64,000 nucleotides of DNA from positions 15,088 through 79,087 of IMG/VR virus record IMGVR_UViG_2687453464_000002. One strand, written 5' to 3'. Position numbers and translations under genes: made by a program. Under the pieces are notes generated by a model, which was not told where the DNA came from, ran no database searches, and saw only the letters and a list, made by a program, of their open reading frames with translations. The DNA comes from a virus (lineage: Duplodnaviria; Caudoviricetes). The first letter of the stretch is position 1. Every line of letters begins with the position of its first letter. Below, piece by piece: positions 1-64,000 of the stretch.

Positions 1-1
1 G

Positions 2-421
2 TTCAGTGCGTCCGCATCAGCAAACCCATTGGCTAACCGCAAGCAGCATAAAGACAACCTCTTTACCGCGGCAGAAGAAGCCCTGATCGAATTTGTGGAG
101 CAGGAAGACCAAAAAACCGGCCTGCTGTCCCGCATCACGGCGATGTTCGCCAAGCGAAACGCCAATGACGACGCGCGCTTTTCTGACGTGAATCAGGCTG
201 TGGAGCTGGTCGCCGGCGAAGTACAGAGCCTCGGTGATAGCGTCGCCAAGCTCAACACCACTGCTGAAAAAGTGCCGGCGCTGGAAACCCAGATCACCGC
301 ACTGAGCAAGCAACTTAACGACCTGCAGACCAACCTGAGCAAGCAGGACCGCAATCCGAAGTTTCGCCCGTTAACACCTGGCGGCGGCGGTGAAAGCAAC
401 GGAGAAAAAACCGACTGCTAA
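2..421 (+). CDS. O: capsid scaffolding protein gpO, C-terminal part (5' truncated by window)
   Basis: Coiled-coil C-terminus ending ...GEKTDC, directly upstream of gpN as in P2. Confidence 0.85.
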   Translation, partial: FSASASANPLANRKQHKDNLFTAAEEALIEFVEQEDQKTGLLSRITAMFAKRNANDDARFSDVNQAVELVAGEVQSLGDSVAKLNTTAEKVPALETQITALSKQLNDLQTNLSKQDRNPKFRPLTPGGGGESNGEKTDC

Positions 422-481
422 ACGCAGTGCCACGGCATACCCCATAGGGCATAGAAAACTGATTACGGAGAGTTACCGATT

Positions 482-1546
482 ATGCGCAATGAAACGCGAT
501 TTAAATTTAACGCCTACCTGACCACCCTGGGTGAGTTGAACGGTGTAGCCGTCGAATTCAGCACTAAATTTGCGGTAGAGCCTTCTATCGCTCAAAAGCT
601 GGAAGACAAAATCCAGGAAAGCGCCGCATTCCTGCAGATGATCAATATTTTCCCGGTGACAGAGCAATCAGGTCAGCGCTTGGGGCTGGGTGTAGGCACA
701 ACGATCGCTGGCACTACTGACACCTCAACCAAAGAGCGTGAGACGACGGATCCGAGCGGCCTGGACTCCATCGAGTACAAGTGCGAACAAACCAACTTCG
801 ACACTTCGATCAATTACGGGAAATTGGACCTGTGGGCCAAGTTCCAGGATTTCCAGAAACGCATCCGTGACGCCATCGTGTTACGCCAGGCACTGGACCG
901 CATCATGATCGGCTTTAACGGCGTGAAGCGTGAAAAGACGTCGAACCGTACCGCCAACCCATTGCTGCAGGACGTTAATATTGGCTGGCTGCAGAAATAT
1001 CGTACCGACGCCCCGGAACGCGTGATGGATAAAATCGTGGATGACGAAGGGGCTGTAGTTTCGCCCGTGATCCGCGTGGGTGAGAACGGCGACTTCGCCA
1101 ACCTGGATGCCGTTGTGATGGACGCCGTGAACAACCTGATCGATCCGTGGTTCCAGGATGATACGGATCTGGTGGTGATTTGCGGCCGCGGCCTGCTGGC
1201 GGATAAATACTTCCCGTTGGTGAACCAGTCGCAGCCAAACACCGAAGCGCTGGCCGCTGATCTGATTATCAGCCAGAAACGCATGGGCGGCCTGCAGGCT
1301 GTTCGCGCACCCTTCTTCCCGGCCAACGCCATGCTGATTACCCGCCTGGATAACCTGTCCATCTACTGGCAGGAAGACACCCGCCGCCGGCTGATTATCG
1401 ACAACCCAAAACGCGACCGCATCGAAAACTTCGAGTCGGTTAACGAGGCCTATGTGGTTGAAGATTACGGCTGTGGTTGCCTGATCGAAAACATCAAACT
1501 CGGCAAGTTTGCGGCGCCAGCGCCGGAAGCACCGGCGGGCGAATAA
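482..1546 (+). CDS. N: major capsid protein, P2 family
   Basis: MRNETRFKFNAYL..., ALDRIMIGFNG, LLQDVNIGWLQKYR motifs of P2 gpN. Confidence 0.97.
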   Translation: MRNETRFKFNAYLTTLGELNGVAVEFSTKFAVEPSIAQKLEDKIQESAAFLQMINIFPVTEQSGQRLGLGVGTTIAGTTDTSTKERETTDPSGLDSIEYKCEQTNFDTSINYGKLDLWAKFQDFQKRIRDAIVLRQALDRIMIGFNGVKREKTSNRTANPLLQDVNIGWLQKYRTDAPERVMDKIVDDEGAVVSPVIRVGENGDFANLDAVVMDAVNNLIDPWFQDDTDLVVICGRGLLADKYFPLVNQSQPNTEALAADLIISQKRMGGLQAVRAPFFPANAMLITRLDNLSIYWQEDTRRRLIIDNPKRDRIENFESVNEAYVVEDYGCGCLIENIKLGKFAAPAPEAPAGE

Positions 1547-1557
1547 GGGGCTAACTG

Positions 1558-2220
1558 ATGGCCCTGAGCCCAGCACAGCGCCATATGGTCTATGTGCAAG
1601 CAAAAGAGGCCGCCCGCCAGGGCGGCGCTCTAAGCCGACATGCCAATGGCTATGAAATGATGCTCCTGAAAATTGAAGAGGACAGCCGCCGACTGAAGCG
1701 GGTGCAATCTCAGGAGAAAAAAGCCGAAGTTAAGCGCGAAATTCTCCCCCATTACTCCCCGTGGGTGGCCGGAGTGCTGCAGACCGGCATGGGTGCGCAA
1801 GATGACGTAATCATGCATGTGATGGTCTGGCGCATCGACGCCGGCGATTACAACGGCGCCATCGACATCGCGGAGTACGCACTCAAACATGGCCTAGTCA
1901 TGCCAAGCCGATATGCACGCCAAACCGCCTGCGCAGTAGCCGAAGAGATCGCGGATAGCGCCCTGAAAGCCTACGACGCCAAGCAACCGGTAAATCTCTC
2001 CATCCTGACGCGCCTCATGAGCCTGATCGAAGACCACGACATGCCGGATGAAGTGCGCGCCAAGCTGCACAAAGTCATGGGCTACGGGTTACGGGATAAC
2101 GAACAGCCTGAGTTAGCGCTCAACCAGTTAAACCGAGCCTTCCAACTGCATGAGCGGGTTGGTGTGAAAAAAGACATTGAACGACTCGAACGCGAGTTGA
2201 AGAAGGCCGAGAACGGCTAA
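1558..2220 (+). CDS. M: terminase endonuclease (small) subunit gpM
   Basis: MALSPAQRH, WRIDAGDY, DMPDEVRAKLHK, GVKKDIERLER. Confidence 0.95.
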   Translation: MALSPAQRHMVYVQAKEAARQGGALSRHANGYEMMLLKIEEDSRRLKRVQSQEKKAEVKREILPHYSPWVAGVLQTGMGAQDDVIMHVMVWRIDAGDYNGAIDIAEYALKHGLVMPSRYARQTACAVAEEIADSALKAYDAKQPVNLSILTRLMSLIEDHDMPDEVRAKLHKVMGYGLRDNEQPELALNQLNRAFQLHERVGVKKDIERLERELKKAENG

Positions 2221-2318
2221 ACCGAACGTGCCCACGCGCGGGGCGGCACGGGCGTTGCGACAGGTTTTATACCGCATCAATACGCCCGTCCACCGCCCAC
2301 CCATTGAGAGCCTTGATC

Positions 2319-2783
2319 ATGAAATTTGTGGCACCAGGCCAGACCGGCGAGGAAAAGCAGGTAATCAAGAACACGCAATTTTGGCCGGATGTCGATCTGT
2401 CCGATTTGCAGGAGTCTATCAGGACCGATGGAACAATCACCCCGCAACGCCTGCGTCATGCGGCGCTGAATGCCATTGCGGAAGTGAATGGCGAATTGAC
2501 CCTGTGGCGACAAGCGCAGCAGACCGCCGGCTTTACCGCTCTGGAAAATGTGCCGGCAGAAGAGTTGGACGACGAAAGCGTTTTACTTCAGCACTACAGC
2601 CGCGCGGTGTACTGCATCACAAAGGCCAATTTAAACGAACGGTATCGCGATTTTGATGCCACTGGGGCTGGCGGGAAGCGAGCCGACGAAATGGACGAAT
2701 CCATTGATGAACTCTGGCGGGATGCTCGCTGGGCCATGCGACTGATCCAGGGCGAAAAACACATGACTGTAGAGCTGATCTGA
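2319..2783 (+). CDS. L: head completion/stabilization protein gpL
   Basis: IKNTQFWPDV, RLRHAALNAIAEVN, LWRDARWA, C-terminal VELI; start trimmed to ATG 2319. Confidence 0.93.
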   Translation: MKFVAPGQTGEEKQVIKNTQFWPDVDLSDLQESIRTDGTITPQRLRHAALNAIAEVNGELTLWRQAQQTAGFTALENVPAEELDDESVLLQHYSRAVYCITKANLNERYRDFDATGAGGKRADEMDESIDELWRDARWAMRLIQGEKHMTVELI

Positions 2784-2986
2784 TGAAAGTGATAGCCCAC
2801 CAAAACGACACTGTTGATGAGTTGTGCTGGCGACACTATGGCCGCACTGCGGGGCTATCCGAAGTCGTCTTATTGGCCAATCCAGGTCTGGCAGAAATCG
2901 GGCCATTTATTCCACACGGCACGCCGGTAGAAATGCCGGACATTGCGCCGACACCCACACAGCAAATTATTCAACTTTGGGATTGA
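2783..2986 (+). CDS. X: tail protein X
   Basis: QNDTVDELCWRHYGRT...ANPGLAE...QLWD. Confidence 0.95.
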   Translation: MKVIAHQNDTVDELCWRHYGRTAGLSEVVLLANPGLAEIGPFIPHGTPVEMPDIAPTPTQQIIQLWD

Positions 2987-2990
2987 TGTC

Positions 2991-3359
2991 ATGGGCGAAC
3001 CAGTAACAAGCGGCACCACTTTATTCGCATTTGGCGGGATCACGCTTCTCTCCGTCTTGTCCGGCGACGCCGCGCCAATTGTACTCGGCGCCTTTGGTGG
3101 CGCCTCATTGTTTGTGCTGGCGTCGCAGGAGTTAACGCTGAAGCGGCGCGGCGCGCTATGGATAAGCAGCTTTATTGCTGGTTGCCTGTTCGCGCCGATG
3201 GCGGCCGCACTACTGAAGAGAGCCACCGGGCTGGATGTTGAGGTGAAGCTGGGCGCCGGCGCCTTCGTTGCTGCAGGCGTGGCCATCAAAATCCTGCTGG
3301 TTGCGCTTCAGAAACTGGACGGGGATAGCCCGATTTTCCGCATATTCAGGGGGAAATAA
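2991..3359 (+). CDS. putative holin
   Basis: Several hydrophobic segments, GAFGGA motif, first gene of lysis cassette. Confidence 0.75.
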   Translation: MGEPVTSGTTLFAFGGITLLSVLSGDAAPIVLGAFGGASLFVLASQELTLKRRGALWISSFIAGCLFAPMAAALLKRATGLDVEVKLGAGAFVAAGVAIKILLVALQKLDGDSPIFRIFRGK

Positions 3360-3361
3360 CC

Positions 3362-3691
3362 ATGCACTGGATAACGTCGATCATCTGTTTGCTCATTGCC
3401 GGCCGCCTGCTGGCTTTCCAGCGCAGAGGGGCAACGCATAAACCGTGGGCCAGCGGCGTCGCATACGTCGTGATCATGATTTGCGCCGCCGTGCCAATTT
3501 TTTCCGCGTTCGGTCGCTTCCCGCAGTCGGGGGCGCTGACTGCCCTTTTCAGTTTCATGATCCTGATGGCAGTCACCCGTTCCCGCGGGAACATCATGGC
3601 GATCATCCCATCACCGCCCGCGGCGAAAGAACGGGCGCCAGCCAAGCAAAAAGCCAGGGGGAAAAATGGCCCGCATCGTCACCACTCCTAA
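3362..3691 (+). CDS. phage holin-like membrane protein (DUF754-like)
   Basis: Three TM segments, FQRRGATHKPWAS and RGNIMAI motifs; between holin and endolysin. Confidence 0.75.
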   Translation: MHWITSIICLLIAGRLLAFQRRGATHKPWASGVAYVVIMICAAVPIFSAFGRFPQSGALTALFSFMILMAVTRSRGNIMAIIPSPPAAKERAPAKQKARGKNGPHRHHS

Positions 3692-4163
3692 CATTAACGC
3701 CTATCTGGACACGCTGCGATTCAGCGAAATTGGCGCCACGCTTTTGGCCAGGTCAGACGACGGATACAACGTGATCGTGACCGGTGTCGACGGCAAAGCA
3801 GAAACCTTTTCCAGCTACCGAGATCACCCGTTCGCCGGCGGCCGCCCCGGCAAGGTGTTTAACAGTCGCGGGCAGCGCAGCACGGCATCAGGCGGCTACC
3901 AGTTTTTGATCAGGGATTGGGACCATTACCGCATCGCGCTGAAATTGCCAGACTTTGGGCCGGAATCACAGGACAGGTGGGCCATTCAACTAATCCGCGA
4001 GCGTGGCGCCCTCGCTGACATCAATGCCGGCCGGATAGAGTTGGCGTTGAAAAAGTGCCGCAATATATGGGCGAGCCTGCCGGGCGCCGGATATGGCCAG
4101 CCCGAGCACAAGCTTGAAACCCTGCTGAAAAAATACGTCAGTTATGGCGGGGCGCTGGCATGA
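3666..4163 (+). CDS. endolysin, lambda R-type lytic transglycosylase (GH104)
   Basis: AYLDTLRFSE, STASGGYQFL, DFGPESQD, WASLPGAGYGQPEH. Confidence 0.93.
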   Translation: MARIVTTPNINAYLDTLRFSEIGATLLARSDDGYNVIVTGVDGKAETFSSYRDHPFAGGRPGKVFNSRGQRSTASGGYQFLIRDWDHYRIALKLPDFGPESQDRWAIQLIRERGALADINAGRIELALKKCRNIWASLPGAGYGQPEHKLETLLKKYVSYGGALA

Positions 4164-4618
4164 CCGCCGTCATTCCACGCAGTTGGTTGATCGTGGCCGC
4201 CATCGTCCTGGCGCTCGCCGCGGCGTTAGGGTGGAAAAGTTGGAGGTTGGGCGCCTATGAAAAAGCCGTCAGCGATCAGCAAGTAACCATCAAAGCCCAG
4301 GGAAAAACCATCGAAGGAATGGAGGCACAGCTATCAGCTAAAAATGCCGAACTGATAACCCTGGGCTTGATCGCCAGCAATAACAACCGGGCGCAAGCCG
4401 AGTTGCGTCAGCAGATGACCAACACGGCCGCCCTTCTTTCACAACGTGAAAATCTGATTGCGAGGTTATACCGTGAAAATGCAGAGCTTAAAGCCTGGGC
4501 TGACGGTCGCTTGCCTCCTGATGTTGTGCGCCTGCACGCCCGCCCGGCAGTTACCGGAGGTGCAGCTTATCGCGCCTGGTTGTCCGAGGTTGATCGCCTG
4601 CCAGCTGCCGGCCAGTAA
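4160..4618 (+). CDS. lysB: i-spanin LysB
   Basis: N-terminal TM, coiled coil, ENAELKAWADGRLPPDVVRL. Confidence 0.88.
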   Translation: MTAVIPRSWLIVAAIVLALAAALGWKSWRLGAYEKAVSDQQVTIKAQGKTIEGMEAQLSAKNAELITLGLIASNNNRAQAELRQQMTNTAALLSQRENLIARLYRENAELKAWADGRLPPDVVRLHARPAVTGGAAYRAWLSEVDRLPAAGQ

Positions 4619-4763
4619 CCCGCTCACCAACGGGGACCTGGAGCGGGAAAAGAGCCGCGTAGAGGCTGCTTGGGCGATGTGTGCCGATCAGGTCGATACC
4701 ATTATTCAATGCCAGGAAAAAAACGATGAACAAGCCGGAATCATTGAGAAAGGCCCTCTCTGA
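4479..4763 (+). CDS. lysC: o-spanin LysC (lipoprotein)
   Basis: Lipobox LCAC, GCP...C..P, TNGDL, CADQVDTIIQCQ; overlaps lysB. Confidence 0.88.
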   Translation: MQSLKPGLTVACLLMLCACTPARQLPEVQLIAPGCPRLIACQLPASNPLTNGDLEREKSRVEAAWAMCADQVDTIIQCQEKNDEQAGIIEKGPL

Positions 4764-5157
4764 CGGGATAGAATATCTGGGAAAAAACCCAGACAAACTG
4801 CACATTTTTGTTGATGAGGGTGCAGTTGTTTCCAGCCTGGCGCCAACCATTTCATTCGAATACCAGTACACACTCAACCTGGTGATAACCGACTTTTCAG
4901 CAGACCAAAACCTGCTGAACGCAGTGATCTTGTATTGGCTTCGCCGCAACCAGCCAGACATCATGGCTAACCCAGACAGCAGAGATAAGGGCTTCACATT
5001 TGAGGTGGATATTCTGAATAACACCACCTGCGACATCAGCATAAACCTGAAGCTAACAGAGCGCGTGATCGTGAAAGAGGCAGGCGGCCAAATGGTTGTA
5101 GAGGCCGTCCCTGAACCGGAACCACCTTACGCCGATCAGTGGACGCCCAATGAGTGA
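4726..5157 (+). CDS. R: tail completion protein gpR
   Basis: MNKPESLRKAL, NPDKLHIFVDEG, SFEYQYTL, LKLTERV. Confidence 0.93.
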   Translation: MNKPESLRKALSDGIEYLGKNPDKLHIFVDEGAVVSSLAPTISFEYQYTLNLVITDFSADQNLLNAVILYWLRRNQPDIMANPDSRDKGFTFEVDILNNTTCDISINLKLTERVIVKEAGGQMVVEAVPEPEPPYADQWTPNE

Positions 5158-5596
5158 CTTTATTCAGATTGAAGACTGGCTAGCCGCCCTCGCCTCACAG
5201 CTAACCCCAGCAGCGAGGAAAAAGCTAACTCGCCAGTGGGCCAATGAATTGCGCCGTCGCCAGCGCCTGCAGATCAGCCAGCAACGCAATCCGGACGGCA
5301 CCCCCTACGCCGAGCGGAAACCGCAAGGCCGCAGCAAAAAGGGGCGGATACGCAGGAAAATGTTTAGCAAGCTGCAGACCACTCGCTTTATGAAAACAGC
5401 AACTACGGCAGACGAAGCCGCCGTTTACTTTGCCGGCAGCGTTATGCGCATTGCACGCGTGCACCATTACGGGCTGCGCGACAAAGTGAGTAAGCGGGGC
5501 CCAACCGTGAAATACGACGCCCGCCAATTATTTGGTCTGAATGATCCAGCAATCACCGCCGTCGGCGACATCCTGATCGACCACCTCAGTAAATAA
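5150..5596 (+). CDS. S: virion morphogenesis/tail completion protein gpS
   Basis: QRNPDGTPY, RIARVHHYGL. Confidence 0.93.
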   Translation: MSDFIQIEDWLAALASQLTPAARKKLTRQWANELRRRQRLQISQQRNPDGTPYAERKPQGRSKKGRIRRKMFSKLQTTRFMKTATTADEAAVYFAGSVMRIARVHHYGLRDKVSKRGPTVKYDARQLFGLNDPAITAVGDILIDHLSK

Positions 5597-5675
5597 CCTG
5601 CAGCACAGTCGATTTTGGCTGTGCTGGCCATGCCGGCAAACATAGACACAAATCGCTTTGCTCGATATCGGCCCT

Positions 5676-5693
5676 TGTGCCAGGCACCACACA
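5676..5693 (+). promoter_or_regulatory. Ogr-type activator site of late promoter pV
   Basis: TGT-N12-ACA (TGTGCCAGGCACCACACA) ~50 bp upstream of V, the established P2 late-promoter consensus. Confidence 0.75.
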
Positions 5694-5740
5694 ATGCCCG
5701 CAACATGCAGCCCGCACCGCGCGCATGGCAGGCTGTGCCA

Positions 5741-6334
5741 ATGAATACACAACTTTCTGAACTCCTGCGCCTGCTGACAAATCTGATCCGAATCGGAACC
5801 ATTTCCGAGGTCGATACGGAGAACGGCCTATGCCGTGTGCAAACGGGCGGACTTGAAACCACTCCGCTCAAATGGCTGACCATGCGCGCAGGCAGCGCGC
5901 GCACATGGTGGGCGCCGTCAATCGGGGAGCAGGTGTTGATCTTGAGCATGGCCGGTGAACTGACAACCGCCTTTGTCCTGCCGGCCATTTTTTCGAACGC
6001 CCACCCAGCCCCCTCGGATTCAAAGGGCGCCTTGGTTACGGAGTTCCCCGACGGTGCCAGGTTCAGTTATGACCCCGAAGTAGGCGCCATGACCGTGGAA
6101 GGCGTGAAAACGGCAATATTCAGGGCGGCGACAGGGATCAGGCTGGAAACACCAAAAGTTACCTGCACTCAACTGCTGGAAACGGCACAGCTATCAGTCA
6201 CTGATGGCGGGACGATGACGGGCAACATCACCCACAGCGGCGGCCGCTTCACATCTAATGATGTCGTCGTTGATGAGCATAAGCACAGTGGCGTAGAGAC
6301 AGGCGGCGGGGAGTCGGGAGGACCGGTGAAATGA
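5741..6334 (+). CDS. V: baseplate spike protein gpV
   Basis: LRLLTNLIRIG, WWAPSIGEQV, C-terminal HKH iron-binding motif; start at ATG 5741. Confidence 0.95.
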   Translation: MNTQLSELLRLLTNLIRIGTISEVDTENGLCRVQTGGLETTPLKWLTMRAGSARTWWAPSIGEQVLILSMAGELTTAFVLPAIFSNAHPAPSDSKGALVTEFPDGARFSYDPEVGAMTVEGVKTAIFRAATGIRLETPKVTCTQLLETAQLSVTDGGTMTGNITHSGGRFTSNDVVVDEHKHSGVETGGGESGGPVK

Positions 6335-6681
6335 TGTATCAGGGCATGAACACCAACAGCGGCCACGCCGTCGAAGATATTGATCATATTCGTCAGTCAA
6401 TCAGCAAGATTTTGCTGACCCCAATCGGCAGCAGGATCACCCGGCGCCCGTTCGGCTCACTGATGTCCGAGCTGATCGATCAGCCTCAAAACGATACAAC
6501 CAGATTGCAGTTGATGGCCGCGGCATACAGCGCCATCAACCGCTGGGAGCCGCGCGTATCACTAACAGCAGTCACTGTAACCACGCAGATCGGCGGCCAA
6601 ATGATAGTGGACGTCTCCGGCAGCAGGAACGACACCACGGCGAGCATCAATATTTCAATTCCTTACGGGAGCGCATCATGA
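6331..6681 (+). CDS. W: baseplate protein gpW (GPW/gp25)
   Basis: HIRQSISKILLTPIGSR, RWEPRV. Confidence 0.95.
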   Translation: MMYQGMNTNSGHAVEDIDHIRQSISKILLTPIGSRITRRPFGSLMSELIDQPQNDTTRLQLMAAAYSAINRWEPRVSLTAVTVTTQIGGQMIVDVSGSRNDTTASINISIPYGSAS

Positions 6682-7586
6682 GCGTAATCGACCTTTCGCA
6701 ACTGCCGCCACCCCAGGTGGTTGAAACCCTGAGCTTTGAAGACCTGCTTGAGGACAGAAAGGCGCGCTTGCTTGAGCTCTATCCTGACGATCAGCGCGAG
6801 GCCATAGCGCGCACTCTGGAGCTGGAATCCGAGCCGATCGTGATGCTGCTGCAGGAAAATGCCTATAGGGAAATGCTGTTGCGCCAGCGCATCAACGAGG
6901 CTGCACAGGCCGTCATGGTGGCGTATTCCATCGGTAGCGACCTCGACCAGCTGGGCGCCAACAACAACACACCGCGACTGGTGATCACCCAGGCCGACAG
7001 CGAAGCCATCCCGCCTGTTGAGGCGGTGATGGAATCAGATGCAGATTTTCGCCAGCGTATCCCAGCAGCGTTTGAGGGAATGAGCGTCGCAGGGCCAACC
7101 GGCGCCTATGAGTTCCACGCACTAAGCGCCGATGGCAAAGTTGCCGACGCATCAGCAATTAGCCCGGCGCCAGCACTGGTCACTGTCACTATTCTTTCAC
7201 GCGAAGGGGACGGAACAGCATCCGCTGAACTGCTGGCGAAAGTTGACGCAGCACTTAACGATCGAGAGGTGCGGCCCGTAGCTGATCGCCTTACGGTGCA
7301 GTCTGCCAGCATCATCAACTATGAGATTGACGCAGTGCTTTATGTCTATCCAGGACCAGCACAAGAGCCAATCCTTGCCGACGCACAAAAACGACTGAGC
7401 GCCTACATCAACGAGCAGCGGCGCCTTGGTCGCGACATTCGCTTAACGGCAATCTATGCAGCACTACACACCCAGGGCGTGCAGCGCGTCGAGCTGCGCA
7501 ACCCGTCCGCTGATGTTGTGCTGGATAAAACCCAGGCCGCCAACTGCACAAATGCCCGCGTTGTGATCGGTGGTTCCGATGAATAG
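6678..7586 (+). CDS. J: baseplate protein gpJ
   Basis: IDLSQLPPPQVVE, SVAGPTGAYEFHA, VRPVADR. Confidence 0.96.
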   Translation: MSVIDLSQLPPPQVVETLSFEDLLEDRKARLLELYPDDQREAIARTLELESEPIVMLLQENAYREMLLRQRINEAAQAVMVAYSIGSDLDQLGANNNTPRLVITQADSEAIPPVEAVMESDADFRQRIPAAFEGMSVAGPTGAYEFHALSADGKVADASAISPAPALVTVTILSREGDGTASAELLAKVDAALNDREVRPVADRLTVQSASIINYEIDAVLYVYPGPAQEPILADAQKRLSAYINEQRRLGRDIRLTAIYAALHTQGVQRVELRNPSADVVLDKTQAANCTNARVVIGGSDE

Positions 7587-8178
7587 CTTGCTACCGCCAG
7601 GTTCCTCGCCGCTTGAACGGCGCGCGGCTGAGGCCTGCGCTGCAATTAGCGATCTAAATGTGCCACTGTGTGACCTGTGGAACCCGGACAAATGTCCGAT
7701 TCTCTTTCTGCCCTACCTGGCCTGGGCTTTTTCGGTCGATCGGTGGGATGAGAAATGGCCGGCAGCAGAGAAGCGTAAAGCCGTTAAAGATGCCTTTTAC
7801 ATCCACCGCAGGAAAGGGACAGTCGCGGCCATTAATCGCGTGATCGAAAACATGGGATACACCATGACAATCGAGGAGTGGTGGGAGGTTGCCGACCCTG
7901 CCGGCACGTTTCGTTTAACGATTGACGTAATGGACATCGGGATCACAGAAGAAATTGTAAACGAGTTGGAGCGGCTAATTGGTGACGCCAAGCCGGTAAG
8001 TCGTCACATCAGGCAATTAAGCTTGAGCACCAGAACCAAAGGCCTGGCGTACTCCGCTGCCGCCATGCATGACGGCGATATCGTCACTGTCTACCCTGCC
8101 GATTACGAGCCGGACGACAGCATTAAATACAACAACGCTGCAAGTTTCAGCGGCGATTATCACTATTCCGGGAAATAA
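7579..8178 (+). CDS. I: tail protein gpI with C-terminal extension
   Basis: SLLPPGSSPLER, LPYLAWAFSVDRWD, HRRKGT, AKPVSRH. Confidence 0.94.
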   Translation: MNSLLPPGSSPLERRAAEACAAISDLNVPLCDLWNPDKCPILFLPYLAWAFSVDRWDEKWPAAEKRKAVKDAFYIHRRKGTVAAINRVIENMGYTMTIEEWWEVADPAGTFRLTIDVMDIGITEEIVNELERLIGDAKPVSRHIRQLSLSTRTKGLAYSAAAMHDGDIVTVYPADYEPDDSIKYNNAASFSGDYHYSGK

Positions 8179-8179
8179 C

Positions 8180-10154
8180 ATGGCAAAACTTACCGAAAGT
8201 AGGCAATGGGAAGATGGCGTTTATCAAATTAAACGTGGTGATAAAGTCACCGGCGGACGTGACGGCGTCGCTAATATTCAGCCACAGCAACTGGCTAATC
8301 GTACTGCTTATTTAAAGAATGAGCTTGAAACAATCAGTACTATGGCAATGGCTGACATGGGGGTGTATGACTCCAAGGAAGTTGCACAGGACGCAATTAA
8401 CACGGGGAGCGAATTAAGGAAGTATTTCCCTGTAAGGGAAGAAGGTAACTATTGGGCAAGGCGTTACGAGAATGTAGAAGGAATTGCCACACCAACAGAA
8501 GAAACTCTATCCAACGGCGCATACATAGATGCTCAGTTGCTTAGAAATATTATTCAGGCAATAAACATTTTGCCATCTAACGGAATATTTCCGGGAATAT
8601 CTGAAAACCCTCTGGAGATTGGTTCAGAAAAGAATGAAGTTGCCTTTGGCATTAATGCCAGAGGCCAATTAATGGCACAAGCAGGATTTGCTGATTTGTT
8701 GGGTGTAAAAAATACAACCACTGCCACCGGAAAGCGAATACCTCTTTGTTATTGATGACGACGCGGGGCGCGTCGCCTTTGGTATTGGGAAAAATGCATT
8801 TGTTGAAATTCTGGGTATGAGAATTGAGGTTGCCAATATCGATAATGTGCTGGAAATTGTAGACGGCCTTGGTTTCATTGCCGGAGGATTAAACAGGAAA
8901 GGTGAATCACTGACGTCACCCCCTCAAGTCCCCGTAGTTAAAACCGAATACTATGATTTTGCAGAGCGCCTACATTTATTTTTATTTGGTCAGTCACTCA
9001 GCAATGGTGCTTTGGGTACACCAGTGTTGAATACGCCAGCACCGGGCGCGTTGATGTATAACACGGGTGTGCTCAGTCGCGATAAGAATCCTACTTCGCT
9101 TGTCCAGTTGAAGGAAAGCGGTGTTGAAACTATGGCATCGGCCCTGGCCAACAGCTTCGTGAGTCACGTAGAGGATGCCAACGGAATGGGCGGACGCCAG
9201 TTGATTTTGAACTCTGGCGGCGTGAACGGCGAGATGATACAAAATCTTGAGAAAGGCACGCCTGCATTTAACGATCTGGTTAGGCAAATTCGTTGGTGTC
9301 ACACCTATAACGGGCAGGAAGGTCGGGAACATGCACCAGATTATGTGGTTTGGGTGCATGGTGAACGTGCAGCGGCGGACGGCATGTCCGGCGCTGAGTA
9401 TAAAACGCGTGTAAAGCAGCTTCGAAAAGACCTTGAAGAAGCGCTGGCTGATGTTCGTGATCCGTCGAAACCGCTGACAATGATGATTTATCAAATGGCT
9501 AGCCATGGCTATTACGTCGGATCGGCAGATCATCCATCAGTTGAAATCCCGCTGGCGCACCTGGAACTGTCACATGAGGACGACAATATCCAGTGCTTTG
9601 GCCCGAACTATATGTTCGCCGGTTCCGATAACGTGCATAAATCCAATCACGGTTATCGACAAATGGGCCTGCAAGTCGATAAAGCGATCCGGCACCATAT
9701 GCTAACGGGTGAAAAATTCCGCCCGCTTGAACCCATCAATTTCCGCCGTATTTCAGACACGGTAGCATTGGGGCGATTCAATGTGCCGAAGCCGCCAATG
9801 GTTTTTGATGACTCCGTTGTGAAGCAACTCCCGGACGGACAGAACGGCATCGAGGCGTTTGACGATGAGGGGCGAGTACTGCTCGCGAGTACAGAAATAA
9901 TTGCAGGCACTCAACTCAAGGTGACAGCCAGCCGCCCGTTTGTCGGTGAGGTTTGGATCGCTGCCGGTTACACCCCTGATAATCGCGGGCCTATCACTGA
10001 TAACCGCTACAAGGAATGGTTTGCAGGCCCAACTACCGGCGTGCGCACTACGCTGAGGGACTCAGACCCTACAACTACCGAACTGACTGGCCTGGATGGC
10101 AAGCCGTATCAGCGTCAGAACTATTGCGTACATTTTTATATGAGGGTTGAATAA
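8180..10154 (+). pseudogene. tailspike with SGNH esterase (sialate O-acetylesterase-like) domain, split by a 1-nt frameshift (ORFs 8180..8755 and 8817..10154)
   Basis: Phage-fibre N-terminus (QLANRTAYLK). Deleting one A from the A6 run 8707..8712 gives ...LLGVKIQPLPPESEYLFVIDDDAGRVAFGIGK..., in frame with the second ORF, which carries GQSLS, WVHGE, DNVH. Confidence 0.75.
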
Positions 10155-10864
10155 TGCAAGGCTTACGTATAACTGTTACTGACGGCTTTAATAACCCACT
10201 CCTTAATCCTTCGGAAGTGGGTTCACCGTTATTGCTCGATACCAGCGTGGCATTGTACGAGATGCGCAGCATCTATGATCGAAGCCCAAACGGAAATCAC
10301 CTAATCTTAAATGAAATTATTATCGATGACTTGGGATTGGCCTGCGACGGAATTGTTGGACACAATGCAATGACAGGTATTTCAGAGCCGAGTGCCTTCA
10401 CTATTTTGGTAGCGATTAATGTACCGGCTGCACCACAAAAAACAGCACAAATATTTAGTTCCATAGCCGAGGCAGCATCTCCATTATCTGGCTGCAGACT
10501 TGCCATAACGACTACTGGAACATTAACAGCGTCTATTGGTTCTTCCCCTAGCGTTACAATTAGAGATTGTGGCGGCGCAATAGGTGGCTGGACTGTGTTT
10601 GCCATCAGCTATAGCGATGCTGGTATTTTTTGTTTGCGAATGAACGGTGATAAATATGCTGCGCCAGTAGTTGGAGATCGCAATTACGCCCGTAGGCCGA
10701 TGATCCTCGGCGGCGGCTATGTGGCTCCTCATGACATGGGTATTAATGGCCATATAGGGTTATTCAGCGTATACGAAGGGGCGTTAAGCGAATCAGAAAT
10801 GATGGCTCTGATCCAGAAAGGCAAAGATGTTATGAAGAAAGGCAAAGGCATTAACATCGGATAA
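10154..10864 (+). CDS. beta-rich protein, ConA/LamG-like fold (spike-associated)
   Basis: DRSPNGNHL and IGLFSVYEGALSESEM resemble LamG-3 termini; coupled to spike gene. Confidence 0.6.
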   Translation: MQGLRITVTDGFNNPLLNPSEVGSPLLLDTSVALYEMRSIYDRSPNGNHLILNEIIIDDLGLACDGIVGHNAMTGISEPSAFTILVAINVPAAPQKTAQIFSSIAEAASPLSGCRLAITTTGTLTASIGSSPSVTIRDCGGAIGGWTVFAISYSDAGIFCLRMNGDKYAAPVVGDRNYARRPMILGGGYVAPHDMGINGHIGLFSVYEGALSESEMMALIQKGKDVMKKGKGINIG

Positions 10865-10874
10865 TCTGGAGGTC

Positions 10875-11963
10875 ATGACCGTGAGCGAAAAAAAATTCAG
10901 CGCGTTGATCACCGATGCCGGCGCAGAAAAGCTGGCAAATGCCGCTGTTGCAGGCACGCCGGTAGCCATCAAGGAAATGGCCGTCGGCGATGGCGGCGGG
11001 CGCTTACCCCAGCCCAACGCAGCAAACGCCGGGCTGATCGGTGAGCAGTATCGTGGTGAGCTGAATAAACTGGTGATCGCTGACAGTGACGCCAGCGTCA
11101 TCGAAGCTGAAATGATCATGCCACCACAGATCGGCGGCTTCTGGCTGCGTGAGCTGGCGCTTTACGCCGAGGATGGCGAATGCGTCGCCGTCGGCAACAT
11201 GCCGGAAACCTACAAGCCATTGCTGGCAGAGGGTTCGGGCCGCTTCCAGATCATCAGGATGCAGCTGAAGGTTAGCAGCACGGCCGATGTGGAGGTGATT
11301 GCTGATCCGTCGGTTATTCTGGCTACTGCCGAGGACGTTAAGGGCGCGGAAGATGCAGCAAAAGATTATACGGACGAGGAATTGAGCAAGCTGGGCGAAA
11401 GCATGAAAAATGCCATCGCCGACGCAGTGAAAGGGGCTATTCGAGACGCTTGGGAACAGGATAACCCTGTCGGCACGTCGCGCCTATTCAATCAGAACGT
11501 GAACCCTAACGAGCGCTGGCCGTGGTCAAAATGGGAATACGCTGGCGAGCACTTGACGATCAGGACGGCAAAAGCGGACGGATCCGACATCGGCACCGAG
11601 GGTGGCAGCGACGCAGTGAGCATCACGCGTGCCAACCTACCGCAATCGGTGCTGAATGTATCGGGAACCACAAGCGAGCAAGGGGCGCAAACGCAGCAAA
11701 CAACGCCAGCTGGTAAGCACAAGCATCAGGGAGGAATGTCCGCGCCCGGAGAAGCGTGGGATGATGATTATATTGTCGGCTCTGACAACGACAGCCGCAG
11801 AACGCGCAACTACACCAGCGAGACTGAAGACCATATCCACGAAGTCACCGTGCCGGCTCACGTTCACACCGTTTGGGCGCAAACCGAAGCACTCGGCCAA
11901 GGGTTGGCGATCAGCATTGTCGAGCGCCACAAGCTGCAAATGTTGTGGCACCGCGTAGCATAA
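10875..11963 (+). CDS. H: short tail fibre gpH-like (DUF3751 N-terminus)
   Basis: MAVGDGGG, GGFWLRE, PETYKPLLAEGSGR; HxH tip motifs. Confidence 0.9.
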   Translation: MTVSEKKFSALITDAGAEKLANAAVAGTPVAIKEMAVGDGGGRLPQPNAANAGLIGEQYRGELNKLVIADSDASVIEAEMIMPPQIGGFWLRELALYAEDGECVAVGNMPETYKPLLAEGSGRFQIIRMQLKVSSTADVEVIADPSVILATAEDVKGAEDAAKDYTDEELSKLGESMKNAIADAVKGAIRDAWEQDNPVGTSRLFNQNVNPNERWPWSKWEYAGEHLTIRTAKADGSDIGTEGGSDAVSITRANLPQSVLNVSGTTSEQGAQTQQTTPAGKHKHQGGMSAPGEAWDDDYIVGSDNDSRRTRNYTSETEDHIHEVTVPAHVHTVWAQTEALGQGLAISIVERHKLQMLWHRVA

Positions 11964-11988
11964 GCCCCACTCAGGGGCTTCATTTTTT
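11962..11988 (+). terminator. rho-independent terminator after fibre gene
   Basis: AAGCCCC-actca-GGGGCTT followed by T run. Confidence 0.7.
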
Positions 11989-12072
11989 CCTGCAGCACAG
12001 CCATCTCTGACTGTGTTGGCCATACCGGCAAACATAGACACCCACAGCAAGACATCTGGCCATTGTGCCCAT

Positions 12073-12090
12073 TGTGCCAGCCGCCACACA
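12073..12090 (+). promoter_or_regulatory. Ogr-type activator site of late promoter pF
   Basis: TGT-N12-ACA (TGTGCCAGCCGCCACACA) upstream of FI. Confidence 0.75.
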
Positions 12091-12162
12091 ATGCCCAGCG
12101 CATGCACTCTACGTCATCAGCGAACACCATAGCGGAGAAACCTTAACCCGGAGATCCGCCCG

Positions 12163-13338
12163 ATGGCTGACGATTATCATCATGGCGTTCGTGTCCTCGA
12201 AATTAACGAGGGCACCCGCACAATCACAACAGTAAGCACCGCAATTGTGGGGATGGTCTGCACCGCCGACGATGCCGATGCTGCGGCCTTCCCGCTCAAC
12301 ACCCCTGTATTACTGACCGACGTTTTGGCCGCCAGCGGCAAGGCAGGCGAAACCGGCACCCTCGCCCGCTCCCTGGACGCCATCGCCGACCAGGCAAAAC
12401 CAGTTACCGTTGTTGTCCGCGTTGAACAAGGCGACACGGAGGCGGAAACCACAACCAACATCATCGGTGGCGTCGACGCAACCACCGGCAAGAAAACGGG
12501 CATGAAAGCCCTGCTGGCAGCGCAAAGCTTGTTAGGCGTGAAGCCGCGCATTCTGGGTGTTCCTGGTCACGACAGTAAGGCCGTCGCCACTGAATTGCTG
12601 TCAGTGGCACAAAGCCTGCGCGCATTCGCCTACCTGAGCGCCTATGGCTGCAAGACAGTTTCCGAAGCTATCGCGTATCGCGAGAACTTCAGCCAGCGCG
12701 AGGCCATGCTGATCTGGCCAGATTTCCTGAGCTGGGACTCTGTGTCCAATACAGACGCGACGGCGTTCGCTACCGCCCGCGCATTGGGGTTGCGCGCCAA
12801 AATTGACCAGCAGACCGGTTGGCATAAAACGCTATCAAACGTCGGCGTTAATGGCGTAACCGGCATCAGTGCAGATGTGTTTTGGGACCTGCAGGACAGC
12901 GCCACCGATGCCAATCTGCTGAACAAGAACGATGTCACCACACTGATCCGCAAGGATGGCTATAAGTTCTGGGGCTCTCGCACCTGTTCCGATGATCCAT
13001 TGTTCCAATTTGAAAACTACACCCGCACTGCGCAGGTGTTGGCGGACACAATGGCAGAGGCGCACATGTGGGCCGTTGACATGCCACTGCACCCGTCACT
13101 GGCCAAAGATATCCTGGAAGGCATCAAGGCCAAATTCCGTGAGCTGAAATCAGCCGGCTACATCATCGACGGCAACGCCTGGATTGATGACGCAGCGAAC
13201 GATAAAGACACGCTGAAAGCCGGGAAGTTGGTCATTGATTACGACTATACGCCGGTCCCACCGCTGGAAAACCTGCTGTTACGCCAGCGCATCACTGATC
13301 AGTACCTGGTCAATTTCACCCAGAACGTGAACAGCTAA
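12163..13338 (+). CDS. FI: tail sheath protein FI
   Basis: [40 protein letters not shown]. Confidence 0.97.
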
Positions 13339-13348
13339 GGGGCACGCA

Positions 13349-13864
13349 ATGGCATTACCACGCAAATTGAAATACCTGAACCTCTTCAATGAGGGGAACA
13401 ACTGGCAGGGGATCGTTGAATCACTGACGCTGCCAAAGCTGACGCGCAAGCTTGAGAACTACCGCGGCGGCGGCATGAGCGGTAGCGCCAAAGTCGATCT
13501 GGGGTTGGATGACGACGCGCTTGATATTGAATGGACAATTGGCGGCATCGAAGCACTGCCGATTAGGCAAATGGGCGTCGCAAAACTGGATGGCGTCATG
13601 CTGCGTTATACCGGCTCAATTCAGCGCGACGACACCGGCGAAGTGCAGGCGGTCGAAGCGGTGATCCGCGGCCGTCATAAAGAGCTGGATTTTGGCGAGC
13701 ACAAGCAGGGCGAAAACTCGACCACCAAAATTTCTACCGCCGTGACCTACTTCAAGTTGACCATCGCTGGCGAGGAAATTTGCGAGATAGACACGGTGAA
13801 CATGGTCGAAAGCTTTGGCGGCGTCGATCGTCTGGCTGAACACCGCCAGGCCATCGGCCTGTAA
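13349..13864 (+). CDS. FII: tail tube protein FII
   Basis: MALPRKLKYLNLF, YRGGGM. Confidence 0.97.
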   Translation: MALPRKLKYLNLFNEGNNWQGIVESLTLPKLTRKLENYRGGGMSGSAKVDLGLDDDALDIEWTIGGIEALPIRQMGVAKLDGVMLRYTGSIQRDDTGEVQAVEAVIRGRHKELDFGEHKQGENSTTKISTAVTYFKLTIAGEEICEIDTVNMVESFGGVDRLAEHRQAIGL

Positions 13865-13924
13865 TTCCTTTGGTGCCGGAACGTCGGCGCCCTCTTCTTT
13901 CTAAAAATCGTGGAGCACAACCAA

Positions 13925-14215
13925 ATGACCGAACCGACCAAGGTGACACTGGACACCCCAATTCAGCGCGGCAAGACCGAAATCGCCGAGATCACCCTAA
14001 CCAAGCCGCAGTCTGGCGCGCTGCGTGGTGTGAAGCTGGCCGACCTGCTGGAAATGGATTATTCCGCGGTGGCGACCGTCTTGCCGCGAGTTTCCACACC
14101 CTCACTGACGCAGCAGGAAATCAGCGAAATGGATCCGGCTGACTTTACGCAGCTGGCGGGCGGCATCGTCAGTTTTTTGTTGCCGAAATCGGCGCTGGAA
14201 TCCCGGCCGGCTTAA
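13925..14215 (+). CDS. E: tail assembly chaperone gpE
   Basis: VTLDTPIQRG, GALRG, LPRVSTPSLT. Confidence 0.92.
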   Translation: MTEPTKVTLDTPIQRGKTEIAEITLTKPQSGALRGVKLADLLEMDYSAVATVLPRVSTPSLTQQEISEMDPADFTQLAGGIVSFLLPKSALESRPA

Positions 14216-14349
14216 CCGTTGAAGACCTGATGGCGGATATTGCCGCCATCTTCCACTGGCCGCCGTCGGAAATGTACCCGTTCACCTTAACCGAACTTTG
14301 GGACTGGCGGCACCGGGCACTGATTCGAAGCGGAGAAAGTGATGAGTGA
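14173..14349 (+). CDS. gpE' extension reached by programmed -1 frameshift (E+E')
   Basis: Slippery TTTTTTG at 14173..14179; -1 frame encodes LMADIAAIFHWPPSEM...W as in P2 E'. Confidence 0.85.
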   Translation, partial: FFVAEIGAGIPAGLTVEDLMADIAAIFHWPPSEMYPFTLTELWDWRHRALIRSGESDE

Positions 14350-16885
14350 CCGCAATCTAAGACTGCAGGTTATCCTGAACGCGGTGGACAAAATCACCCG
14401 CCCCTTTAAGACCATGCAGGCCAGCAATAAAGCGCTGGCCGCTGCCGTCAAAAATTCCCGTGATGAACTGAAGCGACTGGGCGCCGCCGGCGACCAGGTG
14501 AACACCTTCAATTCGTTGCAGGCGTCCATTAAGAAAACAGCCGACGAGCTGGCCGGCGCCAAGCTGAAAGCCCAGATGATGACGCGTGAAATGGGCGCGC
14601 TTGAGAACCCCACCAAAAAGCAGACAAAAGCCCTAGAGGATCAGTGGCGCGCGGTAGACCGACTGGAGCAAAGGCAAAAAAGCGAAGTCGCTCAAATGGG
14701 CCGGGTGCGCTCCGAGCTTTACCGCATGGGGGTATCTGCCACCGATGGCGCCGGTGCTACAAACAGAATCGCCAACGAAACAGCCCGCTATAACCGGCTG
14801 CTGCAGGAGCAGGAGCGCCAACTAAAACGCGCTGGCGAGCAACAGCGCAGAATGAACGACGCAAAAGCGCAATATGAAAAAACCAGAGAGCTGAGAAACA
14901 ACATCGCGGGAACGGGGGCGGCAACTATTGCATCAGGGGTGGCTATGGGTGCCCCTGTTTTAGCGGCAGTGAAAAGCTATAGCTCTATTGAAGACGCGAT
15001 GAAAGGCGTGGCTAAACAGGTTAACCCATTATTGGACGATAACGGTAAACGCACAGCCAAATACCACGAAATGCAGCAAGCAATAAAGGCGGCATCAGAG
15101 CAACTCCCAATGGAAAACGGTGCTGCAGATTTCGCTGCATTAGTGGAGGGCGGTGCTCGAATGGGGGTATCGAGCGATAAGGATCCATGGCAAAAACAGA
15201 AAGCTGATTTACTTTCTTTCGCCGCAACATCTGCCAAGGCTGCAAAGGCTTTCGAATTACCCGCCGATCAACTTGCCGATGATTTGGGGAAAATAGCATT
15301 CCTCTATCATGTGCCAACTCAAAGGATCGAAGAACTCGGCGACGCCCTGAACTACTTAGACGACAACGCACAATCAAAAGGCGCTGATATTATTAACGTT
15401 CTTCAGCGCATGGGCGATGTTGCCGATAAGTTGAATTATAAACAAGCCGCTGCACTGGCTTCGACGTTCCTCTCCCTGGGGACACAACCAGAAGTGGCGG
15501 CATCAGCCAGTAAGGCAATGGTGCGTGAGTTGGGCATTGCTTCAATGCAAGGCAAGCGTTTCATTCAGGGAATGAGCCTATTAGGGCTAAATGCCAAGGA
15601 CTTGGAAAAAGGCATAGCGACGAATGCAATAGGCACAATTAGAGATGTCCTATCACGCATCAAGAAACTGCCGGCCTCGCAACACTTAAGCGCAATGACA
15701 ATGCTTTTTGGCAAAGAGTTTGGCGACGACGCTGCCAAGTTAGCAAATAACATTGGCGAATTAGATCGCCAGTTGGCGTTGGTCGAGGGTGGCCAGGCCA
15801 AGGGGTCTATGCAGAGGGAATCGAATATCGATAAAGATTCTTTGTCCTCCCAATTTCTTCTGCTCAAGACCACCGCAAAAAACATGTTTAGTGATCTGGG
15901 CGAGCCTTTGCGTAAGCCACTGATGGACGTGAACGACTGGTTTAAACGTGGAATTGGATGGGCTCGGAAATTTATTGAAGCCCACCCAAAGCTGGCTGCA
16001 GCGTTTGTTAAGACGGCGGCGGTTGTTACGCTGGTTACGGTTGCACTTGGTGGGATGATGATTGGAGTTGCAGCAATCCTTGGGCCATTCGCCCTGCTGC
16101 GGTTTTCTCTGACAATGTTGGGAATTAAGGGGCCATCGGTGATGGGCATGTTGGCCAGGTCCATAAAAGGCGTGGGTACTGCCATTATCTGGGTAGGCCG
16201 AATGATGTTAGCAAACCCCATCCTTGCTGTGGCTGCAGCCATCGCAGCAGCAGCACTCTACATCTGGATGAATTGGGACACATTAGGCCCGAAAATCAAA
16301 AAACTATGGGACAACATCAGTGCATATACCAGCGAGAAATGGCAGGCCATCAAAGATTACATTTCGGGTGTTTGGACCAGCATAAGCGCCAAAACCAGCG
16401 AAACTTGGGAAGAAATAAAACGGGCGGCCAGTAGCGCAGCTGAGAAAATTGGTATTGGCCTGAAGCGAGGATTGGACGTCATTACCGCCCCGCTGCGCGC
16501 CGTCATGGATGGCTTTAAATGGCTGCTTGAAAAGCTGGACCTGTTGCCGCAAAAAAACGAGGCATTAGCCCAAACGAATGAGCTACTGAAAAATAACCCC
16601 ATAGCCAAGAAATATGGCTCGGTCGGAGAGCCGGCGCCAACAGGTTACACGGCCAATGATATGGCTATTCGTTTTACTGGCTCCAGCATGAAGCCAGTTA
16701 AGGCACCAAGCGGCGGCAACTTTTACTACCAGCCGAAGATCGATCTCAGTGTTGACGCCAGGAACAACCAGAACGGCAAAGCCGTTGCAACAGATGCAGT
16801 GAAAGCGCTCCGGGAGCACATGCAAAAAGACGCGGCCAAGGCGCGCAGTAATTTTTCTGATCGAGAGCTGGGGTGGGAATTATGA
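14342..16885 (+). CDS. T: tail tape measure protein
   Basis: Long helical protein after E/E', LQVILNAVDKITRP N-terminus. Confidence 0.95.
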   Translation: MSDRNLRLQVILNAVDKITRPFKTMQASNKALAAAVKNSRDELKRLGAAGDQVNTFNSLQASIKKTADELAGAKLKAQMMTREMGALENPTKKQTKALEDQWRAVDRLEQRQKSEVAQMGRVRSELYRMGVSATDGAGATNRIANETARYNRLLQEQERQLKRAGEQQRRMNDAKAQYEKTRELRNNIAGTGAATIASGVAMGAPVLAAVKSYSSIEDAMKGVAKQVNPLLDDNGKRTAKYHEMQQAIKAASEQLPMENGAADFAALVEGGARMGVSSDKDPWQKQKADLLSFAATSAKAAKAFELPADQLADDLGKIAFLYHVPTQRIEELGDALNYLDDNAQSKGADIINVLQRMGDVADKLNYKQAAALASTFLSLGTQPEVAASASKAMVRELGIASMQGKRFIQGMSLLGLNAKDLEKGIATNAIGTIRDVLSRIKKLPASQHLSAMTMLFGKEFGDDAAKLANNIGELDRQLALVEGGQAKGSMQRESNIDKDSLSSQFLLLKTTAKNMFSDLGEPLRKPLMDVNDWFKRGIGWARKFIEAHPKLAAAFVKTAAVVTLVTVALGGMMIGVAAILGPFALLRFSLTMLGIKGPSVMGMLARSIKGVGTAIIWVGRMMLANPILAVAAAIAAAALYIWMNWDTLGPKIKKLWDNISAYTSEKWQAIKDYISGVWTSISAKTSETWEEIKRAASSAAEKIGIGLKRGLDVITAPLRAVMDGFKWLLEKLDLLPQKNEALAQTNELLKNNPIAKKYGSVGEPAPTGYTANDMAIRFTGSSMKPVKAPSGGNFYYQPKIDLSVDARNNQNGKAVATDAVKALREHMQKDAAKARSNFSDRELGWEL

Positions 16886-17346
16886 TGATGGCACTCGGGT
16901 TATACGTCTTTATGCTTGAAACGGTCCCCTATCAGGAGCTGCAGCATCAAATGGCCTGGCGCTATCCGACCAACAATCGCGTTGGGAAACGGCCGTCAGC
17001 GCAATATGTGGGCCCAGAAAACGACACCATTACACTAAGTGGTGTGCTGCTGCCGGAGATCACCGGCGGCCGCCTGTCATTGTTGGCCCTGCAAACAATC
17101 GCCGATCTCGGCAAGGCGTGGTCTTTGCTGGATGGCAGTGGGACCATTTACGGGATGTTTGTCATTGAAGGGCTAGATCTTAACAAGTCCGTATTTTTCA
17201 AGGATGGCGGCGCCAGGCGCATTGAGTTCACGCTTAAGTTGAAGCGCGTAGATGATGACCTGGGCACCATGCTCGGCGACCTGCAGGAGCAACTGAGCAT
17301 CATGAAAGATCAGGCGGCAACAGCTATTGGAGGGCTTCTTTCATGA
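16882..17346 (+). CDS. U: tail protein gpU
   Basis: MMALGLYVF, ITLSGVLLPEITGG, IEFTLKLKRVD. Confidence 0.95.
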   Translation: MMMALGLYVFMLETVPYQELQHQMAWRYPTNNRVGKRPSAQYVGPENDTITLSGVLLPEITGGRLSLLALQTIADLGKAWSLLDGSGTIYGMFVIEGLDLNKSVFFKDGGARRIEFTLKLKRVDDDLGTMLGDLQEQLSIMKDQAATAIGGLLS

Positions 17347-18440
17347 ACACTCCAGACTGGTTAAGCGGCCGGGATAGCACACCCGCATTCAAGATCACTC
17401 TTAATGGCAAGGATATAACCACAAGACTTGAAAGCCGGCTGATATCCCTCACGTTGACAGACAACCGCGGATTCGAGGCGGATCAGCTTGATATCGAACT
17501 TGACGATGCCGATGGCGCTGTTGATCTGCCTTCGCGCGGTGTCCAATTGGAGCTGCAATTGGGCTGGAAAGGCGAACCAATGATCAATAAAGGCGCCTTC
17601 ACCATTGATGAGATTGGCCATTCCGGCGCGCCTGACAAGGTGACACTGCGCGGCAGAAGCGCCGACTTCAGGAACACGCTTAATATCAAGCGTGAAAAGT
17701 CATATTCAAAAACCACCATCGGCGAGATCGTTAAACAATTTGCAGCCCGCCATAAACTGGAGCAGGCCATCAGTCCGCAAATGGCCGCCATGACTATCGA
17801 CCACATCGACCAAACGAATGAATCAGATGGCAGCTTCCTGATGCGCCTGGCGCGCCGCGTAGGTGCGATTGCTGCAGTAAAATATGGAAGACTGCTATTC
17901 ATCAAGCAGGGCCAAGGCGTGAACGCCAGCGGCAAGCCGTTGCCGGCAATGACAATCGTGCGCGCTGACGGCGATGAGCACCAATTCACCCTGGCCGACA
18001 GAGATGCCTATACCGGCGTTTCAGCCAGTTGGCTCGACACAAAAACGGCAAAACCACAAACGGTAAAGGTAAAGAGGAAGCGCAAGCGTAAGACGACCAC
18101 CACAAAAGTGCCAGCCCAAGATAAACAGGGAGAATACCTGGTAGGCACCGACGATAACGTTTATGTATTGAGTCGGACCTACGCAAATGCGTCCAACGCT
18201 CGCCGGGCAGCCAAGGCAAACTGGGAACGAATCCAACGCGGTGCCGCGCAATTCTCAATTACGCTGGCCAAGGGCCGGGCAGAGCTTTACCCGGAAGTAC
18301 CGGTATCAGTAAAGGGTTTCAAGCGTCAGATCGACGCTGCAAACTGGACGATTACAACGGTAACGCACACAGTGGCAGATGGCGGATTTACCACGGCACT
18401 GGAGCTTGAAGTGAAGATAACCGATCTCGATATGGAGTGA
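17343..18440 (+). CDS. D: late control/baseplate hub protein gpD
   Basis: LTDNRGFEADQLDIELDD, HIDQTNESD. Confidence 0.95.
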   Translation: MNTPDWLSGRDSTPAFKITLNGKDITTRLESRLISLTLTDNRGFEADQLDIELDDADGAVDLPSRGVQLELQLGWKGEPMINKGAFTIDEIGHSGAPDKVTLRGRSADFRNTLNIKREKSYSKTTIGEIVKQFAARHKLEQAISPQMAAMTIDHIDQTNESDGSFLMRLARRVGAIAAVKYGRLLFIKQGQGVNASGKPLPAMTIVRADGDEHQFTLADRDAYTGVSASWLDTKTAKPQTVKVKRKRKRKTTTTKVPAQDKQGEYLVGTDDNVYVLSRTYANASNARRAAKANWERIQRGAAQFSITLAKGRAELYPEVPVSVKGFKRQIDAANWTITTVTHTVADGGFTTALELEVKITDLDME

Positions 18441-18513
18441 TTTGCAAGTTTAATATTTGCTTTTTCAAACACCGTGCTATTGTATGTATATCGATACAGT
18501 AGAGGCTAATATC

Positions 18514-18732
18514 ATGATGCGATGCCCTTTGTGTGGCCATGCAGCGCACACCCGCAGTAGTAACGAAGTGACAGCAACAACAAAAGAGCGTTACAACCAA
18601 TGCACAAACGTGAATTGCAGTCATGTCTTTATCACGATGGAAACTTTTGTGCGCTCCATTGTTAAGCCCGGTCAGGTTGACCCGGCGCCACCGCACCCAT
18701 CCAAGTCTGGCCAAACCGCCCTGCACTTCTAA
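18514..18732 (+). CDS. ogr: late transcription activator Ogr/Delta
   Basis: MMRCPLCGHAAHTRSS...YNQCTNVNCSHVF zinc finger. Confidence 0.96.
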   Translation: MMRCPLCGHAAHTRSSNEVTATTKERYNQCTNVNCSHVFITMETFVRSIVKPGQVDPAPPHPSKSGQTALHF

Positions 18733-18736
18733 CCAT

Positions 18737-18760
18737 AAACCCGCCGCCGGCGGGTTTTTT
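18737..18760 (+). terminator. rho-independent terminator after ogr
   Basis: AAACCCGCC-gcc-GGCGGGTTTTTT. Confidence 0.8.
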
Positions 18761-18798
18761 GATCCATGTTTGAACCAGCCGCACACAAACATTGAATA

Positions 18799-18814
18799 CT
18801 GTTATTATATACAG
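18799..18814. promoter_or_regulatory. LexA (SOS) box upstream of integrase
   Basis: CTGTTATTATATACAG = CTGT-N8-ACAG, inside a 12-bp perfect inverted repeat (18791..18822). Confidence 0.8.
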
Positions 18815-18851
18815 TATTCAATATGTAATTTGGTTCACTGGATCTACGAGT

Positions 18852-19940
18852 ATGACCGTAAGAAAATTGAGCACCGGCAAGTGGCTGTGCGAGTTCTATC
18901 ACAACGGGAGGGGCGGCAAGCGTACCCGTAAGCAATTCGCCACCAAGGGGGAGGCGCTCGCCTTCGAGAGCTATCAGCTAGACCAGGCGAAGGCCAAGCC
19001 TTGGCTGGGCGATAAGGAAGACAAGCGAAAACTTAGCGAGTTGATCGATCTGTGGTACAGGCTGCATGGCTGCTCGCTAAATGACAAAAAAGGCCGACTT
19101 GGCAAATTGGTCATTATCTGTAACGGCATGGGTGATCCGGTAGCGTCGGAGATTACCCCACGGGATTGGGCCCATTATCGCGATCAGCGGTTGCGCGGAG
19201 AAATCGATAACGGCTATAGCACCAGTCTTGAAACAAGGAAGGTCAGCACGGGAACGGTTAACTGTGAACAAGCTTTTTTGCGGGCTGTATTCAACGAATT
19301 AAAAAGATTGGGGGAATGGTCTTTGCCGAACCCCCTGGAAAATATCAGGGAGTTCGATCAGCCAGAAAAGGAAATGGCATGGCTGAACAATGAGAAAATA
19401 AAAGCACTGATAAACGCCTGCCATACTCATGGCAACCCAGAGCTAACACTCATCGTAAAGATATGCCTCTCAACTGGCGCCAGATGGAATGAGGTCGCAA
19501 AACTAAGGCCATCGCAGATATCAAAATATAAAATCACGTATACCAACACCAAAGGGAAGAAAAACAGAACGGTCCCCATCTCGAAAGAATTATATGACGA
19601 GCTCACAATACTGGATGAAAAGGAGTTTGATCCTTGCTACAAGCAATTTTATCGAGTTCTGCGACTGGCGAATATAACCTTGCCAGAAGGACAAATGACG
19701 CATGTGCTCCGCCATACCTTTGCTAGCCACTTCATGATGGGTGGGGGGAATATCATAGTCTTGCAGCGCATCCTTGGGCACTCAGATATCAGGGTAACGA
19801 TGCGCTACGCCCATTTCGCGCCAGACCATTTAGAGGAGGCAATAGCGCTCAACCCACTGACACAGACGTACAAGGACAGTGGCGGCAAAGTGGCGACAGA
19901 GGAAGAAAAAGGGTGTAATACGGTAGAACAGGAGGCGTGA
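18852..19940 (+). CDS. int: tyrosine integrase, P2/186/HP1 type
   Basis: TGARWNE, HVLRHTFASHFMM, LGHSDIRVTMRYAH. Confidence 0.96.
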   Translation: MTVRKLSTGKWLCEFYHNGRGGKRTRKQFATKGEALAFESYQLDQAKAKPWLGDKEDKRKLSELIDLWYRLHGCSLNDKKGRLGKLVIICNGMGDPVASEITPRDWAHYRDQRLRGEIDNGYSTSLETRKVSTGTVNCEQAFLRAVFNELKRLGEWSLPNPLENIREFDQPEKEMAWLNNEKIKALINACHTHGNPELTLIVKICLSTGARWNEVAKLRPSQISKYKITYTNTKGKKNRTVPISKELYDELTILDEKEFDPCYKQFYRVLRLANITLPEGQMTHVLRHTFASHFMMGGGNIIVLQRILGHSDIRVTMRYAHFAPDHLEEAIALNPLTQTYKDSGGKVATEEEKGCNTVEQEA

Positions 19941-19985
19941 TAAGTGGTTGTTTTGTTTGTAAGTTACTGTTTTAAAATGATAAAC

Positions 19986-20009
19986 AAAAAAAGACCGAAT
20001 ACGATTCCT
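19986..20009 (+). repeat. att core shared by both prophages (left copy)
   Basis: AAAAAAAGACCGAATACGATTCCT identical to 63421..63444; AGTGGCGRCA repeats (19878..19898) on one side and AATTCGG repeats (20137..20154) on the other look like arm sites. Confidence 0.92.
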
Positions 20010-20322
20010 TTTTACGCAACCAATGGTAAATAAGCTTAAATATCAAAACATTAACGTCATATCAAGCATACTCACACCTAGCAACACCTTGCATTTCCTT
20101 CCAATAAAATCATGTAGTTATAAATTTCCCCGTTTCAATTCGGAAAAAATTCGGTAAAACAAACGTCAGAATTAATATGATACCGGGCATCGTAATTCAC
20201 CGGTCATATATGTCTACTTTACTACAGCTCAACACTTACTGAGTGTAGTAGAAATGAAAGAACAAGTTGTTGACTTGCAAAACAGCTTGTTTAACCTCCC
20301 GGGTATACCCAGGAGGCTCGTA

Positions 20323-21150
20323 CTATCTCAGCATTAAAAGTGGGAATTGTGTTTTTTCCAACATTGCACTGGTGTTACTGCCGATAAAAAACCTTCTCAA
20401 GGGTGAGTGCCCGTAAGCGCCCATCACTATCAGGTTAATGCCATGTTCGCTAGCATAGCTACATAGCGCCTCAGCGACAGATTCTCCTTTCAGTTTGTGG
20501 ATTTCAACTGTGATGCCTTCTTTCTGCAATATACTTTTAGCTTCAAGCAGAGTCTGGGTATCTCCTTTGACCATAGCAATATGACACTCCAGTCCCCGTA
20601 ATAAAGGGCTAAGGGCCAGATACGTCAGGTTTTTTCGACTTTCCTCACTACCATCATAAGCAAACATGATTTTTGACGGTTGAGAGTAAAATTCCGGTAC
20701 AATTAACACCGGTTTTTTCTGTAACCTAATGATACTTTCCAAGTGACTGCCAACCGGATTCTTTGTTCCTCGGCGGCCCAGAATCATCAGCCGAATATCC
20801 CCCAACCCCCTCAGGATTCCGTCTAACTCCCCATGCCTTTGCAACAACCGAATATCAGTACAACCGCCCTTACTCAATAGTTCCGCACAACCGGCAAGTA
20901 TGGCCTTCCCCTGAGCCATTAATAGCCGATTGCGCTCCCCTTCGACCTTGACCAACTCTTCTGTCAGATGTACCTGGCTATCGATGCCAATGATACCGCT
21001 AAGATCAGAAACTGCAGGATGTGTGTCTTTTTCTAATACATGCAATAAGGATAAAGGTGCATCCAATAGACGTGCCGCCCAAGCAGCATATTCACAAACC
21101 GGTCGGGTTGATGGTGAACCATCAACACAAGCAATAACGGTATTATTCAT
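20323..21150 (-). CDS. universal stress protein (tandem USP domains)
   Basis: IACVDGS, FAYDGSEES, LIVMGAYGHSPLRRFFIGS. Confidence 0.92.
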   Translation of the reverse strand: MNNTVIACVDGSPSTRPVCEYAAWAARLLDAPLSLLHVLEKDTHPAVSDLSGIIGIDSQVHLTEELVKVEGERNRLLMAQGKAILAGCAELLSKGGCTDIRLLQRHGELDGILRGLGDIRLMILGRRGTKNPVGSHLESIIRLQKKPVLIVPEFYSQPSKIMFAYDGSEESRKNLTYLALSPLLRGLECHIAMVKGDTQTLLEAKSILQKEGITVEIHKLKGESVAEALCSYASEHGINLIVMGAYGHSPLRRFFIGSNTSAMLEKTQFPLLMLR

Positions 21151-21168
21151 TATCTGTCCCCCTTACTG

Positions 21169-22647
21169 TTAATGCCCGCCCATTAATTTTTCCACTTCCT
21201 CGGGTTTATCATGCACCCCAAATCGGTCAACAATCGTACGGGTGGCTTGGTTCATTCCATGAATATCCACATCCGTCCCTTCACGTCGGAACTTGATAAC
21301 CACTTTATCGAGTGCACTGACTGACGTGATGTCCCAAAAATGCGCATGCGAGACGTCGATGACCACGCGTTCTACCGCTTCGCGAAAATCGAAGTAACTC
21401 ATAAACCGATCGGCAGATGCGAAAAACACCTGTCCGGTTACCACGTAGGTGCGAGTTGACGTTTTAAGCTCAGATGATACCACCATAAAGCGTGACACTT
21501 TGGTGGCGAAGTTCAATGATGCAATGAGCACACCGGTCAGTACGCCATACGCAAGGTTGTGCGTAGCTACCACCACAGCAACAGTCGCCAACATAACAAC
21601 ACTGGTTGATAAGGGATGGCTACGTAGATTAACAATCGAAGACCATGAAAAGGTACCGATCGAGACCATGATCATTACAGCGACTAAAGCTGCCATAGGG
21701 ATCTGCGATACCCAGTCGCGCAGAAAAATAATCAGGCAGAGCAACACAACTCCTGCGGTGAGAGTCGAGAGTCGCCCGCGACCACCTGATTTCACATTTA
21801 TCACCGATTGGCCAATCATTGCGCATCCTGCCATACCCCCAATAAACGATGTGCAGACGTTGGCAATGCCCTGAGCTTTACATTCTCGGTTCTTATCACT
21901 CGACGTATCGGTCATATCATCCACAATGGTCGCAGTCATCATCGACTCGAGCAGACCCACCACGGCAAGACCGGCGGAATAAGGCAAGATGATCAATAAG
22001 GTATCAAAGTTAAGCGGAACATCAGGAACCAGAAACAACGGCAAGCTGTCCGGCAATTTGCCCATATCACCAACGGTACGAACATCCAAGTGTAGCCACA
22101 TAGCGATCCCGGTCAGCACGACGATGCAGACTAACGGAGAAGGGATGGTTTTATTGAGGTATGGGAAGAGGTAAATAATGCCGAGGCCGGCAGCGGTCAG
22201 GGCGTAAACGTGCCAGGTAACGTTGGTCAATTCTGGTAGTTGCGCCATAAAAATAAGGATAGCCAGTGCATTCACGAAGCCAGTCACCACGGAGCGAGAA
22301 ACGTAACGCATCAAGCTGCCAAGTTTTAAATAGCCAGCCAACAGCTGGAACAGACCAGTCAAGACAGAGGCCGCCAAAAGATACTGCAAGCCGTGGTCTT
22401 TCACCAACGTCACCATCAGCAATGCCATAGCACCGGTCGAGGACGAAATCATTGCCGGGCGGCCGCCGAAGAAAGCCATAACGAGTGGAATGCAAAATGC
22501 AGAGTAAAGCCCAACCTGTGGGTCAACACCTGCAATGATGGAAAAGGCGATCGCTTCTGGAATAAGCGCGAGCGCGACAACAATACCAGCGAGAACGTCT
22601 CCACGGACGTTACCCAGCCAGTCCTTACGCGTCGAGGACAGCAACAT
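21169..22647 (-). CDS. SulP/SLC26 family inorganic anion transporter with STAS domain
   Basis: [34 protein letters not shown] motifs FFASAD and DITSVSAL. Confidence 0.95.
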
Positions 22648-23206
22648 AGTAGTTTCTCAGTTTTGGATACAGTTAGCCCGTAAGGGGCAAAATTTTTAGA
22701 TACAACAACCTACATCCGCTGATGGGATGTTAAAGAATACGCGCTGAGGATTACTCAGTGCGACAGAGGTGGGTGATAACTCAGGGTGGCGTAAGACGCA
22801 TAACTGTTTTTATTACTCCTTGATGAATGGTGAGTACACCTTCAGAGACCAGCAAAACCAGATGGTGATTTTACTCTGATTATGAAGCTTGCTTTAGCAA
22901 GTCAATCATACATTACTATAAACAAAACTGAAATGGGGTCAAGCTTATCCGCAAAGAAGGATTATGGCATACATTACATGCAGTTGCTGCTCCCTTGCTT
23001 TGTTCCCATTTTAAAACATCGTCTATAATTTCAGAAAAGGCAGATATAGCCTGCATATGCCTACTTGATATACCACGGCAGCGTAGCCGGTTTTTTCTTC
23101 AGCATATGTTAACAGTAACGATAACCCAGGATTTAGCTCATCCCCCTTCGGTGACTTCAGCCGATATTTTTACTTTGGCATTTCAAAGTTAAGGAGCAGC
23201 AATCGA

Positions 23207-23521
23207 ATGACCATAGGCGAGAAAAGTGCCAAATCAAAAGTCCTAGCATCCCGAGTCCCACGTGAAATAATTGAGGAAATGGAAACCGTAAAATTAGAAG
23301 GGGAATCGACAACACACTTCATCGTTTCGGCCATGCGTGGTGAAATTATCCGCAGAAAAACAGAGGGTGGGCGCGAAAGCCCCCTCCTATCCTCCTTAGA
23401 TGCACTAACTCGCGTTGAAACCATCGGAACAAAAGCTGTCTCTGAAATAGAGCAGCTCATTGATATTGCTCGTGAGGAGCTTCAACGCCGGATAAGCGGT
23501 AAGGTTGGAAGTGGGATGTAA
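23207..23521 (+). CDS. YlcI/YnfO-like (ribbon-helix-helix) protein
   Basis: KSKVLASRVPREIIEEME...HFIVSAMRGEIIRR. Confidence 0.7.
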   Translation: MTIGEKSAKSKVLASRVPREIIEEMETVKLEGESTTHFIVSAMRGEIIRRKTEGGRESPLLSSLDALTRVETIGTKAVSEIEQLIDIAREELQRRISGKVGSGM

Positions 23522-23855
23522 ACCGCCATGAAATCGTATGTCATATCTCTTGAGCCAATCATTTCAATCCGTTATCGTTACCCAGTGAAAGAATTCCTTT
23601 CACACTGTCTATTGCTTTAAGCCGTTCATTCCCCCGGTTGTCGTGGCCGGGATTTTTTTTGCCTGCCATGTGCTCGTCTATACAACTTGATCGATTTAAA
23701 CGATCGATATCAAAAAACCGATCTATACAACCAATTGTTATTTTGCATACAAACCGTGTAATCATTGAGCACATACCAACTACAACAGCACCAGGGAACT
23801 TCCCCACTGCGCCCATGCCTGCACCGCATGGGCTTTTTATTACGGCAGGAACAGC

Positions 23856-24014
23856 ATGAATACCTTCATAAAAGCATTCGTTAGACTCGGCGCTGCTGTG
23901 TCCGCGCTTTCCCTTATCTCAGGGTTCACCCACTGGCCCGAGGCCATGTTCATCTATAACTTCGTGATGTTGGCCATCTGGGCGCATGCCGAATGGGACT
24001 GGCGCCGAAAATGA
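23856..24014 (+). CDS. small membrane protein, 52 aa (not in ORF track)
   Basis: RBS CAGGA; MNTFIKAFVRLGAAVSALSLISGFTHWPEAMFIYNFVMLAIWAHAEWDWRRK; two hydrophobic segments. Confidence 0.55.
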   Translation: MNTFIKAFVRLGAAVSALSLISGFTHWPEAMFIYNFVMLAIWAHAEWDWRRK

Positions 24015-24048
24015 CTAATAGCCGGGAGATATCCCCCGGCTACACTCA

Positions 24049-24846
24049 CTAAACGACCACACCATGCGTGTTCTTGAAGTAACGCTGAGAACGTCCGTAT
24101 TGAACTTTCAGCTCATCCAAAGATAACACCCGGTCATAAATCAACACTTCGGCAACTGCCAGCCCTGTATTAGGACTTGAAGGCGGTACCGGCGGCAAGT
24201 TTGGATTGCGCCAGGTGATAATACGGTAGAGGCTTGCCGCCTCCTTTTCCGTCACCGAACGTTCAGCCAGATTCGCGCCTTCGGCGAGTGTTGCCGGGAT
24301 AATGTCAGCGCTGGCAGAAGGTACATATAAGCCGCCCTGGTTACCTGCGCCGTCAACAGTGACAGCAGTAAATACAAAGTTGTTACGGCTTGAAGTCGCC
24401 TCAGAAGGCCCAGCCGCCGTACCATACAGTTTTTCATTGTAGGCTTGGCCGCCGATACTCAGTGATCGCCGGCGAAGAGTGACCACCGAAACATCCGTAA
24501 TAGCGACACCTTCGCCGTTTGCAGATGCAGACTGCACAATGTTCCCTACGGGATAACCGAACGTATTCACATCAGCAGCCTGGCGATACACCGCAATCAT
24601 CGTGCGCTGCAGTCCGTCCGGTACATCGGTAATAAAGCCGTTATCTTTATCGCCAGTCACAAAGAACGTGTTAAATACTGGCGTGCCGACAGCCTTTAAC
24701 GTGTGTCCGTTCCCAGACAGATCGGAGAAACCATCCCCAAAACGCCATCCAGCCATCAGGCCCGGCACCGTGGCAAACGGCTCAAACAGCGGTGGTAATG
24801 TTGGGTTCTTAATTTCCATATCCAGATTGCGAATAATCGTTGTCAT
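24049..24846 (-). CDS. beta-rich protein, ConA/LamG-like fold (spike-associated)
   Basis: DLSGNGHTL and VAEVLIYDRVLSLDEL typical of LamG-3. Confidence 0.65.
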   Translation of the reverse strand: MTTIIRNLDMEIKNPTLPPLFEPFATVPGLMAGWRFGDGFSDLSGNGHTLKAVGTPVFNTFFVTGDKDNGFITDVPDGLQRTMIAVYRQAADVNTFGYPVGNIVQSASANGEGVAITDVSVVTLRRRSLSIGGQAYNEKLYGTAAGPSEATSSRNNFVFTAVTVDGAGNQGGLYVPSASADIIPATLAEGANLAERSVTEKEAASLYRIITWRNPNLPPVPPSSPNTGLAVAEVLIYDRVLSLDELKVQYGRSQRYFKNTHGVVV

Positions 24847-24859
24847 TTCGTTACCTTAC

Positions 24860-27028
24860 TTAAAAAATTACGCACCAGTTGTGCAGTTTGCGCAGCACTC
24901 CTGCGCCGTCAGTGTAACTTTCGCCCGGTAAATCCCCTTCGCTATCACGCAGGTTTCCGCGCGGCCCCGTAGTTCTGCCGTTCGTCATTGGGTCACCGGC
25001 CTTACCCCATCCGTAAGTGACGATTTCGTTATCACGCAGTGGCCGCGAGGTTGTGATCCGCACACGGTCATGACCGGCAATATCGACAGCGGTAATAATG
25101 TCGATGACATCGAGCGAACCCTTATCCCGGATGTAGAAGCCCATGTTGTCCGCCGGCGCCACCCAGTCCGTGTCGAAAACCAGCGGCGGAGCAGGCACGT
25201 TGAAATAGAGCATGGTGAAAATGCCCTGCCGGATTTCATCGATCACATCAAGACGATGCATACGCGTCACGCCCTCAAGCATGTCCCGCCGCTTTTTGTA
25301 AATCATGCGGCCCGTATACTGAGAGAACATGTAGTACGTTTCAGGCATACCGTGGATGTGGTCTGATGCGTAGTAATCACCGATGTAGCCGGGGTAAGCG
25401 ATTTCCGTTTTACCCAGCATTGCAGCGTCACGCAGTGCCAGAGCGACAAGCGGGTCACGGCGTCGGTACGCCCGGTGCGTGCTGAGCTGGTAGCTGATAA
25501 AAATGGGGTCAAACAGTTGGCCGGTGATCGTTTTTTTGTCTGCCAGCGAATCGGCGATGTACTGCAGGTAAATAGCGAGATAGTCAGCGCGCGACGTCTG
25601 ATCGCGATAATCTGATTCGCCCTGCATCCACACAACTGCCAATTCTGCAAAAGTCCTTCCCTCTTCTGCAGCAAGGCGTAGGCTGTTGGTAACATGGGCG
25701 ATCATGCGACTATAGGCCGCAGTGCCTTTGATCAGGTTCTTGATAGGTTGACCGCCGGTGCCGGGCGCAGAACCGATATAGGCGCAGGCCTGATGGTCAA
25801 AGGGCAGCCCTGTTTCTGCCTGGATCATTTCCACCAGCTTATGCGTCGCGCCGGTAACAGGGGTTTCCGCCGCCGGCCAGGTTCCCTCTGACGGTTGGTA
25901 ACGCTTTTCCACGAGTGGCACCAGTGTGTCCGTGTCGGTCATGCCGCTGTTGTTATTGGTGCTGAATCCCTTGTTCCCATAGCGCTGTTCTGTGCTGACC
26001 GGTTGTGGGTCGTCGTTAGGGTTCGCTGCACCAAGAGACAACGACTGCCCCTCACTGCGCACCCCCATATAGTCATAAGGACGGAACGGTACCGGTGGAA
26101 TATCAGGCTTTGGTGGCGTAGAGCCAATCACGGGAATATCCAGGTCAGTTTCATACCCCGGATCACAGGCATAAGGGACATAACCTTTATCGACAAACAC
26201 AACGCCTGGTGGTCCAGGTATTTCAACAATCTCAACCCGGCCAATGATAACGCCGCCCATTTTCGAACCGCCGATATACGGCACGTTCTTTTTATCCGTC
26301 TGCGCCCAATCATATTCATGATGGTTGGCAAAGTTTTTAAACTGTACGCCGGTAATATTTACGTCACCGTTTTCTGTATAGTTAATCGGTGACACGCCGT
26401 TCGCAGCAAAAAAACCGCCCCCGACTAATACCCCTTCTGTGTCATAGACCTTTTTTTCAACGCCATACCCCTGCGTACGCTTATCTACCTCACCACTCTG
26501 TGATAATGATTTGCTCGCAAAGTCAATGGCATTCTCAACATCACTGGCACCGGCTGCACTTGCAAACTCCAGTGCGGTGCCATTCAGGTTCATATAATAT
26601 TTAAAACCTTTCCCCTCCCCCTGACCAACACGGAAGCTTTTCCCGAAAGGAGTACCAGCAAGGCCGGCAATTGTTCCATCAGGATCATCAGGGGTGATGT
26701 AATACGTGTTGGCGTCAGCAGTATTCTCCGCCCTTCCTGCGGCATCCTCAGCCCTTTCCGTCAATCCGTCCAAAACAGACTTGTCGGCAAAAAGTTTAAA
26801 ACCGTCTACAAGACTGACGAGATTACCGGAGCGATCAGAAACCAGCGACTTAATAAGTAATGACATTAATATTTTTTTGGTTCGCAATAAACCATCACCG
26901 TCGCTTTGAGAAATAACAAGAAGGTCATCAATTAACGAATTCTCAGCCGAAGGAAGTTCCGATATTTTCATTTCCTTATCGACACCGATGGGGTCACTGA
27001 CCACCTTTTGCTTTAACCTGCTAACCAT
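24860..27028 (-). CDS. tailspike with SGNH esterase domain (alternative start 26971)
   Basis: Prophage tailspike-like DPDGTIAGLAGTP segment; GQSLS, WMQGESD, DHIH catalytic blocks. Confidence 0.8.
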   Translation of the reverse strand: MVSRLKQKVVSDPIGVDKEMKISELPSAENSLIDDLLVISQSDGDGLLRTKKILMSLLIKSLVSDRSGNLVSLVDGFKLFADKSVLDGLTERAEDAAGRAENTADANTYYITPDDPDGTIAGLAGTPFGKSFRVGQGEGKGFKYYMNLNGTALEFASAAGASDVENAIDFASKSLSQSGEVDKRTQGYGVEKKVYDTEGVLVGGGFFAANGVSPINYTENGDVNITGVQFKNFANHHEYDWAQTDKKNVPYIGGSKMGGVIIGRVEIVEIPGPPGVVFVDKGYVPYACDPGYETDLDIPVIGSTPPKPDIPPVPFRPYDYMGVRSEGQSLSLGAANPNDDPQPVSTEQRYGNKGFSTNNNSGMTDTDTLVPLVEKRYQPSEGTWPAAETPVTGATHKLVEMIQAETGLPFDHQACAYIGSAPGTGGQPIKNLIKGTAAYSRMIAHVTNSLRLAAEEGRTFAELAVVWMQGESDYRDQTSRADYLAIYLQYIADSLADKKTITGQLFDPIFISYQLSTHRAYRRRDPLVALALRDAAMLGKTEIAYPGYIGDYYASDHIHGMPETYYMFSQYTGRMIYKKRRDMLEGVTRMHRLDVIDEIRQGIFTMLYFNVPAPPLVFDTDWVAPADNMGFYIRDKGSLDVIDIITAVDIAGHDRVRITTSRPLRDNEIVTYGWGKAGDPMTNGRTTGPRGNLRDSEGDLPGESYTDGAGVLRKLHNWCVIF

Positions 27029-27042
27029 GCTGCAGACTCCCG

Positions 27043-28170
27043 TTATGTTTTATCAAAGTAGCCAATACCATCATCTTTCTTTTTCCCCGATTTTTTCCCG
27101 CCCTTCCCTTTTGGCGGCTTGATATCCGTCGCCAGATTGAACGCGAACGACATTCCCTGTGAGGTGAGAGAAAACACCAACGATTCGACTAACCAGCTCC
27201 GATCCTCCACCGTGCCGAAGCCCTGGGTAATAACCCGGCTCTCTGCCGTCAGTGGAATATGTGCCGGCCGGCACGGCCCGCTGAGCGTCATGCGGCGCTC
27301 ATTGCGGCTTACCTGCGTTTTTCTGGATTGCGCGCTGTGGTTGGCGGCGGTTTTGGTCGGCTGGGTGAATGGGTGGGATTGTGACGGGCCATCATGTTCG
27401 AGTGACTGCGTTTTCGTTCGCCCATCTTCCGGGTCAAAGTACGCGACACTGATTTTTCCCTTCTTCCCACCCTCACCTTTTTTACCGGGGCCAGTCGTTG
27501 CGCCGCGCTGCTGGCCATCGGTATAACTCCATTCCGATACCTCATCCTTTAAAATCGTTACGCTGGCCAGCGGCTTCCCGCCGACACTTAACGACTCACC
27601 TTGTTGGAGAAAGAGCCAATAGCCGCCGGACGGTTTGCTGATCGCATTAAAACGACTGGCCAGCCGGGTCATTAACGCTGCATCCGATTCATTGACCTGA
27701 TCGAGGTGCCCGACAGCGATGTCTGCCAGTGCGCCGGCCACTTTTGGGATCAACCCGTTGTCACTGGCGACAGTTTTCACAATGTCGCCCAGGTTCACGT
27801 CGTCCCAGCTGCGACTTTTCTGGTTCAGCACGTCACCGTGCTGGCGCTGGGCGTTCATCGGTGCCGCCGTGGCATAAATAACGATTTTGCGCGGCGGGCC
27901 ACTGCTGGAAATACCGCTGACAACAAACCATCCTTTATCCTGCAATACCCCGTTAAATCCCAGCCCCAGCCGCAGGCGAGCGCCCTTGTTAGGGAGCGCC
28001 ATGGTTTCCGACAAGATGGTGATCTGCAGTTCGTCGGCCTTTGCCGTGGCGCCGCCGTTATCCGTCAGCCTGATTTCCACCAGGTTCTCACGCATCACGG
28101 CGGTAATATCCCGCCCTTCCGCCGTGAGGCTGAACTCCGGGCGATATTCTTCTCTCTGCACGTTTTCCAT
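27043..28170 (-). CDS. gpD-like late control/baseplate hub protein
   Basis: LTDNGG...ADEL, HLDQVNESDAALMTRLA. Confidence 0.9.
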   Translation of the reverse strand: MENVQREEYRPEFSLTAEGRDITAVMRENLVEIRLTDNGGATAKADELQITILSETMALPNKGARLRLGLGFNGVLQDKGWFVVSGISSSGPPRKIVIYATAAPMNAQRQHGDVLNQKSRSWDDVNLGDIVKTVASDNGLIPKVAGALADIAVGHLDQVNESDAALMTRLASRFNAISKPSGGYWLFLQQGESLSVGGKPLASVTILKDEVSEWSYTDGQQRGATTGPGKKGEGGKKGKISVAYFDPEDGRTKTQSLEHDGPSQSHPFTQPTKTAANHSAQSRKTQVSRNERRMTLSGPCRPAHIPLTAESRVITQGFGTVEDRSWLVESLVFSLTSQGMSFAFNLATDIKPPKGKGGKKSGKKKDDGIGYFDKT

Positions 28171-28171
28171 T

Positions 28172-28387
28172 TCAGTCCCACAATTGAACCGTTGACTCTG
28201 CAACCTGCGTTTCGATATCAGGCAGCGTAATGATCAGGCCGGAAGGGTATATTGCCCCCAGCGCTGCCAGCTCCCTGTTGGCATCCAGCACTTCCGTCAG
28301 CGTCTGAGGGAGATTTACCAGACCGTAATGTCTGGCGCAGATGGCATCCAGCACATCGCCTTCATGGGTTATGTATGTCGTCGGCAT
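28172..28387 (-). CDS. tail protein X-like
   Basis: EGDVLDAICARHYG...QLWD. Confidence 0.9.
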   Translation of the reverse strand: MPTTYITHEGDVLDAICARHYGLVNLPQTLTEVLDANRELAALGAIYPSGLIITLPDIETQVAESTVQLWD

Positions 28388-28838
28388 AATGTTTTATCGT
28401 GATCGAGTAGGTTTTCTTTCGCGGAGAACCGCCAGGCAGGAATGCCGGCGTGGTATCGGTAAAGTCCGTAATCACCCACCAGCCCAGCACATCCCCGGCG
28501 CCACTGACCAGCTGCTGGGGCTGGGCCTTGTCGGCGAGATCGTACAGTGCATCGATGGACGTTACCCCGTTGCGAAAAAAGGCGTGGGCTTCACCGTCCA
28601 ATTTGACGTTGCGGGCTTCCTTGCCCGTGTACTGCAGCAGGTCCTGCTTGCCGATCCGCTCCTGCTCCTGCCAGCGCCAGCGCGCCTCCCGCGTCAGCTG
28701 GTTATAGGCTGCCGTGTCGATGGAGAATTCAAAGTCGCCCAGCATCATCATGATCTTGGCATTTTCTGCCGGGCGCCCGTTCGGCGCGTTGTAGCTGTAC
28801 GCGCCGGTTATCGTTCCGATGATGTCTATATCGCTCAT
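28362..28838 (-). CDS. gpU-like tail protein
   Basis: MMMLGDFEFS, LQYTG, LGWWVI. Confidence 0.88.
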   Translation of the reverse strand: MSDIDIIGTITGAYSYNAPNGRPAENAKIMMMLGDFEFSIDTAAYNQLTREARWRWQEQERIGKQDLLQYTGKEARNVKLDGEAHAFFRNGVTSIDALYDLADKAQPQQLVSGAGDVLGWWVITDFTDTTPAFLPGGSPRKKTYSITIKHYADDIHNP

Positions 28839-30463
28839 CCGCTCCAGCCTCCAGGCGCGTCATACATCGCATTGTTCCCGTTGAATACGTCCAGCTTGCC
28901 GATCTGCGTTACCGCGTTATCGGCGATGCTCTTGGCGTCCTGCCCCGGCGCACCATTGACGGTCATATAAATATTGTTCCGGCGGTTATCGGTGACATTA
29001 GGAGGAGTTTTCTTATCAGTGAGACCAACATTCGCCATCATTTCTGAGAACTTATTGATGACCGGATCACCTGACTCATTCCCAACGGTGTTTTCATACA
29101 AGGCATCAATACGCTTATCGAAATCCTTACCGTCCTTAAACATGCCGAAGAAACTCGTGCTTTCTGTATTCGCAGCTACGGCTTGTTTAGCCAGGTTCGG
29201 GTTAGCAGCAACCTGCTGATCAAACCACTCCCCTAACCCATAACGGTCGGCCGTCTGCCTGGCTATTTCCGTGGAGCCGTTATAAGCCAGCGAACGCAAC
29301 ACCTTTTTCTTATTGTCGGCCTCGTCCGGCACAAACTGCCCCAGCCACCTCGCAATGTTTACGGCCACCTTGCTGAAGGTGAGCAACCCATTGCCGAACT
29401 CAATCAGCGCAGGTATCCAGGAATTGCGGATCGTTGACGCAATCACCTCAATACCGCCGTTTTTGAACCAGTCGGACAGCTCATCGGCCAGCTTGGTGAC
29501 CATCGGAGCCAGGTCGCCGCCCAGCTTGCCGGCGATCTGGTCCACAGCGCTGCTCCAGACCGTTCGCAAGTTGCTGAACGCAATGTTGCTGCGCATCGCC
29601 CCTTCCGCGCCGTCACGGGTCACCAGGTTGTATCGCTTCTGTTCGTTCATCAAGTCGCGATAACTTTTGCCGGTCAGGCGCATGTAGGTCAGTATTTTGT
29701 TGGCTTCACCACCGAAGATGGAGTCCGCGTAACCGGCCGCCAGCTGTTCGTTATCCAGCTTCAGCAGGCGTTCAAAAATGCTCGACACCTGGTCTTCATT
29801 GCTTTTGCCGTACATATCGCCGGCCTTGAACCCCAGCAGCGGGAAGTTCTCTGCGATAGCGCCTTTCGTCGGGTCCTTCTTAAAATCCGAGACCTTATTG
29901 CGGTACTCTTCAAACAGGTCTCCGAAGTTCTCCCCGTTCAGCCCCATCTGCTTACCGAGGCTCTGCCAGGCATTGAACGTATCGATGTTCACACCGTAGC
30001 TTCGGGCAATGCCGTATGACTCGGCGGTTTCCGCATTGGAACGAACAGGAGACATGACCGCACCGATCCCCGCCCCGATTAACCCGCCAGCGGCAGCAAC
30101 CCCCAACCCAGCACCAAGCGTCCGGCCTGCCCGGCCAATAAAGCCACGCCCCACAGCGCCCGCGCGGCGAAAGCGTTCAGCGCGCTGCAGGCTGCGGTTC
30201 AGCGATTCCTGCTCCTGCTCCGTCCGTTTGATAGAGCGCGTCACAGTGTCGTAATCGCGCTTCAGGCCGCTGACATCCTTGCCCGCCAGCTTGGTTTGCT
30301 TCATCCGGTCCGCCAACGCCTTTTGTTGCTTGGCGAGCTGCGCCGACTGTTTCTCGACGGTTTTCAGCCCTTTGTTGAGTCCGTCAGTGGAACGCCCCCA
30401 GCTTCCGTCGATGTTGCCGCCAAACGTTATGACGGCTTTCAATTTTTGGCTTATGCTGCTCAT
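28835..30463 (-). CDS. tail tape measure protein
   Basis: Helical Gly/Ala-rich 542-aa protein after the chaperones. Confidence 0.85.
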   Translation of the reverse strand: MSSISQKLKAVITFGGNIDGSWGRSTDGLNKGLKTVEKQSAQLAKQQKALADRMKQTKLAGKDVSGLKRDYDTVTRSIKRTEQEQESLNRSLQRAERFRRAGAVGRGFIGRAGRTLGAGLGVAAAGGLIGAGIGAVMSPVRSNAETAESYGIARSYGVNIDTFNAWQSLGKQMGLNGENFGDLFEEYRNKVSDFKKDPTKGAIAENFPLLGFKAGDMYGKSNEDQVSSIFERLLKLDNEQLAAGYADSIFGGEANKILTYMRLTGKSYRDLMNEQKRYNLVTRDGAEGAMRSNIAFSNLRTVWSSAVDQIAGKLGGDLAPMVTKLADELSDWFKNGGIEVIASTIRNSWIPALIEFGNGLLTFSKVAVNIARWLGQFVPDEADNKKKVLRSLAYNGSTEIARQTADRYGLGEWFDQQVAANPNLAKQAVAANTESTSFFGMFKDGKDFDKRIDALYENTVGNESGDPVINKFSEMMANVGLTDKKTPPNVTDNRRNNIYMTVNGAPGQDAKSIADNAVTQIGKLDVFNGNNAMYDAPGGWSG

Positions 30464-30618
30464 TTACTCACCCGCTCATATTCGTCTTTAACAAAGTCGT
30501 AAAAGGCGGAAAACGGCATGGATAGCCAGTCCCCCATGCTGTAATTCAGGGTGCGGCCAACCAGCCTCAAGGCTTGTCGGATGTCGCCTTCAGACGCTCC
30601 CCAGGAGGCAGCAAAAAA
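30460..30618 (-). CDS. tail chaperone -1 frameshift extension
   Basis: Slippery TTTTTTG (30612..30618, - strand); -1 frame stays open to a TGA overlapping the tape-measure ATG. Confidence 0.7.
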   Translation of the reverse strand, partial: FFAASWGASEGDIRQALRLVGRTLNYSMGDWLSMPFSAFYDFVKDEYERVSK

Positions 30619-30866
30619 TTGTTCCAGGCCGCCTCAAGCTGGTAATAGTCAGCTGCAGTCAGTTGATAGACGTCCTCAACATTCATGCCGCACAGATCGG
30701 CCAGCATGCCGATTTCCTTTTCTGCATCGCTCCCCGGGCGTTTGACATACTCGATGCGGTCACGCACCAGCGGTTCGCGCATCGTGACTTTCTCAAGCTT
30801 GCTGCCATCGGCCAGCGTCAGCGGGGAGTACAGTTTGATTTCTACGTTGCTGCCTGGGTAATTCAT
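30567..30866 (-). CDS. tail assembly chaperone
   Basis: VTMREPLVRD, LTAADYYQL. Confidence 0.88.
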   Translation of the reverse strand: MNYPGSNVEIKLYSPLTLADGSKLEKVTMREPLVRDRIEYVKRPGSDAEKEIGMLADLCGMNVEDVYQLTAADYYQLEAAWNNFLLPPGERLKATSDKP

Positions 30867-30923
30867 GGTATTGCTCCAATAAAAAAGCGGCACAAAGGCC
30901 GCTTAATGGTTGTTGAGTGGGGA

Positions 30924-31430
30924 TTAGATGCGGATTTTGCTGCGCAGGCCGCCCAGCTGATCCACGCCGTTCACACGGCGGATAAAACGCTCGGTGTCGA
31001 TTTCAAACAGCTCCATACCGTCGCGCGTCTGCTTGTAATAGCTCATCGCAATCTCAACCGTGATCGCCGTTTCCCCCATGTTTTCATTGCCCCGCGCATC
31101 CGGCGTGACCTTTGAGACGAACCCTTCAATCTCTTCGATCGTGCCGACTGCCCGGCCGTTACTCAGATAGCCCTGATACGCCATAAAGCGCGGGCGGCTA
31201 CCGGAGATAAAGCCAAATCGGCTCAACACGTCGGTATCAATGCCCCAGAACTTGATAGAGCACGTCAGCGCCTCCATGCCATCATCCAGCGGGGTCGGTG
31301 CATCCTGGGCACCGGTGCGCAGCTGGGTGGTGACAATGGACAGCTCCGGCGGCGTAAACTCATGCGCGCCGGTAACACGGAAGCCGCCGGCAAAAATGGT
31401 CCATGCCCGTAACGTATTTTTTTCGCTCAT
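30924..31430 (-). CDS. major tail tube protein
   Basis: FTPPEL, DDGMEAL, VNGVDQL. Confidence 0.9.
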   Translation of the reverse strand: MSEKNTLRAWTIFAGGFRVTGAHEFTPPELSIVTTQLRTGAQDAPTPLDDGMEALTCSIKFWGIDTDVLSRFGFISGSRPRFMAYQGYLSNGRAVGTIEEIEGFVSKVTPDARGNENMGETAITVEIAMSYYKQTRDGMELFEIDTERFIRRVNGVDQLGGLRSKIRI

Positions 31431-32953
31431 TGTGCGGTCATCTCCTCAACGGCGTAATCATTATTGATGCGCACACGCATGGTGATGCGCTCTGTCGGCG
31501 ACTTCGGCCCGAAGTCATAGTTGATATACAGCACACCAGCGGCCAGGGATTCCGCCGTGTTCAGTTCTTCGTCCAGCCACGCAGTACCGCCAAAGATGGC
31601 ACCCAGGCCAACAAGCTGGCGCAGGTATGCGTTCACTGTGCCGAGAATGTCATCAGCCGTCTCTTTATCAAGCGGTCGGTCGTTATAAATCATGACCGTG
31701 TTCTGGATACTGTCTTCGATAACGTCTGCAGTGCGGCGGACCGACTCGAAACGCCACTGGGGGTGATCGATGCACAGGCGGTTGCCCCAATGCTTGTACC
31801 CCGTGCGGCGGATGATGGTGCTGACGTTCTGCATGTTCAGCAGGTTTGCTTCACAGTTCGGATCGCCGAGAATAAACTCGTCAACCTGCTCAAGGCCGAG
31901 AATGCTGTTGATGTCCTGATTGGACTTGCTCCACCACCAGCCTTTCTCCAGATCGATGCGCGCCCGCAGGCCAGCCGCAAAGGCGGAATACGGCCGGAAC
32001 TCCAGCTCGCCGCTGGCATTCACTTTTTGCACCCGAGGCCGCAGCAGTTCGACGCGACCACCGTACATCTGCCGGCGCTGCACTACTTCCGGCAACGTTG
32101 CCATCGAGGCGCAGTCCAAATAAGCCACGGCGCGGAGTTTTTCGGCTGCCGTTTCCAGCCCTTTGCCGATACCGTCATCTTCACTGAACCCCGGCGCAAT
32201 CAAGATGCGAGGGCGATAACCGTTGACCGATTCACTGGATGACCAGGCGTTGATCCCCGCCAGGATATTCGCGCGGATATCGATATTGAAAATCTGATCA
32301 GACAGCAGGCGCTGTTCATCCTCGGCGGTGATCGGCTCTTTTTCTTCGGTGGAGACGGTGACCGGCTGTTCATTATCTTCAACGCGCACAATGACGATCA
32401 GCGCGTTGGTCTGGTCGGCAATCTCCTGCACGGCCGGCGGGATAGTTCCTGCACTGCCCAGCGCCCGCATCTGCGTACCACCAACAACGGCTACCGGTGT
32501 GTTGAGTGGAAAGGGTTCATCCTGCCCGCCGGACAGCACCACGCTAAACGGGCTGACCTTCCCGGTGTCGGCGCCTGGCAATACGGTGACCAGGCTGTCA
32601 GTCAGTGCCAGAACCGCGTCGGACACCTCTTGCGCGGTGGCGGTGAGTTTGCCGTCAGCATCGCTGGCCAGCAGAATTTCCAGCACGCCTCGCGCATAGG
32701 TAGCACTGGTTTTTCCGCCGGCCGGCGCTACAACAGCGGTCACGCGGAGCTGGTTACCCGCCCGCCCCGGCTGCGAGGCCGTAAACGTCAGCTCATTATC
32801 CAGCAGCGCAGTCCCGGTGACGGCCTGCGCCTTGGTTCCCGGCGATGCGTCCGGGGCTGTACCCACCAGGCCGATAACCGCAGTCTGGATCGTGGTAACG
32901 GCAACCGTCCCACTTGTCAGTTCAATTGTTTCTACGCCGTGCAATTCGGCCAT
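31427..32953 (-). CDS. tail sheath protein (508 aa, with insertions)
   Basis: LHGVETIE, PRILIAPGF, GWWWSKSN, FESVRRTADVI. Confidence 0.93.
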   Translation of the reverse strand: MAELHGVETIELTSGTVAVTTIQTAVIGLVGTAPDASPGTKAQAVTGTALLDNELTFTASQPGRAGNQLRVTAVVAPAGGKTSATYARGVLEILLASDADGKLTATAQEVSDAVLALTDSLVTVLPGADTGKVSPFSVVLSGGQDEPFPLNTPVAVVGGTQMRALGSAGTIPPAVQEIADQTNALIVIVRVEDNEQPVTVSTEEKEPITAEDEQRLLSDQIFNIDIRANILAGINAWSSSESVNGYRPRILIAPGFSEDDGIGKGLETAAEKLRAVAYLDCASMATLPEVVQRRQMYGGRVELLRPRVQKVNASGELEFRPYSAFAAGLRARIDLEKGWWWSKSNQDINSILGLEQVDEFILGDPNCEANLLNMQNVSTIIRRTGYKHWGNRLCIDHPQWRFESVRRTADVIEDSIQNTVMIYNDRPLDKETADDILGTVNAYLRQLVGLGAIFGGTAWLDEELNTAESLAAGVLYINYDFGPKSPTERITMRVRINNDYAVEEMTAQ

Positions 32954-32992
32954 AGTATCCTCCAGGCATAAAAAAACCCGCTCGATGGCGGG

Positions 32993-33574
32993 TCATTGTT
33001 TAATTGGGGTTGGTCGGGTTGGCCAGGAGATATCCGGCGCCTGATTAACATCGATGCGGCTTAGCGCCAACCGGTATTTTTTCCACTCTGTCAGTGATTC
33101 CTGCTCAGCGTCTGTCGCGTCGCCGAACTCTACCGCGTCCTGCAGCGGTGCAATGGCTTCAGCGGCTTCAGCGCTACGTTGCGCCAGTTCATTCTTTGCA
33201 ATTTGAAGCTGCTCGCTCTGCGCCTTGGCTTCGTCCGTTACCCATTTCTCACCGTCCCACGTGTCATACGGTGTGTTCGGCGGCGTAAACGTACAACCGT
33301 CAGGCAAAGGGCCGACCTCAAACATGATGTGTTTATTCGCCTGAGCATCCCAGTACGGTGAGCCTCGGTAATCATTAACATACTGCCATTGCCCATCATT
33401 CCAGACGCCAGCCTGGCCGGTTTTCGGAGCGCACTTCGTTGTCGTGCAGTTGGCTGGTAATCCGGTGTGTGGCGCGACATAAAAATTCAGGGTGCCAGTA
33501 AAAACGTTATTTTCATCGAAATTGTAAATCCACAACCAGCGCGGCTGGGCAGAAAACTCAAAGTCTGTGCTCAT
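32993..33574 (-). CDS. tail fibre assembly protein (Tfa)
   Basis: TGLPAN, IAPLQDAV, WKKYRLALSRID, ISWP. Confidence 0.92.
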   Translation of the reverse strand: MSTDFEFSAQPRWLWIYNFDENNVFTGTLNFYVAPHTGLPANCTTTKCAPKTGQAGVWNDGQWQYVNDYRGSPYWDAQANKHIMFEVGPLPDGCTFTPPNTPYDTWDGEKWVTDEAKAQSEQLQIAKNELAQRSAEAAEAIAPLQDAVEFGDATDAEQESLTEWKKYRLALSRIDVNQAPDISWPTRPTPIKQ

Positions 33575-34719
33575 TATGCAAGCCTCACGATATAGTTAAA
33601 TGCAATGTTTTTGACGGTGGTTTCCGGGTTGCCGTCCGGGTTTATGCGACCGCCGTGGCTGTGCCAACCTATCGGGACATCGTGCGTATGAGACGGCAGA
33701 GGTTCAATCAAGCCAAAGTCAGCGAAACCTCTTTCCTGGTCAATGCTGTGGCGTGAACTTTCTCCGCCGTCCAGAGAGGTGTTAGAGCGGTATGAGCGTA
33801 ATTTCAGCTGATAAGCGCCGCCCGGCGTAGTCTGCCTGGTGCCCAGGTCAGTGCCATCAATCTCCAGTCCATGCCCGTGATATTTGTTGCCGTCGGCCTC
33901 AAAGGTCAGCAGCTCGCGACCGTCCGGTTTGCCCTTAATCGTATTACCGCGCATATCCGGCAACACGCCGGACGGATAGGCTTGCGCAAGGCGCGGGTAA
34001 ATGGCCTTATCAAATCCCTGGCCTAACATGAATGCATAACCGGGGGGAGGTGAGCTTAACGGCCAGGAGATTGGCGCCCCTACAGGCATCAACGGGGCTG
34101 AACCGACATAAACGTCATCATTGACCGTCAACGATCCAATTTGTGCCGTTTTGGCAATGGATAGCGTGTTTGCGCCAAGTGCTCCACCGATACTCACTTC
34201 GCCATCGACAGCAATATTATTTTGGACATGTAATTTTCCGGACATAACGTCACCGGATTGTTTCACATATCGCTTATCTGCCTCTGAAATGGTTAACGCG
34301 GAGACATTGGGATCGACCTCAATCACCACGCTCTCAGCATGCGTCAGTGTCATCACGAAGTTAATGATGATCTCTTTCATCACCGGCGCACCGTCCGCCG
34401 GCAATACCGTGTCCGGGTAATCACCGTACGCCACCAGCACACCGTCGGCACTGACCAGCCCTACTTCTCGCAGAACTTTGCCGGGATACTTCCTCGCTTC
34501 GATAACGGTCTGACCGCTAATCATTCCTTCCGTTGATGCCCCGCCGGTAAAGGGCGCATCGCCGAACTTGTTCACCAATGCCGTCGCGCCGGGATTCGGG
34601 GTTATTGGTTTACCGCCACCGTCACCAAACGCCGCCAGCGTAATTTTTATGACGGTTCCCGCCTGGTAAGCGGCCTCGATCGCCGCCGCGCCGGCAGTCG
34701 TCAGAATAAGACCACTCAT
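33574..34719 (-). CDS. tail fibre with collar domain
   Basis: GDGGG N-terminus, PVGAPISWP...LPDMRG collar, [16 protein letters not shown] tip. Confidence 0.92.
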
Positions 34720-34723
34720 TAAG

Positions 34724-35260
34724 TTAACTCCCGTAACTGGTTATCTCGGACGTCACCATGTAGGAGGCCGAGTATGCGGTGCCTTGTGTGGCATTTTGAA
34801 AGGACATGTCGAACCACGAACGCAGGTTTTTACTGCGCATCACCGCGTTCTTAAAATCCTGAATATGCTGCTCGTTCACCGGTTTCCCGGCTTGCTCAAC
34901 CACCAGCGAAAACGTGTACGGCTCCCCGCGCGGCGTCTGTTCAAACCACTCGGTTAACTGGTAGGTGAAGGGCAGACCTTCCAGCGCCGTCTCTATCGCA
35001 CCACGCGTCCCCCGGTGTCGGTGAATATAGGTAGCGCTCCGTATGGCTGCGCGCTTTTGTTCCTCGCTCCACTCAGGCAACCAGGTATCTACGCTGTATT
35101 CCCATGCCAGCCATGGGAGCAGCTCCGCCGGGCACGTGTCGGGGTTCTTTACGGCGCGGATGAGGTCGGGGATCGACAGCACCTCTGTCGTGGTTGCCTC
35201 TTCCAGCGCCCGCTCGGCGGGCAGCGCATTAGGCGGCAATAACGTTTTATGCATCGACAT
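34724..35260 (-). CDS. tail protein I-like
   Basis: [26 protein letters not shown]. Confidence 0.92.
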
Positions 35261-36164
35261 TGACGATCACCTTTTTCAGCGTGATTTCCGTGCAAAGCGG
35301 CGCCTGACCGATATCCATCAGCAGATCATCGACCGGCGAGGCCAGCTTAACCGTGACCACACCCGGCTGATGCAGCGCCCGGTCAATCCCCGAACGTGAT
35401 ACGCGGCTGCCGATCCGGTGTGTCTGTTCGAGGTAGGTTTCCAGCGCCCGCCGTGATGCACTCATCACCGTGTCGATATCCGGGCCGGAGGGGATGTAGA
35501 TATCTGCCGTTACCACGAACTTCACCATTGCCGCCGGCTTCACGGTGACAAAGTCGGTCATGGGCCGGACGTCCTTCGCATTAACGGCCTGATTGACCTT
35601 TTCCAACACCTCCGCCGTGGGGATACCGTCGTTATCACGGGAAAGCACGTAAATATCTACCTCGCCGCGCCGGCCATGATCCAGCGGCCCATAAGCGCGA
35701 ACATCCAGAATAGAGGGGTCTGCAGAAGCGGCAAAGAAGGTATAGGCGTTCTCGGCGCCGGCGGTGCTGAGTCGTGACCAGGCCAACTGGATGCGCGTGC
35801 GAAACGCGTCATCATCTTCATAAACCGGCTCAACCGGCGGCACTGCATTCGGATCGCCCGGATTTATCAGCAACCGCGCCACGTCAAAGTTTGCGCCAAT
35901 CTGGTCAAGGTCAGCGCCTTTTGCGCTGGCCAACAGCACGGCGCGGATGGAGTCATTCATCGCCACGCGTAACAGCGTGGAGTGATAGGCCAGAACTTCA
36001 CCCTGTTTGTACACCGGATCGGAAGGCAGCAGCGCATCATAGACCGGGTCCAGCCCGCGCAGACGGTTTAACCACCCTTCAAAAATCAGGCCGGCGTCCG
36101 GGACTTTCACCGCATCCGGCACCGGCAGCTCGGAAAGGTTAATTGTTGCTGAATTCGTCGCCAT
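35247..36164 (-). CDS. baseplate J-like protein
   Basis: LSTAGAENAY, VRPMTDFV. Confidence 0.92.
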   Translation of the reverse strand: MATNSATINLSELPVPDAVKVPDAGLIFEGWLNRLRGLDPVYDALLPSDPVYKQGEVLAYHSTLLRVAMNDSIRAVLLASAKGADLDQIGANFDVARLLINPGDPNAVPPVEPVYEDDDAFRTRIQLAWSRLSTAGAENAYTFFAASADPSILDVRAYGPLDHGRRGEVDIYVLSRDNDGIPTAEVLEKVNQAVNAKDVRPMTDFVTVKPAAMVKFVVTADIYIPSGPDIDTVMSASRRALETYLEQTHRIGSRVSRSGIDRALHQPGVVTVKLASPVDDLLMDIGQAPLCTEITLKKVIVNVDA

Positions 36165-36498
36165 TAATGCTTATCTCCGTCAACGTGATCGGCTGGCTGC
36201 TCTCTATGTCCGTGCCAACGATGGTGAGGTCAAAATGACCGTGGGTAACAAACGCCACCTGTACCGATGACACACGAATGCGTGGCTCCCAGCGAGCCAG
36301 GGCGCCGGCCGTCGCCGCAATAATACGGACGCGGTTGCTTTCGTCCTGCGGGTTATCGACCAGATCAACCAGCTCGCTCCCGTAGTCACGGCGCAGCACA
36401 CGCGAGCCGATCGGCGTGGTGAGTATGTCAATGACGGATTGCCGTAAATGCTCAGTGCCGGAGAGCCGCTTGCCGTTGCCGGCATTAACACCGTGCAT
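36139..36498 (-). CDS. baseplate W-like (GPW/gp25) protein
   Basis: HLRQSVIDILTTPIGSR, RWEPRI. Confidence 0.92.
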   Translation of the reverse strand: MHGVNAGNGKRLSGTEHLRQSVIDILTTPIGSRVLRRDYGSELVDLVDNPQDESNRVRIIAATAGALARWEPRIRVSSVQVAFVTHGHFDLTIVGTDIESSQPITLTEISINGDEFSNN

Positions 36499-36535
36499 GA
36501 TTACCCCCATAATAAAAAACCCGCACAATCGCGGG

Positions 36536-37156
36536 TCACATCTTGCTGTTTGGCTCGCCTGTCGTGCCGCCGCTGTCTCCTGGGTGAGCGTGGTTGTTAT
36601 AAACCTCCCTCACCCGATCCAGCGTGCTCTTGCCATCCGATATCTGGCCGCTGACGGACAAGTCCCCGTTAATGCCGGTGTTGGCATTGATCTGCGTTAT
36701 ACCCTGAACCGTCAGAGTGTCGGTGATCTCCACCGGGCCGCGAAGCGTCCCCTTACCCTCAATCTCATACGTGCCGCCCTCGGCAATAATGATTTTCAGG
36801 GCATGGGCATCGCGGTCATAACGGATTTCCGTGCCGTCACTGTATCGGGTGACATGCTCGCTCTCGCTCCCGTCCGGGACCGGCATTTTCCCCGTGTTCC
36901 AGCCGGGGAACACCCGGCCGTTATTCAGGTCGCCGGCTTCGCTGATGACGGTAACGGCATCCCCTACGGCAATCGGGTTAGAGTCAGCCCTGTTGGCGCT
37001 GGATGACGGCTGGCAGACCGGCAACCAGGTCGTGGTAATGTCGCCTATCTCTACCCGGCATTGCGGCTGCGGGCCGTGCTTAACTGCCTGAACGACGCCA
37101 CGGCGGATCATGTTGGCCACGCGCCGGGCAAGGTCCCCCATATCCTGTGACATCAT
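36536..37156 (-). CDS. baseplate spike V-like protein
   Basis: ANMIRRG, TTWLP, YNNHAH. Confidence 0.92.
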   Translation of the reverse strand: MMSQDMGDLARRVANMIRRGVVQAVKHGPQPQCRVEIGDITTTWLPVCQPSSSANRADSNPIAVGDAVTVISEAGDLNNGRVFPGWNTGKMPVPDGSESEHVTRYSDGTEIRYDRDAHALKIIIAEGGTYEIEGKGTLRGPVEITDTLTVQGITQINANTGINGDLSVSGQISDGKSTLDRVREVYNNHAHPGDSGGTTGEPNSKM

Positions 37157-37692
37157 TCCTCCTTGCGCTTGTAGATAAGCCGGTAATCATTAATGTGCGC
37201 AGCACCAATTTCCGGCGCCGCACCCAGCCAGACCTCACGCAGCGGACCGGCAACAGATTCGAACGGGTCTTCCCCCATGGCTGCAGACTGGCTATACGTG
37301 ATGCGCCAGACGATATAATCATCCATTGCAGGATCGAAGCTGTCCGGCCCCGCGCTGATAAACGCAGCTGGCTGCAGCCCTTCAAGCCCGAAGGTTTGTC
37401 CGTTGATCCACTGGCTGATATCCGCCGCCGCCGAGCGGGCGTAAATTTGGGGTTTATCGATGGTGTTGCTGGCCTTGTCGATCACCACAAACAAATCACA
37501 TTCAAACTCAACATTGAGCTGCCCGTCACTGCTCGGCGACTGTTCCCAGCCCATGATCGAAAAGAACACGGCCGGCGTGGTGATCTGCGTTGCCTGTTCC
37601 GGGTAGTCGTCGGCATTGTTTACCCACGACAACGACCGCAGCGCCTCAATGACCGCGTCGTGATAGGTCGGCATTAAAATAGGCTTGGCCAC
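37153..37692 (-). CDS. putative tail terminator/completion protein
   Basis: Synteny between neck and baseplate genes. Confidence 0.6.
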   Translation of the reverse strand: MAKPILMPTYHDAVIEALRSLSWVNNADDYPEQATQITTPAVFFSIMGWEQSPSSDGQLNVEFECDLFVVIDKASNTIDKPQIYARSAAADISQWINGQTFGLEGLQPAAFISAGPDSFDPAMDDYIVWRITYSQSAAMGEDPFESVAGPLREVWLGAAPEIGAAHINDYRLIYKRKEE

Positions 37693-38364
37693 TTACTTCC
37701 TCCAGCTGTTCACATTAACCCGCGCCTTTACCCTGCCCCGGATATCGGTTTCAAAGTGATGCAGGAATATTTCAACAACATCCGCAAGCGCGTTGTCTTC
37801 GATGTAATCCAGCATCGGCGCATAAATATCGACTTCGGCTTCGCGGGTACGCCGCGTCGCCGGGTCGCGGATCAGCACCGTCCGGCGTCCTTCTCGTTTG
37901 CTCCGTCCGACCTCGCCATTCTCAAACGTTCTGGCTGACAACAGGTTGCCGCGCGGTTCAAAACCCACAGAGTTTGCCCGCCGGCGCGACGGAGCATAGC
38001 GCCCGGTTTTCGGGTCACGGCGGGTATGATGCGGACGCATACGGCCGTTAATACGCCCCTTCAGGTCCTTGACCTTGATTGCATTCAGACCGAACCACAA
38101 GCGCCCTTCATCAAGCAGCGAGCCGCGAGAAACACGAAAGGAAAGCAGGCGCTTTCTCACCATCGCCATACTGCGCGGCGCCAGCCCATCCTTGATATCC
38201 GCCATGGCCCGTTTGCGCATGGTGGCGGCGGTTCGCTTCAATGCGCGGGAATACGCGGTCATGTACTGCTTGTGCGTTGCCCCGACGGCCAGGGCAATGT
38301 CACGCAGAACCATGGTGTCGATATCGATCGGGAGATCACGGCGTAACCGCGTAGTCCTGGCCAT
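37693..38364 (-). CDS. putative tail completion/neck protein (gpZ-like)
   Basis: Basic protein, LWFGLN motif, synteny. Confidence 0.6.
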   Translation of the reverse strand: MARTTRLRRDLPIDIDTMVLRDIALAVGATHKQYMTAYSRALKRTAATMRKRAMADIKDGLAPRSMAMVRKRLLSFRVSRGSLLDEGRLWFGLNAIKVKDLKGRINGRMRPHHTRRDPKTGRYAPSRRRANSVGFEPRGNLLSARTFENGEVGRSKREGRRTVLIRDPATRRTREAEVDIYAPMLDYIEDNALADVVEIFLHHFETDIRGRVKARVNVNSWRK

Positions 38365-38366
38365 CG

Positions 38367-38726
38367 TTACTTACTCCATTTGTTAATGGGGTCCACCTCT
38401 TTCCCAGGGACGCCTCTGGCAAGCTTCACGCGCGTTCTGCCCGCTTCATCAGCACCGATATGCGTCACCCAATAGCTGGCCCCGCCGATCAACGCCTGGC
38501 ATTTCTTTTCAAGCCCAACAATGTCAGCCGTATACACGCTGATAGCTGGCGCATGATCCTGAATTTCACCGCCGCCCTGCACCAGGGCCATATCATCCGG
38601 GCTTTCAAAAATTGCGACGACCGGACGGGCTTGCCCCTCAATGACTAAAACCACCGAGGGGTCTTCGGCGAAATAGCGGTCCACACGACGATCAGCACGC
38701 TGCATCCGTTCCGTGAACCGGTTCAT
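38367..38726 (-). CDS. head-tail joining protein
   Basis: Synteny; small beta-rich protein. Confidence 0.6.
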   Translation of the reverse strand: MNRFTERMQRADRRVDRYFAEDPSVVLVIEGQARPVVAIFESPDDMALVQGGGEIQDHAPAISVYTADIVGLEKKCQALIGGASYWVTHIGADEAGRTRVKLARGVPGKEVDPINKWSK

Positions 38727-39071
38727 TTAGAAACCCAGCCGCACCGGGGCATCTTCCTGTCCGGCCTCGCCGGCGCTCCATGCCGAACCAGCAAAAGGAA
38801 GCGCAGTTGTAGCGCCATCAGTAGCTTTCGCCGTCAGCGCACCGGAGGTGTTGAGATAAACCTTGTCACCCACCGCCCAGGTGTCATCCGCCACCTTGGG
38901 CAGTACAAACACTCCGACGGTATGCAGCACGCCCCACGCCCCTGCTGGGATATCGGCATGTGCAACACCGACAATGCCACCGACGGCTACCGGCTGACCG
39001 GACTCAATCAGTTTTGCCGACGTGTTCTCGTAATCCAGCGTGGTGCCATCCTGCTGTAAATTCTTTGCCAT
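38727..39071 (-). CDS. capsid cement/decoration protein (DUF2190-like)
   Basis: MAKNLQQDG, GVFVLPK. Confidence 0.8.
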   Translation of the reverse strand: MAKNLQQDGTTLDYENTSAKLIESGQPVAVGGIVGVAHADIPAGAWGVLHTVGVFVLPKVADDTWAVGDKVYLNTSGALTAKATDGATTALPFAGSAWSAGEAGQEDAPVRLGF

Positions 39072-39121
39072 AATGATTTTCTCCAGAAAGTAAAATGGGT
39101 GGCGACGCCACCCACGGACAT

Positions 39122-39148
39122 AAAAAAACCGCCGTTATCGGGCGGTTT
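39122..39148 (-). terminator. rho-independent terminator after capsid gene
   Basis: AAACCGCC-loop-GGCGGTTT with T run on - strand. Confidence 0.7.
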
Positions 39149-39149
39149 A

Positions 39150-41237
39150 TCAGGCTTTGCCGGTAGACTTCACCAGACCGCGCCAATCCATCGGCGCGAC
39201 GCCGGCGTCAATGCGTACCTTGAATGCCGCACCGTCAATGGTGAAGCCCTGCTGCTGTTCCAGATATGGCGTATCAATGCCATCCAGATACGCCACTTCG
39301 ATCGTGTCCTTGCCCTGTGCTGCCGTCAGATACCATGCTTCCGCGCTGTTATCATCCAGACGCGCTTCGGAGATAACTTCCACAAAGTTCTGGATCGGGT
39401 TGTTGATGCCGCTGTTGGCATCTGCGCCCGGTACGCTGGCAGAGCGGATCAGCTGATTGGCTTTCGACTCCAGCGCCACCGGCGTCAGCATATAAGCCGG
39501 ACGAATGTTAAGCTTACGCTTGCCGTTGGTCTGCAGCAGCATCGCCTGGCGGGCCTTATCCAGTCCGTCAATAGTGAGAGGCTGGTTCACCAGGTTATTG
39601 TGATCCGCACTGAACAGGGCTTTCCCGTCGCTCATTTTCTGGTTGCTGGTCAGCACCGCCCAGACCAGTTCGCCGACGGTATAACGCGCAGCGCCGCCCA
39701 TCATCGCAGGAATACGCGTCAGCATGTCCATGTCATCGTTAATGATGGTCTGGCGGTCAATGCTGAACAGTTCGCCATAGGTTGCCAGGGCGATAGGCTC
39801 CCCCTTGTCACCGACCGTAATGTATTTGTATTCCGCACCCGGCTTCACTTCACGCAACTTGTCCAGCGCGCCCAGGCCAACGCGGTGCGCGGTTTTAAAG
39901 TCGGTCAGCGTGCCTTTACGCGTCCAGCGGTCAAAGGTTTCATTCGCCTCCTCCCACCCTAACAGCGTAGATTTATGGGCCACATCCATCAGGATGTTGC
40001 CAAAGTCGGAGCTTGAATGGGTAAATGCCAGACCGACCACACCCTGACCAGACATGCCGGCTACGCCAATGCCGCGATCAACCAGCGAGGCGCGCGCCAG
40101 TTCACGCAGCGTCATCCCCTGGTAAGGGTTGTCTTTTTCCGCCTGCGCATGACCGGCACGGCTCATTACCGAGGCACGGACCGAATCACCGACCAGGTTA
40201 CCGTTGCCGGCATGGATATGCGCGGCACTGGCGCCAATGCTCGGCGTGGTGCCTTCCGCCAGCTTAGCCAGCAGGCGATCTTTCGCCATGTTCGCATCGC
40301 AGCTCATGTCGTTGATGCACTCGGTGCGCAGCGCGGCCAACTGAGGAAAACCTTCAAAGACGGCATTCACATCCGTGATGCGTGCGGTGTTGTTGGCCTG
40401 AAACGTCTGCTGCAGCTGCGCCGCCAGCGCCGCCACATCGATTTGTGGAGCCTGTGCGACCGGCGTGGATGGAGCAGGCGCCGGCTGAGAGACCGGAGCC
40501 GGGTTCTGTGGATTTTGCGCGTTAGGTGCCGAGGTCTGCGCACGTGCGCCGAAGAGGTGATTAGCTGCTTGTGGCATATTGTGATAATCCTTCAGTTTGT
40601 TTTGATTGAGCGATGCGGCTGCATCGAGTGGTTCTTCCAGCACATCAGCGAAGCCTTTAGCAACCGCCTCCGCACCATCCATCCAGGTTTCGGCCTTCAG
40701 TAACGCCGCGATTTCCTCCCGCGACAGACCGGTTTTCGACATATACGCCGCCAGCATCATCTCCTCGTTACGATCGAGGAAATTGGCATAATCGCGCATT
40801 TCATCAGAATCCCCGGCCATACCGCCCCACGGCTTGTGGATCATGATCCAGGCATTGGAGGGCATATGTACCGTGGCATTCGGCAGGCAGGCGATAACCG
40901 AAGCCATACTCGCCGCCAGGCCGTCGATATAGATATCGACCTGCCCGGTCAGCCGCTGCAGCGTGTTGTAAATGGCGAACCCGTGCATCACATCCCCGCC
41001 GGGGCTGTGGATGTGCAGCTCAACGTTTGTGGCCTCGAACACGCCGGCGTCGCGGCAGTCGTTGATAAAGGATTGCGCCGAAATACCCCAGCGGCCGATC
41101 TCTTCATAGAGATAGATTTCTACCTGCCCCGGACGGCCCAGCGCGGCACGGATTTCATACCAGGTTTCGGTATTCACCGCGTCGATACCGCTAAGACTTG
41201 CTTTCGGGGTCATCCACCCCGGATTTTTTTGTTTCAT
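39150..41237 (-). CDS. ClpP-like prohead protease / major capsid fusion
   Basis: IHSPGGDV, AASMAS, MIHKPW followed by capsid domain; start at ATG 41237. Confidence 0.93.
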   Translation of the reverse strand: MKQKNPGWMTPKASLSGIDAVNTETWYEIRAALGRPGQVEIYLYEEIGRWGISAQSFINDCRDAGVFEATNVELHIHSPGGDVMHGFAIYNTLQRLTGQVDIYIDGLAASMASVIACLPNATVHMPSNAWIMIHKPWGGMAGDSDEMRDYANFLDRNEEMMLAAYMSKTGLSREEIAALLKAETWMDGAEAVAKGFADVLEEPLDAAASLNQNKLKDYHNMPQAANHLFGARAQTSAPNAQNPQNPAPVSQPAPAPSTPVAQAPQIDVAALAAQLQQTFQANNTARITDVNAVFEGFPQLAALRTECINDMSCDANMAKDRLLAKLAEGTTPSIGASAAHIHAGNGNLVGDSVRASVMSRAGHAQAEKDNPYQGMTLRELARASLVDRGIGVAGMSGQGVVGLAFTHSSSDFGNILMDVAHKSTLLGWEEANETFDRWTRKGTLTDFKTAHRVGLGALDKLREVKPGAEYKYITVGDKGEPIALATYGELFSIDRQTIINDDMDMLTRIPAMMGGAARYTVGELVWAVLTSNQKMSDGKALFSADHNNLVNQPLTIDGLDKARQAMLLQTNGKRKLNIRPAYMLTPVALESKANQLIRSASVPGADANSGINNPIQNFVEVISEARLDDNSAEAWYLTAAQGKDTIEVAYLDGIDTPYLEQQQGFTIDGAAFKVRIDAGVAPMDWRGLVKSTGKA

Positions 41238-42702
41238 TCGCTTTCGCTCCTGAGTCGTTGGCTGCGTCAGAGTCCAGCACCAGACCGTGATCGCGGTTAA
41301 ATTCAACTTCACGTACACGCTGGCGTTTAATCTCCTGCGGTGACTTGCCGCGCGCGCGTACCCATTCGGCCTCGGTGCCAGCCCCACCGCGCACGATGGT
41401 TTTCCACGATTCAGCCTCTTTCACCGGATCAATCCACGGCATTACCGGCCCCAGATAGAGCGCGTTGTACAGCGAGGACATATCCACATCATCGGGAAGG
41501 CGGATTTTCGACAGACGCAACATATCTACCCAGGCACGGTAAACCGGGCGGCTGTATTGACCGACAAACCAGTTCTGCAGGACGTTGTAGCCCTCGAACC
41601 CTTCCACCAGCTCCTGGCGCTGGCTGGAATAACTGCCGTTATAGTCACGGGAAATACTGGAATAACCGCTGCGCGTACCGCCGGCAACGGCGCGGAGCTG
41701 GCCGTTACGGTATTCAGACAGGTGCACATTGGGCCGGTTTGACTCAACCATCCCCAGATCCTCACCGGGGCGCAGTTCGTCAAAGATCATGCCCGGCGCA
41801 ATGTCAAAGTTACGCGCAGTGCCTGGCTCCGAAAACTCCCCATCTTCGCTTGCCGCACTATCGCCACGCTTGATATAGAAGCTCAGCGCCGCAGCGATAC
41901 GCGCCGCAACACGTTCCGACTCTTCGTAATCCTTGATATCTGCCAGGCGGGTAATCACACCGTGTAGCAGACTGATCCCGCGCAGCTGGTGCAGCCGCTT
42001 GCGCATTGCCAGGTGTAACATGTTTTCGGCCGGCACCCGCTTGGTCGCCGTAGACATACGCAGCGTGCTGGCTGGATGTGCCTTATACACGTTGTAAGCC
42101 AACGGCCGCCCCCAGGCATTAACCTCAATGCCCTGCTGAACATTCCCGCTGCCAAGACTTCCCAGGTTCATCGGCACAAAGTCCGCCTCCAGGCATTCCA
42201 GCGACAGCTGGATGCTTGTGGCATGCTTCAGCCCTGATACCGGCCCTCGCACCAGTTGCGAGAACACTTCGCCGTCACGCAGTGCTGAACGCAGGATCAG
42301 CCGTTCAACCTCGGCGCGCGTAAACATGCCGGTGACTTCTGGCCGGACGGACCATTCAGACCAGTGCTTAGCCAGCAGTTCCGCACATTCCTCATGCAGC
42401 TTGCCATCCTTCCGCAACGGCTGCGGCTCGACCTGAATACCCTGCGCCCCGACGACTCGTTCCTCCAGTTTGTCGAGGATGCCGATCACAATATCGTGGT
42501 TTTCGTCCAGCCAGCGCGCCTGCTCACGCAACGACACACCGGCCGCGAATACTGCCGAATCAGCAGAACGCCCCTCGCGCTTGGCTTTTTGAAGCCGTGA
42601 CACGTTTGCCGCTTCATACGCCCGCAGCTGATAACGATTTTTGGCGCGTGACAAGGCCCACCCTGGCGCCACAACGCCGAGTGTCTTTTCTATAAATCCC
42701 AT
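41191..42702 (-). CDS. portal protein, lambda family
   Basis: LREQARWLDENH, QLRGIS, SYSSQRQELVE, PWIDPVKE. Confidence 0.94.
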   Translation of the reverse strand: MGFIEKTLGVVAPGWALSRAKNRYQLRAYEAANVSRLQKAKREGRSADSAVFAAGVSLREQARWLDENHDIVIGILDKLEERVVGAQGIQVEPQPLRKDGKLHEECAELLAKHWSEWSVRPEVTGMFTRAEVERLILRSALRDGEVFSQLVRGPVSGLKHATSIQLSLECLEADFVPMNLGSLGSGNVQQGIEVNAWGRPLAYNVYKAHPASTLRMSTATKRVPAENMLHLAMRKRLHQLRGISLLHGVITRLADIKDYEESERVAARIAAALSFYIKRGDSAASEDGEFSEPGTARNFDIAPGMIFDELRPGEDLGMVESNRPNVHLSEYRNGQLRAVAGGTRSGYSSISRDYNGSYSSQRQELVEGFEGYNVLQNWFVGQYSRPVYRAWVDMLRLSKIRLPDDVDMSSLYNALYLGPVMPWIDPVKEAESWKTIVRGGAGTEAEWVRARGKSPQEIKRQRVREVEFNRDHGLVLDSDAANDSGAKANETKKSGVDDPESKS

Positions 42703-42709
42703 GGGTTAC

Positions 42710-42925
42710 CTACACGAAGTTAGCGAGCTTATACCCACCGCCACGACAGGACGCCTTGCGCAGCCGGCTTTCCCAATATTCCAGCTCTTCACGCATCGCC
42801 GCCGGATCGTGGTTTGTGATGTTGCGGCCGTTGACGCCGGTAAAAGACACGGATTTACCGTCGAGCGAGTCCATGTAGAACCCCCTGACACGCACCACCA
42901 TGTCCCGGATTTCCTGTTTCGTCAT
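42710..42925 (-). CDS. head-tail adaptor (gpW-like)
   Basis: Small gene between terL and portal; LDGKSVSF, ELEYWE. Confidence 0.75.
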   Translation of the reverse strand: MTKQEIRDMVVRVRGFYMDSLDGKSVSFTGVNGRNITNHDPAAMREELEYWESRLRKASCRGGGYKLANFV

Positions 42926-45039
42926 AACCAGCCTCCTCCCCCCGTACCGCCACCGTTCATCCATCCGCTAGGAGTATGCTGAGGCGCAGCCTGTTTCGGT
43001 TCCGCCTTGGTTTTCTTCTTCGTCAACACGACCTCCCTTGATGAGTTCTCGTTGAAAATATTGGGGTTCGTATCTTGTGATTCAGCCCAGGCTGGCGGCT
43101 CATCCCACTTGATACGCTCGTAACGGCGTAACATCACGACGGCATGCACATAGCAAAACAGGTCAAAGGCTTCGTTATTGCCCTTCCCTGGCTTACGCCA
43201 CTTGCCATCTGATCCACGCTCTTCGTAGGTCAGTTCGTCAAAAAACCATTCCCCCAACCAATTCGGGAAGTGAATATACCCGGCGCCTGGCGCTTCACGA
43301 ATCAGCGCGTTACTGAGCTGGTCTTTCAGCGTGTCGGTCTGCAACAGGTAGACAGGAACGTCACCGCGCGCAGCTGCGCGGCGGTCGCTTCGGTCTGTGT
43401 TGTCCGGGTGGATTTTTGTAATGGTTTTCTGACGCCGGGTGCTGTCCCCTTTGATGAGATACACCCGCTTATGCACGCCATCGCGGCGGCACTGACGCCA
43501 GAATTTATACGCGTTGTCGGTCACGCCATCTTCGCCGCCGCTGTCTACGGCCATGGCGAGGATTGGCATACGCTTGTCCTGATTGCTTTGCAGCCGGTAC
43601 GTTTTATCGAGCACGTCAGTGATCAGCAAGTTCCAGTCCTCCGGGTATGCCCCCGGATGGATCGGCAACGCTTCACCCGTATCGGGATCACACCGCATCG
43701 ACTGCTTGATGTTGTACCGGTCCACCAGCCACCGCTCGCCGTTTTCGCCATAGCCGACAATCTGGACCACAAAGCGGCGATTCTTGCCGCCCTGCACATC
43801 CACCGCCGCGATCAGGAATCTGACCTTTGGCGGTACCAGGCGTTTACCGTAATCCTCCACGCGCGCCAGCAGCTCGTCACTGCGGCGCTGTTCAGAGGCA
43901 GAACGCGGCAAATACGGCCGGCCCCAGTCGGTATTGATAACCGCCTTGAGCGTTTCCTCCGATCCCGTTGTTTCGTAATCCTGCTCAGCGGTCAGCAGCT
44001 TGTAGACGAGCTGTGACCAGGTCTGATATGCCGCCGCCGGCCCCTCCATCCAGAATGACGCAATACGGGAACGGCGCGGCTCGCCTGTCCGGTTGCCTTC
44101 GGCGTCGATCGACTCCCCTTCACGCAACCACACACCAGACTGGTTCAAGGTTCGTTTCATATCTGCCGTTATCGTGCCGCTGCAGTGAGGGCAACACATA
44201 TGCGCAGACTCGCTGGCCTTGACCGGATCGGGAATTTCCCGGTATCCGGTCATCACTTCCATGATCGGCTGGAAATATTCGCCGCAGTGCGGACACTGCC
44301 AATACCATTTGCGGCGATCGCCACGGTTGAACAAGGAAAGGATGCCGGTGGTTGGCGGGGCCTCATGCTCTGAGCGGCGCCGCCATTTTGAATCCAGAAT
44401 ATCTCGACCTGGTGAACTCTCTACCAGCGTCATGCCGGCACTCATAAACGTTGTGGTACGTTTTGACGCCAGCGTGAACCCGTCGCCCTCGCCGTCGATA
44501 TCTTCCTGCATCCGGTCATAATCTGTCAGCGCGGTGCATTTGTAGTCCGACGAGGACATGATATTGACCGATGGCCAGCCAATCTTCAGATAGTTCCCCG
44601 CCAGAAAGGTCCGATCGTGAACGTTGTTATCATTGCGCCGGGGGCTGAAACGCTCTGCCACGTCTGGACTCACGCGGAACGTGCGCGCCAGGCGCTTTTT
44701 GGAATGTTCCCGCGCTTTCTCTTCCGAAATTTGTACGACCAGCATATCGGAGGGATCGCACACGATGTTGTAAACAATCCAGCCATCAATCAGGCCGATC
44801 GTTTTACCCGTACGCGCCGGGCCAACAAACACCACCGCGTCGTATTCACGTGACGCCAGGCAGTTCATCGGCTCAATCACATACGGCGCCACGCTCGGGT
44901 CCCACTTAACAGAGTTGCCCGCTCCCATAGGCACCCGCATAAACTTTTCAACAGCTTCGGCAACCGGCATGCGGCGCGGAGCCTGAATAATACCGGCCAT
45001 ATTCCGCCGGGTTTCTGCGGCTGATGCCTGTGCGACCAT
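42922..45039 (-). CDS. terminase large subunit, GpA family
   Basis: GPARTGKT Walker A, CPHC motifs, AVDVQ, AVDSGG, NEAFDL. Confidence 0.95.
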   Translation of the reverse strand: MVAQASAAETRRNMAGIIQAPRRMPVAEAVEKFMRVPMGAGNSVKWDPSVAPYVIEPMNCLASREYDAVVFVGPARTGKTIGLIDGWIVYNIVCDPSDMLVVQISEEKAREHSKKRLARTFRVSPDVAERFSPRRNDNNVHDRTFLAGNYLKIGWPSVNIMSSSDYKCTALTDYDRMQEDIDGEGDGFTLASKRTTTFMSAGMTLVESSPGRDILDSKWRRRSEHEAPPTTGILSLFNRGDRRKWYWQCPHCGEYFQPIMEVMTGYREIPDPVKASESAHMCCPHCSGTITADMKRTLNQSGVWLREGESIDAEGNRTGEPRRSRIASFWMEGPAAAYQTWSQLVYKLLTAEQDYETTGSEETLKAVINTDWGRPYLPRSASEQRRSDELLARVEDYGKRLVPPKVRFLIAAVDVQGGKNRRFVVQIVGYGENGERWLVDRYNIKQSMRCDPDTGEALPIHPGAYPEDWNLLITDVLDKTYRLQSNQDKRMPILAMAVDSGGEDGVTDNAYKFWRQCRRDGVHKRVYLIKGDSTRRQKTITKIHPDNTDRSDRRAAARGDVPVYLLQTDTLKDQLSNALIREAPGAGYIHFPNWLGEWFFDELTYEERGSDGKWRKPGKGNNEAFDLFCYVHAVVMLRRYERIKWDEPPAWAESQDTNPNIFNENSSREVVLTKKKTKAEPKQAAPQHTPSGWMNGGGTGGGGWL

Positions 45040-45533
45040 TACTCCTCCTCGGGCATTTCCTCCTCAATCTCTGTATCAGCGTTCATAACCTTCAGCGCTA
45101 TCTGATCGCGCAGGTCATCGATAATAGACTGCACACGAGAAACGGCAGACGGCGGCAGCGCGCAATCACGCTCCAAAATATCCGGTAATGTTTCCAGCAC
45201 CTGAACCATCGCCTTTGCCATCGCAGAAAATTCGCGGGCAACGTCTTCTGCAGGGATCAGTTCATTGGTTTCCTGTTCAAACTTGAGCCGCTCGCGTTCC
45301 GACTGGAACCAGGCTTTTCTGTCAGGCGGTAGCATTTTGTCAACATCATCCACCGGCGCAGACTTCACCAGTTCAGCCAGCACATCCGGCAGCGTGTAAA
45401 GCTTCAGCTTGGCATTACTGCCGGGGGCAGGTTCGACGTTTTTCAGGCGTGCCGCGATGGTTTGCCGATGTGATCCCGTAATTGCCGCCAGCTGATTCAG
45501 GTTCAGCCTGACGTTCTCCAATTCTTTACCCAT
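45039..45533 (-). CDS. terminase small subunit (DUF1441-like)
   Basis: LNLNQLA wHTH, RKAWFQSERER, LETLPDILERDCAL. Confidence 0.9.
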   Translation of the reverse strand: MGKELENVRLNLNQLAAITGSHRQTIAARLKNVEPAPGSNAKLKLYTLPDVLAELVKSAPVDDVDKMLPPDRKAWFQSERERLKFEQETNELIPAEDVAREFSAMAKAMVQVLETLPDILERDCALPPSAVSRVQSIIDDLRDQIALKVMNADTEIEEEMPEEE

Positions 45534-45650
45534 GATGATGAACACTTTTTATACGATTCGACATCTTGAAAAAATAATTTCAAGTGAAAACAATTACGTG
45601 AGCACATGATGATGATGTCAATAAAATGCAAAAAACTAGCCGTTTCCCGC

Positions 45651-45692
45651 GTGTCGCCGCCCCCTCGGTGTTCAAAATCGCGAAAGGGACCC
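45651..45692 (-). other. lambda-like cos site (cosN + cosQ)
   Basis: - strand reads GGGTCCC...GGGGCGGCGACACGCGGG, versus lambda cosQ GGGTCCT and cohesive end GGGCGGCGACCT; just upstream of terS. Confidence 0.8.
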
Positions 45693-46245
45693 GCAGCCAG
45701 AATCATTATCGTTTTGCCTACCCCCCATAATCACTACTCACTAGGTCAGCCTGTACTGCACCGTCCCCTAACCGTGGTCGCGCCCTCCCTCTATTGCTCA
45801 AGCGACTACAGCAATGGGGAAGCAGGACAGATTCGGTGACTTTGCTTTGCGCATTACGCAGCGTCCGTGTGGGCGCTCCGTGATGGGCCTCCCAGTGGAC
45901 AAAATATAACGCCAAAGGGCATGATTAAAAAACAAACAATAATGAGCTATTGCTTTTTTAGGGGAGTATAGTGGTCACTCATGCACGACCAAGGCAATGT
46001 TTATGAGCAGATTAAAATCGGCAAATACTCTCACTCACCACATAACCGTGATGATTTGTCCGTACAGCAATCATTTACCTAAAAAAAGCAAGAGTTTACT
46101 CAGCTCACATTGGCTAAGTCTCTGCCCTTTATGTATTAATTTACTTCCCAAGCGAGATAAACAAAATCGCCGACGACCATCATCCTGATTAGGATAGTTA
46201 TTGGTAATTTCATTCTAAAAAATCCAACATATACTTGGTGAAAAT

Positions 46246-46407
46246 ATGTCTATCTTTAACGCCCTAAATATATTCAGTGATTCATCTATAAAAGTTACAT
46301 GTCCAAAGTGTTCTTATGTTACTGAGCAAAGCTCGAAAAGGCTCAGCAAGAACATAACGGTAATTTGCCCAAAGTGTGGGCATTATTTCTTACCAGGAGA
46401 AAGGTAA
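46246..46407 (+). CDS. small zinc-binding protein, YnfU-like (53 aa, not in ORF track)
   Basis: VTCPKCS...VICPKCGHYF, two CxxC pairs. Confidence 0.7.
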   Translation: MSIFNALNIFSDSSIKVTCPKCSYVTEQSSKRLSKNITVICPKCGHYFLPGER

Positions 46408-46487
46408 TGGATGTTTTATTTTTTCCTAGGTTACTTTATAAGCCTTACCGCTTAGCACTTACAGCAGCAAACTCTGGAGCCTACAAA

Positions 46488-46643
46488 ATGTCAGACAATG
46501 AGTTAAGGAATTTTTTGTTCACACAGACATGCGTAATTCTCTCTGGTGTTCTTGCGGCCAGAGAAGGACAACCCATGATCATTCAACAGCGTTTTAGTAA
46601 AGTTTATAAGTTGTTGGAGGAAGAATATGAAAAGCTAAACTGA
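46488..46643 (+). CDS. hypothetical protein, 51 aa
   Basis: RBS GGAG, ATG 46488, MSDNELRNFLF... Confidence 0.5.
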   Translation: MSDNELRNFLFTQTCVILSGVLAAREGQPMIIQQRFSKVYKLLEEEYEKLN

Positions 46644-46697
46644 ATATTTCTTTCCATAAGTGCTATTGCATCACTTGCACCTTACGGAGGGGCTTTT

Positions 46698-46961
46698 TTA
46701 TCTATCTAAGCGACTACGCCATTTATCCAGCGTAGCCACCTGGCCAGCACAGATTGATAATGCTGTTTGTAGTGCCAGCGCGTGGCCACCTATGTCTCCC
46801 CAAGCATCGCCCTGTAGCATTGGCTGTTCGCAGGGTTTGAACACCGACTCAGGGGGCAGCAGCACGATCGGTGGCGGTGGAGGTGTCCGTTCCGCGCAGG
46901 AGGCCAATGACAGAGCCAGGAGCATCGCGCTTAGCGCAATCATCGTTTTTAATCGATTCAC
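46698..46961 (-). CDS. o-spanin Rz1 lipoprotein
   Basis: Lipobox LASC, proline-rich, overlaps Rz. Confidence 0.85.
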   Translation of the reverse strand: MNRLKTMIALSAMLLALSLASCAERTPPPPPIVLLPPESVFKPCEQPMLQGDAWGDIGGHALALQTALSICAGQVATLDKWRSRLDR

Positions 46962-47223
46962 GATATTTCCTTTGATAATCTTGGCCTTGTTGGCGCAGCT
47001 GCTGCTCTCTCTGTTGCTGCTTTGCCATCAATGCACGATTACGGGCGTCATCCGCGCGCATTGTTGCGAGCAGTTCGGCCTGCTGCGCCAGCATTTTTTT
47101 CTGCTGCTCGGCCTGCTGCTGCACCTGCAGGTAATTATCCCGGTAGTAACTGGCTACGCGGCCAGCCACTACCACGGCCACCAGCAGCAATCCTATCGCC
47201 ATCGTTCGCCAACTGATGTTCAT
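46849..47223 (-). CDS. i-spanin Rz
   Basis: N-terminal TM, coiled coil, DDCA. Confidence 0.85.
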   Translation of the reverse strand: MNISWRTMAIGLLLVAVVVAGRVASYYRDNYLQVQQQAEQQKKMLAQQAELLATMRADDARNRALMAKQQQREQQLRQQGQDYQRKYRESIKNDDCAKRDAPGSVIGLLRGTDTSTATDRAAAP

Positions 47224-47714
47224 CGTAGTCCCCAGATGCAAACGGTGTTTTCCACCTCGCGGCGGGTGACAAGCCCTTTCCACACTTTGCCGCCGGCGTA
47301 CTTCCAGCGTTTCAGTTCACCGCACGCGCCGGCGTGATCGCCTGCATTCAGCTTTCTCAGCATCGTCGAACGAATAAACGCATTCGGGCCGACGTTGTAG
47401 GAGAACGAGTAAATCGCGGCGCGCTGGGTTTCCGTGGTTTTAACCTTGATAGCGGGATCGACAATGTGGGCGACTTTTTGCAGATCGGCTTTTAGGAGCG
47501 CATCACATTCTGCATCGCTGTAGCGTTTGCCGGGAATAATATCGGCACCGGTATGCCCATCGCAGACCGTCAGAACGCCGACGACGTCGCGATAGGCTAC
47601 ATACCGCCGCCCCTCTAATCCATCATGACCGCCGAGCATCGCAGTAGCGATAACGACAGCACCACCACCGCCAGTAATGGCCGCGATAATTCTATTTCTG
47701 AGTTGTGCTGTCAT
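47220..47714 (-). CDS. SAR endolysin (GH24 lysozyme)
   Basis: N-terminal weakly hydrophobic SAR; EGRRYVAYRDVVGVLTVCDGHTG triad. Confidence 0.94.
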   Translation of the reverse strand: MTAQLRNRIIAAITGGGGAVVIATAMLGGHDGLEGRRYVAYRDVVGVLTVCDGHTGADIIPGKRYSDAECDALLKADLQKVAHIVDPAIKVKTTETQRAAIYSFSYNVGPNAFIRSTMLRKLNAGDHAGACGELKRWKYAGGKVWKGLVTRREVENTVCIWGLR

Positions 47715-47719
47715 GGCTA

Positions 47720-47947
47720 TTACTCGCTCATTGCTCTGTATGCAGCTTTCGCCCGTTCTTTGTCATAACCGACGGCAGTCAGCTTGTTGACCAGCTTGCG
47801 CTTGTAGTACCAGTTCACCCCGGCTGTGAAGATTGCAACAATAATCCCCACCAGCACGGCCCAATCCTGTAATGTCATGGCCCCGGCTGCCGTCAAGATC
47901 GATGCTATCCAGTAGGAAAGCTGGGAGCTGTATTTATCCATCCTCAT
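47720..47947 (-). CDS. class II pinholin-like holin with dual start (MRM)
   Basis: GGAGGT RBS, M-R-M, two TMs, VNWYYK. Confidence 0.88.
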   Translation of the reverse strand: MRMDKYSSQLSYWIASILTAAGAMTLQDWAVLVGIIVAIFTAGVNWYYKRKLVNKLTAVGYDKERAKAAYRAMSE

Positions 47948-48734
47948 ACCTCCCCCTTGCCGGGGCTTGTCCCGGTCTACGGGTGATAGAAACGAAAAAG
48001 GCCGCGCGTTAGCGCAGCCCTGAAATAGAAAAGCCCCGGCAGATGCCAGGGCTAAGAAAAAGGGTTGTGGTGGCCGGTGCTGATCTTCGGCTTGTCTCAA
48101 AGGACTGCAATTCACCACAACGGGAAAAGCACTTTCAAACCGACTCTTTCAATGCGTTTACCGTTATGTTGAAGCAGAAGTACATAGTTATATCGAGAGG
48201 CACACTCATTCAATCCTGGGGGGATCTGATAACGAATATCAAAATGAATGTGCCTTTCTGATAAAACCCAAGTCACCGAAACGCTCGCACCAACGCACTT
48301 TTATCATCCAAAAAAAGAAACTCATCTTATTGAAAAGCTCGTGTATTTCACTAAAACAGAATATTCTTTCTTTTTAGTGTGGTTGACTTGTTCATCCTAA
48401 CCCATTCCTATAGTGTCGTCAATTGACGACATTAACAGCCTCGAACGTCAAACAGAACGGATTCTCATGCAATCATTTACCCCGCTTAATGCGGGGATTT
48501 TTTTGCATATTGTGCAATCAAACGCTGCGATTTTTCTTAAACCCATTCCTTCTCCCACAGGTCACCTTGCCCTTAACTCGGAATAATCCTAAGTTAAAAG
48601 TGTCTTCAGTGAAGACGATCCCGTTGCTACTCATGTACAAAACACCACCTTGTAGCAGGAGTGCTAATTAATCACAAAGAAAAAAATTAGCCAGATAATT
48701 AATTGCCCACTAATCATAAGACGCTTTGGGAGAG

Positions 48735-48956
48735 ATGATGAATCTGGATGACCTTACTGATGAACAAAGACAGCAGCTTGATAGCATTAAGAGCATTGTT
48801 GGCCATTGTGTTGTTATGTTGCTTGCTCAAAGAAAGACTATTAACACAGCAAACCTGTTATCACAGATAGCTGGGGAAATGGAAAAAATTCCAGAACGTT
48901 CAGAATTTAACAAGTATAGAGCTACGTTAGAGTTTGTAGGAACTGTTTCGCAATAA
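48735..48956 (+). CDS. YmgB/AriR-like small regulator
   Basis: IVGHCVVMLL...INTANLL...YRATLEFV resembles the YmgB three-helix pattern (from memory). Confidence 0.55.
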   Translation: MMNLDDLTDEQRQQLDSIKSIVGHCVVMLLAQRKTINTANLLSQIAGEMEKIPERSEFNKYRATLEFVGTVSQ

Positions 48957-48972
48957 CACCGGGGAGCCCATC

Positions 48973-49071
48973 ATGAAAAATGAACTGGTCATAAGTGTCG
49001 CAATAGGTGCAGCTCTGCTGTTTGCTCTTCTTGTTGGATCACCACTCTCAATCATTACCACACTACCGTAA
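48973..49071 (+). CDS. 32-aa hydrophobic peptide (not in ORF track)
   Basis: RBS GGGGAG; MKNELVISVAIGAALLFALLVGSPLSIITTLP. Confidence 0.55.
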   Translation: MKNELVISVAIGAALLFALLVGSPLSIITTLP

Positions 49072-49379
49072 CGGACTGTATGGATGACCGATGCTGCAAC
49101 ATCAGAGCGCGCTACTTGTGAGTTGCGCTGTCTAGCATTCGTGTCATCCACCTTTTACTCCCCCATACATACTGTTTGCGTACACATTAATTTGCATGGT
49201 TGACACATATTCGTCTAACTTACATTTACAAATGTTGCAATAATGTTTTCCATGTGTAACATTTTGTTTGATGTGGCAGAATAGCTACACACAGCATAGC
49301 AACACCGCGGATTAGGCCGGGAATTCTCGGCCCTTTTCCTTCAAGGTAAACCCCGCGCGATGCAAGGTTATAAACATGC

Positions 49380-49440
49380 TAAGCTACGTAACTCGTAACT
49401 ACTCTTATCACGTTACAACACTTTTTGCGTACGCGTTACC
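49380..49440 (-). promoter_or_regulatory. probable late promoter pR'/qut region
   Basis: TAACGCGTACGCAAAAA element downstream of Q, as commonly seen with this Q type (recalled, not verified). Confidence 0.45.
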
Positions 49441-49483
49441 TCTTTGTGATATAAATTAATAAAAACCCAAAACAGGTGTGTAT

Positions 49484-50089
49484 ATGGCAGATTTTAAGTC
49501 CCATCTTAAGAGGCAATTATCTTTTATTAAACGCTCTTGTGATTCGTTTGATAAGGGTTATACTGATGAGGCCATAAGAATCGCTGTTGTTATTAGAGTA
49601 TTACTACATCAAACAAAACATTCAACATCCCTGCTAACTCATATGCAAGCAGAAGATATAAAACTACTCAGTTCCGATGGGACAGATCACCCAGGGGCAA
49701 TAATGTATCAGGGGTTAGTCTCTACGACTTTTTCGAATGGAGAAATCACACATCAGCCCAACCTAGGGAATTTCCCTCATAGCCATAAGTTTTTAACTGT
49801 TAGCGAGTGGATGAACCAAACTGTCATCGTATTAGATAGTAAAAAAATAACGAGAAAAAAACTAATCTTAAGTGCAGCAAATCAAGATGGTGGGGCACAT
49901 GTTGACAGTAAAATTGACCATATTTACAATCAATTAAGTCAGGATGGCGCTTATTTTAAAAAAGTATATTTAAGAAATGGCGTTTACTTATTATCAGCCG
50001 TTCAACCAGGTGAAGTGCATTTTATGAGCCTCCGCCAATTAGGCTATGAGATTTTAAACAGCCAAGAAATAATAGCGTTAACAAAATGA
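49484..50089 (+). CDS. AT-rich moron protein, HEPN-like candidate
   Basis: Low GC, opposite strand to Q; RKKLILSAANQDGGAHVD motif. Confidence 0.6.
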   Translation: MADFKSHLKRQLSFIKRSCDSFDKGYTDEAIRIAVVIRVLLHQTKHSTSLLTHMQAEDIKLLSSDGTDHPGAIMYQGLVSTTFSNGEITHQPNLGNFPHSHKFLTVSEWMNQTVIVLDSKKITRKKLILSAANQDGGAHVDSKIDHIYNQLSQDGAYFKKVYLRNGVYLLSAVQPGEVHFMSLRQLGYEILNSQEIIALTK

Positions 50090-50129
50090 AAGAAAAAGCC
50101 TGCAATATAGCAGGCTTCTTTATGTATGA

Positions 50130-50486
50130 TTATAAAATTTTCATATCCAACATAGCCAAGCACCCGCCAACAAACCCCTCGGCAGTCTGCATCTCCTTCC
50201 GCACCGTGCCATCGGAGCACTTACGCCGCTTGGCTATCTTGCGTAGCGAAATGCCATAAACATGGTGTGCAATCACCAAATCGTACTCTTCGGGCTTATA
50301 CTTTTTCAGCCTGGCCACGCAGCCATCTATTAGCAGCCCGTCATCATCGTTACAGGACTCTTTCCCCGAACTTGCCGGCGGCAGCAGCCCTTTGAAACCG
50401 GCGGCGATCGGTGAGTAGTCGATACCACTGCTTTCCCGTGCCCATACGCCCCAACGAGACAACACCTCATACATATCGAGCATCAT
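50130..50486 (-). CDS. Q: late antiterminator Q
   Basis: VLSRWGVWA, IAAGFKGLLP, CNDDDG, AEGFVGGCL. Confidence 0.92.
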   Translation of the reverse strand: MMLDMYEVLSRWGVWARESSGIDYSPIAAGFKGLLPPASSGKESCNDDDGLLIDGCVARLKKYKPEEYDLVIAHHVYGISLRKIAKRRKCSDGTVRKEMQTAEGFVGGCLAMLDMKIL

Positions 50487-50770
50487 AATTTCCCCTCACC
50501 TCTCAAGATTGCTTGCGTGCGGAATACCCCCTCGGCGTGCATCAGCCGTAGGTCATCGCGCGTGTATTCTGTTTTCGTTCTGCCGTCGACTGCATCGTGG
50601 CATGCGTTGCAGCCCCAGGCGCCCTGCGCATCGTCTGGCTTGATTGCCGTGCCGCTGGTGCCGGTCATGCGATAGTGCGCCAGCACGGTCGTTTCTGGGT
50701 TGAAATTGCAAACGCCCGGGATACGGATCTGACAATCCCGGCCGCGGGCCTCTTTGCGTAAATTAGCCAT
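50483..50770 (-). CDS. DUF1364 (YbcO-like) nuclease-domain protein
   Basis: LRKEARGRDCQIRIPGVCN, CNACHDAVDGR. Confidence 0.9.
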   Translation of the reverse strand: MANLRKEARGRDCQIRIPGVCNFNPETTVLAHYRMTGTSGTAIKPDDAQGAWGCNACHDAVDGRTKTEYTRDDLRLMHAEGVFRTQAILRGEGKL

Positions 50771-50772
50771 GA

Positions 50773-50979
50773 TCACCCCCACATCCGGTTGCGCCAGCGC
50801 CGGGCTGGACGTGGTGGTTTTTTGCTTTCTGGCAGATATGCGCTGACCGTCCAGCTGATTAAATCGTGGTTTAAGCTGCGCTCAACCTTCACGCCGCGCT
50901 GGCGATACCGATCGACCAGTTCGTCAGCCTGTGCGGTCGAGCATTCGTGGTGATGAAACCAAGTTTTGCGCATAGCCAT
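50773..50979 (-). CDS. conserved phage hypothetical protein
   Basis: KTWFHH..CSTAQADELV..Y; coupled to neighbours. Confidence 0.7.
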   Translation of the reverse strand: MAMRKTWFHHHECSTAQADELVDRYRQRGVKVERSLNHDLISWTVSAYLPESKKPPRPARRWRNRMWG

Positions 50980-51575
50980 TACCCCGCGAAGCTCATCAGC
51001 TTCGCGGCGGCGTTCTCGGCCTCTGCGTGCGTACGAAATGGTTTGTGCAGGATCCAGCGCCACAAAACATCGAGCGCTGCGCTGTACAGCTGGTGGAATT
51101 CTGTTTCGTCCATCTTCGCAAACGAGATGCTACGCGGGTGTTTTCGGAGAGTGCCGTCGGGCAGCTGGATAGCATCGTAGTGGCCTGCCTCTACAGTCAC
51201 CCACGCGCGATAGGCGTCAAAGGATTTGCACGCGCTGATGCTGCCGGCGCGACGGTCGGCGATGCGCTCGAGATATTGATCTGCAGCGTCGAGCAATGTT
51301 GACTCGCTGCCGCCGAACGTAGAAAGGAATTTTGCATACCCGGTAACCAGCTTGCGCTCGTTCGTCGATATCGCGCCGCCGGTAGGTTCCCAGTATTCGA
51401 AGCCCAGGTTGAGAAGCGCGAAAAAACGACGGTGAAACGCCGGATTGCGCACCTTTTTGAACTCGGCCACCAGCACGGCGCCGAGCTTGCATTGTGATTG
51501 CAGAAAATCGCTGGTCTCCGGCGTGGCCGGGATCAGTATTCCGCTTGATTGCTTGATGAGTTGTAACTGCGCCAT
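50979..51575 (-). CDS. DUF1367 family protein
   Basis: RNPAFHRRFFALLNLGFEYWEP, SISFAKMD. Confidence 0.9.
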   Translation of the reverse strand: MAQLQLIKQSSGILIPATPETSDFLQSQCKLGAVLVAEFKKVRNPAFHRRFFALLNLGFEYWEPTGGAISTNERKLVTGYAKFLSTFGGSESTLLDAADQYLERIADRRAGSISACKSFDAYRAWVTVEAGHYDAIQLPDGTLRKHPRSISFAKMDETEFHQLYSAALDVLWRWILHKPFRTHAEAENAAAKLMSFAG

Positions 51576-51617
51576 AGTGTCTCCTGTGGCGCAGCAGGTA
51601 CGGGGTGTTCAGGCCCG

Positions 51618-51851
51618 TTAAGTTAGTGTATCAGATCCGATTATGCGATATCCGGCACGTTCTAAAATTTGTGTCATCAACTTCGGTGTACCGACGATAT
51701 CGTCTGGCTGCAGCGGCATGAACGACACATGCCCGCCGCTTCTGTACATCAGCGCCCGGTCGCAATCCGGGAAGCTGGAAAATATTGCAACGACGACTGA
51801 GTCGCAGCAGCGAATGAGTTCATAACCGCTCTTCGGCGTTTGTCCGGCCAT
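51618..51851 (-). CDS. putative LexA-controlled antirepressor (Gifsy GftA-like)
   Basis: 77 aa, LexA box upstream, followed by DUF1367 as in Gifsy-2; phage repressor lacks an autocleavage domain. Confidence 0.6.
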   Translation of the reverse strand: MAGQTPKSGYELIRCCDSVVVAIFSSFPDCDRALMYRSGGHVSFMPLQPDDIVGTPKLMTQILERAGYRIIGSDTLT

Positions 51852-51967
51852 CTCTGCCTCCTTTGCTGTGTTCCGGTCAGAGATTAAAATCAGTCACCCA
51901 AAAAAACTGGTAGTCGTTTGTTTTTAATTGGAAAAATATCAAAACTCATTACTCACCCCTCCATGAA

Positions 51968-51983
51968 CTGTTTATTTATACAG
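51968..51983. promoter_or_regulatory. LexA (SOS) box
   Basis: CTGTTTATTTATACAG = CTGT-N8-ACAG. Confidence 0.8.
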
Positions 51984-52072
51984 TATCATTATGTATAGGC
52001 AATCTTGCTTTTGCAAGCGAAGAAAAGCCCCGCCAGGGGCTTTTGAGTGCTACGGTTTAACAATCGTCCAGT

Positions 52073-52291
52073 TTATCCACGCCTCACCTCCGCGTAATGA
52101 TTGCTTTCTGTACGTCGTGCAGTTTCTTCTGTCGTTGCAGTCAACGAATTAGCTCTCGCTGCGCGATAGCCAGTACCAAAGTGGTACACGACAACATAGC
52201 CACGATGAAATGCGACAATCTCACAGCCTCGATCGCCCCATTTTGTGCGGTGGATGCAGAAATCGCCGGCCTTCAGTTCAGTTTTCATCAC
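52073..52291 (-). CDS. hypothetical phage protein
   Basis: GGAGG RBS, coupled to upstream ORF. Confidence 0.6.
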   Translation of the reverse strand: MMKTELKAGDFCIHRTKWGDRGCEIVAFHRGYVVVYHFGTGYRAARANSLTATTEETARRTESNHYAEVRRG

Positions 52292-52490
52292 AAACCTCCG
52301 TACTAATCGGCTGGATAGTGTCTAGAAGCAGGCGCCGGCGCGTATGCTCCGCAAAATGTCGTTTGCCTGTGTCCTTTCGGTAATACTCGTTTTTACCGAC
52401 AACCCACATCGCGCTCGTTTCGTGTAGCTTCTTGAGCTTCGGGCCGTCTTTCGTGATGACCGTTCCTGTATGCGTTTTTACAATGCTCAT
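52278..52490 (-). CDS. hypothetical phage protein
   Basis: ATG 52490 overlapping upstream stop; KTHTGTVITKDG. Confidence 0.65.
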   Translation of the reverse strand: MSIVKTHTGTVITKDGPKLKKLHETSAMWVVGKNEYYRKDTGKRHFAEHTRRRLLLDTIQPISTEVCDEN

Positions 52491-52879
52491 ACAGCCCCCT
52501 TCTGAACGCCGGCCAGTGCCCGATCGAACATTTTGTGCATCAGGCAGTAGCGCAGCTCTACTGGGTGGAAATGCCACAGTGTCGTGTCCGACTGCTTACT
52601 CGTTTTAGAGCGGTAGTTGATGTCGCTCAGCTCGAGAAAACGCTCGCTGGCGTGGATCAGCTGAAAACGTGCCTTGTTCCCCTGGCCGGTTTTGATCATT
52701 TTGACGCTTGGAGATCGCACCATCGCGTGCAGACGACACAGAATAGAACCGCGGCTCATCGTGTGGTCCGGATATGCATCATCGAGCATCCTGTAAATTT
52801 CTGCGGTGCTCAGGTTTTTACCCTTGATCAGCTCAGCGAGCTGTTTCGTTGTTACCCTACGTTCAGATTTGTTGGTCAT
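52487..52879 (-). CDS. hypothetical protein, probable winged-HTH
   Basis: RBS AACCGGAGCATAAACCAATG; LSTAEIYRML helix pattern. Confidence 0.65.
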   Translation of the reverse strand: MTNKSERRVTTKQLAELIKGKNLSTAEIYRMLDDAYPDHTMSRGSILCRLHAMVRSPSVKMIKTGQGNKARFQLIHASERFLELSDINYRSKTSKQSDTTLWHFHPVELRYCLMHKMFDRALAGVQKGAV

Positions 52880-52883
52880 TGGT

Positions 52884-53531
52884 TTATGCTCCGGTTTTCC
52901 TACGTTCGTACTGCTCAAGAAGTAACTGCGCTGGCGTTGGGCCGCTGGCCTTTGGCGCCGCCAACTGGCGGCGGATCGGCGGTATCGGCAAACCTCTTTC
53001 AACCCGCTTTTCCCAGTGCTCCAGCTCTTTACTTGCCTGCTCTCTCAGTTCCTTATCGGTTAATCTCAGCTCTACGCCCTTTCGCTTTAATGCGATGCAG
53101 ATGTGGTACATGACCGGGTGGCTCCACGGAAATTTCTCAGCGCAGCTGTACCGGTAGAACTCATCGCGCCAGCGTTTGTTTTCTGCCAAAACATCGTCAA
53201 CCGACACGCCCAGCGCTCCGCCGCCACACTCGGCCACCAGCGAGACGAACTCCGCAAAATCTGGCGGCCAGTGATTACCTGATTTGCATCGGTCGATGCA
53301 CGCACTGCACACGCGCTGCAGGTGCTCACTGGTCATCGAACTGACCTGTGCCTCCCATAGGTTTGATGGACGATTGCCATTCTTCGCATTCCAGCGTGTC
53401 CCGTAGACCTTGAACATCAGGTCCCACAACCCCCACGCTGGCCCCAGCTGACGACTGCCAGCGCTGCTCCCACTCGAGATACTGCTCGGCGTAGGATCTC
53501 GGGTCACTCTGGTTTGGTCGGAATTCCACAT
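52884..53531 (-). CDS. replication protein P-like (helicase loader)
   Basis: WPPDFAEFV, FPWSHPVMYHIC; AGGAGG RBS; follows initiator gene. Confidence 0.75.
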   Translation of the reverse strand: MWNSDQTRVTRDPTPSSISSGSSAGSRQLGPAWGLWDLMFKVYGTRWNAKNGNRPSNLWEAQVSSMTSEHLQRVCSACIDRCKSGNHWPPDFAEFVSLVAECGGGALGVSVDDVLAENKRWRDEFYRYSCAEKFPWSHPVMYHICIALKRKGVELRLTDKELREQASKELEHWEKRVERGLPIPPIRRQLAAPKASGPTPAQLLLEQYERRKTGA

Positions 53532-54468
53532 GATTTCCTCCTGTAGTTACTTCCCATGAATTTTCAAACTCCCTGCGTGGCCCCAAGAACGTCTGGGCCT
53601 GCAGGACAAACTCGGTACCAGTTTTTTGACTGGACATGCAGTAATCACGGTACCGTTCAACGCCGGATAGCATCACGGCCGGCGCTACACCATCGCGCTT
53701 GCGGGCATTCCAGCAGGCAAATGCTTTGTTTTTTGGATTACTTCCCTGCCGACGAGGATAGGCCTGCCACAAGGTTTCAAATTCAGCCGGGTATTCCTGA
53801 CCCTTGGCTTTCTTGGTTCGGGTTATACCAGGTGAATCACCATGAGCATCTGCCGGCACTTGGCGAGCATCGCTGCCATGTGCCAATAGGTTTTTATCTT
53901 TTAAGATCTGTTTACTGTTTACTGCTTTCTGGATACCTCTTGGCAAAGCCTTAGCCTTATCCTTAGGCAAAGGATTAGCCAAAGAGAAAGCCTTATCGAA
54001 AGCCAACCCCATAGCCTTAGAAACCCCGTGTGACGTGGCTCTTAGCGATTCCAATGCCTCATATTTAAGGTCGCATTCGGGCAGTAATTCGAACGCGCGC
54101 ACCCATGATTTAATAACGTTCACTGATGCTGGAGGGTTATGTTTCGCAGCATTCGGAAGCCAAAAGACTCTGGCTTGCATGTCGGCTTTTACCATCCCTA
54201 GAGATAAGGCTTCGCCCAAGGCTAAGTCGAAGGCTTCGACCTCCCACCCCAACTCCTCGGCCAAAGCTGCGCGTCCCGCCTTGAACAAGCCAGGTATAAT
54301 CCCTGTGAAGGGGCCTGTGAGCAGGTAAATAAACAAGCTCTGGCCGCTAGGTGGCAACGGGGATAACGCCCTGAAACTCGGGTCGTCCCACATCGTGATT
54401 TTTACCTTTCGGTAAGGCTCGTTGTTAGCCTTACTCTTAGCCAAAGGTTTTGGCATACTATTAGCCAT
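53326..54468 (-). CDS. replication initiator (O-like)
   Basis: YRKVKITMWDD N-terminus, FETLWQAYPRR C-terminal domain, internal repeats. Confidence 0.8.
   Translation of the reverse strand: MANSMPKPLAKSKANNEPYRKVKITMWDDPSFRALSPLPPSGQSLFIYLLTGPFTGIIPGLFKAGRAALAEELGWEVEAFDLALGEALSLGMVKADMQARVFWLPNAAKHNPPASVNVIKSWVRAFELLPECDLKYEALESLRATSHGVSKAMGLAFDKAFSLANPLPKDKAKALPRGIQKAVNSKQILKDKNLLAHGSDARQVPADAHGDSPGITRTKKAKGQEYPAEFETLWQAYPRRQGSNPKNKAFACWNARKRDGVAPAVMLSGVERYRDYCMSSQKTGTEFVLQAQTFLGPRREFENSWEVTTGGNHVEFRPNQSDPRSYAEQYLEWEQRWQSSAGASVGVVGPDVQGLRDTLECEEWQSSIKPMGGTGQFDDQ
53885..54030. other. probable phage replication origin
   Basis: AGCCTTA at 53947, 53953, 53989 and 54013 next to an AT-rich tract, inside the initiator gene. 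Confidence 0.55.
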
Positions 54469-54531
54469 AATTAAGCCTTAAATTCGGACCATTTGTGCAT
54501 TATTTACAATGCGTAACTACAAGGAATTACA

Positions 54532-54726
54532 ATGAAAACCTTTAATCATGTACTGCCTCATCGCGACGAAATCAGCATCGAACTTTTAGAGGGAAATGTT
54601 GTTCAGCTAACACAAGAAAACCCCTCTTCCAGTCACCCCGATCAGATAAGAATCCATGCGGATGATGTCCCAGTGCTGATCGATGCGCTCACACGCGCCG
54701 AAAACGTAGCGAAAGCTGATTTTTAA
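54532..54726 (+). CDS. hypothetical protein, counter-oriented
   Basis: AAGGA RBS, 64 aa, occupies the intergenic space. Confidence 0.55.
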   Translation: MKTFNHVLPHRDEISIELLEGNVVQLTQENPSSSHPDQIRIHADDVPVLIDALTRAENVAKADF

Positions 54727-54777
54727 GAACGAAGCCATTCGTTCTGACCGTCCTTCTACCGAATTTCATTGATCTTC

Positions 54778-55020
54778 TCACCGGCGCCCCATCCGGCGCC
54801 CTGGTACGTGCGGACGGTCTGGTTTACCCTTCACTCGCTTGAGCGGCTTTGCGTACGTCTTTGCCATCGCTAAGCTGCTTGCGATCGTGGCGTTCTGCCG
54901 GGACAGGTAATGATCGGCACCGCGTACGGCCGCCGACCGGGCGATGTCGTATTCATACCCATCGCGCACCAGTTGGGCGCGGATCTGCGATTCGATTTGT
55001 TCTCTGGAAAAGTTAGCCAT
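54778..55020 (-). CDS. hypothetical phage protein
   Basis: RBS CAACCGGAGCATAAACCAATG, 80 aa basic. Confidence 0.7.
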   Translation of the reverse strand: MANFSREQIESQIRAQLVRDGYEYDIARSAAVRGADHYLSRQNATIASSLAMAKTYAKPLKRVKGKPDRPHVPGRRMGRR

Positions 55021-55038
55021 TGGTTTATGCTCCGGTTG

Positions 55039-55608
55039 TTACATGCAGCTGCTGAATATTGCCGCTGCACTGGTCATCACTGCCGCCCAGCGTTCCGGCG
55101 GGGCCAGCTTTACCAGCGATTCGATCCCCTCGCGGATTTCCTTCTCAAGTTCGCGCAGCGGCGCACCGAGTAAAGCCGCCTGTTTTGCCTCTGCGCACTC
55201 CTTCATTGCGTCGGCCACCAGCTCGAGCTTGGTCTTCCCCTGCTTTAAGCCGTGCTTTCTCGCGATTTCGATCGGCATCACATCGGCAATCACCGGCGCC
55301 AGCTGCATGACGTAGCCCATGTATTTTTGGGAGCAATGCGGGTTATCCAGCCAGCGGAAGATGTTCTGCTTGTTGTTCCGCTCGGAAACGCCCAGCTGCA
55401 GCCCTTTACCACCGCGGCACAGCCATTCATCAGTGATCAGCTTCGCGATGATTTCCTGCGCTTTGCCGGGGATCGTGGCCTGCCACTCTTCTACTGCCTG
55501 CCGCACGGCGTATGGCTTCACAGTACCGCGGCGGTGAAAACCAGATTGATTTTCTGAAATCACTCCTTGGCCTCCTGTCCTGATAACATCCTGGAAAGTG
55601 AATGACAT
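55039..55608 (-). CDS. CII-like / YdaT family protein
   Basis: AVEEWQ, QNIFRWLD, KECAEAKQAALLGAP...KEIREGI; after cro. Confidence 0.8.
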   Translation of the reverse strand: MSFTFQDVIRTGGQGVISENQSGFHRRGTVKPYAVRQAVEEWQATIPGKAQEIIAKLITDEWLCRGGKGLQLGVSERNNKQNIFRWLDNPHCSQKYMGYVMQLAPVIADVMPIEIARKHGLKQGKTKLELVADAMKECAEAKQAALLGAPLRELEKEIREGIESLVKLAPPERWAAVMTSAAAIFSSCM

Positions 55609-55610
55609 GG

Positions 55611-55841
55611 TTATTCCTCGGTTTTTTTGGGTAGCCCGTCTGTTGGATTTGGATAGAGATCCGGCCGTAGTTCGTGGGGGGTAACGCCTGTAACATGAAA
55701 AATAGGGAATACCCGATCTGCAGGGACGATTCCGCTATACCGGTTTTTCCAGTGACTGATCGTCATGGAAGAAATGCCAAGCTGATTAGCCAACTTGGTA
55801 GCACTTCCGGCTACACAGATGGCTTTTTCTAACGCGCTCAT
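55611..55841 (-). CDS. cro: Cro/YdaS-like regulator
   Basis: HTH plus VTPHELRPDLYPNPTDGLP. Confidence 0.88.
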   Translation of the reverse strand: MSALEKAICVAGSATKLANQLGISSMTISHWKNRYSGIVPADRVFPIFHVTGVTPHELRPDLYPNPTDGLPKKTEE

Positions 55842-55860
55842 AGTTATCTCCATAGGTTTA

Positions 55861-55940
55861 CGTTACGAATTAAACATTTTGTTTATTTAAATGTCAACAT
55901 TATGAGCTTATGAAGGCGTAAACTTTTGGTTTAATATTTA
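55861..55940. promoter_or_regulatory. oR/pR: operators TAAAC-N5-GTTTA (55871..55885, 55919..55933)
   Basis: Palindromes shared with oL; TTGACA-17-TTTAAT on - strand toward cro. Confidence 0.75.
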
Positions 55941-55943
55941 GGT

Positions 55944-56333
55944 ATGAAAGGAAAAAATCACCAAGTTGAGCACCCTCAAGTGCGGCGCCTGAACGAACTG
56001 ATGACAATGAAAGGTATCTCTAAAGCAGAGATGGCCAGGATTGCTGGTGTCAGTCCGCAATCGGTAAATAATTGGTTTTTACGCGGGACCATCGGGAAAA
56101 GCTCTGCGCTAAAGTTATCTGAAGCGCTGGGAGTTTCCGTCGCCTGGCTGCTAGGTGAAGATGTTGATGAGAGCACTGGACTAAACACCAAAGAATCGCA
56201 GATGCTGGCCTTGTTCCGACAACTTCCCGAAGCCGAACAGGAGCGCATGGTTGACGTCTTCCAGAAGCGACTGAAAGAGATCGATGAGTACGTTGAGAAA
56301 TATCTGCGCGGGCGGTATAAGCCAGCGGAGTAG
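55944..56333 (+). CDS. CI-like repressor (Xre HTH, no S24 peptidase domain)
   Basis: Divergent from cro; 129 aa; no obvious SD (possibly leaderless). Confidence 0.88.
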   Translation: MKGKNHQVEHPQVRRLNELMTMKGISKAEMARIAGVSPQSVNNWFLRGTIGKSSALKLSEALGVSVAWLLGEDVDESTGLNTKESQMLALFRQLPEAEQERMVDVFQKRLKEIDEYVEKYLRGRYKPAE

Positions 56334-56435
56334 CCAAGGAGATAACTCCGCAGCTATAAAGGATAAATAGGATGGATGTTTATATATTCAGGCCATATAA
56401 TGACTCATATTTGCAAGTCAAAAGGAACGGAAATA

Positions 56436-57554
56436 ATGGCAAGTATAATATCTCTCTTTAATCATAAAGGCGGTGTTAGCAAAACGACTACTGTATTCCA
56501 TTTAGGGTGGAAGATAGCTTCTACAGGAAAACGGGTTCTTATCATTGATGCCGACCCCCAATGTAATCTAACTGGCCTAACTCTCGGACTTGACGATTAT
56601 GAATCTCTCGTTCGTTTCTATGACAGTAAGCAAAACACTGATATTTTTAACAGCCTTGCTCCAGAGTTCTCTTTGGAAGGCACAAATCACTCACAGATGA
56701 GTTCCACTTCTGTTACTCCAACAAGTAATGAGAATCTTTTCATCTTGGCTGGGAATATTCGCTTTTCAGAGTTAGATACTCAAATCGCTACTGCAATGAC
56801 AAGTAGTAATACTCTGCCAGTATTAAGAAAATTTGTTGGGGCATTCAACCGGCTAGTAAGAAAAATCGCAGCAGAACACAACATAGACATTGTATTGGTT
56901 GACATGAGTCCTAGTGTTTCATCGACAAACCAATGTATCTTGATGAGTTCGGATTACTTTATTGTCCCTATATCTCCTGACTTCTATTGTTATCAAGCAA
57001 TTGATTCACTTAGTAATGTCCTTCCTAAATGGGCCAATGAAATTAATCCATTTAAACAAGGTGGAGATAGCCCGCTACCATCTTCCAACCCCAAAATGCT
57101 AGGGTTTATAACTCAGAACTATCGCATATACACGACGGCTAGCTCTTCTAATCCTGATGAGCCTGAGCAGCCAAAACAAATGTCAAAGGCCTACAGTGAT
57201 TGGTTAGAAAGAATCAAAGATGTTGCCAACCGCAAATTAATTCCAGCTCTAAACAAAGTTTCAATGGTTATTGACGATGATGCTTTTAGGCAATCTGTCT
57301 CTCATGATGCCCCGTACCATTTGGCTGGAGTGCAGAATTTCAGTGGCTTGGTACCAGTTTCTCAGAGACTTTCGAAGCCTATTTTTGATCTTACCAAAGA
57401 GGATGGAAATTGGACTGGTGCCAGATGGATGTGGGAGAAAGGTGGTAAAGAAAATGGCATCAAGGTTAATATTGAAGAAGCAAACCGTGTTTATCATAGC
57501 CTAGCAAAATCAGTGCTTGATATGATTGAACTCGATCAAAAAAGTAAGGTTTAA
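56436..57554 (+). CDS. ParA/MinD family ATPase (orphan)
   Basis: NHKGGVSKTT deviant Walker A, IDADPQCNLT, LVDMSPS. Confidence 0.88.
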   Translation: MASIISLFNHKGGVSKTTTVFHLGWKIASTGKRVLIIDADPQCNLTGLTLGLDDYESLVRFYDSKQNTDIFNSLAPEFSLEGTNHSQMSSTSVTPTSNENLFILAGNIRFSELDTQIATAMTSSNTLPVLRKFVGAFNRLVRKIAAEHNIDIVLVDMSPSVSSTNQCILMSSDYFIVPISPDFYCYQAIDSLSNVLPKWANEINPFKQGGDSPLPSSNPKMLGFITQNYRIYTTASSSNPDEPEQPKQMSKAYSDWLERIKDVANRKLIPALNKVSMVIDDDAFRQSVSHDAPYHLAGVQNFSGLVPVSQRLSKPIFDLTKEDGNWTGARWMWEKGGKENGIKVNIEEANRVYHSLAKSVLDMIELDQKSKV

Positions 57555-57704
57555 CTCCGTTTTTAGGTCTATCCTCCGACTCTTGGTCGGAGCTTGTAAC
57601 CTCTTGATTATAACTAACCGGCCACTGAGCCGGTTTTTTATGCCTCTCCCAACCGGCCACGCGCCGGTTTTCTTACGCCTTGATATCCCCATCGCCAGCG
57701 ACAT

Positions 57705-57767
57705 TAAACATCAAGTTTAACTTTACAAACTCAAAATGTTGACATAGATATAAACAAAGTGTTTAAT
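57705..57767 (+). promoter_or_regulatory. oL/pL: operators TAAAC-N5-GTTTA (57705..57719, 57751..57765)
   Basis: TTGACA(57739)-17-TTTAAT overlapped by an operator palindrome. Confidence 0.78.
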
Positions 57768-57866
57768 GACTCCATCGCAGCAGGTACAACGTTCTGACAC
57801 CGGGAAAGACTGGCGACGGCTGGAGAGACAGCGAGCATAACCAATTACCAACTGAGCAGAAATCGC

Positions 57867-58073
57867 ATGATGGCTATGAGTGATAAGTACAGGTATGGCC
57901 GTTCTAACGCCGGCGTTATCCACATCAAGATCGGGCCACGGGCTGTTGCGTGTAACTCACGCAATAACGGCGTATGGACGTCAACCATTTCAGAAAAAAC
58001 GGCAGCAGCCGCGGCAGAACGCACATTCTGCAAGAAGTGTTTTCCGAACGGTAAACCGGGCACGGGGGAATAA
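57867..58073 (+). CDS. hypothetical protein (first pL gene)
   Basis: 68 aa, H...C and CKKC residues. Confidence 0.6.
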   Translation: MMAMSDKYRYGRSNAGVIHIKIGPRAVACNSRNNGVWTSTISEKTAAAAAERTFCKKCFPNGKPGTGE

Positions 58074-58077
58074 TCCA

Positions 58078-58272
58078 ATGAAAAGCCTGATCCCAAACAG
58101 CGGCAAAGCCATTCACATGCGCAATAAGCGCACCGGCGCGCCGTGGCTAGCATCGTTCGACTATACGTGCGGGCGATATCGTTTTGAGCCAGTCGGCAAC
58201 CTGCGCGCTATCAAGCGCCCGTTTGAATCCCTGCGTATTCCGCCAGAGTTCGAGCCAGCCGGCACCCACTAA
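58078..58272 (+). CDS. hypothetical phage protein
   Basis: GGGGA RBS, ATG 58078, 64 aa. Confidence 0.65.
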   Translation: MKSLIPNSGKAIHMRNKRTGAPWLASFDYTCGRYRFEPVGNLRAIKRPFESLRIPPEFEPAGTH

Positions 58273-58346
58273 GTAAAAAATATCGCAACGTCGTATGCCC
58301 GCCATTTCGGGCAGGGATGAGTGCAACCTGAATTCAATGAGGCATT

Positions 58347-58372
58347 CCCCGCCACGGACGGCGGGGCTTTTT
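58347..58372 (+). terminator. tL-type terminator
   Basis: CCCCGCC-acggac-GGCGGGGC-TTTTT. Confidence 0.75.
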
Positions 58373-58457
58373 GAAGCCATGAAAATGCGTGCCGCGTTTC
58401 CCATTTATTGGTGGGGCGTCAAGGCGTAGGCGCGCATTTCAATGACGAGCAAGAAGC

Positions 58458-58579
58458 AAAAAGGCCCGCACGAGGCGGGCCTATCTGCCGGCTTTACGTC
58501 CCGGCGACGGGTTACCGGGGAACCACCCCCAGCAACCGGAGCATAACCAATGACCAACCGAAGCAGGCCACTGATTGGC
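58458..58579 (-). ncRNA. candidate antisense sRNA with exposed anti-SD seed
   Basis: TTGTGT-18-TACAAT promoter (58613..58584), three hairpins, GGCCCGC/GCGGGCC-UUUUU terminator; seed complementary to several phage RBSs. Confidence 0.6.
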
Positions 58580-58612
58580 TTGCATTGTAACTAAATATCG
58601 GAGAGTTACACA

Positions 58613-61258
58613 ATGCAAAACATCTATGCCTATTACATCAAGGCTAAGCAGAAATCAGGCAAACCGTCGCTTTTCATCTGGTACGAAGCAAAAAGCGACG
58701 CGCGGGCAAAACGCGATCTCGAAAACCTGATCGAAGATGCTGAGCTGGAAACCGGCGACTATTTCAAGGCTGTGCGCACAAACTACCCTGTCGTCGACGA
58801 CCTACCGCCGGAACGCGAGTTTAGCGACACGTGGTGCGACCGCTACGCGCTTGACGACAATAACACCTGGCAGCTGATCCCGGCCGCCGGCCAGAAACAG
58901 CAAGGTGAGGCTGGTTCATCAGCCCCTGCTGAGTATTTCGCATCAAACCTCGACAGACACACAGTAATCGCAGCCGCGTGGCTGTACGGCCGCGACTGCC
59001 TGAAACTCAACGCAGAACAACTGAAGGCGGCCAAGGCACTCGTTATGGACGATGCGCAGCGCTATCCGCAAAACGTGATTCTGGCGCTGTCCAGCCTCAC
59101 GCAGTTTCAGCACTTGTATCCGGAAATGCCGATCACTGCCATCGCCGGTATGAAAGCCATCTGGCCGCCGTTCCACAAAGCGCCCGAACTGGGGAAATTG
59201 TGCCAATTCGCAACGGAATATCTTGATGCACCGGTAGAAGAACGCGAGGGCATTATTCAGAAGTGGATTGCGCCAGCAGCTGCGGCGTCGGCCATGTCGG
59301 CTGAACCGGCTGAACCGGCTGAACCGGCTGAACCGGCTGAACCGGCTGAACCGGCTGAACCGGCTGAACCGGCTGAACCGGCTGAACCGGCTGAACCGGC
59401 TGAACCGCAGGACGATACGCCGCGCACCGAGTCAGGCGCAATACTCACTGACGGCAGCCAGCCAACAAAAGGCACGCCGATCGACTCCCTGCAGATGCTG
59501 GAGACTGTTGTCGGCTGCGCGCTGTATCCGTCCGATTTCGATATTGCCAACCCACCAGGGGCAATCATCCGGGCAGTTACCGAAATGAAAAAGCGCCGCG
59601 ATCCAAAACTGCAGGCATGGAACGACATGCTCAGCAACACGCCGGGGATCCTGCAGTGTTCGCGCGAAGCCATTGTCGATTTAGTCCGCGGCGCCGACGA
59701 AAATCTTCACGCTACGCCCGGCGCGCTGCGCACGTACATCAACACCCATCTGACCGAGTTCGACGTTCCTGCGCGGCCGGCGACAGCGGAAATGGCAAAA
59801 GAGCCTGCTCAGGAAGATAACGACGCTCAAACAGCAGAATACGAGGCCCCACGCCGCGTGTGGCTGCGCCGGGCAGTACTCGACGCACTGGACGGCAAAA
59901 CCAACGTCATGAGCGAAGAGGATGTCGAGGAGCTGCTTCCGGCCGCTGGCGATTTCTCAAAAGTGTATTTCGCTCGGCTGCTCGCTAAGGAAATTGAACC
60001 GTGCGACCCATTCTCTGAGCTCAACAAAGACGATGTTTACCACATCACATGCGACGTACTGGAGAACTGGAGCGACGATAAAGAGCAGCGCACTGAGTTC
60101 ATCACTGGGCGCGTCACATTCAATCTGCGCGAGCGCTACGGTATGCAGCAGGAAAACCCAGCCGTAGAGCGGGATGACGCCTCAAATGAAGGCGAAAAAA
60201 CGGAAGTGGCGCAGCGGCAGAAAAGCGAGCTGCAGAGCCTGGGCGGTGGTCGTTTCGACGTTGGATCGCTATTTGAAAATTCATCCCCAGCCGAAATCGA
60301 CAATTCAGAAATTAAGGCATCCAAAGCTCACAGTAATGAGGAGAAAGAAGCCCCTATGCCGCACGAGAATGAAATCCAACGATCTACTACTGACGATTTC
60401 CAACAACGAGCTACACAGGTTGAACAGGTGATCGCCGAACAACCAGCGGAAGCCCAGCAGAATCTCGATGTCTGGAAGCGTGTTATGCGCACAGATCCTC
60501 GCTACACGAAGCCGATCGAAGGAGCCGGTTATGCCGGTACCAGCATCAACAGCGAATACATGTTTATGCGCGCAACCGAAATTTTCGGCCCTATCGGCAC
60601 GGGGTGGGGTTTTGACATTGTCGAGGAGAAGATGATCGCCGGCGCACCAATGAGCGAGGCCGTATTCGAGGGTGGGAAAATTATTGGCAACCGCATTCTA
60701 CGTGACGCCGACGGCACCATTCTGTTCGAGCAGAACCACAGCCTGCAGATCGAGTTTTGGTATGTCCTGAACGAAACCAAAGGTCGCGTTACAGCATATG
60801 GCGCCACACCGTACATGTATAAAACGAAGCGCGGTTTTATGGCTGACAGTGAAGTGATGAAAAAGAGCCTCACCGACGCGATCAAGAAGTCGCTTTCCAT
60901 GCTTGGCTTCTCTGCTGACGTGTTCCTCGGCTGGCATGACCTGCCTGAATATCGGGAAGAGAACGCGACTGAATTCGCCATCAAGAACGCCAGCGACAAA
61001 GCCGAAGACGTGACGCGGCTGCGCGAAGAGCTGGACGAGAAACTGTCTGCCGTGGCCGAAACCATCAGTACGGCCGTTACAGTCAATGAAGCCAGCAAAG
61101 TTCATGGCTCGATCGCTCGCGAAGTAGAAGCGCACCGCAAAGCAGCCGAAGCAAAAGGTGACACAGAACACGCTAAATACCTGGCCAGCCGCCTGCGCCG
61201 CCTTACCGTTCTGAAAGATGAGCGTATCACCGCCTTGTCAGAGGAGAAAGCACAATGA
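58613..61258 (+). CDS. RecE (exonuclease VIII)-type N-terminus fused to Rad52/Sak-like annealase C-terminus
   Basis: KAKQKSGK...WCDRY N-terminus; TSINSEY...[13 protein letters not shown]...[25 protein letters not shown]-terminus. Confidence 0.75.
59300..59407 (+). repeat. perfect in-frame 9-bp tandem repeat (GCTGAACCG)x12 encoding (AEP)12
   Basis: Direct read of sequence. Confidence 0.97.
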
Positions 61259-61755
61259 GTATCACAGCAATCGCATTAGCATCGGATTACGCCAAGCTGC
61301 AGCAACTGGTTGAAACCTCTGACGAACTGACACCTGAAATGATCGCAGACACACTTGAGGGTATCGAAGGCGCACTGGGTGACAAGCTGGACGCTGCATT
61401 TGTGCACGTGCGGAACCTCGAGGGTTTGGCAAAAACGGTTGATGGTGAACTGAAGCGCTTGGCCGACCGTAAAAAGTCTTTTGAGAGCCGCGCAAAATCT
61501 ATTCGTGAATACGTGCTTAATTGTCTGCTGGCTAGCGGCCAAGACAAGATTAAGACCACAACCAACACTTTCACCGCACGCAAGGGGGTCGCCAGTGTGG
61601 TGATCGATAACGCCGACCTGCTGCCCGACGAGCTTGTGACCGTGCAAACGCTGGTGACACCAGACAAGAAAGCGATCAAGGTAGCGATCGATAGCGGCGA
61701 GGACGTCAAAGGCGCGCACATTGAAATCGGTGAACGTTCGCTACAGGTGCGGTAG
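61255..61755 (+). CDS. siphovirus Gp157 family protein
   Basis: IADTLEGI, RLADRKK, PDKKAIK...GAHIE...SLQVR. Confidence 0.88.
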   Translation: MSITAIALASDYAKLQQLVETSDELTPEMIADTLEGIEGALGDKLDAAFVHVRNLEGLAKTVDGELKRLADRKKSFESRAKSIREYVLNCLLASGQDKIKTTTNTFTARKGVASVVIDNADLLPDELVTVQTLVTPDKKAIKVAIDSGEDVKGAHIEIGERSLQVR

Positions 61756-61757
61756 CC

Positions 61758-61943
61758 ATGAGTTATTTAATCGGCTTCGTTCTGCTCGTCAGCCCGTGCG
61801 GCCACGACGCATGCGACGCCCTGCTCGCCTCTGAAGCGGTTTATCCGACCGAGACGGAGTGCGAGCAAGTCAAAGCGGCGCTCAACCGCCGCCTGCCGGA
61901 CGCGGCGCTGTACTGCAGCGAAGCCTACAGAGAAGAAAACTGA
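61758..61943 (+). CDS. DUF1482 (YebW-like) small protein
   Basis: FVLLVSPCG..ACD...YPTETEC. Confidence 0.7.
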   Translation: MSYLIGFVLLVSPCGHDACDALLASEAVYPTETECEQVKAALNRRLPDAALYCSEAYREEN

Positions 61944-62012
61944 TTTTCGAGAATCAAAACACAACGCCGGCCGCGGTTAATATTGCGGCCGGTTGTGCGC
62001 AGGAGCATAACC

Positions 62013-62285
62013 ATGACCAAATTACTGACGTTAGAAGAATGGTGCGAAAGCGTCTACGAGAGCTACAAGCCGAATATCCAAACACTATGGCGCTGGGCGC
62101 GCAACGGCAATTTCTACCCGCCGGCGGAAAAACACGGCAAACGGTACATGCTGAAACCCGGCACGATTTACATCAAGCCCAACGATCCAACGCTGGGTAA
62201 GAAAATTAAGGAAGCGCAGAGCGCCGCGCCGGCGCGCGAGGCGTTTATGGAGAAAGTGATTAATGACACGGCGGGGAGGATATGA
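62013..62285 (+). CDS. xis: excisionase
   Basis: LLTLEEW, TLWRWARNGNFYPPAEKHGKRY; overlaps int. Confidence 0.9.
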   Translation: MTKLLTLEEWCESVYESYKPNIQTLWRWARNGNFYPPAEKHGKRYMLKPGTIYIKPNDPTLGKKIKEAQSAAPAREAFMEKVINDTAGRI

Positions 62286-63342
62286 CATGCGACTACCGAA
62301 AAACCTGACCTACCGCCGTAGCCGGAACGCTTTCTATTGGCGTAATCCAGTAACCCAAAAAGAGATCTCCCTCGGGCAAATAGCGCGCCGTGACGCCATA
62401 GCGCAGGCGATCGAAGCAAACCACTATATTGAGCAGAACTACTCCCCTGTTCTGCTGCTGGAGAAGATTAAAGGCACGCACGAATACACGCTAAACTCCT
62501 GGCTCGAGCGTTACGACGTCATTTTTAAGCGCCGCAACCTGGCCGAGGCAACGTATAAAGTTCGCCGCGGTCAGATTGCGATCGTCAGCGAAAAACTTGG
62601 CGACATGGTGCTGTCAAAGATCACGACGCGGCACGTCGCCGAGTTCCTGGAATTATGGGTTGCGCAGGACAAAAAGACGATGGCCACGACCATGCGATCG
62701 GTGCTGTCCGACATTTTCCGCGAAGCCATTGTCGAGGGGCACATCGAAAACAACCCCGTCACCCCTACTCGCGCGGCAAAAGTCACAGTGAAGCGGGAAC
62801 GGCTGGAGCTGTCGCAATATATCCAGATCCGCAAAGCGGCCGACCAGCTGCCGCCTTGGTTCGGTTTGTCGATGGATCTGGCGCTGATCACTGGGCAACG
62901 CCGGGAGGACGTCGCACTGATGCGGTTCGACAACGTCACGAACGGGCGCCTGCAGTTCGTCCAGGGGAAAACAGGCGTCAAATTGTCGCTGCCGCTGGAT
63001 CTTGAACTCGCGGCTACCGGCCTGCAGCTGCGCGCGGTGATAGGCCAGTGCCGATTGACCAGCACCACCGATTTCATGATCAGCGCCGGCATTCGGAAAA
63101 ACAGCCCGGATGGCGCTCTGCACCCTGACGGATTAACGAAAAAGTTTGTCGCGGCGCGGCGAGCTGCCGGGATTGAATTTGCAGAGAGTCCGCCGACGTT
63201 CCATGAGATCCGGAGCTTGGCCGGCCGGCTGTATGAGCGGGAAAAGGGAAAGGAATTTGCGCAGAAGCTATTAGGGCATAAATCCGAAGCAATGACGGGA
63301 AAATACCTGGACTCGCGGGGGAAAGAATACGTGATGTTATAA
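62263..63342 (+). CDS. int: tyrosine integrase, lambda type
   Basis: LPKNLTY arm domain, TGQRRED, PTFHEIRSL, LLGHKS...YLDSRG. Confidence 0.96.
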   Translation: MTRRGGYDMRLPKNLTYRRSRNAFYWRNPVTQKEISLGQIARRDAIAQAIEANHYIEQNYSPVLLLEKIKGTHEYTLNSWLERYDVIFKRRNLAEATYKVRRGQIAIVSEKLGDMVLSKITTRHVAEFLELWVAQDKKTMATTMRSVLSDIFREAIVEGHIENNPVTPTRAAKVTVKRERLELSQYIQIRKAADQLPPWFGLSMDLALITGQRREDVALMRFDNVTNGRLQFVQGKTGVKLSLPLDLELAATGLQLRAVIGQCRLTSTTDFMISAGIRKNSPDGALHPDGLTKKFVAARRAAGIEFAESPPTFHEIRSLAGRLYEREKGKEFAQKLLGHKSEAMTGKYLDSRGKEYVML

Positions 63343-63420
63343 AAGACCGAATACAGAAATTCGGACGAAATTCGGACATTTTCGGACAATCTGAAATAAA
63401 GCCATTAAAATCAATCACTT

Positions 63421-63444
63421 AAAAAAAGACCGAATACGATTCCT
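63421..63444 (+). repeat. att core (right copy)
   Basis: Identical to 19986..20009; TTCGGAC x3 arm-like repeats at 63360..63387. Confidence 0.92.
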
Positions 63445-63526
63445 ATATTCGGTCTAGGGAAATGGCTCTTGGGAGAGAGCCGTGCGCTAAAAGTTGGCAT
63501 TTATTGCAGGGCTTGTTCAGCCATGC
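63421..63526 (-). ncRNA. sdsR: SdsR (RyeB) sRNA
   Basis: - strand AATGCCAACTTTTAGCGCACGGCTCTCTCCCAAGAGCCATTTCCCT + GACCGAATA/TATTCGGTC terminator; sigmaS-type CTACGCT -10 upstream; next to yebY. Confidence 0.92.
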
Positions 63527-63658
63527 ACTTTAAGCGTAGCCTACACGGCGGCTTTTGCCAGCCAGGCGCACGGCGGGTGATAGTTTCTACGCGGCATTAA
63601 ATGCGTACAGAATTCACCCGATTGTTAACTTATTGATAAGCCAACGCGACGCCTGGCC

Positions 63659-64000
63659 TTACTTGGCGCACAGCGTTTGCGCACGCGCGCGGAACGGCTC
63701 GACGCTCATCTTTTCCCCGGGGTGATTGACGTCATCCAGCAGGATGGTCGCCAGCGGCTGCGCGCGCTGTTGGCCGGCGGCCACCTGCGCCTGGGCAATA
63801 TCATTAAGCGGATACTGCATCAGCGTGCTGTTGTTCAGCACAAACAGCGCGCCGTCTTTACGGCACTGCAGGGTGACTTCCTCTTTGGTGAATGCCCACT
63901 GCTTGCCGAACTCCAGCTTGGTGACGTTTTCCAGACCTTCCGCGGCCAGTGCGCCGCCTGCGCTCGCCAGCAGTGCGAGGGCTAATAATGCACGTTTCAT
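63659..64000 (-). CDS. yebY: YebY family periplasmic protein (host gene)
   Basis: Signal peptide, WAFTKEEV..C, TLMQYPLN; synteny with sdsR. Confidence 0.92.
   Translation of the reverse strand: MKRALLALALLASAGGALAAEGLENVTKLEFGKQWAFTKEEVTLQCRKDGALFVLNNSTLMQYPLNDIAQAQVAAGQQRAQPLATILLDDVNHPGEKMSVEPFRARAQTLCAK

Follow-up and report, generated by a model that had tools for sequence, protein, structure and literature searches.

Antisense RNAs in phage immunity and plasmid control

Immunity of lambdoid phages is taught as a protein-based process that relies on CI and Cro. RNA-based immunity is known from the phages P1/P7 (c4) and P4 (CI), where a phage RNA made in the lysogen acts as an antisense RNA on one operon leader. 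The leader harbours two target sites, its transcript is also the precursor from which the RNA is processed, and short complementary segments recur in the early transcripts. The c4 and CI RNAs act on the translation of leader genes with polar effects downstream, and the RNA and its targets differ jointly between heteroimmune relatives. Further base-pairing RNAs are found on other mobile elements. CopA of plasmid R1 acts on CopT-tap-repA in plasmid copy-number control and has a single cis target. The RNA DicF of prophage Qin base-pairs with several host-gene targets via a conserved seed, while Sar (P22) and OOP (lambda) are prophage antisense RNAs with one local target each. We know of no case in which DicF, Sar or OOP recognizes a repeated, phage-specific motif at the starts of genes of the phage itself.

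The small RNAs IsrB-1 and IsrB-2 are produced by the Gifsy prophages. According to a published report (PMC2330248), they are RNAs of 88/94 nt, seen by Northern blot and primer extension, and their locus is located between sbcA (recE) and STM1010, antisense to both. The open-access literature searched yielded no function for IsrB or for an antisense RNA at recE.

Here we describe a predicted sRNA at the corresponding place in a lambdoid prophage. The window, i.e., the whole stretch of DNA that was analysed, comprises 64,000 nt of the IMG/VR record IMGVR_UViG_2687453464_000002.

Anatomy of the predicted sRNA gene

An earlier note on this DNA, written from the letters alone, had listed a - strand promoter, three hairpins, a linker and an intrinsic terminator beside recE, and each of these elements was found in its place. 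The observation of a small structured unit with its own -10 hexamer and terminator at 58458-58578 (-) is thus confirmed. The predicted sRNA (58458-58578, -) is approximately 120 nt long, with a deduced 5' end, and folds into three or four hairpins plus an intrinsic terminator. It lies between a + strand terminator and recE (58613-61258). The predicted promoter (58584-58613, -) is composed of the -35 element TTGTGT (58613-58608), an 18-nt spacer and the -10 element TACAAT (58589-58584), and overlaps, on the opposite strand, the start codon and the RBS of recE. A consensus scan called no promoter for the sRNA gene, because the -35 element agrees with TTGACA at only three of six positions.

According to sequence and fold, hairpin 1 (58576-58545, -) is followed by the single-stranded linker AUGCUCC (58544-58538, -) and by hairpin 2 (58537-58510, -). 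Hairpin 3 spans 58505-58487 (-), with an alternative stem at 58509-58497. The terminator (58457-58482, -), which was called by a terminator scan with the stem at 58482-58462, features an 8-bp G+C-rich stem and a subsequent U run; a T run 3' of this stem is present on the - strand only. The 121-nt RNA folds with -63.8 kcal/mol (z = -4.5), and none of 200 shuffled sequences folded as well.

The part of the RNA that appears relevant for target recognition is termed here the anti-TIR segment (58534-58558, -). It is the complement of AACCGGAGCATAACCAATGACCAAC, extends over the 3' arm of hairpin 1 and the linker, and takes in the first 4 nt of hairpin 2. Only some 7 nt in it are single-stranded; the remainder is sequestered in hairpins 1 and 2 and needs opening, the cost of which is already included in the predicted cofold energies given below. 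The anti-TIR segment is the sole part of the sRNA region that is repeated at other gene starts in the window.

Conservation and strand of the structure

The sRNA unit has conserved counterparts in 27 IMG/VR contigs as well as in several genomes of enterobacteria. A search of the 501-nt sRNA region against E. coli genomes returned no match, and a pattern scan of genome contigs provided at least two useful Serratia loci among the matches listed; hits of the same scan in Elusimicrobia and Omnitrophota MAGs represent an unrelated repeat. The covariance model R1 assigns 149 bits to the window sRNA. All 23 unique relatives keep the -10 element (TACAAT in 15, TAGAAT in 8), 21 of them carry TTGTGN as the -35 element, and the spacer measures 18 nt in 19. 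Divergent lineages harbour TATAAT or TATACT at an unchanged distance from hairpin 1.

Across 19 aligned sequences, 96.9% of the cells are paired, compared with 29-51% in a control with the partners slid. Four base pairs show changes on both sides, and in the terminator stem six of eight pairs are invariant. An RNA of the - strand forms 695 of 720 pairs, 158 of which are G-U, while the + strand forms 537 of 720; on account of the G-U pairs, the structure belongs to the - strand. The conserved -10 element, the conserved terminator and the strand-specific structure, in combination with a weak -35 element, support an independent sRNA gene on the - strand, which is predicted to be transcribed.

The recE leader and the pL operon

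The recE leader contains a micro-ORF of 14 codons (MTNRSRPLIGLHCN; 58550-58594, +), which had been noticed before as a match in cis. Its SD and AUG form the cis target of the sRNA, and its stop codon is located 18 nt upstream of the recE ATG. The length of 14 codons is maintained in 21 of the 23 unique relatives, with 13 codons in one and 27 in another. The gene recE (58613-61258, +; Pfam PF06630, E 2.7e-17), which codes for exodeoxyribonuclease VIII, follows downstream of the cis target. A + strand intrinsic terminator, identified by the terminator scan at 58347-58372, is positioned 3' of two small pL genes and 5' of the sRNA gene; only those pL transcripts that pass this terminator extend to recE. 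A likely pL-type promoter (TTGACA, 17 nt, TTTAAT) was read by eye at 57739-57767 (+); it is absent from the scan calls, since the scan rule needs an A at position 2 of the -10 element.

A motif repeated at early gene starts

The anti-TIR segment is complementary to an SD-spacer-AUG motif of 20-25 nt, which recurs on early transcripts, always in sense orientation and on SD and AUG. The sequence GGAGCATAACCA occurs four times in the window with at most one mismatch (0.19 expected), and none of 100 shuffles reached this number. An ungapped search with a 20-mer found the cis copy alone, because each trans copy contains an insertion or deletion of 1 nt. Gapped searches located copies at 57825-57849 (+), 61996-62018 (+), 55015-55039 (-), 52874-52900 (-) and 13906-13930 (+). 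Apart from the copy in the pL leader, each of these covers the SD and ATG of an ORF, namely xis, an 80-aa ORF, a 130-aa ORF and a tail gene.

The best trans site is the copy in the pL leader (GCGAGCATAACCAATTACCAAC; 57825-57849, +) with a predicted binding energy of -27.1 kcal/mol. The window has ATT in place of the ATG here, and the same site in relatives constitutes the SD and ATG of the first pL gene. The copy at 55015-55039 (-) covers the SD and AUG of the 80-aa ORF 54778-55020 (predicted binding -20 to -21 kcal/mol), which belongs to phrog_4439, a family of unknown function, and comes directly after a YdaT-like gene. The copy on the SD and AUG of the 130-aa ORF 52487-52879, taken as 52871-52900 (-), is predicted to bind with -19 to -26 kcal/mol; this ORF belongs to phrog_4183, likewise a family of unknown function, and is embedded in the 3' end of a P-like gene. 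A weaker copy is located at 61996-62018 (+) on the SD and AUG of xis (62013-62285; excisionase phrog_629, E 2e-16), with a predicted energy of -15.9 kcal/mol.

An unbiased scan of the whole window on both strands ranked the pL leader (-27.1 kcal/mol), the start of ORF 52879 (-26.4) and the start of ORF 55020 (-21.0) as the top three sites outside the cis target, followed by a fourth site at -17.6 kcal/mol. Predicted binding to 300 random windows averaged -4.4 kcal/mol (sd 2.5). Duplex energies calculated on full-length RNAs are inflated (mean -30 kcal/mol) and served as a prefilter only. A reading of the motif as extended complementarity to the 16S rRNA 3' end was dropped by eye, since the register differs between motif variants.

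These results bear on the targets proposed in the earlier note, the interpretation of which is partly supported. The matches at the starts of ORFs 55020 and 52879 and in the pL leader were recovered by the gapped searches. The xis match also exists, but it is the weakest site in the window and is missing among the top matches listed in the unbiased scan. A partial match at a "cII-like" RBS did not hold up: the site is the start of the YdaT-like gene (55611), where predicted binding (-1.6 kcal/mol) is no better than background. Finally, the postulated effect on replication-region genes would apply to two pR-operon genes beside the replication genes, but not to the O-like and P-like genes themselves.

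Covariation of sRNA and motif across prophages

The comparison of seed and motif in related prophages, which had been suggested as a check, favours the multi-target idea. Six motif variants were found, each of which equals the cis site of its own prophage and hence its own sRNA. Within a prophage, three to six trans copies, including those on orthologous genes, carry the local variant. Variants were defined by the 9 nt preceding ACCA(A)TG, and 9-mers were used for the assignment, since 20-mers are noisy due to the 3' half shared by the variants. By chance, approximately 0.01 such sites are expected per genome (about 50 anchors x 2e-4).

Seven window-type genomes harbour CGGAGCATA with three to six trans copies each. 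The variant CGAGACATA occurs in G001 with four to five trans copies and no copy of the window variant, CGAGGTATG in G140 with six trans copies, CGAGGCATG in G130a, and CGAGGCAAG in G028 with five to six trans copies. The local variant is carried by the orthologous pL leader, recognizable by its conserved context CCGGAAAGACGG, by the orthologous xis site (context GGCCGGT(T/C)GT), and in both G001 and G130a by the start of a phrog_3722 gene. In relatives, the motif is also found on recT and other early genes. The genome G164, which was fetched afterwards as a test, contains two prophages in one host, each with a separate variant: one has CGAGGTATG at five trans sites and no site of the window variant, and the other has an extra A in the cis site and in all three trans copies, including the pL leader. 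Predicted binding peaks when the sites of a prophage are combined with their own sRNA (-16 to -27 kcal/mol) and declines with the sRNA of another lineage, except for G140 versus G130, which are one wobble-compatible base apart.

The complementarity of seed and target thus covaries between relatives, with some further exceptions. In G140 two trans copies contain a central T-to-A mismatch, the xis copy of G001 matches neither variant, and G130b and G130c have 1-nt changes in the cis site that are absent from the trans copies. Transitions are wobble-compatible in 54 cases and incompatible in 7, a count confounded by the C-rich edges and the base composition of the motif. Gifsy-2 IsrB, PHB10, Rac-SA53 and G006b possess an antisense unit in the corresponding position but lack the repeated motif, and therefore, trans targeting is not a family-wide trait. 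A 14-mer scan of viral contigs gave mostly chance matches among the matches listed. At least three contigs contain an extended motif, in a single copy each, without an sRNA (no R1 match); these are fragments (28-57% complete), and their occurrence is consistent with chance.

The covariation demonstrates that some phage-specific factor reads all motif copies, but falls short of proof that this factor is the sRNA. The joint change of RNA and motif suggests that a single RNA silences all early genes that bear the motif.

Probable function of the sRNA and alternative explanations

On balance, the sRNA probably acts in cis as an antisense regulator of the micro-ORF ahead of recE and, in addition, represses several early genes in trans. 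A structured RNA of about 120 nt would be transcribed against the pL operon (approximately 58578-58458). In cis, the sRNA matches the SD and AUG of the micro-ORF with full complementarity, and we infer that it blocks the micro-ORF and thereby lowers recE expression; conversely, read-through from pL would impede the sRNA promoter. The anti-TIR segment is predicted to pair in trans over 20-25 nt with the SD-spacer-AUG "barcode", which in the window marks the pL leader and two pR-operon genes and, in a weaker form, xis. The putative outcome is translational repression, such that leaky early transcripts would be silenced in the lysogen up to a threshold.

The sRNA might also be real but act in cis only, and match the motif merely through overlapping one of its copies, while another phage-specific factor, e.g., a RegA-like RNA-binding translational repressor, reads the motif. 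The members devoid of the motif imply that a cis role is enough to keep the gene, concerted variation at multiple sites also occurs in operator-repressor systems, and some trans copies have internal mismatches to the sRNA. Yet, no candidate protein was identified, and the strict placement of the motif in sense orientation on SD and AUG points to a role at the RNA level. Moreover, in every lineage the complement of the motif is found in and around the sole single-stranded linker of the sRNA, the cis copy has changed along with the trans copies in all six variants, the indel variant included, and the predicted duplexes outrank all others in the window. We regard a cis-only sRNA as unlikely. The existence of an sRNA can itself be questioned, as the micro-ORF and its surroundings form the 5' UTR of recE, a + strand terminator is only about 90 nt away, and the consensus scan calls no promoter. 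The hairpins would then be part of a + strand recE mRNA leader or form back-to-back terminators between convergent units. However, the 158 G-U pairs turn into A-C mismatches on the + strand, which also lacks a T run after the terminator stem, and every lineage keeps a conserved -10 hexamer at a constant distance. In the Gifsy prophages, the equivalent unit is an experimentally detected RNA. An explanation that dispenses with the sRNA is thus very improbable.

A further possibility, already named in the earlier note, attributes no regulatory meaning to the motif copies, which would be recombination linkers or module-boundary repeats homogenised within a phage by gene conversion. The genome is indeed a lambdoid mosaic with a recombinase gene of its own, and the copies are found where genes adjoin. 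However, linkers at different positions need no mutual identity, and identical direct repeats favour deletions. Conversion requires flanking homology, while only 8-10 nt are available on each side of the variable bases; the copies reside strictly on SD and AUG and strictly in sense, and the two prophages that share one cell in G164 keep separate variants. Homogenised repeats consequently seem improbable as an explanation.

Beyond the antisense regulator favoured here, a broader reading, which we hold tentatively and place just short of probable, is a sequence-addressed RNA silencing layer in this lambdoid clade. Each phage would carry its own barcode on four to seven early genes, including the first pL gene, recombination genes, xis and genes flanking the replication module, and one IsrB-like sRNA, encoded antisense to one barcode copy, would read them all as a second, repressor-independent immunity determinant. 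Barcodes and sRNAs would diversify together like immunity specificities, and an incoming phage of the same barcode type would be repressed, while one of another type would not. If true, a common class of prophages in enterobacteria locks excision, recombination and adjacent early genes at the post-transcriptional level as well, and the conserved SD-AUG spacers in these phages are explained. IsrB-type RNAs, function orphans in the open-access literature since 2008, would gain a mechanism, and the natural orthogonal variants, six of which were found, would be directly testable by swapping seeds and barcodes.

Comparison with known systems

The proposal that Gifsy IsrB near recE is a positional analogue proved apt with respect to both place and orientation. 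Like IsrB (Gifsy-2/Gifsy-1, RF01386), the window sRNA has a promoter and a terminator of its own, both predicted, and overlaps the 5' region of recE. It is flanked by recE/sbcA on one side and by the preceding pL gene on the other and is antisense to the two; with a length of about 120 nt it differs from the 88/94-nt IsrB RNAs. An Rfam search, likewise suggested at the outset, did not assign the RNA to a family: the isrB model (RF01386) gives 26.3 bits, below the gathering score of 35 bits, and matches the 3' half only (E 0.027 in a 1.3-kb search, E 3.8e-4 per record). When run over nine loci, this model recognizes Gifsy-2 alone (99.3 bits) and none of the other eight at E <= 0.1; reciprocally, model R1 finds no match in Gifsy-2. 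The C4 model yielded no match among the matches listed at E up to 10 in 57600-58900, and none at the gathering score in the whole window. At the Gifsy-2 locus, IsrB does not cover a micro-ORF, and repeats of a start-site motif are absent. The G028 sRNA, as judged by eye, combines a 5' half of the window type with an IsrB-type hairpin that harbours a CUUUGGUC loop. Taken together, the window sRNA is a positional relative of Gifsy IsrB, and the two probably share a distant common descent.

DicF, Sar and OOP resemble the window sRNA as prophage-encoded base-pairing RNAs, a property that is predicted for the latter. With CopA, the window sRNA shares a length of approximately 90-120 nt, stem-loops and an antisense position across the beginning of a short leader ORF, which directly precedes the regulated gene. 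Unlike CopA, however, the window system is predicted to possess trans sites, and a coupling between its micro-ORF and recE is hypothetical. The window sRNA resembles c4 and CI in that complementary segments recur in early transcripts and that RNA and targets diverge jointly between relatives; production in the lysogen and an action on leader-gene translation with polar effects would be further parallels. In contrast to c4 and CI, the window sRNA has its own, predicted convergent promoter, and the window-type motif copies reside on the SD and AUG of three to six separate genes in both early operons.

Prophage setting

The window comes from a provirus record in IMG/VR and holds a lambdoid prophage integrated adjoining ryeA/ryeB. 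Matches to SraC/RyeA and SdsR/RyeB (63417-63564; 140.9 and 102.6 bits) directly adjoin the tyrosine integrase gene int (62263-63342), and this locus is a described hot spot of insertion in enterobacteria. The + strand near the sRNA is a pL-type operon, with a promoter-like TTGACA/TTTAAT read by eye (57739-57767), two small ORFs (57867-58073 and 58078-58272), an intrinsic terminator found by the terminator scan (58347-58372), recE (58613-61258; PF06630), a Gam/Gp157-like gene and xis (62013-62285; phrog_629), next to which lies int. Between the CI-like repressor gene (55944-56333) and the pL-type promoter, a frequent site of lysogen-expressed accessory genes in lambdoid phages, a + strand gene codes for a ParA-like ATPase of 392 aa (56376-57554; AAA_31, phrog_164) and is followed by two terminator-like hairpins on the same strand (57616-57640 and about 57651-57674). 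From about 55850 downwards the - strand constitutes a pR-type operon with Cro-like and YdaT-like genes, an 80-aa ORF (54778-55020), O/DnaD-like and P-like genes and a 130-aa ORF (52487-52879).

Anatomy and conservation of the predicted sRNA

An earlier note on this DNA had proposed that one - strand sRNA unit (58458-58613) silences several early genes through a common ribosome-binding motif, and every coordinate in it agrees with the window sequence. The predicted fold of the 121-nt RNA (58458-58578) comprises hairpin 1, a 7-nt linker (AUGCUCC), hairpins 2 and 3 and a terminator, with an energy of -63.8 kcal/mol (z = -4.5) that was equalled by none of 200 shuffles. The consensus scan recovered the proposed terminator, yet called no promoter, because the weak -35 element matches at 3/6 positions only. 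Beneath the sRNA lies a + strand micro-ORF of 14 codons (58550-58594), which stops 18 nt ahead of the recE ATG; as had been proposed for this cis target, its Shine-Dalgarno (SD) sequence and AUG are exactly complementary to the linker and the 3' arm of hairpin 1.

The element stands nearly unchanged before recE in 24/24 loci collected via RecE relatives (23 from IMG/VR, plus phage pAEv1818), and a pattern scan located it in 27 IMG/VR contigs. Among 23 unique sequences the -10 hexamer is TACAAT in 15 and TAGAAT in 8, the -35 hexamer is TTGTGN in 21 and the spacer measures 18 nt in 19. An alignment of 19 distinct sequences has standard pairs in 96.9% of cells, compared with 29-51% when the partners are slid by 1-3 columns, and it contains two-sided changes at 4 pairs besides many switches between G-U and A-U or G-C. 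Since G-U on one strand is A-C on the other, the strand of the structure can be assigned: the - strand RNA forms 695 of 720 pairs (158 of them G-U), the + strand 537. R1, a covariance model built from this alignment, was run against genomes sampled from the family to which a Serratia genome belongs and matches 5 of 151; within that genus it matches 4 of 16, and the divergent matches keep good TATAAT-type -10 hexamers at an unchanged distance from hairpin 1. The sRNA gene predicted on the - strand is well supported.

A repeated motif at early gene starts

Within the window, GGAGCATAACCA occurs four times with at most one mismatch, where 0.19 occurrences are expected. Gapped searches found the fuller motif, AACCGGAGCATAA(A)CCAATGACCAAC, here also termed the barcode, at the pL leader and at the starts of xis, the 80-aa ORF and the 130-aa ORF. 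In an unbiased pairing scan of the full sRNA against both strands of the whole window, the top sites after the cis region were the pL leader (-27.1 kcal/mol, all values predicted) and the starts at 52879 (-26.4) and 55020 (-21.0), followed by the next-ranked site at -17.6; 300 random windows gave a mean of -4.4, a standard deviation of 2.5 and a minimum of -13.5 kcal/mol. Of two further sites put forward, the xis start is predicted to bind more weakly (-15.9 kcal/mol) and the YdaT-like start no better than background (-1.6). A poorer copy with 2 mismatches and a bulge lies on the + strand at the start of a tail gene (13906-13930; phrog_103; predicted binding -21.8 kcal/mol), and may be a chance match or a late-gene target.

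Covariation of sRNA and motif

The earlier note had called for a covariation check, and its outcome is the main result: each lineage has its own motif variant, which matches its own sRNA. The related contig G001 carries the linker AUGUCUC instead of AUGCUCC, and its motif CCGAGACATAA(A)CCAATG is found at the cis site, the first pL gene, the phrog_3722 gene and two pR-operon genes, while no copy of the window's variant occurs in this contig. Of the divergent relatives found with R1, G140 has CGAGGTATG with 6 trans copies, G130a has CGAGGCATG with 2 own copies and 2 in which a T replaces the C, predicted to give a G-U pair, and G028 has CGAGGCAAG with 5-6 trans copies. In each of seven window-type genomes the own variant has 3-6 trans copies and the other variants are essentially absent, giving a diagonal matrix; by chance, ~50 anchors per 40-kb region at ~2e-4 each predict ~0.01 sites per genome. 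At orthologous places (pL leader, xis, phrog_3722 gene) the flanks are conserved and the motif is lineage-specific, the pL-leader copy being preceded by CCGGAAAGACGG and the xis copy by GGCCGGT(T/C)GT. Predicted binding is strongest for own sRNA-motif pairs and weaker across lineages; the exception is the pair G140 and G130, whose single base difference is compatible with wobble pairing.

G164, a genome with two prophages fetched after the variants had been defined, served as the test. Its first prophage is of the CGAGGTATG type, with 5 own-variant trans copies and none of the window's; the second has an extra A at the cis site and in 3/3 trans copies, including the pL leader, where the other window-type phages lack it.

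Phage pAEv1818 was deposited as a phage of Aeromonas; its early region (11.8-22.1 kb) is near-identical to that of prophages in Serratia genomes, and it carries the sRNA, un-annotated, between genes 16 and 17, with the barcode repeated at xis, recT, gene 24 and gene 27. The pattern TGGTCATTGGTTATNNNNNGGTT also turned up in single MAGs of Elusimicrobia, Omnitrophota and Planctomycetia, where the matches listed fall on dozens of contigs (L181-L259); these were rejected as an unrelated, highly repeated element with the same 18-base pattern.

What reads the motif

A host-level cause of the motif, such as ribosome preference, is excluded because both G164 variants are kept within one genome, each in its own prophage. 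As judged from these comparisons, the motif is read by something phage-specific. Covariation at the sequence level proves such a common reader, not that the sRNA is this reader, and an RNA-binding protein remains a rival; however, no candidate protein is in view, and in every lineage the sRNA presents the motif complement around its only linker. Most of this complementary segment is predicted to lie inside hairpins.

The agreement between sRNA and motif has exceptions. Two G140 trans copies carry a central T-to-A mismatch, the G001 xis copy is intermediate between variants, and the cis sites of G130b and G130c have single changes absent from the trans copies. The G130 genome harbours three prophages of the same sRNA type (L305, L308, L309), two with single-base cis changes, and these differences may be signs of decay or of cross-regulation between prophages that share a genome. 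A count of wobble asymmetry is confounded by base composition. The repeated motif is absent from Gifsy-2, PHB10, Rac-SA53 and the related G006b; therefore any real trans function would be an elaboration confined to one clade, and acting in cis is probably the older role. Overall, the support for the proposed multi-target interpretation is comparative.

Proposed mechanism

In the lysogen, the sRNA would be made from its own promoter, and pairing over the micro-ORF SD and AUG would limit recE. Pairing with the barcoded starts of pL and pR transcripts would block initiation, with possible polar effects downstream, and would set a threshold that leaky transcripts do not pass. Upon induction, abundant early mRNA with several copies per transcript would titrate the sRNA. 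Read-through of the terminator ahead of recE (58347-58372) by pL transcription would collide with the sRNA promoter.

Relation to IsrB and other phage antisense RNAs

The suggested analogy to Gifsy IsrB RNAs near recE is correct, and the Gifsy-2 locus has the same layout as the window's. Salmonella IsrB-1 and IsrB-2 are reported as starvation-induced RNAs of 88/94 nt, detected by Northern blot and primer extension; in Gifsy-2 and Gifsy-1 they are encoded between sbcA (recE) and STM1010 and are antisense to each of these flanking genes (PMC2330248). RNA-seq of lysogens also reports IsrB-1 (PMC7067206), and the read counts given for Hfq indicate hardly any enrichment (2 against 4 reads; PMC2515195). 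The window's RNA does not belong to Rfam isrB (26.3 bits, threshold 35); this model matches Gifsy-2 only among nine loci tested, and R1 gives no match to Gifsy-2. Klebsiella phage ST16-OXA48phi5.1, PHB10 and Rac-SA53 carry a - strand promoter-hairpin-terminator unit at the same place, and G028 combines, by eye, a window-type 5' half with an IsrB-type hairpin with a CUUUGGUC loop. Owing to the shared location and the composite G028 unit, we read all of these, together with IsrB, as one loose antisense-RNA superfamily of the recombination-gene leader.

Nearly all wider-family members, including IsrB, show by eye a loop with (C/G)UUUGGUC or GGUUGGUC (Gifsy-2 L028, Klebsiella phage L030, PHB10 L031, L304-L306, L302 and L326), whose complement GACCAA is part of the barcode (..GACCAATG / ATGACCAAC); this loop might initiate a kissing-loop contact or bind a protein. 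In the Klebsiella phage (L030, 1429-1500) the annotated recE start is an ATGACC equivalent to the start of the micro-ORF in the window, with RecE similarity setting in 20 codons further on, and the micro-ORF may in some phages be fused to recE or mis-annotated as its start. In Rac-SA53 (L032) the antisense unit lies between racC and recE, separate from a region upstream of kilR (402-635) with sub-threshold Rfam matches to DicF (41.1 vs 48 bits) and STnc100 (43.8 vs 47).

We found no published function for IsrB in the open-access papers searched, and the model outlined here offers a plausible first one for IsrB-type RNAs. Because the barcodes diversify like immunity specificities, as those of c4 of P1/P7 and CI of P4, the analogy suggests that the sRNA could also act on incoming phages that share its type, and the predicted system would be a new form of phage antisense-RNA control.
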